In this document: one piece after another, positions 1 to 64,000 of the stretch
How positions within the stretch are numbered: position 1 is the stretch's first letter
How the letters are laid out: each line of letters starts with the position of its first letter
Source: Camelus ferus
Taxonomy: Eukaryota
Assembly (NCBI RefSeq): GCF_009834535.1
Contig: NC_045696.1
Coordinates: 38,628,001 to 38,692,000, forward strand
Direction: 5' to 3'
DNA length: 64,000 nt
Translations under genes and position numbers: made by a program
Notes under the pieces: generated by a model
The model's input: the letters and a program-made list of their open reading frames with translations, nothing else
Told to the model about the DNA's origin: nothing
The model's database searches: none

Positions 1-47
1 TGATTGTAATTCCTTAAAACATACACATACACACACACATATTTTTC

Positions 48-215
48 CAGAAGAAGACACAGGGAAGAAAAGAAAGGAGAAGATAAAGCAAAGAGACCCT
101 GAAAAGCACTGAAAAAGGAAATGAAGAGAGAAAGGAAGGAAGAGGGATAGAGGAAGAAGAGAGAGAAAGAATTAAAAAGGAGAAGAAAGAGGTTGATAGA
201 TAAGCAAAGTGGAAG
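48..215 (+). repeat. GA-rich low-complexity purine tract
   Basis: Long stretch of nearly only A and G (agaaaggaagaagataaag... gagagaaagaa). Confidence 0.7.
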
Positions 216-254
216 AGTTACTTCTACTTAAATGAAAGCTCAGTGCTAGGAATC

Positions 255-485
255 TAAGTGGAAATTATAGGAAGAAAACAATGACTCCAAGTGAGAATTT
301 TTATCAGTTAAAGATTTTCAACAGGGAATGGATAGCCCTGTGAAATGGTGTTCTCTTTAGTGCAATAGCTACAGCAAGAAGTGGAGACTCAGCTGTCAGG
401 GATGTGTTGAAGGATTTTCTGCATTGCTGAAAAAACGAATTAAATGACTTATAAGATCTGTCCTAATACTAAGATTCTATGATTT
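255..485 (+). mobile_element. L3/CR1 LINE 3' end fragment
   Basis: ctgtcagggatgtg...ttctgcattg...aaatgacttataagatc...ctaagattctatgatt resembles the CR1/L3 3' terminus with its ATTCTRTG tail. Confidence 0.65.
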
Positions 486-999
486 AGCATTCTCCATTAA
501 GATTTTCATTGTCACAAACACATGTGTATAAAAATGTCCTCTCACTCTCTCTCCCTTTGACCTCTTTCTCACCAAAACACACACACACTCACGCACAGAG
601 ATATCCTAAGATATAAATCTTCATATGCTCAGTAGATGACCAAGAATTAGCAGCGTTTGACAGATCTTTAGGAAAAATCATCACCTCGTGACCCATGTCA
701 TAAATCTTGATTACATGCTCAAAATAAGACATATTTGTAATAATCCACAGTGAGATTTTTAGCAGCAGTGTTAGTGTTTGATGTTTTAAAATTTCAAGAA
801 GTAGCAAACTCAAAGGCAACAAGGATATTTGTGACATTGCCTTATTCCTTGCTTCTAGTTTTGAGAACACATTTTAATTTTGAACATATTACAGTACTAA
901 ATAGGGTGAATTTTAAGGGAAAGTGCAGCAAAAATGTTAATGTTCCACTTCTTTCTTGGCATTTTGAGTTAATGTCAAAATTGGCCTTCACATCTTGTC

Positions 1000-1135
1000 T
1001 TTAAACAATTACTCACTTCTCTGAGCCTCAACATCCTCATCTTTCAAGTGGAGACAGTCCTTTTCCCATAGATTTATGAGAATGAAATAAGATAGCATAC
1101 ATGGTATAAAGTAAATGTTTAATAAAAATGCATTA
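1000..1135 (+). mobile_element. MIR SINE fragment
   Basis: Core ttactcacttctctgagcctcaacatcctcatctttcaagtggaga, then gagaatgaaataagata. Confidence 0.7.
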
Positions 1136-3239
1136 GTTCCTAATTAGGAGCAAAATAATTATCTAGAGTAATTCACTATTTCTTCAGGTACCTCCACATA
1201 AGCGTAAGAAAGCAATACTTTTCTAAATGTAAGTGAGATCTTTTTGGTTAACTAACTCTGCTTGGTACTTTTCTTTTCAATATTTGTTACATACTTTTTG
1301 GTAAACTATTTGTGATTCAGAAAATATAGTATTCAGAAAGGTTTGTATTAGAACCGTTTTCAAGAATGTGGTAGTCTATTCAACAATCATTTATGTTGAA
1401 GGTCAAAGCTAAGATTTTTGATAACTTAAGAAAGGATGTATGTCAAAAATACAATTCTACTGAAGGTTATACTGAATACATTAATTCTTACTCGGGAAAT
1501 AGTACTTGAGTCTTCAGGTCTTTCAGTTAACTTCTGATCTTACAAACTCCAAAAGACATTATTATCCTGACTATTTCTTTCCTTCTCTGACTTTTTAGAA
1601 CCAGAAGTCAAAATCAACAGTTGCTCTTTTGTGTCCTAAAATCAGTTTTTCTCATGTGGAAGAACAAATGTATTTTCTGCTTTATATTCGTTGGAACTAC
1701 AGTGTTGTCACAGTATGCCAAATTCAGATGTTATATAAACTTGGATTATTAAGAAAGCAAACTCATTAAATATATTCAGAACAAATGCCTGAAGCTTTAT
1801 CTATTGAAACCTTATTTTAAAATGGAATTCCATAAAGTATTGTCCTCTCAAAACATAAAATGCAGCATTTGGGGTGTATATTGACCTATAAATTGTTTCC
1901 CACATCCTCTGCTTTAAAACTTAAGGGGTTAAAATGTATGCTTAGTGTAAATTGATACAACTTTTTTCAAAAGCAATATGCTAATAATAATATGGCACAA
2001 AATCCAAATGATAATCATAATTTTCTCTATAAAATAGTTTATCAAAGTGAAAATATATGCACAAAAAATTAGTGCATAAAATATCAACTCTCACAGGGCA
2101 ATATTGGAAACTTCATCTAACATTATCAACGTAATAGTCATTAAAGTAGAAATTATGCAAACTATATTAAAATACGGACTAGGGTTTAGAATAGGACTAG
2201 GGTTTGAAAACAGAATTATCCAAAATTATTTATATTTTAAAACTATGTAAAATATGGATATTTCCATATAAAAGGCATGTGCAAAAGTGAAGAGAGTTTA
2301 GGATTTATAAAGTTCTTAGACCCTGAAGTCCATGTATAAGTAAGAATCTGTGTAGTCAGGGATAGATTATCTTTATTTCTATTTTATAAAAGTATTGGAG
2401 CAGACTCCTATAAAATTTAAATGATATGTCTGTACAATTAATTAACCATTGGAGAACTGGAAATTGAAAAGATAGTACCTATGTTTTAATCAATAGTCAT
2501 TCTAATATGCTGCTGCCATAATTGAATGTCATATAAGTTTTGCAAGGATTATATCATTTGACCTTGAGTGCTAAATAATTATGAGGCAAAATGTCATACG
2601 TTGATAATAGTGCTTTGTGACATTGTATATTAGACTGAAAATTAACCATAAGATTGTATACATGGAAAAGGACATTTTCCAAAGTTGTAATGAATTGGTA
2701 TACTTAAATCAGCTTCTAATTTGTATGATTCACTTTAGAGTTATAATTTTTCCATAGATCACCATTTAATTATTATATTATAATTCAAGATCATTAATGC
2801 AGTGGGATAAATTTATTAGAGATAGTTTATTAGTAGTGAATGTGACCCAACTTAAATAGTAAATTCTGAACACTTTCTTATTTAGCATGTTATGTATTTC
2901 TGTCTTAGCTTATGGCATAAACTTTGATATTTCTTAGCAATTTCTATAATTATTACTCATTTTAAGGATATATTTCAGTCCAACAATAATGCTTTCATTG
3001 AATAGCTGGAAAGAGTTTTAAATATAGATTCTAAAGTATTTATTTCCTTAAGAAAACTAAACTTGTCATTCTTACAAATTTAAGATAATACTTTATCCTT
3101 AATATATAAAAACAACATTGAGAAATTAAATACAAAATTTAATACCTGAGTCATTTTTAGAAATTTAAAGTATATTCATTGTAATCATAGTCAATTTTTC
3201 AAATCCTATTCTCAACTGCAATTGGTATATTTGGATGGA

Positions 3240-4290
3240 TATCTGAAAATAAACTGGAAAGATGTCATGAGTTCATAACGTTATTTCTAATTCGAGTTTA
3301 CTAGTACAGGATTTTTACTTACCTTCATTGGTCCGATACCTGTATCTCCTTTTCTCATAAGAAAAATACCCTAATTCTCAGTAACACCAACATAATTACT
3401 CATTTGCTTTATCCCTCAATTTACACAAACATATTCAGAATCATAACACCAACACTACCTCTAACAGTATCATTACTAAAAAATAGTTTAATAATTTTTG
3501 CAGTATTTTTAAAATACTAAAAATATGTCCCATTGGGATACATGTTGTTACTGTGTTTTAACATCATTTTAAGTAGTTCCTCTTGGAAGCTCTGCTTTAA
3601 ACTCAATACACAGATTTCTTTTATTTTTCTTTTAATTTTTTTGAGATTTTTTTTTTAATGTTCATTTTTTAAAATTATTTAAAATATTTTCAGGGTTCCA
3701 AAGTAAACCTCCAAGGGGAGATATAGTCAGACATGTTTTGCTTCTAACCCTGTAGAGTCCATCCTGTTGCTTCCCACCCTCTAAGGGTAACCATTGTTAT
3801 TATTTTTATTCTTAGGTCTATCCTTACGTTGTTTTTATACATTTTCACCTTACTTTTTTCACTTAGAAATATATCCTGAAATAACTCCATTGTAGTATTT
3901 ATAGACAGTCACAATTCATTTTTACAGCTTCATAATTCTATAGTGCATGTAGCATAGTTTTTTTAACTGATTCCCTATTGATGGGCATTTAAATTGTTTC
4001 CAATCTTTATAAATGAATCTCAGTGAGTAGTCTTGTAAATATGTCACTTTGTATTTGTGCAGTATATCTTTGGGATAGATTCCCAAACTAGTGTAAATGA
4101 ATATATAATTTACCTTAAATTATTAAATTTCCCATCATAAGGGTTGTGGTTTTTTGCATTTACATCACCAGTGTATTAAAGTGCTTTTCCCCTTAGTCTG
4201 ACCAACAGAGCCCCGTGTCAAATTTTTGGAATTTTGCCAATTACCTAGGTTGATTTTTTTCACCAATCTCAGTATATTTATTGTATTTTT
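3240..4290 (-). mobile_element. Ancient L1 (L1MC/L1ME-type) 3' region
   Basis: cataattactcatttgctttatcc, ctttttcacttagaaatatatcctg and ccctattgatgggcatttaaattgtttccaatc are typical antisense L1M 3'UTR motifs. Confidence 0.7.
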
Positions 4291-5063
4291 AAGAGTGAGT
4301 TTTAAAATCTATGTAGAAAACTACTTTTGAAAATAATTAGAATACTTAAAAATGAGAAATATTTTGTTAGATAAAAGAACCTACACTTTTACATTCTAGG
4401 TAAATTTTGGAATTTTAATACAAGATAACTTTGGGTTAGGATTGGATTGTTAAAATGTTATATAGGAAAAGGAGATAAACATGATGATGAAAATAAACTT
4501 CAGAACTTAAATATTTCAGTTGTATTCAGATGTCACAGAAAACATGCAAAAGAAATAATCTTCACGTTGATAAGCAATAATTTACTGTAGTTAAGATTGT
4601 GATATAAACTTCTATTAAGTACTAAGATTTTATGAAGTACTAAGTCAAAAGGAAAGAAAAAGCCTTAAATGATCTTGTGATTGCAGAGGACTTTTCTATA
4701 GCAGCTTTAGATTTTATAAAATATAAGAATCAAGTGTATTGTACTTCATGTTGTAGCACAAAACCAAAACCAGTTTAAGGAAAATTGTCATCCTCTAAAA
4801 AAACCAGAGATGATGAGTTCTGGCCCTTATTCTTAGACTATTTGAGTTTTTTCCTATGTTCCCTAGTAGTGCTTCTAAATATATCTTAATACTTTATTTG
4901 GATTGAGTCAAGTATATCCTAAGGCTATCATATTAATCTGACATCAACAATTGCTGTCCTCTTCAACAAGAATTATGTTTTCCTTGGAAGACAAAATATT
5001 AAAGAAAAGATTATGGAGAATGATTCCTGCCAATTAATTCTTAGTTATTTTCTTTCCTTTCAG

Positions 5064-5188
5064 CACCTTCCCTGATAGGTATGGTAAGGAAGGACTGGGC
5101 ATCTCAAAATAGCATTGCCCTATCATGGCAAGCACCTGCTTTTTCCAATGGAGCCATACTGGACTACGAGATCAAGTACTATGAGAAA
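5064..5188 (+). CDS. EPHA6: EPHA6 internal coding exon (exon 6 equivalent), N-terminal half of the 2nd fibronectin type III domain
   Basis: Polypyrimidine tract ttttctttcctttcag (AG 5062-5063) and donor AAA|gtaggt (GT 5189-5190). 125 nt, phase 1 in, phase 0 out. Translates (A)PSLIGMVRKDWASQNSIALSWQAPAFSNGAILDYEIKYYEK, recognised as EphA6 FN3-2. Confidence 0.96.
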
Positions 5189-6794
5189 GTAGGTCTTATT
5201 TGGAGCTTCCTAAAAAAACTACATATACATATATATGCATATATGTATATATTAAGCATGTTGATATACAATATTATTTTACTTTAAAACCTGTTCTTCT
5301 TTGGCCTAATCTCATACCTACTATGTCTTTGAATACTCTCCAATTTACTATTGTGCTTATAATTTCTTAATTATTTTGTTTTGTTTTATGTCAGATTAAA
5401 ATAGAAGGTACAACATATTCATCTCTTATCTTGACCTACTCTAGGGAGTTTTTTACAGTATAGTAAGAAGTAGCAACTCCAACTTACAGTTTAATTGACA
5501 TAACATTGTTTCTAAAACTCAGTTGGGAAGAAATAACAGAATGGAATTACCATAACCTAAAGCAAGTTCGTGTAGGTCATATCCTTTGCCAATAAGTTTA
5601 AAGTTATGGTCTGCTATAATTTAGAAGGATGATTTAAGTTATAAATGGAAATAGCTGATGAATTTAATTTTTTCTTTACATTTACCTGTTTTATTTTATA
5701 AGCTAGCAAGATAAATCTGGTAAATAAATCAGTTGTTAACCTTAATTTCCATTTCTGTCATTTAAAACTTTTCTGAATTACATTTTCCCAAATTATATAC
5801 TTGCTTAGCTTTATTGTATTCATATTCTTTCTTTCTGCTTCCCCCCACTGTCTGTCACCACTAAGATATTGCTGCTATACATATTATCGCAGACCACATA
5901 GTCAATTCTGATAATATATCTCATTGAGCTTCTACTACCCTGGAATATTGATAAGGGAGAATTACATTAAAAAATTAAAATTTAAAAATTATATGTAATT
6001 CCCCAGTGGTATACCAAAATAAGAAAGAACTTCTTGAATTTTTGTAACTTTTTAGAAGCAAAGGAACATACAAATAAACTTAGATTTCCTATGAAGAAAT
6101 ATAGGGCAAGAAGAGAAACAGAAGTCTATATTTTTCTATTCCACTGCTTCGGAGCAAATGTAAGTTTGAAAAAGGGAGAAGACCAACTCAGTAGCATAGC
6201 TGTATCTAGTAATTTCAGCATTATGTAGTAAGTGGAAACTATCATTGTTATTAACTGATTAGGATAAATTCATAGTCTGAGAATGGAGGAATTTACTCTG
6301 TTTAAATTGGATTACAGATTCTATACATTAGTCTGGCCATCATGTGCTCAGAAATCCTATTGGGCTGTCCTTTCAAATGTTACAACCTGTCACAAGAATA
6401 TACATATTTTCTGTCACCTAGTTTAAATATACTCATGTACTCAAACCTTCTGATTATTTAAAAAGCAATGCACACATATTTATAACCAAATTTTTAGGAT
6501 GAAAATATTTCTCTGTGTTTTATAAAGGTTACATTTCACACAGAAAATTACTCTCATTCTATAGTCATTTATACTTCATATGTTTGAAGATGGATAACTT
6601 GCAGTATTTCTAGTTAAAGACAAATTAAACAGATTCCATAAAAAGGAAACAACATTCATCCAATCAGAATTTTAGAAAATAATAAGATCCTGAAAGATGG
6701 TCATTAACATAATATCCATGTTTTAATGATAGAATAAATAATGTTATGAAGGAGTTTATTTTGTAAGAAAATGGCAATGAGCCAGCGCTAATGG

Positions 6795-6990
6795 AGTAAA
6801 CCTAGAGTTGGAAGCCAAGGATTCCTGATTAATGTTACTCTGACTCTCATTATGCCTGTGGCCAGGAAAAAGTCAATTAATCTCCCTATGTCTCAGACTT
6901 CACATTTACAAACTGGAAATAAAGATATCAACCCTTCTAGTGGGTTTTAAAGATTAATTGTAAACAGACCTAAAGATGAAGAGTGCACTA
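6795..6990 (+). mobile_element. MIR SINE
   Basis: aagtcaattaatctccctatgtctcagacttcacatttacaaactggaaataaag MIR core. Confidence 0.6.
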
Positions 6991-7629
6991 AATCAGTATC
7001 ATTTAAGAAAGCTTTAGTGAATTATTTGACGTATAATACAATATAAAGTCAGGACACAATAGCATGGGAATTATGTACAAACTAAACAGAAATCATGATC
7101 TCTTCATACATAAATACATAATGTGTAGGCAACCAATGAAAGATGTTAGAATATCAGACCTTTCAGAGAGAGCATAAAATGATTGACAACATTAAACCTT
7201 TTCCCAACTGTGACTTCAAATTCTTACTATACATTTTACATATCTACATCTATAACATGGTTTCTCCTTCCAAGGAATATTTTTATAAAGCTTTGAACTA
7301 GGGCAGCTTAAAATAGAACTCAGTTAAAGTGCTAATTTCCTTATTTACTAGAAATTGAAATATTGCTCAGTAAGAAAAGCAAGATACAAAGAAATATATG
7401 TACAAATGATCTTATTTTGGGAAAACAAATATCGCCCTAGATATTTGTATGATTATACAAATAGAGAGAGTATAGAATGAAAACATGCTGTTTCAAGTGA
7501 CCTGTTGGGTTAGAGTGGGACAAGTGTATGGAAGTACATAGACAGAGGCAAGAAAGAGAGAGGGAGGTCTCAAATATAAATAAATATGGATGGATGCAGG
7601 AATGGATAGATCGTAAATAGTTCTGGTAG

Positions 7630-8075
7630 TTATCTTAGACCTAGTTGCCCAAAAGCAGATCCTGAGATGGGAATTTGTGTGCAAGTGATTAGTTAAGAAA
7701 GCTCCCAGGAGAACTGGTAAGACAATGGGGGAAGCAGGACCTGCCGGGAAGGAAGATGCCAATCAAATTCAGCGACTAAGGGGAACGCTGGAGTCTAAAT
7801 TACATCTCAGAGTTTCATTCTATGGAGACAAAGAAGCTGAGCTTCCATACTCTGGCTTCAGTCTGTCATTGAATACAGACCTGAATGGAGGCATATATGT
7901 GGTGTGCAGGAAAAAGTCTTAGGCACTTCTGGTTCTCTGGACTGGCTCCAGAAGCCCAAGGTTAGGTGTCTTAACAATATGGCAGGTACAAACCTTTAAA
8001 AAGCAAAACATATAGAAGCTGGGGCATGGGAGCAGGAACAGGTAAAGGTGATTCAAGTAGATCTGGTGGTGCACC
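7630..8075 (-). mobile_element. ERVL solo LTR (LTR16/LTR33-like)
   Basis: tcttagacctagttgcccaaaagcagatcctgagatgggaatttgtgtgcaagtgatt matches the reverse complement of LTR16/33 3' ends. Confidence 0.6.
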
Positions 8076-9031
8076 AGCTAATAGCTAAGGCACCTCAGTG
8101 CTCAGAGAGCTATGAGAGAATCTTACCCCTCAGCTTATTCCAATATTCATATTCTCCTCCATCTTTAATATTGGTGCTTCAGCCATCTTTAATTTATGGC
8201 ATCTAAACCTTACATTTCCTGTCAATCAAAGATACACTGTATTTCTAACCTATAATTAATACACAAATGATTAATATTCATACCTTTCTCTGAAAAAAGT
8301 GATTCTGTTTAAGTTCTCATTGTGTTAGAAGCATTGGTCTGTGAATCAGAAAAGGAGTTAAGCTGCTTAGTATGTGGTTGTCTGCAAATATCTAAGGTCA
8401 AACACATAGTATTGTTACCAGTGACCTTTGCTTAGAAAAAAGGCCTGGCCTAAGTGTTCAAAAATTTGAGTTTGGCTCAGACCTTTCTTAATCCTATTTT
8501 CTCATCTGTAAAATAAGGATCTGGAAAGATAATTGCTTACATTTTTAGCTGTTTTGAAATGCTACTGTTTGTGTTATACAGCTGTATAGATAGGTTATAC
8601 TATCTTTCAAGTAACTTACATATACTAAAATTAAGTGCATACACACATTTAAAAAATTCCTCACCACAGGGAATAATAACCTTCACATCAAAATTATATA
8701 TAAAAATAAGACCCTGCTATTGTTGTCTTCTGTTTCTGTGTGTGTATGTGAGTGATGAGAGGGGTATGGGGAAGAAAACATACTGCTTGTTGGTTATAAT
8801 TAGTTAGATATTCTCTGTTTAGTTAATCATACTCCCCCAATTCTTAGTTTTCCCTGTTCGTACTCAAAAAATGTTTTATTTTTTAAACTCACATGAATAT
8901 CATTTGAGTGTGAAAAGACACTAAAAATAATGAAGAAAGTCAAGTATAAGTTGCCAAAAAAAATTACATTTCGTATTTACTTACTAACAATGCTTTTCTC
9001 CAAAAGCAGAACATACTCGTAATGAGGGAAC

Positions 9032-9412
9032 TGTTAACAACCATGAAGACGGTTTAGGGATATATACACTTTATATAACACTTCATGAAGTGGATGGTCT
9101 CCTTTCAGGGAACTGCCAAATGGGGCGGAAGACAGGAAGCTTTTATAGGACAAAGAATAAAGAACAAGGAAGAAAAAAATAGAAAATATCTGATTGGCTG
9201 GAGCCACAGAGTCAACATTGTTGAGGGTGAGAAGGAACAGGGGAGGAAGAATAGTTGGCTTGGCATTTGGGGATTAGCTAACTGGATATACTGCGTTTTT
9301 GAAGCAGAACATTTACAAGGACACAAACGTGATCTAAGTTTCGGTTTGCTGATATGGCACTCCGGATGGGAGTGGCTCCATCCTGGATGTAGAAATTTAT
9401 TTCAGCATAACT
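9032..9412 (-). mobile_element. ERV1-class solo LTR
   Basis: Begins tgttaac. Contains a reverse TATA (gcttttatag) and a reverse CCAAT (ctgattggct) in LTR order, and is GC-richer than its flanks. Target-site duplication not clear. Confidence 0.55.
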
Positions 9413-9639
9413 AAGACATCATCTGCTCCCAACCCAGGTCTCAGTCTCCACCTTTGAAATGTTGCAAACTCCCCTGCAGTCACTAAATGCCAAAACTCTC
9501 ACTGAAAATCAAACATACCCTTCCAGTATCTCTCCTCTTTCCCTTCTTTCTTTATCCTTCGTTTTCGCATTGTTACTTTTCTTCTTCTTTTTCTCTGTGC
9601 CCATAGCACTTTTCTCTCTCTTGCTTCTTTGCTCTTTTA

Positions 9640-10070
9640 CTACGTTTATCAAAGTTCGTCTTGATTTAAGTCTTGTATATGTGTATCTGACTCTCTCACT
9701 AGTTTGTGAGCCCCTGAAGAAAGATCATTTCTTGTCTTTGTTGCCCAACTCCAGTCAGTGCCTAACATAGCTGTTTACTTTCAGTAAAAATTTTTAAAAA
9801 TTAATAAAATCCTCCTTGTTCAGAACTCATTTACAGGAAATTGAGACAAGTTACCTAGTGACTGTGAAATTACCCTTAGCAATTAAAAAACAAGGAAAGC
9901 AAGCCCCGGGGACTTCCTGTTTCTACCTGTTCATAAGAAAGACACTTACACTGATATCCATTGGCTGAGAGAACTCTCTGTTAATAAACAGAGCTTATGA
10001 GGACAGGGGCGTCTTTTGTCCACTTCTATATTCCCAGTGCTTAGAAAGGCACATAGTTAATAATTCATAG
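9640..10070 (+). mobile_element. Two L2 LINE 3'-end fragments (about 9640-9810 and 9990-10070)
   Basis: ctagtttgtgagcccctgaag...cagtgcctaacatag and gagcttatgaggacagggg...tattcccagtgcttagaa L2 tail motifs. Confidence 0.6.
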
Positions 10071-10074
10071 ATAG

Positions 10075-10260
10075 CGACAGTTGACCAGTTATATGCCAGG
10101 TACTTTTAAAAGTGTTTTTTATGGATTAAATAATTCAATTGTAATAACAACCCTTTGAGATAAGTACTATTACTCTTCCCATTTTACAGATAAGGAAACT
10201 AAGGTACAGGGAGGCTAAGTAATTTCACCAAAAGAACCCAGACAATAAGTGATTGTTAAT
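10075..10260 (-). mobile_element. MIR SINE
   Basis: aacaaccctttgagataagtactattactcttcccattttacagataaggaaactaaggtacagggaggctaagtaattt. Confidence 0.8.
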
Positions 10261-11384
10261 ACCTATTTACATCACAATCAGATATTTTAGAAAAGTCAGT
10301 GCTTTCTGCTGATGCTGATTTTCTAGGTTCCCTGGGGCCAAATACTTCATTACTCTCTGCTGCCCATTTTGCATCTGTAAAATGGCAACAATAAAACACA
10401 CCTACCTCACCAGGGTGTTGTACAGCTCCATTAATTACCAACTGGTAGCTCATTTTGCAAACATGAATCCCCCATAATAGTTCATTATTCTTACATCCAG
10501 TATTTAAAGACACTGTGACTGGTAAAGTCTTCTCCTTATAATTCTCTTGTTAATTTTTTTTTTAACCACAGTCAGCAGTTTTTAGATTTTGTTCAAGAAA
10601 TTTCATCATAAGAAAGAAAACATTTTTATGTACAGATGGTCAGTAATTATCCCCATGGAATACTGAATTCGTATAACTTTCCATTGTTTCACTTAGTCCA
10701 CCAATAATAGAATAAAAAGTATCCATGAGGTTTATATAAAAATATATAATTTCATGTCATGAAAAAGGTGAGGAGGTTTGTGGGAAGCTGCTTATTATGG
10801 GAAATACTTTCACCACTCAGGGGTAATTTAAAATCCTTGGTATCTTTTATAAAAGTGACATGCTTCTCAATAACAAACTTCGCACAATAAGTCTCTTTTT
10901 CTCTTCTCTCCCATCTTATTCTACTTTCTCAGGTTTTTTTCCCAACAATAACAATTCAATAAATACCACTCTTTTTTTTCTAAAATATATGATCACTAAA
11001 TCTGCATCTTTATTTGATTAAAAATATATGAAGCAATTATTGTAGAAATAATCAACTGAAAAAGAAAAAAAATCCTGCTTTCCTTTCTTATAAAATGTTC
11101 AATATACATTTCTTATTTTCTTTTGTTGTATTTCCTTCACTTAGATGTTTGCCCAAGGGAAGAAGAGAATTTTCTCTTCACTTCCTCACTTCCATGAACG
11201 CTACTCTTACCTCCATCCATTGTTTAGGCACAGAAACATATCTCGTTCATTCTCCGTGTCTCCCTTCCCCAAAGACCATCTCATGTGTACATTTTGTATC
11301 CTAAATGTAAACTTGCATGTAAACCAAATGTGGCTATTATATAAGAATTAAGAACAGTGTAATTAAGTAAAGTGCATGTGGACT

Positions 11385-11525
11385 AGCTGGATCACAGGAG
11401 GATCTTGTTTAAATCCAGATTATGAGTCTGTTGACTGGAAGTGGGATGAGGGTTTACATTTGGAACAATCCCCAGGGAATGCAGTGCCACTCCAAGGACC
11501 AAACTTTGAATTGTACGTCTCTAGA
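11385..11525. mobile_element. MER5-like hAT-Charlie DNA transposon remnant
   Basis: cttgtttaaatccagatt...gtgggatgagggtttacatttggaacaatcccca...ggaccaaactttga. Confidence 0.55.
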
Positions 11526-12420
11526 GGCCCTGCTTCTCCATTACCTCACCTGAAAGGCATAGACATAGAGAAAATAACCACAACCCTCTAAACATACACA
11601 TGAACTTAAATACTGAACCATCTTTGTAACTGGCTAGGACCACTGTAGATGTTACATGACTTGTATGATGTTTGAATCTAAAATATTAATCTGAAGCAAG
11701 ATGTAGTAAATAAGGGACTGAGTCAGTTTCAGATACAATTGAGTGTTTCTAATGGAATCATCAAATTCCTGAGCTGGTAACTAGTTTTGTGTTCTTTATT
11801 TTACTTCCTTTTCGTAATTCTTATTTTGTTGCCATGTCCACCACAGAGAAATTAGATATGAGCATTTAGTACTGATTAAAAGAACATTACCTGATAAAAA
11901 ATAGACAGCGAGAGAATTTACTGATACAGACACTCATGATGGACATTTCACGGCCAATTTCCACATTGTGTAGCAAACAGTACACTGTGCAGAAGCCTGT
12001 CTGGTTTAGCGAACCCAGGGAGTCCCCACAGGGCCTGGAGCAGAGATTCTCAGGGTCACATGCCTGGGACTGGTGCCAGTGCTGCATGTATGGTTTGAGT
12101 GTATCTAAGTTGAAAAAACTTAAAAGATATTTGCACTGTTGCGTCTAGTATAGAGTTTGTACCCACATGAAAATTACAAGTGTCTACTGACTCCTCTAGC
12201 TTTAAATTGTCTTCATTTCTTAAGAGTTTCACTAACTTTTGTTTGATTTGAAAAATGGATTTCTTTAAAATTGTAGAAGCTACATTCAGTATGTCAAAGA
12301 TTTGATACATCCAAAAAAGGAAAAATTGAAGTTGGTAGAACTAAATACTCTAAATGTACTTCATTTAAACTTCAGAATATATCTAAATTTATAGATTGAA
12401 ATGGAGGTTATAAACACAAT

Positions 12421-13004
12421 TGTTGCTGAAAGATCGGCCCCCATCCCTGATGAGCCAAGTAACCCAGAGACAAGGTCTTGGAGCTTAGAAAGAAAGAGGC
12501 AACTTTATTGCTTTAACGGGCAAAGGGGACTCACAGCAGGACTGCGAACCCACTTTGGAGATGGGATGGGGTGGTTATATAGCCCTAGCTCAAACAATAA
12601 AGCCCCTATAACAATCAACAGAATCATTTTCTCATCAGAAGACTTAGAGTGGCGTCATGATGCCTCCAGGCAACCAATTCTATAGAGGCTATCGGTTGTC
12701 ACTCTTTCAGTCTATCTTATAAGCACCCAAGGTGTGGTCTTCTTGGTAATTCAGGCTATTTTGTAAGGTTAAAGTCCTGTGACCTTCTCCCTGGAGATCA
12801 GCTCAGAGACCAAGCATGATTATAGCTTTTGATTACTGAAATAAAGTAGAAACAGTAAGATCAATAGATTTAGTTTTAACAATGGGCCTGGAACTATGAG
12901 TAAAAACCAATCATTCAGATCAGTTGACCGTTTTAAGGACAAGCATAAGAATAAGCAATCTGGTAACCTAAGTGCGGCCATTTTATTAATCTTCCTTCAT
13001 AACG
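12421..13004 (-). mobile_element. ERV1-class solo LTR, lineage-specific
   Basis: Starts tgttgctgaa, has a reverse polyA signal (ctttattg) and several retained CpGs, and ends cttcataac. Imperfect flanks caat/gaat. Confidence 0.6.
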
Positions 13005-13213
13005 AATATCAAAGTTTATATTTTGGTTTCCAAGGAAAAGAAATCCATACCCTCTTCAGTGTGCTCAGAGGGCCTGGGGTTCTTTTGGTGATATGTAGTC
13101 ACCAAAAGTCCTATCTTAGCTCTGATCTTGTAATTCTACGTAAGGCTGCACATTAATCACACTTCTGCCAACTTGGTATGTTTCAGTCAGCTCTAAAGTC
13201 CGTAACATTTTAA

Positions 13214-13346
13214 CCTTTTTTTTTTTTTTTTCTGTTGTGGGGAAGGTTATTAGGCTTTTTAATTTATTTAATGGAGGTACTGGGGATTAAGCCCAGGACC
13301 TTGTGCATGCTAAGCACTTGCTCTGCCACTGAGCTCTACCCTCCCC
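13214..13346 (-). mobile_element. Camelid Vic-type tRNA-derived SINE with target-site duplication
   Basis: Minus strand reads ggggagggtagagctcagtggcagagcaagtgcttagcatgcacaaggtcctgggcttaatccccagtacctcc (A/B-box like), then an A-rich body and poly(A). Flanked by the direct repeat ctctaaagtccgtaacattttaa at 13191-13213 and 13346-13368. Confidence 0.88.
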
Positions 13347-13840
13347 TCTAAAGTCCGTAACATTTTAATTCAATTTTACATCCTAAAGTCATAATCGGTT
13401 GCTTGGATGTTCCTGGTCAGACTTTTCTTAAATTACTTCTTCATCACTTTAATGAATTCCATGTCTTCATCTCTTTTTTTGATGAGATTAGAGTAAACTA
13501 GGTTTTTTTCCAATTCTGAAATTCCATGATTGCATAAACTTAGTATTTTTATTGTGTCTTGCTTTGCTACGCAAGGTGATAAGAAATTATCGAGTAAGAG
13601 TAGTGAAGGAAAGAGAGATTTGATGTTTCCAATGAAAATATGAAATATTTAAAAAATTACAGGAAAGTACATAAAAATCTTAAGGATGAACGAGTAGTTC
13701 AATTTCTTCAATGATTTGAAAATCTATAGTATTTTACAGACAAGTTTTGCGTTTCTAAGGAAAGAGAAAAATATAAGGCTATTTTTAAAAGATTAATTGC
13801 CACGCATAAATTTCTATCTCCTCTTAAAAGTTACTGTTTG

Positions 13841-14155
13841 TATTGCTGAGTCCAAACTCGTTCTGCTCGCCACACGACAGGCCAATAAATCCAGAGATGA
13901 GCTGTGTTGGGGCAGGGAATAGCAACTTTATTCGGAAAGCCGGCAGACTGAGAGGATGGCAGACTAATGTCTTGGAGAACCATCCTGCTCTAGTCAGAAT
14001 ACAGGTTCCTTTCATACAAAAAATAAGGGAGGAGGTGTGGTTGATTGTTGTAATCTTCTTGCTGCAGGCATTCTTTGTTCTTGCAGCCATCCCCCTGGGC
14101 TAGGTCATGGTGTCCCTGTAAACCTCTAACAAAACAAAGGTTATTCTCTACTACA
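13841..14155 (-). mobile_element. ERV1-class solo LTR with 4-bp TSD
   Basis: TTTG at 13837-13840 and 14156-14159. Ends ...ctaca, has a reverse polyA signal (ctttattc), and is CpG-rich (young). Confidence 0.8.
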
Positions 14156-16214
14156 TTTGGAGAGAAGAAATATTGCAGTGTAACATGTAGCTGGGAGTAG
14201 AGGTTATAGAATCCACAATATCAAATTATGAGAGGATCACAAATGTCCCTTTAAGTAGGGGGAGGTGGTGGGAAGGAATACTGAAACTATTCTAGGAAAG
14301 CATTTGGGTTAATGCCCACCTGAATCAAGATAGCCTTGGAGTATGCAAAATTGGTATTTTTCTATTATAGTTTCATTCCTTCAGAAAATTTCTTCTGGGG
14401 AGTAACAAGGACACAAATTCAAACTTCCTCTAAGTTTCAGGTCTAGTTTGGTGACAGTCAGACAAACAAATCTCACAGACAGGCACTGATTATTTGAGTG
14501 TGACATTGCTATGAATTCAGACTGCATTTAGTCAGCCTTCAAAGAACCTCTCTTCCATTAACCAAAAATGTGAATATAATGTTATTATTTTAGAAAACCA
14601 GATATACAAGTCAAACATCTAACTTTCTATCCTAAAATGATGAAAGGGTAAATACTATTATATCATGCCTGTGGGTAAGTCTTGCCAGATTTTCGAATAT
14701 AAGTTTCAAGCTAAGAGCTACAACTCTAGTTAGAGTATATTATCTAACCCTTAGCAAGTTTCCCCTTGATCACTGGCCTTATTAAAGTGGTGACTGAGTC
14801 ATACTCCCTGGGGAGAAATGTAAGATTTGCTCATTTTTAAATGCAGATGCAAATACAACCATATCTTTGTCTATTCTTTAAACAATTACATTTTGGGGCT
14901 AGAAGTAGAAACATAATTACCAATTCATAAATTTGCTTCTTCTCTTCTAATACCGTATTGCTGCTTTTTTCATCATGAACTTAATGAGAAAAATCAATAA
15001 ATTAAACAAAAATGCATTTATTTCTTCTGAAAGTTTTGAAGCCTGTAATTGTATGAAAAATCATGTGAAGTTACCTTGAGAGATTTCGTATAAAATACAA
15101 GGTGGCTGTTTACAGAGTGCATTATTTGGCTCCATTTTCCTCCAGGGATTTATTTGGAAATGCTAATAGAGAAAATATGAACCATTCACAGGGTAAGGTG
15201 GAATTAGCAATTTTTCTTGGTATTCAAATCAGGAATTTGGTGGGATTTCCTCCCTGGATAATTCACTCTAATAAATACTTTGGTGAAAGGTGTGTATATA
15301 TTTTTAAACTGCATGTTTTTAAACGTGGTTTTTATTAGACTCCATAGATTTCAAAATATTGTAAGATTATAAAGAAAATTAAACCTTTTTATTTCAGAAA
15401 TATGTAAGCTGCTCTGTTCCCTTGCTGCCTGACTTGATTTGCAGTTTGTTTTTTGTTTTTTTTTTAATGCTGGAAGGAATGTCTAACATTCAAGATATAG
15501 TGTACCCAGAGTTAGGACACCTGTTTTTTTGGAGCAAGATTTTATTTTGTTGGATAAATTAGAAAAATAAAAATGAGTTGGAAGGTAAAATGTTTGCACA
15601 TTTCTAATCCTTAAGACTACTTTTCCAATCATGAGTGAAAGTAGAGAACAAAATCTTTGTGTTAATACCTAAATTGGATTATGGGAAAACGAAAATATTA
15701 TTAACAAATAGTAGTTTACTAAGTATACTTTACCTGCATTAATTCATTTTAATACAAGTTAATTAGCTGCTAGCTAATTCATGATTACCATTTAGATTTT
15801 AACCTCCAACTGGCAACTTAATAAGAACCTGTGATATAAATATATTTAGATATTGATGGAACATTCTAAGTGACTGGACTATTCATTGCTTATTTTATTT
15901 TTCTTCTATTGGTTTTTTAACTTTTGGTGGCTTTTTAGTCAATTCACATTGGTATTTCTGAAATAAAATATTTTCCACATAAGAACAAAAATATACTGTA
16001 ATTTAAAAATCATAAAATAGTTGAAACAAAACTGAACTGGATAGTTCTATCAGCTCTGTCTCTAACTAGTTATAGACCTTGGACAAGCTTGTAAACTTCT
16101 CTTTGCTTTAATTTTTATCAACCAAATTGAAAATGGCCTTATTATATTATTTTTAAACTCTTTTCTAGATCCTTGAGAATCAAAGGAAGTAATACATACT
16201 CTAGTCATAGTGGA

Positions 16215-16440
16215 TTTTGAGAGACCTGTGTTAGAACTCAGGCTTTGATACCAAGTAGCTGTGTGATCATAGGCAACTAGATTTATTTCGCTAAGACTTA
16301 ATTTCCTTGTCTCTTGGGAGAGGAATGATAACAACCACATAAGCTATTATGAGGAAGATATTAAATGAGACTTTTAAATGTAAATCATTTCATTTGCTAC
16401 TAGGAAAGAGTAAGCATTCAATACATAGAACCTACTAAAA
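16215..16440 (+). mobile_element. MIR SINE
   Basis: tagctgtgtgatcataggcaactag...cttaatttccttgtct...atattaaatgaga. Confidence 0.65.
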
Positions 16441-17627
16441 TTGGTATTAATTTCTATATTAGTATCAGTTGGTTTTAAGATGGTACTAGTCCATGCACAG
16501 TAAGACCTTTAAATTTTTTTCACCCAAACAGAATACCATCTTACCCAAACTACAAGCATAATTATCAAAAGGATTATTCTAGTCTATAGATCAAATGGCA
16601 GGGGTAAAGGGTAAAGATAGTAACTAACGTGTAAACCACAGTATAGAACCAGTTCCTACACTTAAAAACTACCATCTACGTCAATATTAACCAATTGATA
16701 CCATCCCATAATATTATTTTATTGTCACTGAAGAAGTTTTAGTATAAGCATATGATAACATTCTAATTTGGAAATTACAAAATTGATGTCTTAAATTATG
16801 ATTTACATAGTTTATGAACTGTAAAACATTTGACATTAAATAAGATACCAGAAGGTTTTTTCCTCCCTAATTAGACATGAATGTACAGTAGTGTGGCCAT
16901 AAACAAGGAAAAATAGTTTCATTATTATTGTATTCTCCAAGTACATATTAGATATATTGATGACAATGCAGACTATATTTTGCTTTGAAACAAGATTCTC
17001 TTCTGTTTAAGACAAGTTTTTTATATATGAGAATAATTCATGAAGCACGATATTCTATTTAGTTTGGCAGATTTATTTCATCACTCTGTAGTTATGGAAA
17101 ATTACTCTGATGTGTCCACCTTTTCACATCTTCCCTCAAGGTTTCATTTTTTTCTTTCTTCATACTCTTTAAAGGCCAGAGTAGATCATACAAGGATACA
17201 CAGCAGCCAAACATTTTCTTTCCCTCATTTACTATCTTGGCATTAGCAATCTTTTCTCTCTAATTATTAATCATTTGTGAAAATAGAGACAAATATAGAA
17301 GTAGAGAAAATATATCGAAAAGTAGACAATGCTGTGGTAAATAATTAAACATTTCATTTACAGAGAGATTCCCAAACAGAGACCATGAGAACCCTCTTAG
17401 TGTTACAGAATTTAAAAATATGAATGGCCATTAGGACAGCTTTAATTTAACTCTCTGAAATATATTAGGAAGTTAGACCCAGAATAATTGCAGCTTGTGT
17501 GACACTGGCCAAGAGCCCAATAGAGGTGTCCTGAATGCAAGGCCAGTCCTCTTCTAACATTCTCTCTTGTCTCAGAGGCTTCCCTTACAGGAAAAGATAC
17601 TGAACATTAACCTCAACTACAGATCAA

Positions 17628-18100
17628 ATGCACTAGTTCTCTATTGCCACATAACAAATTATCCCCAAACTTAGTAGTTTTGAACAATGAATAGGTATCA
17701 TCTCACAAAATCTCTGAGAACCAGGAATCTAAGAGTGGCTTAGCTGGGTGGTTCTATCTCAAGGTTTCCCATAGGATTGCAGCCAAGCTGTTGTGGGCTG
17801 CAGTCAGCTGAAAGCTTAACTGAGGCTGGGCAGCTGTTTATCAAGCTCATTCATGGGATTATGGGCAGAAAGCTTCAGCTGCTCATCACATCTAAACTTG
17901 ATCACATCTAAAAGAGAATGCACATTTAAGACCAAAGAGGCAATGTCTTTAGTTAACTAATCTTAGCGGTTTCTATCACTTCTGTCATATTCTATTGGAC
18001 ACACAGTCCAACCTTGGTATAATATGGGAGGGGATTGCATAATGGTGTAAATGCTAGAAGGAGGGGATCATTAGGGTCTATTTTGGAAGCTGGCCACTGT
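17628..18100 (-). mobile_element. MLT1 (MaLR) solo LTR
   Basis: tagttctctattgccacataacaaattatccccaaacttagtagtttt...ggcttagctgggtggttct...gggtctattttggaagctgg is a classic antisense MLT1. Confidence 0.8.
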
Positions 18101-21100
18101 ATCAGGGTTCTTGGAAGAATCTGGTGCTTTAAATTAGGCTTCAACAGAAAAATTATCTGTGAGGTAAAGGGATGTACCTATTTTGAAATGCCAGTGGTTT
18201 TTAAAACCTACTCTAAAGACTTCAGTGATATGGCCATTTCATTTTGTAGAATTTCCCTGGAAGATTGGACTATACTGTCCAAAATTCAACATATAAAGCT
18301 TAACTTCATACAGTTGGCAGATCTCTTTTTTCCAAATAACTCAGTCATGTCATTTAAAAGCCTGTGTAGTTGATTTTCTGTCTGTAAAATAAAAGTAAAG
18401 TAAACAACCAAACTACATTTCCAAGTAAGCAATCACATGCATGCTCCTCTTTAGGAATGTTAAACAGAAAATTTTACACAAAACTTTAGCCTTATATTCA
18501 GTTATAACTAAGGATTTATCCTGCTTTGACTCTTGCAGGACCTTAACAATTTTTGATAGTTAAATCAGACCAAATTTCACCAAAGCAAAATCCCCTGGTT
18601 TTATGAAAGGATAAAGCCCTCCTTGGAAACAACAGAAGTCTCCTCTCCTTGTATAATCACTCCAGGATAGTAAAGGTATACAGGAAAATAGTTAATATTG
18701 TGTAAATTCTTAAAAATTTAATTTATGAAAGAGATTTCTAAACTTGATTATATGAACCAACATAGTGCTTCTCAAGTCATTAACAAATAAAATATTTTAA
18801 CTTTTTTTCACAAATCAATATTAGTTAAAGTATCATAAGCAAATTACGTGCATAGTTATATATGGAGCCATGGGAAGACCTAATAGGTTATACTCATAGT
18901 ATGGAAAAGGTAGCCCAAAGAGTTACATGAATCTGTGTTTGTGTGTGTGTGTGAGTAAATGGAAAGTTAAATCAAGAAAGATCATTTCTTAAGAAGTTTG
19001 TACCTGAATTTTGTATTCTCTCCTATACTCAAATAAATATCTTAATAAAAGCATGGCTAAAAATTGAAGCATCCCTGCTTCAGCCAGTCCCCTGAAGTCT
19101 GCTATTTATCTTTGTCTTTTCTAATTGTTACTCGGTACATCTCTTTAAAAAGAAATTTCTTTGAGAAAATGCCATATTTTTTTTAATTTAGAAAGATACT
19201 TAACATCCTCAAGATATGCATCAGACCTTTAAAATTTAGGGAAAAAAATAATTACTACAAAAGTGCTCTGGGAGTTAAACTATTACAGCAAAACTCTTTT
19301 GGCTTCTTCCCGCATAGTAAGTGATGTGTAGTAAGCTGCTTCATTTCCCGGCTCTGCTATTATTATCCTGACTCCTCAGGGGAAGACTTAAGTATCTTAG
19401 ATTCTTAAATGAGGGGGGGAAAAACCTAAGTCTGTGTGATGCTTCAAATAAGTAGAAATAATTATGAGGCTTCTCTGACCAGATATAATTTTTACCTTGG
19501 AGAGTAAAGCAAGGCCCCTTGCAGCAGCCATTATTAATGATACTGATATAATTACTACTTGAAAAAAAAAGGAAATCTGCCCAGAAAAATCAATTATAAA
19601 CCACCAAATGTTCCTGGGACTTTTCAGAGAGGTTCTATGCCTACTGTCTCTCATGACCTCTCCATTAAGAGACTGGCTGGCTGTACTCCTAATGGTTTCC
19701 TTCAATTATTTAGAGGGGATTTCTAAGCTTTTGTATTTCATATTAAAATGGTCTGGAGAGAATTTCCTGATTGTCTTTCTTGCAGAACAGAAGAGTCTCT
19801 CTGGGGAAAATGGAGTGCTCCAGGTGGCTTTGCTCTAAAAAGTTTACTCAAAATCCTCTCCAGTTAGCAACGTTAGTCATGCAAACTGATTCTCATAAAA
19901 TGAAGCAAACAATGTATGATGATGTTGCTGTCACTGAAAAATTACAGGAGAAAACAGTTTAAATAGTCACTGGAAATAAGCTGTCTGTATGTAATCTAAG
20001 GCAAGGCGAAGCTGATAGGAGCATCTGCATTTATCACCTTTTTTTTGTTTTTGAACTTATCACATTCTACTTCTCTTAATATTAGTGCATGAGTGTCCGA
20101 TTATAATCATCCAATATCAGTTAGTCTCCAGATGTGAGTGGTGTTTTTAGTTCTGTCTTATCTATTCCTTTGATACCTTGAAGCTTGTAAAATTTTCTAG
20201 AAGAAAATATAGCTGAAGGCAAAATTTGAAATGAAGACAAACTGTATAAAATGGTATAAAATATTTCAGACATGATATTGTTGAGGTTAGGATGTGAATT
20301 TGTGAAAGGACCAAAACAAACTCAAACTGGTCCTGTGTAATGGTTACTAACTTGATCATATATAGATCCTTTGGTTTGAAAAAAATTCTACTGGATTTTT
20401 GACAAAGTTTGCAGACAGGAAGTATTTTTCTTGGTTTTATTAGAAGAACTTATTAAGGAAGTAGTCTGAATTGAATGAGAACTGGAGCTTGTAGGAAATT
20501 CATTTAAGGATTTATTTGGAGCAGACCACAAAATGGACATTTCATGTGCAGTCTCTGATTTCTATCCCATTATTAAATTAGAAGATCCAAAAAAAATGTG
20601 TCTGCAATACATTATCTAAGCTTCTTGAAAAAAATTTCTCCAATCAATTGAAATTCAATAATATGCCTGTATTCTGTCTTCAAAAACATCAGTTGAAGTT
20701 ATTGTCTACTGATTTATTCAATAGCCTTTATTTTAAAAAGCAATTGTGTTTTCCTACTTGAGTATTGTTTGAGGGAAAATCTGTTTTTCTAACTTTAGCA
20801 TTATATTGTTTGTTGTCAAAAATAAAATATATTTCTCAATTTTACTTAATAACCTGACATTCTGAACCCAATTTTTGGCCTAGTACTATAACCTGTGGAA
20901 GACAAAAATCTAAAATACTTACTCCTTTTTATTCTTACAAATGAACACTTTACCCTGTATTAATATTTTGTTTTAATACAGGAAAAAGTGAAGAGCAAAT
21001 ACAAGAAGAGAAGGAAGGAACTAAAATATGTTAGATACCCATTATGTACCAGGTTCTTAGCTACACATTTTTGCTATCTGTCAGCAAATCCAGAATTCTT

Positions 21101-21484
21101 TCCTTTATGTCAAGCTGTCTACTGAAAATTAAATTCAAGACTCTTTTGCAGTCTAAAGTTACATTCAAATTTAGAGTTAAATGAATCTCTGTAATAAAAA
21201 TCCTTTATGGATACAACTTTAAATAATTAAAGAGATCAAAGATTTTCATTTTTGTCTTAGGGATTAACCCAGAATGGGGAGATATTTTAACATTAATAAT
21301 TGTGGCAAAATGAGAAGAGAGGAACATTCCAGGCAAAGGGAACACTTGTGTCAAAACCCAGGACAAAAAAGAAATTCAAGGAATCTGGCAAGTTCAACAA
21401 GGAGACAATTTACTATGGCTTGAGTATACTAAATGAGGAAGGGGAGATGAGATTGAAAGTGTGCAGGAGAAAGCTAAACACATC

Positions 21485-21565
21485 TTTCCCTCCCTTTCTT
21501 TCTTTCCTTCTGTCATCCTCTCCTTTCTTCCCTCCTTTCTTCCTTCCTTTCTTCCTTCCTCCCCT
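21485..21565 (+). repeat. CT-rich (CCTT)n-like simple repeat
   Basis: ctttccctccctttctttctttccttc...cttccttcctttcttccttcctcccc. Confidence 0.75.
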
Positions 21566-22349
21566 GATTCTACGGATATCCATTGAACAACAACATGTGT
21601 GATGTTTAGCACTACAGCTTTATGTTAAAGATGACATTTAAAATTTTAAATAGTCCTTTGGTTAAATATGCTTAAGGTATTATTAACTCTCACTAAAAAC
21701 TTTTTGCCTTTCATGATTATAGAATATTTTCATGTCTTTCATTAATACCATATTAACTTTCAGTGATTTTTTACCCTTAGGAAAGAAATCAGTTTTATAG
21801 CTCTTATTCGCTTATGTTCCTTTCTAAATGCTCAAAAAGAGGTATTTTAAAATGTCTTTCTTTAAAATGTTTGCAATCATAATAATAGTGCATTTGATTC
21901 ATAAATTTAATTTCCCAAAATATTTAGCATGGAATGAGTCCAAAACAAAATATTACATTATTTCAAAATAGAAAGTATTTAAGGAAATGTATGCCATGAT
22001 TAAATGTATATTTAAAACAATTATAACTTTATTTTAAGCATATATGTCAATTACTATGTGAAGAAGATTCTGTAGGGACAAAAGGGAATTGTAAGTTCTG
22101 CAGACGTTTCTATGACTATGTTAGGTTATGAGTCCTTTGGGGATCGTATCTGGTGCATCTTTGCATCTCCAGCAACCAGTACTTTGATAAACTTAGTGTA
22201 ATAATTAAATAAAAATTGAGGAATAAGTGATTGTACTAATGATGATTTGTCACTCTTAAACTTCCATTTTATTTTCTCCTATGTTTATTTTAATTGAAAA
22301 AAAAAGTGCCATGTCACATAGCTTGGTAGAAAGTGGTTTATTGGCTTTT

Positions 22350-25300
22350 AGAATGATGCCAGAGTAGGTATTCTGAAAGGATCTTTCTTTGCAAGATAAG
22401 AAGGGATGAGTAAGACATACTCTTGACAGTAATTTTTATCTTGCAAAAGCTAAAAGAAAGTTTCAAGGACTCACCTTTCCCTGTCCAATAAGAGAGCAAG
22501 AGAGAGAATGGAGGAGAAACAGCTGTCATTCTCGTGCAGTGGACTTTGTCTGAGAGTAGATGGTCTGAAAGCATCACTATCAGGATGAAAGTATTGGACC
22601 ACCAGCTAAAACGGGGAATAGATCCTGGGTCTCCAGTCTTAAGCTAGCTCAAGAGAAACTAAAGTGATGCCATCTGGCTACTCACAGATGTACAAGTAAA
22701 TTCTTTCTGGAGAAGAGCTTTCAAAATTTAGGACTCAAAGACACCACAAATTATGATCAGGCAATAATATCACAATCAAATAACACCAAGCACAGGAAAA
22801 AGCAAGACATGAATGAATCAGCAGAAACAATCAGCAACAGATTTAGAATCCCAAGGACTGCATATGTTAAAGAATCATACATAGAACAGCTATATATGGA
22901 ATGTTAAAAAAATAACAAATGCGATCATGAAAGTGAGAAAAAGACAAGAAGAATAGGCAGATTGGGGGAAAATAGAACTTCTAAAATGAAAAAATATAAA
23001 TATTGTAAGAAAAAATGCAACCAATGGCTTAAAAAGTTACACATTATGTATCTTTACACATATGATAAATAATAAATAGAGACATTTAGTAAACTTGAAG
23101 ATATATATGAAAATATTGCCCAGAAAGCAAAACAAAGAGACAAGTAGAAGGAAAATATAAAAGAAAAATAAAGAGATGTGGAAGATAGAATAACAATATC
23201 TAATATACTCTGAGCTGGATTTGAAGAAAGAACAAACTGAATGAATGGAGAGTGTGTAATACATGAATTATGGCTGTAAATTTTCTAGAACCAGTGAATC
23301 CACAAAGCATGACATATCCAAAATAGGAAAAATAAGAACTCATGTTTCTAGATGTATAGAATGCATGAATTGTATAGTAGAATTGCAGAATATAAAAGAG
23401 ATACAGAAAAAGGGGGCAGTTTTAAAGTTAGTTAAACATATAGACTAAGGAACAATTGACAAAGGAACAATAGTTAGAATTAAAGCAGACTTCTTAGCAC
23501 AACAGAAAACAGAAAATTTAAGAATACTTCCTTCAAAGTTTTGATAGAAAACATTTATCAACCCAGAATCATCTGAGAACAAAGGTAAAATACGACTTTT
23601 AGACATAAATAAAAAGAGTTTGTCACTAAAAGTCCTACCTAAAGGAAATCCTAAGGGATAGTAAGAAGGAAAATGATTTCAAAAGAATAGTGTAAGAAGC
23701 AAGAAGTGAATAAATTAAATAGTAAGCATATACATAAATCTGAACAAACATTACCTGTATGAAATAATAATATTTCAAGAAGAGAACTCAAATACTGGAT
23801 AAAAATAGCATACATGAGTCAAAAAAGAAATCATAAATTTCTTTATGGGAAAGCAGTTCATAAATGGAAATGTGTTCATTAGTGGAAAGAAGTTCTCATA
23901 TTATAAAATAATAAAATTTAAAAAGTAAACCTCTAAGTATTCTACTTATAAATTTAGCAAAAGGGAAAAAAGAATAAATCCAAGGAAAGTGGAAGGAAAG
24001 AAATAATTACAAGAGCAGAAATAGAAATAAAGGAAACAAAGATACAATAGAGATGAACAGACCAAAAGTTGAAAAGATGATCAATTATATAAAATTTAGA
24101 TAGGATGATCAAAACGAAAGAAATAGGAACTAAAAATTAATGATAATAATAATGGGGGTAGAATAACAAATATTGTAGGAGACTGAAAAGATAATGAATT
24201 TACTACGGTCAGCTTTTTATGCAAATAAATGTGAAACCTTGCATTGAACAAAAACAAAAATTTCATTAAAATGTCATTTACTAAATTTGGCCCAAGGAGC
24301 AATAGATAACTTGAATAACTATTTAAATAGTTGTTTATCTATAAATTTGAAACGGGATAAAACTTGTTCTAAAATTAAGAGTTTCTGGCTTTAGATGGTT
24401 TTAAATGCCATTTTACCAAACTATCAAGAAACACATTATTCCAAAAATATGTAAACACTTCCTAAGAACAGAAAACAAAAGAGAATTATCTGAAAGTTAT
24501 TCTATATCACCAGAATAAACGCCTAACTGAGATAGGAGAGCAGAAGAAATAATAACTGCAGGCAAATCTCACTGAGAAAAAACATAGATACAAAATTGTA
24601 GACTAAATATTAACCAAATAATCTAGCAGATTATAAAAGTAGAAAACCAAAAAAATGACTAATTTATTTCAGAAATGCATGATGGTGTTAACAGTAGATA
24701 ATTTATAAATGCAATTTACCATGTTAGTAGATTAAGGGAGAAAGCTCTCTCTGGATGCAGAAAAGGCATTAGATATCTAATATTTATTCTTGAGTATAAT
24801 TCTTAGAGAAATAAGAATATAAATTCCTTAAGGTGATTAAAATCAAGCAAATATACTTCTTCATGAGGAAATGTTAAAACTAAATCTCCTAAACATGGGA
24901 ACTATATAAAATGCCTATTAATATTGCTTCTAATAAATAGTGTAGGATGTAGCCATTTCAATAGATAAAGATAAAATAATAAATAAAATCATATGAATTG
25001 TAAAAAGAAAATTCACATTATCCCACACAATATGAAATTCTCACCAAATTTACATACACATTGTTTAAATAATAAGATTGTAGCAGGGTGCCTGGCTTCA
25101 ATTATATTTCTGCATACCAGTAGCAAAAAGAAGATACAGTTTTTAAAGGAATTACATTACAATAGCAACATCATCTGTAAAATATTTGGGAATAAATCTA
25201 AAATATTTTTCAGTATATGCAAAAGTTTTAAAACTTTATAGAAAGACATTTAAAAACACTCAAATAAATGGAGAGTTGACGTTCAAAGATAAGAGAGATT

Positions 25301-26790
25301 ATCAAAAAGAGGTTGCTTTTCCCCCAAATGATATGTAGACTTGGTGCAATTCTAATAAAAATTCCAGCAAGTTTTTTTTGTAGAAATTGACAGACTGATT
25401 CTAAATTGATATAGCAAAGAAGAAAAAGGGAGGACCGAATGAGCATGACATTGCTAATGAAATTAAGTCAGGGTTCCATGCCTTGACGAATTGAAGAATT
25501 ACTCCAAAGTATAGTCATTAAGGCTGAGTGATATTGCTGTGAATGAAACATCTTGACCAATGTGTCATAATAAAAAACCTAGAAACTGACCTACACACAT
25601 GTGGACCTTAAACATATGATATTGGTGGATTGCAGATCAGTAGGAAAAGTATATCTTATTATGTCTTATTCATTTCCTGGTGCCAGGCAATCTATAATGG
25701 AATAAAAGAAAAAAAGAAAAAGAAAATGGATCCTTACCTCAAATCATTTATGAAAATCAAGTTTAAATATTTTAAGGACATAAATGTGATGGGAAAAGCT
25801 TTTTACATTTTAAAAGAAAAGTATGGAATAATATCTTTTGCACCTTGAGTAAGGGAAAGATTTCATAAATGAGATGCAAATCCTTGCATAAAAGAAAACA
25901 GTAACTTTGATTACATTCATTTTGAGAACTCATTCTTTCAAAAGATCCTATTAAGACTGTATAAAGATAAGCCACAAACTAGGAGAAAATAGCTGCCATG
26001 TATACAATTGTCCAAAATACATAAAGAAATCCTGCAAAACAAGAAAAAGAACAACCCAGTAGAAAATGTCAACCTGTATAAGAAAAGATGCTCAACTTTA
26101 TTAGTAATAAGAAAAATGTGAATTAAGACTGCAATGAGATAAAATTTTACACATATTGATTGCAAAAATTAAGAAATCTGACATTTCTAAAAATTGGAGA
26201 TGATATAGAGCAATAGGAACTCTTACATTTGCAGTGTAAATTGGTAAATCATTTTGGAAAATAATTTTATCAGGTTTTACATTCTCATATCCAGTGACTC
26301 AGCAATTTTTCTGCTGTGTATACCCTAAAAATCTTACGTATGTGGTCAAGAAAATTCCCTAGGATGTTTAAGAATCATTGTTCAAAAAAAAAAATCCAAA
26401 TTTCTGTTTTCAGGAGATGTAAATAAATTGTATATTGAAACAAGTAATGTATATTAGTGAAAGTAAATGAACATTATGTACGAATATACATGAGCATAAT
26501 GTACAAATGAACATGATGAACAAATGTAATGCCACAATATCATAAACATTAGAAACATAATGTAGTCTCAGACGACTACAAACAGTATTACCATATTTGT
26601 AGAAAGCTTGAAAACATACAAAGCTAAACAATATATCATTTATATACTCAACAGGTGTGACAACCCATTTTTTAAGCAAAGATGTATGATCAACACAAAA
26701 TTCAAGTTAGTAAATACTTCTGTGAAAGAGGTAGGGGATTGAATAGGAAGAAACGGAGCTAAATCTAAGTTAATAGTATCGTTGAGACAG
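22350..26790 (+). mobile_element. Large degenerate ancient L1 (L1ME-like): ORF1 remnant, ORF2 remnant and 3'UTR
   Basis: A-rich sense strand. ORF1-end motif ttagaattaaagcagacttcttagca...tcaacccagaat (about 23470-23570). ORF2 motifs gatgcagaaaaggcattaga, ggatccttacctcaaatc and aaaagatgctcaactttattagtaataag. L1ME-type 3'UTR (caggaactcttacatt, gactcagcaatt). No intact ORF. Confidence 0.8.
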
Positions 26791-26855
26791 AAAATAGTTT
26801 GTGTGCCATTGCTCCTGATAGCTCAGAATTTGTATTAATTTAGTATATTTTAAAC

Positions 26856-27530
26856 TAATATTTCCCAAACTATGTGCTCTAGAGCTAGTCTCCATAGGTG
26901 GTTTTTTAAATCACCATAGGGTTGTATCAAGTCAATTTGGAAAATTCAGCATGTATACTTCCACCTCTGTAGTTTAACAAAGCACATGGGCATAATTAAA
27001 TGCTCAGGGAAAACCTGCTTAATTAACCTACTTAATTTTATTTAACCTAGTGCTTTCCAAGTTTATTTGACCTTGGTGGCGGCCGTGAGAGTGCACAATA
27101 TCTCCCTTTGGGAAACTGCTGCAGGGAGTTTCCCCTTAGTTTCCATCGTTCTTCCTGAGCCCCTGGTACTAGCGCCAGGCCTTTCTTGACAAATGCAAAA
27201 CCTGTTTGAGGCTCCCAAATGCCTGGCCAAGACTTTCAGGGTTGTGCTGAGGCATTTTCAACCCAATCCTATTTCTTCACTTCTCTCTTTTCACAGGAAT
27301 CAGACATGCACTGTGATCTGAAAGCTCTCCTTGCCTACTTGATCCCTTTCCTTACACAGATTTACCCTGTACAGGTATTTTCCTCCATAAATATCTTCAC
27401 TTTCACCATCACTTTCAGTCTGCTTCCCAGAAGATTCAAACTTACACAATCATAAGACGTTTTTCTCTTTAGCCATAACGACACATTCCTTGGAAATAAT
27501 GTTTCATAGAAAACTCTTTGGGAAATGATC
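26856..27530. mobile_element. hAT-Charlie-type non-autonomous DNA transposon interrupted by an LTR16
   Basis: Terminal inverted motifs atttcccaaa (about 26860) and tttgggaaat (about 27517-27526), with internal tttaacctagtgctttccaagtttatttgacc. Confidence 0.5.
27075..27448 (+). mobile_element. LTR16-like ERVL solo LTR
   Basis: Starts ggtggcggccgtgagagtgc...tctccc and ends gtctgcttcccagaagattcaaacttacaca. Confidence 0.65.
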
Positions 27531-30500
27531 TTCTAAGTCAAACTGCTGCTGCCAAGTGAGGAAATTACAAAAACAAAAATGTTTACTTCTTCAGCTCTCT
27601 CAAACTCTTTATATTAAGAAAATACTATTTTAAAATGATGTATGTATTCTTTTCTCAACTTTATCCTTTATTCTTTACTTTCACAATAAGGACTATGAAA
27701 AATAATCCTCGATGCCAAAGTAAATTACTCCAACATTTTTATTAAATAACTCTGCCATTCTGATGTGTAGTTTTGTTTATTTCACTGAAGCATGAATTTG
27801 AGGCAGGGAAGGAAAAAAATAAAAGTAAATATGTTTTACTCTATTTTATTAATTTTCAAATATTGCATGATTTTATATCCAAATCAAATTAAATAATTCA
27901 TTATAAAATTCTTATTCAAAACAATAAAAAATTAAAAAGTGGATGTAGTTTATTGGGCATCATAAAATAGTCTATGCCTCAAATAACCTGTAACCAGAAA
28001 CATTTTAATATCCTCATTCTTTTTAAATTTAAAGAAAATTTCAAATGATTTAATGAGTGAGGCAACTATAGAAGAAAACAGTTCCAATAAACTAATAAAA
28101 CCAAAACTTCTCTGACTCAAACAGATACCTAGAAGTGTCCTCATCGGAGTTAAATCACAAATAATTTTTCTAAGGTAAGCAACAAATGTCAAAAATTTAT
28201 AAAATATCTTAGGACATCATGCATTCATTCATGAAAAAAGGCTTACTAAACTCTTAGATGGCAGATACCTGTGCTAGGTATTGTGGATTTGTGTTGGAAT
28301 AAATTCTGGAACTTGCAAAAAATAAAATAACTTAGATTTCATTTTCGAGTACTTTTGACTAGAACATATTTGGTTTCAAAATTATGATTTGATTTTTATT
28401 CAGAGTAATTAAGTCTTTTGAATGAGTGTATTCAAATCAAGAAATTCATTATTTTAATGAGATAAAGTTTAAATGAACCTCTCTTCATAAAGCATTCATA
28501 TTGGCTACTTTTTAAAATGCATTTATCTTAATGGTTTCAAAATGTCCTTCCTCAGTACTCTTCTAAGGGAGGCTGAGTTAATGGCCTATTATTATGTACT
28601 CCTTACTGAGCTGTTAATAGCTTTACAGTCTTTCAAAGAATACACCTGCTGCTCATAAAAACATTTATGTTGCTACAGAATTTGGCTGTGTTTTAATATC
28701 ATGTTATTTGCAGTGACCTTGTAGAATTCATACTGATCTGGTTTTTTAGGGGAAAATAAATAAGGATAGACATCTGTCCATTTACTTGAATATATCAGTG
28801 GAAAAGTAGAAAAGTTCATTATTACTAGTGTTTTAACATTTGAAAAGTTGTTTTTCTTTAATGTCTTTAACTTTCTTGGTGAATATTTATACTACTTGAG
28901 TTTCTTTAGATAGCTGATTCTTAAAATTTTGTCTCAATGTGTACATGCTGAAAAAACAGGTTTATGTTGCTATATGTATCTGTATATTTTAATTAGAAAC
29001 TAATGACTTAAATATTGTTAGAAATATCAACGTTTCCACAGAATGATTTAAAAAGTAAAAATATTATAATTAATTTAGATACTCCTTAAGCCTTTAGTAA
29101 GAGAAAATCATTAAGTCTGTAATTACAAAATGTGAAGTTTTAGCTGAGGAAGTATTCTGCAGTTCTTCATGGTTGAGTGCAATATAAATTAATTGTTTTT
29201 GGCTACATTTCAGTTGGCAAAGGCAAATTGCTCCCAGACCCTGTGTTTGATCCTTCTATTTCACACAAGGACATTTAAAGAAGGCAATCAATGCAATCAT
29301 TATTTCCATATGTCCCTCGATTCTTGTGATTTCGTGGAGTAGATCACAGCAGGTGGATGAATGAAATCTTTCTAATTTAGTTATGCCTGAATGTGTACAG
29401 CTATTACAGCTGCTGCTATCAACAACTTCTTGGTAATTTTCCTCCTATTTAGTGGATCATGCATCATAACATTTTTACTTTAGCATATTTAACAGCCCCA
29501 TATTTTTAAAAAACTGCCATATAGTCTTTCTGACAACTTAGTTCAATTGTTGGTTAGCACAGTGGTTTTTTTTTTACTGCTATGCATAGCAAATAGGTGG
29601 AGGTAGCTGACAGAGGTATAGTGCCTCTTAGTTCCTGAAACATGTCACATTCAGGATTATTATAAATCCTCTTTTTAATCTCAACATGGTGCCATTGTAC
29701 CAATGAGAGCTACATTAATAACTAGTCAACTGGTCCCGCCCACAAATGTAAATGATTGACTTGAGGCCCAAGTAACTAACTCTAAAGGAGGATATGTCAT
29801 CTGAAGAAATTTTTAGACACTGGCATTATTCTCACCCACGGATTCAACTGCACCACTAATCATGTAAGGATCAGACTCCTGGGCATTCAGCTGACTTATT
29901 CTAGTAGCTTCACCGACATGGAATTAAAATATGAAAGTTTCTATAATTGTGAGTGATTAATTTACTAAATAACCAATGCAGTTCCCATTCACTAACTCAG
30001 AATATAATTCATTATTAAAATGTTATGTCTTAGTCTAAGTGACAGATGTTCCCACCAACTACATAGACATCTATTTAACAACATCGACAACAATAATCAT
30101 TCCATCTCGTATTTGACGAGGATGCTCCAGTTCCAGTTTAGAATTCACTTTTGTGTGCATTCTTATTTGACACATCAGAACTGTATTGTGAGGTGGATGG
30201 AGCTGAGGGGTTTTGTTGATTTTTTAATCTGACTATGCTGTGGCTCTGTAATATTATCACATGCTCAAGTTCCTCTGTCTGTGAGTCACAGAAAGACAGC
30301 ACTGTATCTCCAAATTCCAATTCAGTGTTTTAATTAGTAAGTTCATCAGTTTATCACTGAATGTAGAATATCCTGTTCAAACTATAACAGAATTAGTATA
30401 CTCAGTGTAAAGCCTTGAGAAGCTCTTAGTTTTTTGATCTGTAGCACAGATATCTTCCTAAACTCACTATGATGGAAATGTTGAAGAATGTTCAAATAAA

Positions 30501-30929
30501 GAAATTAGTTTGGCTTACTATTTCTAGTTTGCCTTCATAGATGAGCTTAGATACTAATTTTAATTGTTGTGATAAAAGAAATAACAGTTTCATTCTTGCT
30601 AATGAGTCTCTTGCCTTATATTATAAAAAGAGGAAGTAAATACTTGTCTGGAGCCCACCAGTGGTATAAAATCCCATGAAATAGTAACAAAATATAATCT
30701 ATGTACACATTTGTTAGACTGAGCACTTTGAACATCAGATGTTCTTATACTCTGATTAGGATTGTGGATTATTTGTAATATATAAAATATAGATTAACTT
30801 TTTTCTTTTCCTCTGTGTTTGTCAATATATTAGTAAAAAGGGAATATAAACTGTAACATACTTAATATATAAAGTTTCTAATGATATGTGTCTGTATTGA
30901 GATACTTGGTATTGGAAGCTATATAGCGT

Positions 30930-31060
30930 AATAAGTGGCAGCATAGAATCCAGAGCTGGACTCCCTGGATTCAAATCCCAGCTCTATCACCAACTTATTG
31001 AGTGACCAATTTATTGAGTATCTCAGTCTTGTCATTTGTAAGGCCTCACAGAGTAACAGG
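30930..31060 (+). mobile_element. MIR SINE fragment
   Basis: gagctggactccctggattcaaatcccagctctatcacc...ctcagtcttgtcatttgtaa. Confidence 0.7.
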
Positions 31061-31370
31061 ATTTTCTGGGTATTGGGAGTGCTTATAGAGGCTGCAACAT
31101 TAAGTACTATGAGGTGTTAACGTTAAAAGATTTTAGCTGTATATGTTCTGTTTATACCTCTAATTGATTTATTTTGACTACTTTAACCTGTCATTTCAGG
31201 CTTAAAAATTATCTGATTTTTCAAAAAAATTAGATAATTGAAATGTTTAAGTTGATTAAGTTTTATATGTTAAGACAGAATCTTCAAAATACCATCAGCC
31301 AATCTAGTGACAAAAAATAGAATCAAAACTTTTCCATATTAGTTGAAGTCTGTGAAATGCAGGTTAATGG

Positions 31371-31870
31371 TGTCAATGAAAATAATCAATAAGCAATCAA
31401 TAATAAGAATATAAAAGAATTTTACTTGAGCCAAACTGAGGACTAGATTACTCTGAGAAACTGCTCTGGAGAAGCAGGGTTTTCAGCACAGTTTTATATC
31501 TTGTTAGAACAAAGAACATTAAACAAGTTAGGGTTACATTTCTTCAAAGGTAAAAAAAAATAAAATAAAATAACAGACCAGCACTTAGCACGTACACAGC
31601 AAGTCAGTATGGACTTGGTACCTGGGAAGGGCGTCTTATCATCAAAGTGGTGATTGGTGCTCCAGGAAGAGGAGCATTTAATATTTAACTGGGATAAATT
31701 TTACTTTTGGTCAGTATGCCCTTTTCTTTAATAATTAAAGCAGATATACAGTGTATGTTTGATAGGCCACAAGCAGGCTATTTTAGTTAGCATAAAATTT
31801 AAGTTAACTCATATATATTTAAGCCATAATGACTTCCCTATATCTCAATATGTGAAGTTTTCTTTTATCA
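31371..31870 (-). mobile_element. ERV1-class solo LTR (500 bp) with perfect 4-bp TSD
   Basis: TG...CA termini (tgtcaatgaa ... ttttatca) flanked by ATGG at 31367-31370 and 31871-31874. Reverse TATA gttttatatc. Confidence 0.82.
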
Positions 31871-31884
31871 ATGGTCAATCTATT

Positions 31885-32418
31885 TGTTTCAGTTACCTCT
31901 TCCAGTACAACGGACTACCCCCATAATGTAGTGGCTTAAAAATAACAATTCATAAGTATTACATCTCATGAAGCTGTGGGTCAGATACTTGAACAGGACC
32001 CAGCAGGAGCAGCCATCTCTGCCCCACAATTTCTGGGACCTCAGTTAGGATGATAGGAAATAGGCTAGGGACTGGGACACCTGAGGAATGGCTGTGCATA
32101 AGGTCGCATCGTCATCCCTTTCTCCCTCCCCTCCCTCTCTCCTCTCCCACCTCTCCACTCCACTCTCCAAGATTCCTCCATGTGGCTATCTTGGGAGTCT
32201 ACATAGTTTGACAGTCAGGCTAGTCATACATCTTAGACTGCAATGCAGAGCCCCAAGCCAGAAGTGGAAATTGCCAGTTTTCTTAGGGACTGGACAAGTA
32301 ACCTCTTTATTGGTCATATCAGTCACAGGCTAGACCAGATTCAAGGGGCAGCGACACAGACCTGACTCTTCGTTGAGAGGAGTGTAAAATAACTAGCCAC
32401 CATCTTTAACTCACTGTA
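31885..32418 (-). mobile_element. MLT1 (MaLR) solo LTR
   Basis: gtagtggcttaaaaataacaa...tctcatgaagctgtgggtcag...attggtcatatcagtcacaggctagaccagattcaagggg...gccaccatctttaa. Confidence 0.75.
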
Positions 32419-35400
32419 CTACTTGACTTTAGGTCAACATAACATTACATTATATGCTTTGTTTCTAATTGTACTAATTTAAAAATAAATTTCTTCAGTA
32501 CTAGGTCAAAACAGATTTATTAATTTTGAATGTATATGAAATTTTAAAAATTCAGTCTATGTAATTGTGTCTGGAGATATTACAGGGTAAAAAAAAAGTA
32601 GTAAATTTATGAAAGTAAAACCAAAAAAACAACTTTCACTGAGAAAGTTTTCAGTTCTTTGAATCTGCAATATACATTGGGTTGTGCCAATGTGTTCATT
32701 ACAAATAAAATAAAATTATACAGATCAAATTATCTAAGTTGAAAATAAGGAGACTTGTGCGTGTCCAAGGAAAAAGTGTCCATTACTAACACCAGAAATT
32801 CCCCAAGTACAAACTGCATAAATACTTAAAATGGGCAACATTGTAACCATAACCAAAGAACAGAGGCTTCTTCACTGTGGTCCAGGTTATATTTTCTTTT
32901 ACCCTAAATTTAACTTACTGCCTTGTGGTAGGTAATTTTTTCTCTTTCTAATTTGATTTGAAAACTAGTTTATATAGGGTGTTTCTCTGTGTGTGTGGTC
33001 TATGGGAAGCTACAATCTGTTTACTAGTATTATATTACTTATTTTGTTTCAGTGATGAGATATTATTCCATTTCTAGTCACAGTATCTTGGTAAATCTAT
33101 ATTTTATTGTATTTTATTATAAATCTTGAGGCATTCACTTGTTGCACATCTTAATATCACCAGTCCTCTGAGAAGATTCAAAGCCAGTGACTGCTTTAGA
33201 TCATTAACTGAAAATACTGAGTTATTTGGAGTATAATGGGATGCTTTTCAAGTCAAGATGATACCACTTACAAAGAAAGCTTTAAGTTTAAAATCTCTCT
33301 TTTGAGGGGATGGGGCTGTATTCCTTGAAATCTAAATTATGCTTTGTAGCTTTGTAGACCAATTTTAACAGATATTTTTGTTTCAGTTTTGAACAAAACA
33401 AATATAGTTGTCATCAGATCACAATAAAGACCCATCACCAAATATAACAAAAAATTAAAATTTCACCATGGTGACAAAATACATTTACATGGAAAGCTAA
33501 AAATGAAAAATAAATCTTCAGAAAGAGTCCTCTTCCTATTCTAACTGAGACTGAGGCATTCTCATGCATGTATATTTAAATGAATTTCTGCCTCCTTTTC
33601 TTTGCAAGAAGCAGCTCTTATAACACCATGTTCTGTGGCTGATTTGGACAAATGTTAAGACTTTACCTGGTATTCACAAATGATACTGTTTTTCAGTGGA
33701 GATTTTTCCACAGAGCATTTTTTAAAAATATTCTACTGCCATTTCACTCTAGTGAAATTCTGCCTTCTTTATTACTCTTAGTATTCTTATCTATAAATCT
33801 TACCTTCCTTATTATTTACTTTAATTCTGTCAGAATATCTAGCAATGAAGGAGCAGTTTTGGAGGCCAGGCACTTGCATTTACTGTCTAGTTATTTCATT
33901 TTTAAACACTTATTCTCTGCTCTTCTTTATTTTTCCTACCTATCATATAATTCAGTGAGTGCCGTTGTGAAAAAATATAACTCCTCTATATTTTTCTTTT
34001 ATAAAAAACATGTTATTACTTCTAGTTTTATTTTCTAATCCACATTCCACAATTAGGAAGAATTAATCAAAGCACAGTGCATGTGTTGCCTTTCTAGTTT
34101 TTTGCCACTCCATTCAGCCATATTCTTCCAACGATTTAACCAAAAACTTTCAGTTTGACAATTGGAATACCATATATGTTTGAAGATGTCAACATATGTA
34201 TATTAATGTTTCCAAAGATGCCATGTATTTTTTTCTCTCAGTGGCATTTATTGATAACTATCCTAATTTTATGATAAATGTTTATTTTTAACTAGCTTTT
34301 ATGTAGCTATTTTAATATTTGACCCAAACTATTTGACATAAGCAGGAATTTGTAAACTTTTCTAAAAATGTTTAGTTTAAACCAAATGTAACTCTCAAAT
34401 ATTCTTATAACGATTGTTTCCTATCATTTCTCCCATTTTAGATAAAATAATTTTATCTATCCTCAATACTTAGGTAAATATGAATTTTAAATATATATTT
34501 TATTCTACATATATTCCCTCCTTTTTTCTATCTGTATGTTATTTTTTATTACCAAATTTATGCATGTTTTTATAATTCTTATAGGTTATCAAAATCCTTA
34601 AGAATGAATGATGAATTTAAAGTTGTTGTTTGTCTGTGATATACTTTAAGAAAATCATTAAGAAATTTTTGAGCTATACTGAGAGAATAGCTATACACCA
34701 TTATAAATATTTATAGAGTAATAGAACACAGAAGAAATCTCTATATCCCGTCTGTACAAAGGTAGGTTACATGAAGACAGATGGGAAAATTAAAAGTGAA
34801 TAAATATTTTTTAAAATATGTATTAAAAGATATTTCAGCACAAATCTTAGTTTTTTTTAAGCATACCGTTTTGCAAAACATTTTTTGGCAAGTAAAATTT
34901 TGGCTTTTCCCGACAATGTTCCAAAGAAAACAAGCCAGCTATACTGACATAATATTATTGCACTTTGATTGTGGAAGTACCATAAGCCAGCTAAACAATT
35001 TTTCTCATCTCTCATTTGAATTACCATTAATTTATGCAAACTAATTTTAAATTGCTATAACAATATGTATAATTTAAAAGCTAAACTTATAGAGCAATTA
35101 ATTCATTAATTTCTTTATTCAATATATTTGGCTAATATATCATGGGAGCCTACAATGCTAAGCACACTGCATTAAGCAGTGAAAATATAAAGGTTAACAG
35201 GCAAGCAAAACACATACAAAATTTTTTGAAAGACCTCTCACAGCATCTGCAGAATTACCTCAATGCACAAGCCTGTTATTGCCCTAGATTAAATGTACCA
35301 CCTATTGATAATGACTCCTAAAAGAAAGAAATAATACTAAACACATCTGCTGGAGCCTGTAAAAGGATTTTACATGTTATTTTGCTTTTTTTCTTACGAA

Positions 35401-37439
35401 AAGCCTGACCCTTTGAAGTGGTATAATCTTTGCATTTTTCATAGGTGAATTGACTACAACTAGGACACCACTGGACTCATCCTAGCACTAGTAGTTTTGT
35501 AAAGGTCGCATTGTAATAATTTAGCCATTCTCCCTAACAGTAAATTTAACCACTATTTCAAGCAGTCAGTTATCTACTTATAAGTTATCTGTTTTCTGAA
35601 AATCAATTGTGAATGCTTAATTCTAGGTCTGTATCATTCTCCCATCAGGTGTACTTTGAGGCCATCTCCTACTATTGCTCAACATATAACATTCAAGGAA
35701 TGCATTTAATTTTCATTTTAGGTGAAACAAGATACACATTGGAAGGAATATAAGAAAAAAAGTCACAAATGCATTTAAAAGTGATTTAGGGTTATCTCTT
35801 ATTTTGGGTTACTGGGGATAATCAAGAGTTGATTAGAGTAAATTATAGCCATGGTAAATGATACTTCTCTAAAAGTGCAGTCAGAAAGTAGTTGTGTACT
35901 TAGAATATCTACTTCTACATTTTTCTTGCTTACACTTAATTTATAATTTTATCATAGCAATAGCCAGTTTTTACCTAAAAATATTTCAGAACACCTTACC
36001 CACTACTTAGAACACCCTACCAAATAGCTTGTTAACCCCTTCTTGCCCCAAATTAGAAACTCTGTCTTATGTACTTAAATGAATGTGAGAAAAGAAAACA
36101 ACTCTTTTGGTTCCCTCCAACAAAATCCAACTCTGATGATTATTTATGGGTGTCAAAATGTAGAATCCAAGGCAGAGCAGAATGTCCTAGACTCTGGAAG
36201 TCAGCAACCAGAAAAGCTGAGGTTATTCAACTTCAGTGCAGTTCTTTCTCTGTATCGTCCCTTCATGGATTCAGTCTCATTGGAGGAGAAATCTCTAATC
36301 ATTCTAGCTAGCTTTTATCTTCGGAGAAATCAGCTTGTTGGGACACTATCCCCATTTTCCCCTGGTGGTGCAGTTAACTTAGATCTGGTCACAGGAGAAT
36401 CACTGTGAGCTGGAACCATCCTAATTTGTGCTTCTACTTTGGAGCAGCAGTTTTAGTAGCCCAGTTCCCAATGATATGTGACTACATGTTAAGTGATCTA
36501 GGTATTCCTCTGTGAAGATCAATCATAGACATTTATTAAACACCATGCATCGAGCACTCCTTTGCTTTCTTGTTTTGTTTTCTAAGGGAAATATAGGTCA
36601 CATTTTTGAGGAAATAGCAGTCTACTTGGGGATATATATTGCTATACATTGAAATAACTATAGAAGGAACCAGATAGTATAAAATTTTTCCATCATTCTT
36701 TGAATTATTCCTTGAAAATCACACAACAAAATCAAAAAATTAAAAAACTCCCCCATCTCACCACCAAAATCTATTCATTTGAAGATTTAAAATATTTTCT
36801 TAAATAACATGTTTAAGAGTAATAGACTTAAATTGTAAACTGTTTAAAAATGAAAGACATTGAGATATATACATGAAGAGTTGACATCAATAGATACAAG
36901 CTTAGATTCAGCATTTTAGGCAAATGAAAGGTTCAATGTGACAATAAGATTAGACTCCCAGGAAAGCCTAGATTCTCAGCAGCTAGGAAAGAGCAATTCC
37001 TGAGTCTAAGCTGCAAGATCTGCCCTTGAGAAGAGACCCGAAGTAAAAGTTTATATCTCTAGAGAACAATACGTGCATATTCTGTTTGACAATGAATGCC
37101 TTGCGTTTACACTATTTAGTTCTGAACTATGGTTTTAATATATGTAGCTACAAATATATAAAATAGAAATTGTATACACATTTATTTTAGGAAATGATAT
37201 ACATAGCAGTATGTTAAAATGTATTGCTACTACATGCTTTTTTTCCACAATTGGTGCTATTATTCATGCCCATCCAAGTAGTGCAAAGGCTGTTTCACAT
37301 TCAGCCAACAAACATTAGTGCAGAAGACTGCCAGTGTTCTCAGCAATGAGCCTCCACTGTCCAGTGTGCTTTGCAACCCGTGGGATAATGCCTTGGGAGC
37401 TTCACTTTATGTCATTTATTTACTGCCTGACAACCTGTC

Positions 37440-38010
37440 TTGACCTTTAAAAGTGTACAAATAATAATCCTAAATCTACCACAAAGACTAAAAAGATACT
37501 GCATTTCTGGAAATTAGTGAATACTTAGAGCTGATTGACAATGTATCATGAAAAGTTATGGAGTACAGTTATGTGGTACTTAAGAGTGAAATTTATAGAC
37601 TTAAAATATATTTGAAAAAATATACTGACAATTAGTGAGTTAAGCATGAAATGTAAGAAGTTAAAAGACAACATAATTAACGCAAAGAAGAAAGAAAATA
37701 ATTTGTAATAAGAGCACTTATTAAGTGAAATAGAAAATGAAGAAACAATAGATAAAGCCAAAAGTTGGTTCAAATCTCTGGAAAAGTTTGATCAAGAAAA
37801 AAAAGAAAGTATTAAAATAAATAATGCTAAGAGTGAGAAAAGGGTTTTACCATTTAGCAAAGATGAAAAACAGATGTAATAGAGTTTTATGAACAATGGA
37901 ATGTATTACCTAGCAAAATTAAAGACATAAGTATCATACAAATAGCAATTCTGTTACGGTACAAACTCTAGAAAAATTTTCACACACACCCTATTCAAGC
38001 ATGTTCAGAA
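37440..38010 (+). mobile_element. Ancient L1 ORF2 fragments
   Basis: gaaatagaaaatgaagaaacaatagataaagccaaaagttggttc...aaataaataatgctaagagtgagaaaaggg. Confidence 0.55.
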
Positions 38011-39801
38011 TTGAGCCCACCTGGGCAAATAAAGCAATCTAGATGGCTCTGTGGCAAAGCACTGTCTCTATCTGGTGATAGCTACTTTGATATGTCAGCA
38101 GAAAGGCCATTAGCCAAAGTTCCTAGACAGTAGAGCTTGAAAACAGCAGGAGAGAGGGCTGCTGTGCACTGGAAGGAAGGACTCCCCTGACTCTGCTTTC
38201 TGAGCTCTCTTTGGCCCTCTCAGAGGTGGGAATATGTAAGACAAGGCAGCAGCCACCATGCTGCTGTGATTTAGGTTGAGGAACCATGTAAGCACACTTC
38301 CTACTTAGTGATTTTTATTCCAGGGATGTAGCTACACATACACTTCTGTATAACAACAGACATGCCATAAGCTATTTGCAAAAGGTGTCCTTTGCTCCCT
38401 GTAACTTTACTGAGTAAGAAATTACTATTTAGCTATGTTTTTAGGTGAGGCAACCAAGATATAATGTGTAATTATTATGAGGCCATTCTGAGAGTAAATT
38501 TTTGAATCTGTATCTCCTCTCTTTAAGGATGAAATTAAATTCTTTTTGCAGGATTTTAAATGTCTCTTAGTCATAATTTTATATTATGAAGCACTATTCA
38601 AAGTACACCATAACTCTCATGTTGCAGAAAATTCTGGGAGAGGTGGAATATTCTCCTCTGGTATATGAGAATAAACAATCCAATAGTTTTTTGCAAATTT
38701 CTCCCACAAACAATATTATCTCTTCTAGTAGTACACATTTTTTTGTCCGCAATATGGATGTTAAGCCCTCTAATTATAGAGGCCTTGATCTTAGAAAGCC
38801 TCTTCTTTTAGCAGATAATGACTGCCATCAATGATTTTATAGACTTTATTTCATTGGATTTTATGGTAGGCAGATATTTATTTACTTTCTAATCTGAAAA
38901 TTACCTAGGGATAAATGTATGTTGCAATTTGTTTTGTCTTTTCTACTTAAAATGTTGCTATTGTTAATTCATTTATTACTTTGTACTTTGTGTTTAATAA
39001 ACAGTTCTATTTGGGGTATAGATGGGGAATTCAGTTACTCAATTGACACAGAATAAGTATCTAGCATATAAAGTTCTGACAAATAAAGGCCATACAGTTT
39101 AAAATTTATCTTTAAGAAAAGGATTCTTTTCTCAAAAATAGCTTAAGGGAAATTATTTTCATAGTTTTAAATCTTAAAGCATCACCAGTCAATAAATGCA
39201 GTTTGACACATTCTGCACGTGCATAGATTTTTATAACGTTATTTATTAGTCTGGAAAGTCTCTTGAACAACAGAGATTTTTCTGACAAAGGTGAAAATAA
39301 ATCCTGATGGGAATATTATAGATAGAATTTAAGGATCAAATCAGTAATTCAGTTAATGATCTTGTAAGTCACTTCCAGTTCTGAGAATCTCTGTCTTTAG
39401 ATTTGTAACTCAAGGGCGTGGTGGCCTAATTTGATCTATGAATTTAGAAGAGTTGTTCATAGAAATAAAGGGTTTTTTTTTTCAAATACCGTATTAAAAC
39501 ACCATTATAAAGTTACTGAACAATAACACTATACAAAAACAGTACTGAGTTTAATGTATCCCCACCACCAGCATATTGTGCACTGTCTCTTATGTGCACA
39601 GGTGAATTGTTCTGAGGTGGTGGACAAGACAGCCCACTTAAAAGACCCTGAATGACTAGAGTGTTCAGTTAGCTGTGGTTCCTGTTAGTGGGGAGAGATG
39701 GTCTGGCAGTTACTTGCAAGTGACTGGGAATTAAGCCTCCAGTCCTGCCTGATTTCCTGCTGTCTTTCATACCTTACTTTGTCTTCGATGTTTCTTCACA
39801 G

Positions 39802-39836
39802 ACAGACTGTTTCAAAATCCACCTCATAATCCCTAG
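39802..39836 (+). other. Candidate 35-nt alternative exon (frameshifting, or 5'UTR exon of a short isoform)
   Basis: About 57-nt AG-free pyrimidine-rich tract (39743-39799) ending tttcttcacag, and donor TAG|gtaact at 39837. Confidence 0.35.
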
Positions 39837-40048
39837 GTAACTTGTACCTCTTTACAAAAAAACTGTTGTCTTTGGGGGGGAGTCAATTTCCCCTCAAAGG
39901 AAAATTGTCATCGTTTTATGTCTAAAGTTGAATCAACTTCAGTTGTTACTGCTGGGGAATCACTGAGTTTCAGAACAAAGCAATTGATTCAGGATAAAAG
40001 ATTTCAAACGTTAAAAAACAATTAATTTATTTTTCCTTTCACCCACAG

Positions 40049-40096
40049 GTCTACCCACGGATAGCGCCGGCATTTTGGCACTACCTGCGGGTAGAA
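40049..40096 (+). CDS. EPHA6: Candidate alternative 48-nt cassette microexon of EPHA6 (VYPRIAPAFWHYLRVE)
   Basis: Acceptor ttatttttcctttcacccacag with a ttaat branch-point-like motif about 23 nt upstream, and donor GAA|gtgagt. Length is a multiple of 3, phase 0/0 as required, no stop codon, and 4 CpGs are retained in a CpG-poor intron. Confidence 0.72.
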
Positions 40097-40501
40097 GTGA
40101 GTAGCGGGTACTTGAATTCTCCCACCTTGCTCCTTGCACTCTGCTGGTGTGGTCTGATCCAGTGTGCCCATTTTGTCCAAGATGCAGCTGCCATTCTGTG
40201 TAAACGTGCTCTCACGCCACCACCATTCCTTAGAGTTGGATCAGAAATCCAAGGCACCACAAATACAAGTGCAGTTTATATAAGATGATCATCTTTCTTA
40301 GTAAATTTTCAAATCAAGACCATACCATGTGCATAGTAATTGGTAAATAAGTCAGTGCTAAATTATGGAAAACCATGCTTACACCACTTTTTGATCAGTA
40401 TTTTGAAAGTCAGAGCATAATTCCCCAGCTTAACTTTAGAATGTTTCTAGGAAAAAGTAGAATAACTGCTTCATTTCCTTTCTCGTCTTTTCTGTCCCCA
40501 G

Positions 40502-40664
40502 GAGCACGAGCAGCTCACCTATTCCTCCACGAGGTCCAAGGCACCCAGTGTCATCATCACGGGTCTCAAGCCAGCCACGAAGTACATTTTTCACATCCGG
40601 GTGAGGACTGCAACAGGATACAGTGGCTACAGTCAGAAGTTTGAATTTGAAACAGGAGATGAAA
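40502..40664 (+). CDS. EPHA6: EPHA6 internal coding exon (exon 7 equivalent), C-terminal half of the 2nd FN3 domain
   Basis: Acceptor ttttctgtccccag (AG 40500-40501) and donor GAAA|gtaagt (GT 40665-40666). 163 nt, phase 0 in (matching the upstream exon), phase 1 out. Translates EHEQLTYSSTRSKAPSVIITGLKPATKYIFHIRVRTATGYSGYSQKFEFETGDE, with the FN3 GLKPxTxY motif. Confidence 0.96.
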
Positions 40665-41484
40665 GTAAGTTTCACACAAAGACATAAAGTAAGATGTTAC
40701 TTTACTACCGTTTGAATCTGACCTGGTAGTTAAAAAATCTAATGTCCCAAATTTTGAATGGTCTCATCAAGCAGAATTCTGTTCATGTAAATACTCATAC
40801 AGTCATTTCAGTTAATGTTTTAGTGCTATCGTTAAATATTTCCATGAACTGCCTTGCTCTATCACAATTGTAATGCGGCCCAAATATGTCTCTTTATGCG
40901 GAATTCATCAGTCAGGCCATAACATAGAGTCTCAGTGGATGGTGTTAGCCTAATTGTTCATCAGTCTTGGCATCATAATGTGATACTAATGAAAACTTGG
41001 AAGAGAATAAAACCGTGAGCAAATGATGTTAGCAGTTAGTTCAAAATTGTGTAGCTTTGGCTGTTATCTTAGATCAATAAAAACAGAGATCAGGCGACAA
41101 ACTCCACTGAAGTGCACATTGTAAGTTTTAAATATAGATGCATGAGCTTGATTAGAAACTCAAATTAATTCCATAGCCTCAATGTACTGAAAACCAAAAT
41201 GGGAGACGAGGGGAGTGAGGTGTTCCAAAGTCATGTTACATAGCATTAAATGTCATATTCATTTTAAACTCAGCTCTATCATTGAATTATATTTTTGAGT
41301 TTAGAAATCCATCCTATTACTATCTTTATAAGGCTAATACAGCTGGCTTTTGCTGTGTACTTTGGTGGAAAAATATCCAAATACCTAATTGTAATAAAAA
41401 TCTGTTCCCATCATTGTTAAAATACTTAGATTTGTATAAGAATGCAAAAATAGCAAATTTATTATAAAAATTCTTTATGAATAA

Positions 41485-41745
41485 CAATAATGATAGCTAC
41501 CATTTACTGAGCCTCCCATAAGTGCCAAAAATGATGTGAAGTGTTTTACATGTATTATCTTATTTAAACGTTTCAGCATCCAATGAGACCAGCATTATTT
41601 TCCTAATTATACTTCTGAGAAATCAGAAGCCTAGGAAAGTTGAGCAATTTGTCTGTATTCATGCAGTTGGTAAGAAAGCAAAGCTAAAATTTGAAACTGA
41701 GGGCCATCTTCTTCCAAGGCCTGTGCTTTTAACTACTCCACCATC
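41485..41745 (-). mobile_element. MIR SINE (near full length)
   Basis: aataatgatagctaccatttactgagc...tttacatgtattatcttatttaa...ccaaggcctgtgcttttaactactccacca. Confidence 0.8.
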
Positions 41746-42659
41746 CGGCCAAGTCCTTTCCTTTGAATTATAAAGTGCTAATGGTAAGACCGCTAACTAG
41801 GCCATAATTCCTCTGGTTTATCACTGAAAGTGAAGCTACGCTGAATGTGACAGAAAGAGTGTTTTATTGTTGTTTTATAGTAATGCACAATGTTGATCCA
41901 TAAGAACTTTTTTGTTACAACTATATCTAACTAAAAAGTGGACGAGCACTGACATATCTAAATAAGAAAGAACACAGTTTCGGATTAGAGAAAACTAAGG
42001 GATAAAAAGATTACTTATACCCTAGATGTTTAAAGCCAGTGATAGTCATTTATAATCCTACCAGAGACGGTTGACTTTTCAAGCTAGAGATGAAATTATT
42101 GGGAGCAGAGTGCAATTATCACAAAGCAAAACTCTGTAAACAAAAGCAATGTAAAATATTCAGAAAGTGCCCCTACTATTTCCTATTGACTATTTTTTTC
42201 GCTGTCCCTATATCAAAACTTAACCTAGGTACAAAGCCAAACATGCAATTCAAGGTAAGTTTTGTCCAGGGAGGACTCACATCATTGTCTTGTCCAGGGT
42301 GTGTTTATTGCATCCTTGCATCTTATTTCACAGATCAAGAAATTCAGCTAACTTTTAACAAGTATGACAGTTTTGAGTATTATATCATCAAGTCAGAAAT
42401 GTACTCTCAGACAAACTTATAATGCTAAATCTAGGTAAGTCATTTGTGTTCATCTGGGACTTTTAGATGAAGAGTCTAATCTAATAAGAAAACAATAAGT
42501 TCTTATCTAAATATTAAAATATTGACTTGGTTTTAACTTGAAATTTGAACTAATTGCACTTTCAGGACTAGAATTCTTTCAGAGGTCTTATAAAAGATAA
42601 ATACTTTAAAATGCCTTAGCAGAGAGGTCCCATACTTACCAATAACCCAGTGTAATATT

Positions 42660-43180
42660 TACTAACTCAACAAAAAATGTGTTAAGACAATATGTGCTAC
42701 ACTCTGTGTGATGCTCTGGCGATAAAAAGGTAATGATAAGCTCTACAGCCTCTGTCTTCATGTAATTTATAGTCTAGATTTGTGGGAGATAAAATGAAAA
42801 TTTAAATAAAAAATAGAAGATTGGATGACACGTGCTATCAGGTAGATATGGGAACTGTGCTATAAGAGCGTAGAGAAGAGACCCTGATTCAGCATGAATG
42901 GATCATGACGGGCTGGAGGATGGGAAAGGGGCTCATTCTTGGAAGAGAGGTAATAAAGAAAGAGCAGAAGCACTGAGGCCTGAGTCAGCGTGAAAAATTT
43001 GAAGAAGAACCAACTACTTGGTGTGACAACAATGGGGAGACTATGAAAGATAAAACATTGGGAGCTAAAGGCAAGAACTGTATACAGAGGCCCAAACGAA
43101 GGCGTTCTTTTGGCCGTGTTATGGGTATTGGGCCTTATGACGATATTGGGCATTCATGAGAGGATTGTAATTAGGGAGTA
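42660..43180 (-). mobile_element. L2 LINE fragment
   Basis: actcaacaaaaaatgtgttaagacaatatgtgcta...cctctgtcttcatgtaatttatagtctag...gggaactgtgctataagagc. Confidence 0.6.
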
Positions 43181-44684
43181 ACATGGCCAGTAATATGTGC
43201 AAGACTCTCTGCTGAGCAATTTACACAAATTATCTTTTTAATTCTGACAAGGTTATATCTCTTTTTGGAGACTTAAGTAGCTTTACCAAAATCTGATAAG
43301 AGAACCTTAGAGGCACCTGACAGTGGCAGCCTCAGACAGCAAAACCATATTCTGAATTACTGATTTGTAAATGTCATGTGAGTGACTTTTATTACACCCT
43401 TGAAGAGACACAATATTTGAGAAGAGTCTGAAAAATATGTTTGTCTAAACTTGGAGTTTGGGTACACAGAGTGGCTCCCAAGTCAATTTACAGCCTGAGG
43501 GAAAATCATTTAAAGGATCATTTTTTATCTGGTTAGCTTTAAATTGCATTTTCAAAGCGTGCTGTTTATATCCAGAAGAGAATTTCAATGAATAATGTCA
43601 TAGTAAGATATGGGTAGGTCTACTATAAATTCAGGAATATAATGATGTGAATCCCAACTGACAGCATCAGATTTTTTTGTTTCTCTATATACCATCATAG
43701 TGCATCTTTAAATTTTTATACCTTTTGTTTCTCTGGTAGTACCTGAACTTTGTAATGTCTACTTTCTCATTAACTTCTCTCTTGTGTATCCTGTTTAATT
43801 AACTGACTTTATAATGCGTTGAGATGGGGTGTGAAGTAGGGAGGTGAAATTAGGTGCTCTCTCATTTGATGGTCCGGTTCAAATTTTTTAAAGTAAGCAA
43901 AATGAGTAGTAATTAACCATATTATTTTACTTTGTCCAGCTTTTAGTTTGCTCACAACTAGTGAGACAATAATATAAAATATGAAATAATTCCTTTTCAA
44001 AATCATGTTCTTAACTGACTGCTTGTGCTCTATAAACATAGTGGTGTCTGAAGAACAATTACCATGACTCCTCTTGCTCTTTTATACCAGTGGTTGTTTT
44101 GTTTTTCTAGTCAGAATATGCTAGTGGAAACTGGCTAGCAAATTTAAAGATTACTAATTATGACTGCTAGCACTGTAAAAATAGCCTGCTTGAACTATAG
44201 CAATTGGTTTCCTCTCTTCCTAATTCTATAGAACAACCTCATTAAATATATTGTATATGAAGAGATAGATAGAATTGATTAATAAATCTATAGATAAATA
44301 GGTAAATAGATAGTCACTCATATATAATCACGAAAGACTTTCCTTTTGTGTTTCAATACTGACATTTTGTGTGTCTGCTAATCTCTTTCAGGACTAACAG
44401 TGTATAACTAAATATTATGTCCACTAAAAGCATTTATTGAGTGGCTATTCTGTACTGGTCTTTTTATTAGGTACTGTTATTGATTGTCCCATCTTTTTGG
44501 AATTGCTTTAACAAAATTACAATAAGCTACAGAATCAGTAGTGAGAAAGTAAGAATATATAAATATTCCATGCAAATCTTCTTGAAAGATAGGTGAAAAA
44601 TAGATAGCTGTTAGAAGCTCTCTAATATAAGACATTTCTCAAATTAAAATAAAAATCATTTTATTCCCCAAAGTATCTCTTTCT

Positions 44685-44706
44685 CACACACACACACACA
44701 CACACA
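44685..44706 (+). repeat. (CA)11 microsatellite
   Basis: Perfect CA run. Confidence 0.9.
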
Positions 44707-46049
44707 ATGGTTAATTATAGGCCTTTTTAGCTTTTATAGATAAAACAGGAAATTTTAACTGCCTCATGATTGTTTTTATTTCTGTGCTTATTTTCTGGAG
44801 AAAATGTGCTCCTTTCCAATGGAGAAAAAGATAAGAATTAAAACTCAAAAGTTATCTACATAGCCAATAATGTTATCCAAATCCTTAAAAACTGCTTGAA
44901 AACCACGTTTGATTCAAGTTTAAGAAAATTCTGTTAAAATTACACCTATATTTTTAAAAAGAAATAATTTAATGAAAAGAAAGTCAAACATTTGTTTTTA
45001 TTTAAAACATCACCAGGATTTATCTAATATTCAAATATATTTTAGAGAAACAGAAAATACTTTTGTGGGTTCATTTTTAAAACCAAAATAAAATATATCC
45101 TGCTATATTGCAGTCAACTTAAACATTTTACTTATATAATATAAAAGAGCTTGTGAAGCTATCAAAAGGTAGGAGAATCCATAGCTTAAAGCCAACTTTT
45201 GAAAGAAAACTGGAATTTTACATATAACTTACCTCTTCCATTGCCTTTATGGTTTTCCAGAATGATCCAGGAGAATTAATGCATTGCCAACATATAAGCG
45301 ATGCATTCCTTTTCCCTGAAAAGATTAATTATACCTTAAATTTTAACAACACATAAATTTAGGTTGTCACTCATAAGCTACATGAAGCATTCTCATAGCA
45401 CGAAAGCCACATCTGCCATCATTTTAAAATATGCTATTGTTTACCAAAAGTAGTAAAGAAGGACTAAATTTATATCACTTGAAATAATTAACCACACAAA
45501 AATCATTATGAACAGCATTAACTAAACAAGCTATAAATTACTGAATCATACTATTGCAAATTAGAATCTATGTCATGTCTTGCACATTTAGACAATGAGT
45601 TATGTAGATATAAATGAATGAATTTAATCACTTAATTATTTTGAAAACACCCATAAGATTTAGCTTTTTGTAGTATGGCTTCATATTAAAGCAGTTTAAT
45701 TAGTTTTAACAATGTATAGATGGGAAATGATCCTGAAAATTAAGGTAGAAGATTGTGTCTCCAGTTTCTTCTTCCTTAATCTATTTTTTATGTCCCCATT
45801 TGACTAATTTTTCTATACTTAACTTTGTACACTTAAAAACCCCAAGTCATTGTATATTTTCTACCGAATAAAATGTGAATTTCTCAACAAATATTCAAGT
45901 TTTCCTCCAGTCTAATCCAATTGACATCATTTTTGTCCTGTCTCCCTCTGGTTAACAGATACTCGAAAAAGTGTAAATGCTTTATGCACAAAATTTTCTG
46001 ATTCTTCATCATGACTCCCATATGGAATAATCAAAAACCTATCATATTG

Positions 46050-46290
46050 CAAATGGTCAGTCCAGCTCACATGCTACTCCTCCTGAAGTGTTTTTGATCA
46101 GTCCAATGAGACGTCATCACTCTTTCCTCAAACTTTCTATAGTATTTTATTGTGGGAAGGCTTAATTCTTTGCCAGGTTCTTAGCTCTTTGAGATCAAGA
46201 ACTGTAACCTATGTATCCTTGTGTGTCCTAAATGTCTGGTACACAGTTAGTTTCTAATATACATTTCATTAGATAAGTGAAGAATGTATA
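46050..46290 (+). mobile_element. L2 LINE 3' fragment
   Basis: tagctctttgagatcaagaactgtaacc...tatccttgtgtgtcc...gtctggtacacagttag. Confidence 0.55.
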
Positions 46291-47069
46291 ATTTCAAAAG
46301 GCTAAAATATGGAAGAATAGCATGTTGCCTACCAGTAAAAATAAGAAAGAATCAAATATTTTTATTTGCCACAGATAAGCAATATCACTTGCTATATTTT
46401 GGGTAATAAGCTATAACTGACTTGAGTTGTGTCATAACATGATACATGCAATTCTAATTACAAATTAGTTGTTAATTCTAACATTTGGGAGTATTTGAAT
46501 AGAGTAAAATGACCTTTTTGTTGTTAAATGTATTTTCCTCCTTAAACACCTTTTTGAAAAATCGCTATGTGTGATCCAGTCTATTGGTTGAAACCCAACC
46601 TGTACTGCTTTAATGACTTAGGATGAAATTAGCTGCATCAATATTAACAGCAGCCAGAAATTTGGGGATGATTATTAATGGTGAAGCATGAAGCAGAAAG
46701 AGGACCAGCTGACCTGGTGGAGCAATAAAAAAAAGTTAATTAATCAAGCAGGAGGCAGACTTCATATTTATGAGTGTACCCAGAGAAGGATGAATTCCAG
46801 TATGTAAGACTTTAATTTGAAATAATCTCCAATCAATAGCACACTTTCAGTGTTGGCAGCCGTAGCTATCTATATGCAAACATCAGTAGGAATGAAAAAC
46901 TTCTAACAGATTGTCTGAATATAAATTGGCCTACTTTACAAGGTGATGAAGACTGTTTCTGAAGCTAACTGGATACTTATTCAGCATGTCGTTAAGGATG
47001 CCCGCTTTGTTTAGGACGATGTGTTAGAAGCTTGATGTAACTTCTAATATTGAGATTTCATAACAACAG

Positions 47070-47240
47070 GTAATATTTATCGAGTTCTAATTATGTTTCA
47101 GGCACTGTTCTGTTCTTTATGGCTACTAACATACTTACAACTTGGAAAGGGGGTACTGCTATCATACCCGTTATTTAGGGACTGGAAAAACCAAAGCACA
47201 AAGAAATTTAGTTACTTACCAGATTCCCACAGCTAGGACT
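47070..47240 (-). mobile_element. MIR SINE
   Basis: taatatttatcgagttctaattatgtttcaggcactgttct...gaaaaaccaaagcacaaagaaatttagttacttacc. Confidence 0.65.
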
Positions 47241-47962
47241 GAGTTCTCCTTCTGCCTATTCAATGTTTTCACTTTTCTTATTCAGCTTGGTTAGTGCTTC
47301 TAATTTTCTACATGATTATTTTTTATTCTTACCTCTCCACCAGTCCCTTAACTAATTATATTCCTCCTTAGAGTAATATGTGTTTGAATATAAACACAGA
47401 TTTTCAGAAGACTGTAACTGTTTACAAATCACCATGCAACAAGTTCAGAGAGTTGTGTTTTCTTATGGTTTTATGGATTAATGCACACATAGTAGACCTA
47501 GTATAGCACTCTAAAGCAGTAAAATAATGCCGCTAGCCCCATTACCTTAAATGTGCAAGAACTTGATGAAGAATAGCTATTTGCATAGAAGATGGAAGTC
47601 TCCTTTTAAGAAACCTGCACTGACCAAAAACAAAAGACATTTTGCTTCAGTTTTGCATGGATCCAATAAAGATTTTAAATGATGGGAACAGAGCTTATGT
47701 ACCATAAGACAGATTGAAGGCCTTAATATGAAAAATATTAAGGATCATAACTTTGCTAAATGGGCTGGAAAGAAGATCATTAACTATTAACAGGTACTTA
47801 GAAGTTATAAAATGTGCACATCAATATGGAGTGTTACAATTTGAATCATATCTGAAAGGGAGCTAACAAACAGCAATGGATCTATTTCTTAAAACAGAAT
47901 ATAGCTTTATTTTAAGCCAATAGCCTACAGCAAAACAAAAAAAAGTGACTTCTTTGGGATAT

Positions 47963-48031
47963 AAACCATCATTCTTTTTTATTTTATTTATTTATTTATT
48001 ATTTTTTGTTTTTTAAAAACCATCATTCTTT
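47963..48031 (-). mobile_element. Tail-only retroposon insertion with 15-bp TSD
   Basis: aaaccatcattcttt at 47963-47977 and 48017-48031 flank 39 bp of (TTTA)n/T-rich sequence. Confidence 0.7.
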
Positions 48032-48287
48032 GACTGAAATCTTTTTCTTGAGATCAGGAACCTTTTATTTTTTCATTTTTGTAACTCATGTATTGCTTTG
48101 CATGTGCCTGACTAATAGAAAGCATTCAGTGAATATCAGATGAATTGATGTTATCCAGTAAATACTTAATGAACATACATCTGTTGTTTCAAACAAACTA
48201 TATGTGTTCTATTAGTCTATCTATATGTTTTTAGTACCTTACTTTTATTTGTTTATTTGTGTATATATTAATAATGCAGTATATCAA

Positions 48288-48603
48288 ATGCTGGTCAAAG
48301 GGTGCAAGTTTCAATTATGTAGGATGAATAAGCTGAAGATTTAACGTACAGCATGGTGACTATGGTTAATAATACTGTATGGTATATTTGAAATTTCCTA
48401 AGAGAAGGGATCTTAAATGTTCTCACCCCACATACACACACACAAAATATGTGAAGTGATGATGGATATGTTAATTAGCTTGAGTGTGGTAATTATTTTA
48501 CAGTGTATACTTACATCAAAACATCACATTGTACACCATAGAGCATACAATTTTTATTTGTCAATTATACCTCAATAAAGCTGCAGGAAAAAATAAATAA
48601 ATA
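48288..48603 (+). mobile_element. L1MA-type LINE 3' end (L1MA9-like)
   Basis: ggtcaaagggtgcaagtttcaattatgtaggatgaataag...gtacagcatggtgactatggttaataatactgtat...gtcaattatacctcaataaagctg followed by an A-rich tail. Confidence 0.85.
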
Positions 48604-49627
48604 ATATATGTTCTCTGTCTTCAGGAAGCTCAACACTAAACCTCACTAGAGGCTCTTATACAGAGTTCCTTATTTATGTCTTTCCCAAAGTCTAATTTTA
48701 ATTTGACTTGATTTGAGATGAGATGGATTTTTTTCTATCAGCCATGATATAAATTGCCTGAATTTTTCTGTCAAGCTATTTGACTTTACAACCTTGAATT
48801 CTTTAACAGAGCAAAAAAAGTTCCTAAGACATTTCAAATTGCTCCAAATTTAGTGAAAAATACATTCCCTGTATAATACTTGAAGATTTAGAGCCATTCC
48901 TTAGACTACACAAATCAGCTTTATTGACTTATATTGTGAAGTGGCTTTTAAAAATGTCATATTTTAGTTGTTAGAAAAGCATCAAGGGCAAAGCGAAGAA
49001 AACCTAATCCCTTAATATAAGTTTATGGAAGCTATCCGGAACTGCTGGTATGATTCTTAATTGTGGTTGACCTCTCACCCTCATCCATTGCATGATCGCT
49101 TGCTGTTCTCAAGACCAGGCTGGGAGTATTGTGTTGTTCACTCGTTACTTCTGGAATGGTGTATTAAAGCACGAGGGTAGTTCCAGTTAGCTATAGGGTG
49201 ATGCCCAGGGGCAATATGTAGTTCTTACAGGAAGAGGCTAGAAACACAGGATGCTGGGATGGACGTATCCTTTAGAAGTCATGGACTGCAAGGATGACAC
49301 AGCATTGCCTTGGATCCTTTCATAGCTTTATTTCCTATTTCCTGATTTAATTCCATTCACCTGGTAATCCATCATTTTCAGAGCCAAAAATTTTTGAGAG
49401 TTGAATGAAAGAGTTATTCAAAATGTCCAAGTCAGGTAAAAAGTATTTTATATGAACTATGTAAACAACTAAATATTATCTGCCAATGTCAAAACATAAA
49501 GACATATATAGTTTGAATTTTATCTGCCAGAGTACCAGTACGCAGTAAAAATAATTTTAAATTATCTACTGTACTATCTCATAAATGTGTACGAACCCAA
49601 CACAAGGCATGTGTTTTTGCTTTATCT

Positions 49628-49645
49628 TACTGTGACGTCACAGTA
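49628..49645. promoter_or_regulatory. 18-bp perfect palindrome centred on a consensus CRE (TGACGTCA, 49633-49640)
   Basis: TACTGTGACGTCACAGTA is its own reverse complement and lies in unique, CpG-retaining sequence. Confidence 0.45.
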
Positions 49646-50439
49646 CTGAATGGACGGATGTTTATAAAATAAACCCAGCCAGCTCTACCAAGCCCTGTGT
49701 GAAGAACTAAGAAGCAGCTTAAGTATTTGCATTACACTTTACTTTTTCAAGGGAAACAGTAGTTCCCTGAATTTAAATTGAGTAACAAGAATTCTCGGCA
49801 AAGTAGCAGAAGCTGTTTAAAAGATTTAGCTGTGTGCGCACAAACCTGAGCAATACAGGCGTGAGCAGATTACGGACTCTGTGATGGGCAAAGGAGCAGA
49901 GTGTAGCAACCTGACCGCAAGATGTAAAATAGCTGAGTCACAACAAACTGAGTTTCATATTCTCTTATGCTTTTGGAAAACTGAGCATCCTTTTTAAAAT
50001 GTTCTTGCACTGTAGGTATTTTTAACTTATATAGTTATCTTGTATTTACTGGCTACAAAACCAGAGAGCAGACCAAATGACTTTTTCAACAATCAATTTC
50101 AACATTTCTGTAAACAATAAACATTGCTATAATAAAATCACAATACACTTACTGAACTTAGCATACATATGTACACATATATATATGTACATATACTTAA
50201 TGCATTTATTCTGCATTTATATACACTTCCTATTCTCATTCTAAAATGGAGCGAAATTGGCTCTGTTTTCAGTATTGCTGCATAAGCTGTTATCCTTGGA
50301 CGTAAAAGGATTTATTTCTAAATTTGATCTAAAGTTTGTTCCTAAATTTGACATAATGAGAAAGAAAGTGAAGAGCTCTTGAAAGGAAGCAGCAAAAGCT
50401 AGAGTAGGCAGAAGAATGTTTAATTGTCGAGTTTATTTT

Positions 50440-50880
50440 TTCACTCCTTCACTCAATTGAAAAATATTAAAGAATAGGCCAGATATAGAGACAGGCACTA
50501 AGGATTCAGAGATGAAAAGAATAAACTTGTTCCTGGCTTTCACAAAAGCTAGTTGAGCAGTTCATAAAATTACATGAGGTTAAATGGGGCTACATGTGAT
50601 ATTTTTATAAAATTACAAGAGATTGAACAAGGTTACATGTGCTGTTTTGAGGAGCACAAAGAGAAAAACCCAAACCAATTTGTGTCAACAGAGTCCTCCA
50701 AAAAGTAATAATATCTTGAAGGAGACTTTAAAGTTAAATAAAACTTGGCCATGAAAATATTGGGGATGGAGGGTGGGGTGAGGGGATAGGATAAGAGGAT
50801 TGGGGAGTCTCTCGTGTGTGCATGTAGAGATGAAAGATTATGGAACTTTCTAGTAACTGAAAGAATTTCAATGTGGCTAG
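50440..50880 (-). mobile_element. L2 LINE fragment
   Basis: tcactccttcactcaattgaaaaatatt...caggcactaaggattcagagatgaaaaga...gaggagcacaaagag. Confidence 0.55.
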
Positions 50881-51070
50881 AACTGTGGTTCTCAAAATGT
50901 GAACCCTGTACCAGAAGCATCCAGCTATACCTGGGAACATGTTAGAAGTGCAAATTTTCAGACCCTACCTCAGCCTTATTGGGTCAGAAATTCTGGGGAT
51001 GGGACTGAGCATTCTGTTTTAACAAGCCCTCCAAGTAATTCTGATGGACACTCTAGTTAGAGAAGCAGTA
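50881..51070. mobile_element. MER5A hAT-Charlie DNA transposon
   Basis: ctgtggttctcaaaatgtg...ccagaagcatc...cctgggaacatgttagaagtgcaaattttcagacccta...tcagaaattctggggatgggac...ttttaacaagccctccaagtaattctgatg...gagaagcagt. Confidence 0.85.
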
Positions 51071-52266
51071 GCTTCATCAGAGAGTACAAGGAAACGGGTA
51101 AGGAGCAGTGGGGGTGATAATCTTGGTACAGGAAATATAAGACAAGGGGCTAGGTTCGTATGCAAGGGCCATACAGTGTCACCCCTTATCTTGCTACTGA
51201 AGCTAAAACCTTCCTGAGTTTTTATTTTTCTTCCAGTTATCTGTAGTTTTGGACACAGGCAACCCAGTCAGAGCAAGCTTTCCATAACTGACTTTTCTGG
51301 AACCATTGCCAGCACATCTAATTATTTCCACACCTTCACTTTATCCACACTAAAAATAAAACCTTCCAGATATCTTTTTCATTGTCATGCCTATAGATGT
51401 CATAACTTCTAAATTTCCTGGAGACTATTTTAGCCTTAAGAATTCACCTACTGAAGGTGCTAGAACCTTGGGAATTATCAATTTAAATTCTAACACATGC
51501 TTGCTCTCTGCCAGCGTGTAAGCCTACATATTTCTCTTGACAGTTCGTAGTTGGTCTCTGGACTTTCAAGACACAGTGAATTATGACCTGCTCACCAGAG
51601 CCTCCTGAGAAAACGAGCTGAGCCATCCCATACCAAACCTTCAACAAAAATTGGTCAGCTGCAGAAGTCCTGGGAATTAAGTTATCTGGGAAACTTCATG
51701 AATCTAGATATCATAGAGGTAATGGTGATATGTTAGCAAAGCAAAGTTAGACACCAAGACTCATGTGCCACACAAACGTGTCACTGATTTGTCCCAGGCT
51801 AAGTAACTTTGTTGTGTGTTCTGATTGCTAAAGGAAAATGATACATTCAGGAAGGCCACATAGGACTTGGTGTTTTGGTCTAGGAGGATTCTGCACTCTA
51901 GGCTTTAATTCCTCATCAGCAAAATAAAGGGAATGTGCCAGATTATCTTACCATGCTCTACAAATGAGAAACTTCCTAGCAAAGTGATTAAAACCTTGGG
52001 CTAGACCAGTCTGGATCAGCATCCAAGCTCTGATGCTCCGTAGCCATTAGCACCTAAGGAGGGCAAGTTCGTCTCTTTAAGCTTTGGTTTCCTCATCCGA
52101 AAACTAGATGTATTCATTTGCTTGTACAATGATTCATTCAACCAATATTCGTGAGAACCCATTCTGAATTCTGTACTAAGTGCTATTCCACATGCTAGGG
52201 ATAGAGCAGAAATAGACAAAGAGCCAATAAACCAACAATAAGTAAAATATTTAGAATGTCAGGTGA

Positions 52267-52682
52267 TGCAGAGCTTCGGTGTGTTGCCTCAACCCCCGCT
52301 TCAGGACCCAGACCTACTCTCAGCTTGTGGCTGTGCTGTTGCTGAAGACACACCGTTGAATTCCTTTCCCCAACATCGCCTCTGTCCAAAAGAGGATGCG
52401 TGCCACAGGGGCAGCCAGAACACAAGACTGATCAGTAAGAGGCACAAAGATTGGTCCCATTGCTTCAGTTCAGGACAGCTCTGAGGGACCACCTCAGCTC
52501 CAGAACTCCTTGAGGTTGGCTGAGGTCTTTGTAGCCACCACATCACAGTTCAACTGCTCCATTTTCCCATTTCTACTTCCCTCCCTCCCCTGCATGTCTG
52601 TGCTGAGGTCACTCCTCAATAAACCTGCCGCAGACAGAGACCCAGTGCAGAATCTGTGTCTCATAGAAGTCCATCTCAGACA
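52267..52682 (+). mobile_element. LTR16-like ERVL solo LTR with 5-bp TSD, nested in an antisense L2 (about 52130-52900)
   Basis: TG...CA termini, GGTGA at 52262-52266 and 52683-52687, and ctcctcaataaacctg polyA region. The L2 sequence resumes after the TSD. Confidence 0.8.
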
Positions 52683-52959
52683 GGTGATGAGAAGCGCTCT
52701 GGATGAGAGTAAAGCTGAGGAGGAGGTTAGCGAGTACCTCCCTCCTGATGTGGTCATGAAATGTTAACTATCACTAAAATCCTAATTATGACTGTGAGCT
52801 AGGCAGCTGGCAAAAAGACTGCATGGGGGAGGGCTTTGTGGTTGGCCTTGAAGAAAAGGAAGGATATAAATAAGCATAAACAACAAGGAGATTATTCATG
52901 ATATCAGCTGATTCAAGCAATTCCATTTGGCAGATATATCACAGATAAATCAACAACTA

Positions 52960-53230
52960 AAGAGAACTAGTGAAGAAGAATTTTGGTTAGAAGCTCAAGC
53001 TTTGTACTGCACCCTGAATTTAGATCTTTATCACTTTCTAGATACCAGACTTTGGGCAAGTCAGTTAACCACCATGTGCCTCAGTTTCTACATCTTGAAA
53101 ATGGATATAAGAATACCACCTACTTTCTGGTGTTCTTCTGAGTATGCAGTGGTTCAGTGTGTGTAAAGTACTTGGCAGATTATCCAGCATGTGTTTATAG
53201 CTCAGTAAGTGTTGATTATTAATACAGATT
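52960..53230 (+). mobile_element. MIR SINE
   Basis: gactttgggcaagtcagttaaccaccatgtgcctcagtttctacatcttgaaaatggatataagaatacc. Confidence 0.8.
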
Positions 53231-53749
53231 TTATTGTTATTAATTTTCAACTGTAAAATTCCATTCTAGCAAATTCAAAGCTGTACTTAAAAAAATAAAA
53301 CAATATTCTTTGTTGTCTTGTTGCATGTAGACATCCTACAATGGCAATCAAGTCATTCTCTGATCCTTCCCTTTGACATTTATTTTTTCATGCTCCTTAG
53401 CTCACCCTTGAGATGGTTCGCTACTCTTGGTGTTAGTTTTTGTTTAATTTTTATAGGTAATGTATAAGAATGAGTGAGATGCTCCAAGATGAGTTGACCT
53501 TCCAGGGCTTAAGTGGTGGAGAACTGGACTCAGACAAGGAAAGAAGCTCCACATTTGAACTTCTAAGATATCAGATCTTAGCCAGCATAGTAGGCAAGTC
53601 AGGGAGCCTCCATCAGTCCCATTCCAGCAACATCATCCTGTGGACTCGGAATCACTGTCCATCCTGTTTCAGTGGTAATCAAACTACGTATGGGTTGGGC
53701 CACCTTTCTTTTAAATACTTAAATTATAAAAAGTCTTAGTGCCAACGGA

Positions 53750-54000
53750 CAGCATAGCATAGTGGTTAGAAGCTCAAACTCCGGAACTAGACCATCGATA
53801 CTGAAGTCTGGTGCTGCCACTTCTGTCTGCATGACTATGGGCAAGTTAATTAACTTCCCTGTGCCTTAGTCTCTCTAACTATAAAGTGAAGCTTGTAATA
53901 CTACTGTCTCATATCATGTGAAGATTAAAGAGGTCAGGACACGTGAAGTGTCAGAACTGCAGATGGCACACGTAAGCACTTTAAAAGTGTCATTATAATA
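53750..54000 (+). mobile_element. MIR SINE (near full length)
   Basis: cagcatagcatagtggttagaagctcaaactccggaactagac...gactatgggcaagttaattaacttccctgtgccttagtctctctaactataaagtg. Confidence 0.85.
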
Positions 54001-56419
54001 ATCACATACTCTTCTGAGGGGGACTCCTTCACTGAGTCTAATATGATTTTTTGAGTGATCCTGGGCTGTGAATCAGCTGCCACTCATCTCCATAAACAGG
54101 AAAGAAAAAAATTAAGAAGGAAGAAAAATAATGTAATTCTGGTAAGAAACCTCCCTTAGGGTACCCTCTGTGGAGTCCTCTTCTGGCTCTCAACAAGAAA
54201 TGACATGACTTATTACCCGTAGCTGCCTACCCCATTATAAATGTTTGAGAATGAAATAAATAACTGAATAACTGATTTCCTTGCAAAGGAATAAGCATCC
54301 CACAGAAAATCATGTTCAGCTGTATATTGAAAACTATATTGTGACTCAGAATAGGTATTGGTTATGCAACTACTTCTGTAAGTAATAAGTTTGAGTATCC
54401 TGTTTGAAGAAGGATTTAACTTTTTCAAACTATGGAATGGATACAAGTTTGAGAATTTTTGAACTTTTATAAAATCACATTTTACCTTGCATAATGCCTG
54501 GAAAGAGGGCTACTGCATTCTTTTCCAAATTAACCCAAGTTGCCCGGCAGACAGAGCACCATGTGGGAACAAACCAAGGCGACTAGGAGGCCTTTAGCAC
54601 TCTCTTCTTTTTTCTGTCGTGTTTTGTACTGCAGCGCAAAATGCCTTTTGAATCCTTCTAAATCCTTGACAGCCGATTTTTGTCCGTTAGAGACCCACTT
54701 CTCACTATTTGTATTTATCCATCTTACCAACTGCATCCTATTAGAACTACCTGGCTGTCTTTTTGTCATTTTCCCTCTCTCTTCTTGCTAAACTGTCCCC
54801 TGGGATGATGGATTTCAAATTGTATTAACGAAATAGGCAATTAAGACACCCAGTAACACCCATGGTGATCTTCTTTTAAGTTATGTACCTTGAAATTGCT
54901 ATTTGCTTGAATTCAGCAATATTTTTAAGGACTGTAAAAGTATATCATTCATGATTAGGCTCTACCCAACCCTTGAGATTATTAATAGAAGCAGGCAAGA
55001 AAAATTTAATGTTTTTTATTAAAACAAAAAAAAACCCTACACACATGAAACCTTCACACATGAAACTCTATCTGCTTAAGATAGAGAAGTATTTTAATGG
55101 AAATGAAAGCAAATTGGGTAAATAAGAAGTTGATGGAGTAATTCTACCTTAGCACTGATCAGTGACATCTAGAGTAAGGCCTGAGAATTTAACACAGTTG
55201 AGGAGAGAAGGGGCATCTTATTTGGTCCATGACTGGGAGGATAGTTGATATAGTCTTATATGCATCCTTAGCTTAAGGCTTCCAGTAGCTAATGCTATGG
55301 AAATTGGGGGATCCGGGCAGGTGAAGAATGCCAAAACTCAGTTTGGAAAATGAAAACAATTAGAAAAATACTTTTTGTTGATCTTCAGAAGAGAAGCAGA
55401 ATAGAAAAACTCACTTGAAGCTAGATATATGCACTTCTGTTGCCTGAGAGGCAGGGGCAGGGAGTGGGAGGGAAGAGCTTAACACATGAATTAGTGAATC
55501 TAGTAAGAATATGAAATTTAGAAATTCTTCTCATGTGCTTTAAAAGGTGATAGAGTGATTTCTCTTAAATTTTTTGTTAATCATTCAGAATTATTTAATC
55601 AAGAATATTGCTTAACAGAGCACACCCAAACATATATAACTAATCTAAATCATTAATATCACTTATTAGAGGTGTGAGAGGATTACACTGATCGTCAAAT
55701 TTCATGTTCTAGAAAGAAAGCTGAATGCTTTCAGCCACTAAGTAGCATGACTTTTCCCACATACATGCTAACACATCTAAATTGCCCTTAATTATTATGG
55801 GGATGCCTTCTCAGAAAGCTTGACTAACTAAACAGAGGAATGTTGATTTTTACTTGCATTTCTTGTCTCCCTAAAAACATTTGAGGCAGTTTAAGACAAA
55901 ATGTTAATGTATAAAATGTTTAATAAACCAGAACTGGAAGTAGAAAATTAGATCCATAAAAACAAGAGGGAACAAAGTCTTGTGTTGATCATTATTACTA
56001 GTGATGCTGTGTGTGTTCACCATCTCTGCCTCTGAGATTTCTGGCAGCAGCCAGAGAATAGAGAAGTGATCATGCTTTTACAATATGAAGCACAAATGCT
56101 GGAGGTAAGCTGTATGGAGGCCACTGAGGATAATGGCCTCAAGCAGAGTTTTTTCAACAAATGCAGAAGTTTGTTTGTTTCACGTGGTGTTTTCTGACCA
56201 CCGCCTTTGATAGAAGCAGACCTGAAGTAAAGTGTCACTGACTGAAGGTGGTTTTCCTATGAATGGAGTGAGATAAAGAGAGAGGAAGGTTACTTAGTGT
56301 ATTCCATGCATACAGACTTCAAAAGAGAAAATATACCCAGTGAACGAATGAAAAGAATCACCCCTCAAATCTATTTTCTAAGTGTTTTGTCCTTTGGTCA
56401 GGAACTGAAAATTAGAATA

Positions 56420-57400
56420 CCCTAAGACCCTTTGGTTGTTAAGTACCAAAAATACCATAAGCTAAGTTAAGGGAAAAGAGCTACAAAAATGTCCCAGACA
56501 GGACTGCAGGGGAAAGCATGGGGCATAAATCCAGGCTTCAAAAAGGACTGAAACAAGAAATCGGAAAGCCCTGGAAATGAAAGGCAGCCAATCTTTTTCT
56601 TGGTCCACAAAGTCACACATCTCTGTTTCTCTCTCTCAAGGATAGTTTTACCTGCATCTATGTTCATTTAGGAAAAAGTATCTTATCTGCCCCATGGCTT
56701 GCAAATTCACATTTCCCCTTCATTTCAACCATTGATCAAAATAGCCAACACGGTGAATTCCTGTCGACTGAAATAAATGCACAGCCTAAAAGTTGAGAGT
56801 TATGTTTTCTTTGGCGGGAGGACTCAGAGCCAGGATGACAGCCTCTCAGACGCTCTGAGGGACTGCTCCGAAGAGGTAGGGGAGGAGCTAGGATATATAG
56901 GAGCTTTACAGCAAAGACCAGGTAGTTGGAACAATAAAAGATTACCTGTTATCTAAAGAAAAGCAGGCATCTCCAGTTAAAGAATTTAGTGGTTTTCTAT
57001 GTATGGGAGGAAGCAAACATTTGGGTTTATTGAATTCATTCCTTTGACAAGCATCTAGCTATCTAGGGTCATTATTTTGTCCTTTATTATTCTGAGTCCA
57101 CTCAGAGGGCACCACTGTGAGTGGCTGCAGAGGCTGGACTGCAGGTCTGTCCTCACTTGGGGGGGGTGGCAGCCACTGATGACTTGGTTTCAGCATTCTT
57201 TGTTTACTGATACAGTTGCAGTATTTTCATTCACAATCCTAATCCCAAATTCCTGGAAGAGAGAATGTGGGTGGCCCAGTTTGAATCAGATCTCCCAATT
57301 CAAGACTGGGAGCTGAAGACAGAGAGAACAGTCTTCTAAGGCCCTGCCCTGGGTGAGGCAGTTTTTGGAGACAGGAGCTGTTTCTGTGTACTCTGAACAA
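56420..57400 (-). mobile_element. MLT1J/K-like LTR interrupted by a younger ERV1 LTR
   Basis: gaccctttggttgttaagtacc...agctaagttaagggaaaagag at the start, and gagagaatgtgggtggcccagtttgaatcag after the insertion. Confidence 0.5.
56762..57235 (-). mobile_element. Young ERV1-class solo LTR
   Basis: TG...CA termini (tgtcgactga ... ttcattcaca), flanks TTCC/ATCC, reverse TATA (ggatatatagg), CpGs retained. Layout resembles the LTR at 31371-31870. Confidence 0.78.
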
Positions 57401-58846
57401 ATACCCTAAAAGATGCTTACTAGTGTTTAATGAAGGCTTATAATGTGAATTCTCAATTTTTGTCTTGAGGGATGGTGGAAGGTAAAGGAAATGCAGATAT
57501 CTTTCTGCTGTTAAAGCTAAGGTGCCCAACCGACGTTTTTGCTCAGGCAAAAATAAAACCTCCCCACATTAGCACTGAAATGGGCCGCAGGCAAGGCAAA
57601 GACTGTCCTTGGGGAGCAGATTTGAATCCACTCCCACAATTAAGCCTATTCTAAATTGAAAGCCCAGAGTTCCACACCACATGACAAAAAAAATGATGAT
57701 TCTGACCTGGAAAATTTTCAGAGCAGGTGTTCCAAATCATCAAAAGGAACCCCACGGAGGACTTTTCCTGTGGAAAACATTATATATTGAGCTGCATAGT
57801 CCTGCAGTATACTTTCTAGGACAAGCTATGGAAAAAGTATGTTATACAAAATGGAATAGGTTGTCTCATTTTGTAGAGTTTTGAACCATTGCCTTTTGTC
57901 TGCCAAAGAAAACGATTTCAGTTTTGATAAAGTTGATGGTGCACAATTCTTTACAGCAGCAGTAGGATGGCAGAATTATTTGTATCCAGAAATCAATTCC
58001 AGTTGGTGAAAGTGAAACCCATATCATCAGCATATAGAAAGAGGGTGTGAGTCTATCTACCAAAATGGCTCAAAAGCAGTTTGTCTACAATCAGTATCAT
58101 ATTGTGAAGATATTAGTTTAAAAGATGAATAAATAAAACACAATGCTGATTTATATCACATGAAATTGTGAATGGGTATGTCAGGAAGTTTTTCCCCTTT
58201 AGTTCACCAATTTTTAGCATGGTATTTATTTACTCCCATGTTTCCAGAATCATCATACTAAGCCTCAGTTTTGAGTTAACCTGATTCTCTGGGCAGTGAA
58301 GTAAAAGTCCAGTAAAAGAGCAATATGCAAAACACACAATCTTATTTTCTTGAAAAGAATAGCAGTAAATAGTAGAGAAATACTGTACCCAAAACCCTCT
58401 TGCTTCTAGTACAAACTGTTTGACTTGGACACCTCACTTGTGGTTTAAGGGAAAATGTAACTTAAATAATTGAGGGGCTCTGAGAAGATTGATAGAGCCA
58501 TAGTTTTATAGGACTATGGATTGGTCCTTTTTAAAACAGAGCTGATTCTCCTTAAATCTTTCCAGAACCAGTGGTAGTAATTGGCTAGGAGTCAGCGTAA
58601 CTTGTTTGGTGTTATTCAGACCAGGCTTCAACCAGTTTCCAACAATGAATCCAAAAACTTACCCTACAACTTACTCACTTTCAGGGGATGATCAAATGAG
58701 TTTTGGCATGAGGAGTAGCAGGTCCCTGTTAGATGCCTGGGATCTAAATCACTTGGGGCACTGCGCTTGTGTCCATAAAGCTAAGGGAGATTGCATCCCC
58801 ACTCCAGCACTGCTGGTTTCTGTGCTTTCATAAATACTTGTGCTGA

Positions 58847-59035
58847 TAACTACTATATATAAAATAGATAAATAACAAGGTCCTACTATGTTCAATACCT
58901 TGTAATAGCCTATAATGAAAAATAATATGAAAAGGAATATATATGTATATGTACGTATATATATATATGTATGAATCATGCTGTACACCAGAAACTAACA
59001 CAGCATTGTAAACCTACTATACTTCTATCTAAAAA
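58847..59035 (+). mobile_element. 5'-truncated artiodactyl/camelid-type L1 3' end with TSD
   Basis: ctactatatataaaatagataaataacaaggtcctact...gctgtacaccagaaactaacacagcattgtaaac...tatacttc plus an A tail. Flanked by aaatacttgtgctga (58832-58846) and aaatacttctactga (59036-59050). Confidence 0.85.
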
Positions 59036-59712
59036 AAATACTTCTACTGAAGCCATATAAAGGATAAGTGTAGCGTCAAATCTGCTTTCATTAACTGAGA
59101 AAATTAAGTAAAGGTCTTCCATAGGAATTTGTTTAGCTCCAGATTTGGTGGTAATGAGTTTATAATTAGATGGGTTTAAATTGGGCAGATTCTTCCACAG
59201 TCTGATTTTGGCATGTTGTCTTGCTAAACTTGCCAGAAATGTCAGTTCATGTGTTTTTATTTTGATTTGCTTGTTTTTACATTCACTCAGTTTTTATTAA
59301 ATTGGTGAGTGAGATCCTTTAAATATATGATAAACAGGACTGATTTCCCCGTGAAACTAATCTGTCTATTAAAGAAAAAAAAGGAGGGGGAATCTCTTGG
59401 CAGAGTATTTGGTATTCTTTGTATAACAAAAGGTAATTTTATAAAGGTTAAACCCCACCATCCCATTTCACCTTATCCTTCCAACCCAACCATCCAGTCA
59501 TGGGGGCAGACATACTCAGAAGGCTGTGTTCAACATCAAATTTTAAAAAATAGCAAATGGAGAAAGAGAATATCCAGCTCAAGAAACATAATGAACAATG
59601 AGAAGTTATTGTACATAGTATAGAAATATAAAGACCCACATACCCTCCCTTCCCCTTGTATTAGGATATGTGTATGGATAAATATAGCTAAATTCTTCCC
59701 TCTTTGGTTCAT

Positions 59713-59990
59713 TATCTTAAATAGGACTACCAATTTCAAGTAGCAAAACCCCAACTGGCTTATTGAAAAAATGGGTCATCATTGCTTTCTGTAACCAAAG
59801 TCAAGGAGTAGTGTGAGATTCAGGCCAAATTCAGGCTCTCCAGCGTGTCCTCAGTACTTTCTCAGTCTCAGTTCTGCTTTCTTCTCTATTGGATTTATTT
59901 CCAGAAAGATTTTTTCCATATTTTTGCAAGAGTTTATATCTCCAGTAAGAAGTGCAATTCTGATAAAATTCACATGTCTATCAACTCTGC
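59713..59990 (-). mobile_element. MLT1J-like MaLR LTR fragment (contains the candidate exon 59725-59790)
   Basis: taggactaccaatttcaagtagcaaaaccccaactggcttattgaaaaaatggg...attgctttctgtaacc matches the antisense MLT1J terminus pattern; tctcagttctgctttcttctctattgg follows. Confidence 0.65.
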
Positions 59991-60049
59991 TTCTGACCCT
60001 GAGTATGAAAGGTGACTTGAGAAAAACATAAGCATGCTGACTGATGCCA

Positions 60050-60560
60050 ATTTAAATGTTCATGATCCATCACTTGCCTCGCTGTCCAGCTTCTTATTTG
60101 GCCTCTTGGTCTTTGCCTCAGACCTCCCAGAGTACACAGAATAAGCTCCTGAAGATATTGTGCTTTTTGGGGTCTCCATATTTGTGATGTCGTTTCTTCA
60201 GACTAGAATGTCCCAAAGCTATTCATCACCTTGGTGACTTGCAAATTTATTCTCATCATTCCAGCTTGAGCTTAAGAATCACCTCCTTTGTAAACCTTCC
60301 TTTCCTTCTTCCTTTCAAGGCTGTTACTCTCCTACTCTTCCCTCATGACCTTCACACATACCTCCATTTAGCAACAGTGTTACTGTGTTACAGTGAAGGT
60401 TTACACATCTGTCCCCCTCACTAAGGAGAAACTACTGTGAGGACAGGAAAATATGCTTTGCTTTTCTTTGTCTCCCCAACCCTTACAGCACAGTGTTCAG
60501 CACATTCTAAATGATTAATTTTTTTTGTTTTTGAATGAATAATGACTCAATGAATAAGAA
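60050..60560 (+). mobile_element. L2 LINE 3' fragment
   Basis: gactagaatgtccc...atcacctcctttgtaaaccttcc...acatctgtccccctcacta...tgaggacagga...ttgaatgaataatga. Confidence 0.7.
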
Positions 60561-60617
60561 TGTCCTCAGGAAATTTTCTAGAACTTTTTCTAAATAATCA
60601 ATGCGTATTTTTTATTC

Positions 60618-60669
60618 TTTTTTTTTTTAATTGAAGTATAGTCAGTTACAATGTGTCAATTTCTTGTGG
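60618..60669 (-). mobile_element. Very short L1 3'-end fragment (camelid/artiodactyl type)
   Basis: Poly-T followed by aattgaagtatagtcagttacaatgtgtcaatttct, the reverse complement of the same L1 terminus seen at about 58985-59030. Confidence 0.7.
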
Positions 60670-61639
60670 ATTGTTTTCTTTAAATATTTTTTCTATGGAA
60701 AACAGATGCTAAGTAAATCTTTTATTTTATAAGACTTAACGAAACTTGTGATCTCTGTACATGTAATTAAAAACCTGTTTACCTCAAACCACACTAACCT
60801 TTATATTAAGAAGCTATAACCTCAAGTGCATGTATGTGCCTACCAATATGCAAATACCTACTATTAACATTATGGTACGTGTTGAATACTGTTTGAAATT
60901 GAACATCATTGGCCCAAGGTCAGTGATTTAGGGAATTTGTGAAATTTGTAAGGAATTCAATTCTACACTGAATCTTTAAAAAAAAAAAAAAGTTGAAGTA
61001 TGTATTTTGGTAATGTGAGTATTTCATTTGAAAAAAAATGTTATCAAAGACGTATCTCAACTGTCAGTAACTATATGAAATATAGACAAATTACAAATTA
61101 AATTCTTGACAATTAGAATGTTAACAATAGTTCCAGGAATTTAAATGCTTCAATCTCTTTTCTTTGTTCTTTGACATTTGTCACATGAAGCCTACCTGTA
61201 GCAAGGCCTCGTGACCATTTATTAATGCAGATAAGAATCTCTGGGAAAAAAAAAAAAAGACAAAAAGTGTTTCATCATGCTACAGCACCTGCCTCTGCTT
61301 CTGCCTTTCCATCAAGTCGTACCAGACTCACATTTTCCAATTATCCCTGTGTCATTTGGCATTTTTATCTGACAAGTAAATTAAGATCATCAGGAGGAGT
61401 GAATCCTGAAATCTTCTGTGTCCCTGAGTAGCCACAGTTTGGTGTATTGAATTGCATTGTTTCTGGGGAAGTGACAGAGCAGTGGAGGAAAGACATCTGT
61501 GAAACCATTTTCTGAAAAAGTATAATCCCAGCTAAGGGTCTTTACCTCAATAGAAACGATCCACGAGGTTTGTTTCCATCCAGCTGAGAAGACAGATTCA
61601 GTAGCTGGCTTACAAGAGTAGAACAGAGTCTCTTGGTAG

Positions 61640-61673
61640 TCTCTCTCTCTCTGTCTCTCTCTTCCTCTCTCTC
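61640..61673 (+). repeat. Imperfect (CT)n microsatellite
   Basis: tctctctctctctgtctctctcttcctctctctct. Confidence 0.75.
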
Positions 61674-64000
61674 TTTTGTAAACCAGTCTTAGAGATATTT
61701 TTCCTGTTGGCAGATGGAATCAAATACTGGATGAATGTAAAAGGAACGTGTTAATACAGTTTCAGGCCAGTACCTCTTCCTCTCAATATCTACTTCATTC
61801 AAAGCCTAGGCAGGGATATTTGAATTAAAAAGTTAACTCACACTATTTTCTATTAATTTATTTCTGAATCTATTAAATACCAAAATACAAATGAATAAGA
61901 GATTATTTATGTCACTGGGATGTTTTTAAGCATTACTATTACCAAACTAATCATATATGAAAGTTTTTTTTTAGTCAGAGGCATTTATTTCTTGTATCTA
62001 GAACGCTGTCTTTATCTCTTCTTCGTGAAAGTATACATTCATTAATCCTTATTCTGTGTAAGGCACTATGTTGACTTCATGTGATATAGAAAGTTGAATT
62101 ATATTCTTTCTGTCCTCAAGAAGCCTATGGTATAGTTGAAATGGGCCAAAAAAAAAAAAAAATCTTCAGAAAATGAACCATTTTTGATAGTTGAAGTTTT
62201 CAGACAGAGGTTTGGCCTTTAAAGTGTTATTTTTATAATTTTTAAATATTTTGGAGAGAAACATTTTTCTAATCATGCATCCACAAACTCCTATCTTCTA
62301 AATAAAATATATTGGACATAATCTCAGCAGTTTTTAATTGACCTTGGATGATCATGTTAATGTACTGAGTTTTAACATAGTGAGCCCTTCGGTGTGCCTT
62401 GAATTTTATAGGGCTATTGATCCTAAATTCCTGGCTCCAGAGTAGTATATATTTTGAAACTTTATGTGAGATTTTCAGTTTTCCTGCTTTTTCTTTCAGT
62501 CAGCCTAGCAGTGTGCACTTCCATTCAGCTCCCTCTCTTTAGATATTTCATGCCTGACCTTAACTTTTAATTTACATCTACTCCACTGCTTTGTGAGCTT
62601 GGAAATCAATAAACATGTCTGAAGTAAGAGTGTGAGGCACTGCGGCTGTTCTACGAGTAAACCCTGCGTTCTTTAGTACGTGAACACCTGTCAAATGTTC
62701 TCTTCAGAGGCTCTTTTTGTCTGTCTTGTTTACCACTGCTCCACTGCATTCCACATAATTGAAGTTGCTATCTAGCCGAATTCAAATACATGTGATAACA
62801 TGAGTATCTGAACCAGGAAAATCCCTGTGGGGGTGGGAGAGAATGGGAATGAATCTAAGAAATACTTTGAAATGCAGGGACAAACCACCTGAATTGTGTG
62901 AGGGCTTAAGTCCAAGGTTTCAGACTTGGACTCTTCTAAGAATGGTGTACTTACTGAGATGGAATGATTTTACCCTCTAGGGAAATGAGAAAGTCTGAAT
63001 ATTTCAAAATACTATTTTGAAGATAATTATCTGACCACATACTGGGGGATGAGTTAGAAAGAGACACTGTAGAAAGGCAATCTAATAGAAAATTATTAAA
63101 CTAGCCTAATGATGTGAGGCTGGAGCCTTAGAGGTGATACCAGTGGTAATAAAGACAATGGAAGACACAATAAAGATCTGACTCTGGACCTGGAGTTTTA
63201 GGGAAAGGTAAAATAAAAGATGACCTCAGGTTCAAGTCCAGGTGGCCAAGAGTATAAGATTATTTGCAAAGTCACAAGATTATCTTCATCTAGGAGAAGT
63301 ATTTCCTCAGCTTTCATTCCTGTCTCACACTCCTATGTCCACATGACCATACAGTGTTGAGATTTTACAGATTGATGACTCTCCATTGTATACTGCTACA
63401 TGTTTATATATATGCCTCATTTCAGAAGGTCAAACCAATCCTGATTGCAATATATACCCTGAGAGGGGGAATTTTTTTTTCCTGAAAAAAAAAAAAAATG
63501 CTAAGGAGATCCTGAATTGATTACCAGTAAACCCTAAGATTAACTTACTAGGTACTGTCCATCCATTACTTTGTTGAGATTTCTGCTGTGTTTTAAGAAA
63601 TTATTTTGGTGGAGTGATGAGATAATATCATTTGAAATTTTAATAGTTACTCTAAAATTGAGAGTCATAAATAAAACATGTGAATATGAAACAAATGCAT
63701 TCCACCATTTTTCACTGGGCAGCATTTTGAGAAATGCTTTATTAAAAAAAATCATATAACTGCTGTTTCAGTAACTTTAAAAACATGTTCAAACAGAAAA
63801 GAGTTAACTTTAAAAAGCTATTGCATAGAAAATGGCACAAAATACAAATAACAGATTTTACTTTGAAATGTAAATATAAACTAGAATAATCTTGATTACA
63901 CGGAGACAAAATCATATGCCTTCATATAAGAAAATTCTTTGGTTAAAAATAGCCCAATTGCTTTTCCCTCATACTTTCCTAAAGACACGAAATCTATTTT

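Follow-up and report, generated by a model that had tools for sequence, protein, structure and literature searches.

We found that a 48-nt segment of Camelus ferus DNA is a genuine, already annotated, tetrapod-wide cassette exon of EPHA6, a nerve and axon-guidance receptor gene, and that practically the whole exon is an imperfect palindrome, so that the transcript, according to structure prediction, forms a single hairpin whose base brings the 3′ and 5′ splice sites next to each other. The hairpin is far beyond chance, and the choice of synonymous codons, as far as one sequence can show, leans towards pairing. Structure-controlled inclusion of the EPHA6 exon is plausible; the best reading, held tentatively at a probability of about 0.4, is that the hairpin would act in cis to tune the inclusion of its own exon. 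The analysis covered the window, by which we mean the whole stretch of 64,000 nucleotides (C1:38,628,001-38,692,000 of a 2.09-Gb assembly), AT-rich vertebrate DNA with a GC content of 0.27-0.42. All features listed here lie on the forward strand.

5064..5188, forward strand: upstream constitutive EPHA6 exon of 125 nt, bordered by tttcag/CA and AAA/gtaggt, with a translation that matches named EPHA6 proteins
40001..40048, forward strand: conserved upstream intron flank with the polypyrimidine tract and the 3′ splice site tttatttttcctttcacccacag (read from the sequence; 9/16 residues in the alignment with P0001, described below)
40049..40096, forward strand: alternative cassette exon of 48 nt, phase 0 to phase 0, encoding VYPRIAPAFWHYLRVE
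40050..40070, forward strand: 5′ arm of the predicted hairpin (fold and pair table)
40071..40074, forward strand: loop CAUU (widened to 40070-40075 in the MFE structure)
40075..40095, forward strand: 3′ arm of the predicted hairpin (fold and pair table)
40097..40135, forward strand: 5′ splice site gtgagt and conserved downstream intron flank (11/13 residues match P0001 in the same frame)
40097..40296, forward strand: intron segment rich in YCAY (9) and YGCY (6) by motif counts, a candidate platform for splicing regulators
40502..40664, forward strand: downstream constitutive EPHA6 exon of 163 nt (EHEQLTYSS...FEFETGDE), coding for the latter half of the second fibronectin type III domain

The identity of the host gene was established from the two constitutive exons. 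When the translation of exon 40502-40664 was used as a protein query, the named matches were almost all ephrin type-A receptor 6 (120 listed of 171), with 100% identity in several non-primate mammals and 96-98% in the listed primates. The upstream exon 5064..5188 ends in phase 0 with ...ILDYEIKYYEK and makes up the first half of the second fibronectin type III domain. Between the two lies the 48-nt exon, which by direct reading is bordered by tttatttttcctttcacccacag/G (cag/G) and GAA/gtgagt, is in frame and contains no stop codon; its single open frame gives the peptide VYPRIAPAFWHYLRVE, and its limits were corroborated by annotated EPHA6 proteins that read ...YYEK-VYPRIAPAFWHYLRVE-EHEQ.... 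The 16-residue insert is rich in aromatic residues and lies in the fibronectin type III domain nearest the membrane, at the junction of its two coding exons. The splice sites of the cassette exon look, by eye, as good as those of its constitutive neighbours: the 5′ site is gtgagt, and pyrimidines make up 18/23 of the bases preceding the AG. Direct reading found no UGC motif between this pyrimidine tract and the AG. In the literature, the human full-length EPHA6 gene is given 18 exons, and the sections of the same article that treat EPHA6 splicing describe a truncated variant after exon 5 (PMC5828187); another article on EPHA6 concerns expression only (PMC2709591). No paper describing this EPHA6 exon or its palindromy was found in a search of main texts, and the whole-exon palindrome appears to be undescribed in the literature searched.

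The use of the exon across species was read from protein sequences. The search with exon 40502-40664 listed 120 of 171 matches, and the junctions were parsed in these 120. Among the matches listed, 64/120 carried VYPRIAPAFWHYLRVE or a variant of its first residue at YYEK/EHEQ (51 with VYPRIAPAFWHYLRVE, 12 with an Ala start and 1 with an Asp start), while in 41/120 YYEK was joined straight to EHEQ, the exon being skipped; the other 15/120 were uninformative (truncations, different inserts or read-through ORFs from genomic DNA). A second search, targeted at the junction, revealed seven more insert-bearing proteins, including those of four further frogs and two whales. Carriers were found among frogs, squamates, turtles, crocodilians, birds, platypus, marsupials and placentals. 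Moreover, pairs of isoforms 16 residues apart occurred within single species, namely Anolis carolinensis (1007/991), Paroedura (1010/994), Lacerta (1011/995), Manis (1057/1041) and Macaca fascicularis (1035/1019). Since the insert is present in some isoforms and skipped in others at the same junction, it corresponds to a real cassette exon. Judged from the distribution of carriers, the exon dates back at least to the divergence of frogs and amniotes, some 350 My ago. Neither the 120 listed of 171 matches nor the 60 matches of the second search contained a fish or shark EPHA6 with the insert, a result that is weak on absence.

We found that the insert has hardly changed over this time. YPRIAPAFWHYLRV, that is, 14 of the 16 insert columns, was invariant in 43/43 aligned insert-bearing proteins, compared with 30/41 and 37/54 invariant columns in the flanking exons (67/95 together), and this gap in invariance between insert and flanks is not large. 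Only residues 1 (V/A/D) and 16 (E/D) vary, and their codons form the open end of the stem. Accordingly, 40050:40095 is the only pair that varies among species; it is broken without compensation where residue 1 is Ala or Asp, as in 13/64 of the carriers among the matches listed and in more proteins from the junction-targeted search. Further evidence came from P0001, a read-through ORF of a distant relative, which aligns over 45 residues only, centred on the exon, with identities of 16/16 in the exon, 9/16 upstream and 11/13 downstream, about 120 further upstream residues being unalignable. The confinement of this alignment to the exon and its flanks indicates that the exon sits in a small island of conservation, made up of the exon and about 40-50 nt per side within an otherwise unalignable intron. 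An AlphaFold2 model of the Varanus fragment P0008, built on a 43-row alignment, had a mean pLDDT of 61.7 (about 63 for the insert and <50 at residues 109-117) and a tentative strand at HYLRVE, a confidence too low to place the insert in the domain.

Several other elements were observed in the same intron and window. At 36150-36225 on the forward strand, an ORF fragment ending ...SKCRIQGRAECPRLWKSATRKAE/ resembles, by eye, MLSQSRIQGRVELPSLRKAETRNAK/, the N-terminus of orangutan EPHA6 isoform X13 (P0015), in which this N-terminal peptide MLSQSRIQGRVELPSLRKAETRNAK/ joins EHEQ directly. The fragment may be a homologue of an alternative first exon within the intron; its candidate donor, GAG/gttatt, is weak, and tblastn detected no similarity between the P0015 N-terminal peptide and the window. 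In Meriones unguiculatus, isoforms P0020 and P0022 carry a different insert of 25 residues, EGKQKTQIIPEWIPEEMNGSKEETL, at YYEK/EHEQ, and tblastn found no match for this gerbil insert in the window. Because EGKQKTQIIPEWIPEEMNGSKEETL occupies the same junction, the intron contains at least one further cassette exon that is lineage-specific. Sliding scans also yielded other very stable folds, with 150-nt MFE values of -47 to -51 kcal/mol, at about 57051-57400, 56001-56150, 11951-12150, 17751-17900, 32001-32200 and 38151-38300.

The initial annotation, made from the letters of the window, had described the exon as a hairpin in which position i pairs with 80145-i, from 40050:40095 inward to 40070:40075. 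A pair-by-pair table showed these 21 register positions to be exact and reproduced every class of pair claimed: 15 Watson-Crick pairs, three G:U pairs (40059:40086, 40069:40076 and 40070:40075) and three A:C mismatches (A40057:C40088, A40061:C40084 and C40065:A40080) around a CAUU loop. The same table confirmed that all deviations from a perfect palindrome, six/six, are transitions, and the exon limits agree with the description of a stem that spans the whole exon except its first and last base, with the splice sites at the stem base. The mismatches had also been described as recurring every 4 nt. Their positions are right; the spacing is not significant and was noticed after the fact, the 1330 possible placements of three mismatches including 100 that are equally spaced and 13 with a spacing of 4.

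Folding the exon alongside shuffled controls, which had been proposed as a check on the hairpin, bore it out. The exon has an MFE of -24.6 kcal/mol, compared with -12.3 ± 2.3 for 200 dinucleotide shuffles (z = -5.4), none of which (0/200) was as stable. It is the most stable of the 21,318 overlapping 48-mers of the window on each strand, and it holds 18 register pairs where mononucleotide shuffles hold 8.1 ± 2.1. In the predicted structure (ViennaRNA) the innermost pair, G40070:U40075, is open, leaving 17 pairs and a 6-nt loop. The fold was also stable to context: the mean pair probability of the stem was 0.92-0.94 in pre-mRNA contexts of up to 848 nt (up to 400 nt per side), and the hairpin was retained in both the MFE and the centroid structures of 148- and 176-nt folds. 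In the 148-nt context the z-score of the whole segment was only -1.35, with the hairpin itself still kept. A candidate second hairpin over the 5′ splice site was no better than shuffles (z = -0.31).

To what extent pairing follows from the peptide was analysed by relating the register to the codons. Offset o of the exon pairs with offset 47-o, which sets second codon positions against one another and third positions against first. Among the pairs of two second positions, 6/7 pair; C40065:A40080 is forced by Ala/His and G40059:U40086 by Arg/Leu. Among those that include a third codon position, 12/14 pair. When the same peptide was recoded at random with synonymous codons, 13.9 ± 1.5 register pairs and a mean MFE of -10.1 were obtained; only 174/20,000 recodings (0.9%) reached the native 18 pairs and 35/20,000 (0.2%) the native -24.6 kcal/mol. 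Recoding nulls weighted by GC3 reached the native MFE in 2, 13, 23 and 29 of 6,000 cases. The peptide alone thus fixes about 14 of the 21 pairs and permits 20, and the native exon has 18. Silent repair would be possible for the mismatches at A40057 and C40084 and for two G:U pairs and is absent. The exon contains four CpGs, with an observed/expected ratio of 0.98 compared with 0.17 for the window. Since the silent sites of a very old exon have not been randomised with respect to pairing, some constraint acts there. The palindrome also leaves the antisense strand open across the exon, its codons being the reverse complements of the sense codons; a stop-to-stop ORF of 72 residues crosses the exon at 40022-40240 on the reverse strand. 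It follows from this relation that a translation of the antisense frame from another species would reveal the sense third positions.

The symmetry bears on the origin of the exon as well. The amino-acid sequence is reverse-complement symmetric, which makes the palindrome as old as the peptide, and the positions that determine the amino acids are palindromic too, which makes an inverted duplication at the DNA level the natural origin. An ancient inverted duplication is, on the sequence, the likely source of the exon, and a template switch during replication would be the simplest known route to it. Template switching is described as making perfect stems in one event (PMC8794818), and the exon bears the corresponding signature, with two 21-nt arms, a 4-nt spacer and six/six departures that are transitions. 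The exon resembles template-switch hairpins (PMC8794818, PMC10710096) in its reverse-complement repeat, its short spacer and a possible origin in one event. The cases reported there are RNA genes and new microRNAs, whereas the EPHA6 case is a protein-coding exon, and, unlike those cases, its origin event would predate the frog-amniote split.

Retention of such a hairpin could be explained by an action in cis on the splicing of the exon itself. With the exon body double-stranded, splicing activators that bind single strands, and the exonic enhancers they recognize, would be out of reach; with the splice sites held close at the helix end, U1 and U2AF/U2 would hinder each other. An exon with good splice sites might in this way become skippable owing to its hairpin, and inclusion would hinge on melting by a helicase or on factors recruited by the conserved intron on either side. 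As each arm both codes and pairs, nearly any substitution would be doubly penalised, and we infer that this may be why the 14 inner residues have remained unchanged. A stable local structure that takes in the exon is predicted. Very short exons pose a steric problem in splicing, which having the AG and the GU at one helix end would make worse. A 48-nt exon may also be optional merely by its shortness. Regulated neural exons are commonly conserved at their silent sites, and such conservation could have preserved an ancestral palindrome without a structural role. The antisense strand is moreover the more stable one (-31.1 kcal/mol, as against -24.6 for the sense strand), and, because each strand has three G:U and three A:C departures, these show no bias towards sense pairing.

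Splice-site stem-loops that tune inclusion are known from MAPT exon 10 and chicken beta-tropomyosin exon 6B. Local stems also modulate the inclusion of SMN exon 7, which has a terminal stem-loop (PMC1802598). As in SMN exon 7 (PMC1802598), MAPT exon 10 and beta-tropomyosin exon 6B, structure at the edges of the EPHA6 exon could lower its recognition. The stems in those three systems, as far as the accounts drawn on go, cover one splice site or pair exon with intron, whereas the EPHA6 exon is predicted to be self-paired throughout, with both arms coding and both splice sites at one helix end. Conserved neural microexons measure 3-27 nt, or up to 51 nt by some definitions; the EPHA6 exon is like them in being short, in frame, optional, extremely conserved and located within a folded extracellular domain, and unlike them in that 48 nt exceeds the strict limit and in the missing UGC motif ahead of the AG. 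Downstream of the exon, 40097-40296 contains nine YCAY and six YGCY motifs against means of 3.1 and 1.4 in windows of the same size across the 64 kb, counts reached by 0.8% and 0.7% of such windows respectively; these fractions are uncorrected for the seven motifs and four regions examined and for the locally higher GC. The two motifs are of the NOVA and MBNL type.

The cis-acting hairpin has a close competitor in a frozen relic. According to this explanation the exon arose from a palindromic DNA event, its palindrome has since been preserved by the peptide and by exonic and flanking splicing signals, and the hairpin has no function. We consider it somewhat doubtful in itself and nearly as likely as the cis hairpin. 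The peptide's share in the pairing favours it, about 14 of the 21 pairs being fixed by amino acids alone compared with 8.1 in random sequence. The departures from the palindrome also resemble slow decay: C40056-A40057 and C40079-A40080 are of the CpG-to-CpA type and T40086-G40087 and T40076-G40077 of the CpG-to-TpG type, so that 4/6 departures are of a CpG-decay type. The even distribution of G:U and A:C between the strands, the greater stability of the antisense strand and the unused silent repairs fit a relic as well, and the conservation of the intron flanks suggests signals for splicing at the level of sequence. Against a relic stands the persistence of 12/14 third-position pairs in an exon that was already present when frogs and amniotes diverged, together with the rarity of synonymous recodings that match the native exon in pairs (0.9%) or in MFE (0.2%). 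These results point to a constraint on silent sites of which pairing is the simplest common denominator.

A bolder form of the proposed cis action takes the hairpin, not the peptide alone, as the selected unit. The complete coding exon would then be a self-contained RNA switch in which either arm has to serve as coding sequence and as pairing partner. The RNA constraint would have fixed 14 residues of this axon-guidance receptor since before the frog-amniote split, inclusion would proceed through regulated melting of the stem, and A40063 might be edited at a low level (Ile>Met) as an additional layer. We think this extended version unlikely.

Editing as the main role of the hairpin fares considerably worse. 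The initial annotation had seen in the exon a possible ADAR recoding module, a substrate for site-selective editing like the GABRA3 I/M site with A40063, A40061 and A40080 as candidates; this found no support, as the contexts are poor, an inducer duplex is lacking and no lineage has a hard-wired G, and we regard it as very improbable. Its codon consequences had been given correctly: A40063, the third base of ATA and followed by G, would change Ile to Met, A40061 Ile to Val and A40080 His to Arg, and the pair and codon table agrees that A40057 and A40093 would be silent if edited. EPHA6 is, by name, a neural gene, and the exon offers an imperfect exonic duplex with A:C mismatches. ADAR prefers a 5′ U or A and a 3′ G, often with the A opposite C. 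In the EPHA6 hairpin the adenosines opposite C lie in CAC, GAU and CAC contexts and not in UAG, whereas the two in UAG triplets, A40063 and A40093, are paired with U and not opposite C. The Gabra-3 I/M site has a 38-bp stem and additionally requires an intronic duplex 150 nt downstream (PMC3479170). The EPHA6 exon shares with that site an exonic hairpin, a neural receptor mRNA, an AUA codon whose last A stands in UAG, and A:C mismatches, while it differs in a stem of 21 positions and in having no inducer duplex within ±4 kb; with 17-18 pairs the stem is about half the length of the Gabra-3 one (PMC3479170). The ±4 kb region holds only arms of 25-34 nt with 70-73% complementarity and no long inverted repeat, and the downstream intron folds like shuffles (z = +0.63, z = -0.31). 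In the same report, a comparable chicken Gabra-1 hairpin that has an A-C mismatch and no such intronic duplex is described as unedited (PMC3479170). Ile5 and His11 are invariant in 43/43 aligned proteins, and none of them has a genomic Val, Met or Arg at these places. A search of titles and abstracts yielded no paper linking EPHA6 to RNA editing.

A role at the DNA level or on the opposite strand (a cruciform, a binding site for a dimeric protein, or a hairpin in an antisense transcript) has a slimmer chance still. The minus-strand hairpin is the stabler one (-31.1 kcal/mol, z = -6.8, pair probability 0.99), but its stem has only 21 positions, its only Rfam match was sub-threshold, and the element coincides exactly with a coding exon of the sense strand. 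In that Rfam search nothing scored above threshold, the best match being mir-9198 on the minus strand with 21 bits against a gathering score of 92 (E = 1.4). A microRNA precursor or mirtron was rejected, with no match to a curated family and a stem of only 21 positions, which is short for a microRNA precursor.

The least probable explanation is that the exon is an exonised member of a palindromic, MITE-like transposon family: it would fit the near-perfect inverted repeat, the short spacer and the departures that are all transitions, and a family older than the frog-amniote split, as the exon is, could have decayed past detection, but a 106-nt DNA query and a peptide query each found one place in the 2.09-Gb genome (lower bounds), the arm pattern with up to three mismatches occurs at one place in the window, and no flanking repeat features were seen on reading the sequence. 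Since the sequence is single-copy, the MITE-like origin suggested in the initial annotation is unsupported as worded; of the exonised ancient palindromic element proposed there, the part that stands is an ancient palindromic origin, which is likely given that the coding positions are themselves palindromic.

The main interest of the palindromic exon is that it may regulate itself and that one sequence would be constrained as both RNA and protein. Were the hairpin to prove functional, a complete coding exon would serve as its own splicing regulator, a compact case found in nature, and would show how overlapping RNA and protein constraints can lead to extreme sequence conservation. As synonymous mutations in the stem spare the protein, they would offer a simple handle on the control of EPHA6 isoforms.

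Follow-up and report, generated by a model that had tools for sequence, protein, structure and literature searches.

Micro-exons of 51 nt or less are symmetric and conserved and lie in a surface turn of an interaction domain, as outlined in the portion of PMC4317164 considered here, and the 48-nt exon of EPHA6 that we describe resembles them in all of these respects. Among axon-guidance receptors, ROBO1 and ROBO2 have a conserved microexon (6b) that gives isoforms with different activity (abstract of PMC6687390), and the EPHA6 exon is conserved as well. Eph receptors, furthermore, are known to contact each other head to tail through an LBD-FN2 interface (excerpts of PMC8508685 and bioRxiv 10.1101/2021.04.11.439330), and the site at which the EPHA6 exon adds its residues falls within the segment aligned with that interface. 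The same exon at the same junction is also present in the RefSeq predicted isoforms XP_063577744.1 (orangutan X7), XP_005283717.1 (painted turtle X1), and XP_041439308.1 (Xenopus laevis X1), which are unstudied models with a peptide identical to the camel insert apart from positions 1, 8, and 16. The microexon is, therefore, already annotated in predicted gene models and is not new as an exon, which limits the surprise.

In the literature search, nonetheless, no study of this microexon, its hairpin, or its function was found, while structure catalogues and supplements may list the hairpin; the exon is hence known but unstudied, and its hairpin property looks unreported. EPHA6 was not found in the five searched supplements of PMC4317164 (file 1 being outside the search), nor in those searched of PMC8187152 (all but file 2) and PMC5989265 (all but files 13-15), and the part of PMC5828187 seen concerns a different EPHA6 splice event. 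We consider that the exon is best explained, with a probability of roughly 0.45, as a tetrapod-born cassette exon that arose from an inverted repeat, would be subject to both RNA and protein constraint, and may switch the pre-clustering of the receptor.

The exon was examined in a window of camel DNA, that is, the whole stretch of 64 kb analyzed here, and the coordinates of its features are collected in Table 1.

Table 1. Features around the EPHA6 microexon, in positions of the window
Feature	Position	Strand	Remarks
EPHA6 constitutive exon, N-terminal half of FN3-2 (strands A, B, C)	5064..5188	+	ends in phase 0
Polypyrimidine tract and acceptor AG of the microexon	40030..40048	+	without UGC motif
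Left arm of the weaker outer inverted-repeat extension	40039..40046	.	faces 40097-40104; 5 Watson-Crick, 2 A.C, 1 G.U
Cassette exon, 48 nt	40049..40096	+	phase 0/0; 16 aa into the C-C' loop of FN3-2
Predicted hairpin co-extensive with the microexon	40050..40095	.	20 opposed positions: 15 Watson-Crick, 2 G.U, 3 A.C on +
Microexon donor site	40097..40104	+	also right arm of the outer inverted-repeat extension
Four YCAY words in 15 nt	40212..40226	+	downstream of the microexon
EPHA6 constitutive exon, C-terminal half of FN3-2 (strands C', E, F, G)	40502..40664	+	

The microexon is stop-free with the translation VYPRIAPAFWHYLRVE and is bordered by an acceptor AG at 40047-40048 and by a donor in which GAA is followed by gtgagt from 40097, the nearest AG before the acceptor being 48 nt upstream. 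The junction is in phase 0/0 because the upstream constitutive exon ends with a whole Lys codon and the downstream one begins with a whole Glu codon. The in-frame exon put forward in the preliminary description is thereby confirmed, and so is its distance of 405 nt from the downstream exon (intron 40097-40501). We also noticed that, when splice sites were scored with a rough matrix, the pair around the microexon was the best in 35 kb. Indeed, within the hosting intron of 35,313 nt it was the sole stop-free, in-frame candidate of 3-51 nt with such splice strength at strict and medium slack (four at loose slack), compared with 0, 0, and 1 candidates on the reverse strand (strict, medium, and loose) and 0 in the next 23 kb. 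The exon thus has the size (up to 51 nt), the multiple of three, and the canonical AG/GT borders of an alternatively spliced microexon, and both inclusion and skipping forms occur as predicted isoform pairs in 20 species, while its 48 nt exceed the 3-27 nt of the SRRM4-type neural class. We regard it as very probable that the EPHA6 microexon is a real exon.

The four CpGs of the exon had been presented in the preliminary description as retained in a CpG-depleted intron. The count and its uniqueness stand, since no other 48-nt stretch of this intron (CpG o/e 0.16) has four CpGs; their evidential weight is less than was held because the downstream constitutive exon has 5 CpGs per 163 nt and all four CpGs of the microexon sit inside the hairpin stem. 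CpG retention was therefore dropped as an independent sign of coding, the stem accounting for the CpGs.

In terms of splicing signals, a UGC just upstream of the acceptor is a feature of SRRM4-type neural microexons, and none was found within 90 nt upstream of the acceptor, the nearest upstream TGC being at 39950, 99 nt away. No TGCATG was present in 39749-40502. The YCAY words downstream of the microexon (Table 1) are what we take to be a NOVA-type motif.

Two further segments of the plus strand resemble exons of other EPHA6 models. The segment 36153-36233 resembles the N-terminus that is unique to isoform X13 of orangutan EPHA6 (57% of 28 aa, E 1e-4) and may be an internal first exon, which would lie some 3.8 kb upstream of the microexon. 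The segment 9254-9360 is homologous to an additional exon that the canid EPHA6 models P0009, P0371, and P0372 place upstream of the microexon, and it has an in-frame stop and a frame change in the camel window.

When EPHA6 proteins in the database were compared at the microexon junction, 292 of the 484 could be scored: 174 were skip forms and 110 had exactly 16 extra residues, while five had the 16 residues together with a further residue or modelled exon and three had unrelated inserts. The carriers include frogs, turtles, crocodilians, birds, squamates, monotremes, marsupials, and placentals up to orangutan. Both forms were confirmed in 20/20 species pairs, which were chosen by name for having both and of which one uses records common to two sea turtles. 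Every insert-bearing record that we saw is a predicted model, and neither human nor mouse was represented among the carriers found. Also, the two assembled full-length EPHA6 proteins seen (P0285 and P0287) are both skip forms, as is the human EPHA6 segment in Table 2 of PMC8508685. The earlier statement that canonical EPHA6 lacks the peptide and that predicted isoforms may contain it is thus borne out by this human segment and by the 110 of 292 proteins, and the comparison of the peptide across vertebrates follows it from frogs to apes.

Conservation was examined in 44 distinct FN3-2 sequences, which came from 92 full-length rows of 99 and were not picked by peptide. Thirteen of the 16 insert positions are invariant, the only variable ones being position 1 (V, A, D), position 8 (A, P), and position 16 (E, D). 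Pairwise identity was 95.3% for the whole insert and 99.4% for its positions 2-15 versus 92.3% and 94.2% for the flanking exons; the whole insert is just slightly more conserved than its neighbors. At the protein level, the downstream FN3 exon matches camel, reindeer, and hippo sequences with 100% identity.

The junction varies in other ways as well. Gerbil models P0019 and P0021 have an unrelated 25-residue insert there with no match in the window. Seven bird models (P0304-P0309 and P0111) are without the first three residues of the downstream exon (the counterpart of 40502-40510), which suggests in birds a second acceptor 9 nt inside this exon that would also change the C-C' loop. Several insert-bearing mammal models (P0022, P0031, and others) skip the whole first FN3, so that inclusion of the insert can coincide with a shorter ectodomain. 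Inserts of paralogues at the same junction, inspected in 48 of 150 representatives, are mutually unrelated and look like retained introns, and the ESM Atlas gave no usable match.

Outside tetrapods, 75 EPHA6 proteins with shark, ray, chimaera, coelacanth, gar, sturgeon, or teleost names were examined with the skip form as the query, and none of the 65 that could be scored has the insert; the sequences seen are without lungfish, salamander, and caecilian, and a model that lacks the exon need not mean that the genome does. Orthologous DNA of the tetrapod microexon was not found among 16 loci, the single EPHA6 locus there being fish-like (L001); in its 1.4 kb upstream, neither a similar peptide (best score 25 vs 92 for self) nor a comparable hairpin was found. 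The exon is therefore likely to have originated in tetrapods or near the tetrapod ancestor. Since frogs share the peptide, furthermore, the capacity for the hairpin fold would be as old as the exon.

This hairpin, which extends over the whole exon, was missed in the preliminary description. When the exon is folded alone, a single stem of 17 pairs closes over a 6-nt loop (40070-40075) and is interrupted by three 1x1 mismatches, all A.C and one per 4 nt (40057:40088, 40061:40084, and 40065:40080). When plus-strand 48-mers were scanned across the 64 kb in steps of 2, none had a lower energy than this exon, at -24.6 kcal/mol. Only 1 of 2000 dinucleotide shuffles was as stable (z -4.8), while nine control windows in the flanking exons gave z from -1.8 to +0.9, and the mean pair probability remained 0.95-0.98 with flanks of 30-200 nt. 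The underlying 20-bp inverted repeat is the longest such repeat in the window, where no second copy of it was found, and all five of its departures from a perfect repeat are transitions. The peptide is itself palindrome-shaped, the best fold that it can attain being -37.3 kcal/mol versus -27.8 or weaker for 25/25 shuffled peptides. Occlusion of the splice sites was considered as a distinctive feature and rejected, as the upstream constitutive donor is predicted to be paired equally or more at two of three flank sizes. Two intronic stems upstream of the microexon, 39562-39623 (-26.9) and 39870-39899 (about -22 kcal/mol per 70 nt), exceed the 1st percentile of the intron (-19.9) but are short, the best nearby stems having about 13-20 bp.

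Because the exon is a predicted hairpin, protein constraint cannot be taken as the sole source of its peptide conservation. Of the variable residues, position 1 corresponds to the terminal pair, position 8 to the loop, and position 16 to the overhang, and the nucleotide changes that yield them alter the fold by -1.9 to +1.6 kcal/mol versus a median of 1.95 for all non-synonymous changes, which is a modest signal. On the other side, 31 of 100 non-synonymous single changes would be neutral or stabilizing for the fold and yet were never seen, including four transitions that would perfect the stem; this indicates protein constraint beyond RNA structure and counts against a reading by structure only.

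If only the nucleotide sequence were constrained, the peptide would be frozen as well, and it is rather unlikely that the selected unit is non-coding, namely an antisense hairpin (miRNA-like or regulatory) or a sequence-constrained palindrome, with the exon as a low-level passenger. Indeed, the minus strand folds better than the plus strand (-31.1 vs -24.6, and -39.5 vs -27.8 with 10-nt flanks), since A.C turns into G.U there; also, the inverted repeat reaches into both splice regions, and residues change just at unpaired or terminal positions, with V, A, and D tolerated at position 1. A non-coding unit, however, would hardly account for the exact length of 16 residues in 110 proteins and for both splice points being kept from frogs to mammals, nor for the invariance of the loop residue F9, which is unpaired. 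The stem of about 25 bp is furthermore short for a canonical pri-miRNA, and no Rfam family matched the hairpin at the gathering threshold. The single Rfam match in the window lies elsewhere and is tRNA-like (13272-13343 on the minus strand, 44 bits); it was not called by ARAGORN and is followed by an A-rich tail, a tRNA-derived SINE being its most probable identity. On the minus strand, the antisense frame that is in register with 40049-40096 is likewise free of stops, as a palindrome predicts.

Alternatively, the hairpin might serve ADAR as an exonic substrate in the manner of the Gabra-3 I/M stem, a reading that we consider unlikely but compatible with our main explanation. Editing at the mismatches would give I5V and H11R (that at P3 being silent) and would in each case make the stem tighter; I5M would result from editing of adenosine 40063, which is in a UAG context. 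As in the A.C-mismatch duplexes expected of such substrates, all three internal mismatches of the predicted stem are A.C at every 4 nt. A-to-G changes there have a computed gain of 5.4-6.7 kcal/mol, and two of the mismatches are kept even though silent transitions gaining 4.7-5.4 kcal/mol could remove them. ADARs favor 5' U/A and 3' G neighbors and disfavor 5' C or G, whereas the mismatched adenosines are in the contexts CAC, GAT, and CAC, and adenosines in UAG occur just at the paired positions 40063 and 40093. Against editing, moreover, the stem is short, the residues V5, M5, and R11 are absent from the 44 distinct sequences, and random transitions would be expected to produce the observed 3:2 ratio of A.C to G.U. 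A stem formed by the exon only is indeed edited in Gabra-3, but a similar A.C stem in Gabra-1 is unedited without a long inducer stem (both from the portion of PMC3479170 considered here), and the stems nearby in EPHA6 have only the lengths given above. An extended version, in which A-to-I editing at the spaced A.C mismatches would lock the stem, alter inclusion, recode the loop, and switch EphA6 between pre-clustered and dispersed states, is in our view improbable; if true, editing and splicing would jointly switch the state of EphA6 at its head-to-tail contact surface.

It is also improbable that the exon is an ordinary neural loop microexon, as originally described, in which selection acts on the peptide alone and the hairpin was left over from a palindromic origin or came about by chance. 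Conserved surface-loop microexons are a known class (PMC4317164 and PMC6687390, each in part), and the geometry of the exon lends this some strength: codon k opposes codon 17-k, so that second codon positions pair with each other, and of the eight pairs fixed on both sides by residues, seven are paired. Part of the stem would thus survive by protein constraint alone. Synonymous choice is nonetheless hard to reconcile with selection on the peptide alone, as only 7/5000 (uniform) or 9/5000 (GC-matched) synonymous re-encodings are as stable as the actual exon, and third positions should have drifted over tetrapod history.

Far less credible is a tethered pseudo-ligand docking in the ephrin pocket of a neighboring Eph receptor. 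In its favor, the insert starts with [V/A/D]-Y-P-x-x-A-P, which resembles A-Y-P-x-x-V-P, the core of YSA peptides that bind EphA2 (PMC7345574, Table 1); just 0.2% of random 16-mers contain Y-P-x-x-x-P; and the insert site lies opposite the neighbor's ligand-binding domain in other Ephs. The likeness was, however, picked post hoc from many known peptides, rests on three to four residues, and places Glu at the first aromatic of YSA, and the sequence is already explained by the palindrome. An annotation artefact, in which a conserved intronic element is modelled as an exon and copied between gene builds, would agree with the predicted status of all insert-bearing records and with the propagation that predicted isoforms can undergo between genomes but is very improbable given the best splice-site pair in 35 kb, the constant length and open frame across tetrapods, and the isoform pairs in 20 species.

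At the protein level, AlphaFold2 models keep the seven strands and their register whether or not the insert is present, match the FN2 of EphA4 and EphB2, and let the insert loop out between strands C and C' with a short helix, though at low confidence (pLDDT 57-63 for the insert block vs 88-96 for the core). The proposed location in the C-C' loop of FN3-2 with the frame preserved is thus supported. Replacement of strand C' by the insert was not seen, as the registers are equal in both forms, though a gapped alignment favors such a result. In the EphB2 structure 7S7K, the junction comes after chain residue 458, which is K476, and no insert at the junction is present among the aligned solved Eph FN2 structures. 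The EphB2 interface residues Q472, Y473, E480, Y481, and N482 flank this point (PMC8508685, in the part considered), and the EphA2 head-to-tail interface uses N483-R485 (bioRxiv 10.1101/2021.04.11.439330, likewise), which we place 7-9 residues after the junction by matching residue types in Table 2 of PMC8508685. [quoted passage not shown]

Two other roles had been suggested for this domain at the outset, namely in membrane and in cis ephrin interactions, and neither fares well at the insert site. The EphA2 membrane-binding residues listed in the consulted part of PMC4744086 lie outside the insert segment, and cis ephrin binding via FN2 is disputed (bioRxiv 10.1101/2025.07.31.667925, in part). 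A membrane-anchor role of the insert was rejected on the same residues and on its Wimley-White sum of just -0.5 kcal/mol. A predicted complex of the EphA6 LBD with the insert-bearing FN3-2, run without alignment and without folded controls, scored 0.02, which speaks neither for nor against binding. In the literature examined, no head-to-tail contact shown for EphA6 was found. By analogy with EphB2 and EphA2, nonetheless, EphA6 may make head-to-tail contacts and the insert may alter them.

In our preferred reading, a short inverted repeat would have been exonised in or near the tetrapod ancestor to become a cassette microexon of EPHA6, and the exon would carry two codes, a surface loop peptide and an RNA structure. 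The RNA code is computed, in that the exon can fold from base 2 to base 47 and the camel synonymous codons fit this fold; judging from one genome and the protein conservation, the hairpin would be kept by selection and would help set the frequency of exon inclusion. The protein code, from alignment and model, consists of 16 residues put into the C-C' loop of the membrane-proximal FN3 with the strand register unchanged. The two isoforms would differ in how they pre-cluster in the absence of ligand and hence in signaling threshold, and the shift may go in either direction, since head-to-tail contact inhibits EphB2 and primes EphA4. A natural splice switch kept from frogs to mammals would make the question of pre-clustering testable with two cDNAs differing by 16 residues. 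Furthermore, a hairpin that takes up the whole exon, together with a palindrome-shaped peptide, would be a compact example of how an inverted repeat gave rise to a coding exon, and the same exon would be a case of overlapping RNA and protein constraint.

Compared with the described systems, the EPHA6 exon differs from the micro-exons of PMC4317164 (as far as its available text goes) in having no RBFOX motif nearby and in that the body of the exon is itself a hairpin. ROBO1/ROBO2 6b is regulated by NOVA, and the EPHA6 exon is followed by YCAY words; the function and regulation of 6b have been tested, and the abstract of that report (PMC6687390) makes no mention of an exon-wide hairpin. Like the EPHA6 stem, the Gabra-3 I/M stem is formed wholly by exonic coding sequence, and its Ile adenosine is edited to give Met; exon 9 of Gabra-3 is, however, constitutive, longer than its stem, and served by a long intronic inducer (PMC3479170, in part), whereas editing in EPHA6 is a prediction. 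Finally, EphB2 tunes its head-to-tail patch by a glycan and tyrosine phosphorylation, whereas the candidate means in EphA6 would be splicing, which is not described in the excerpts of the EphB2 work considered here.
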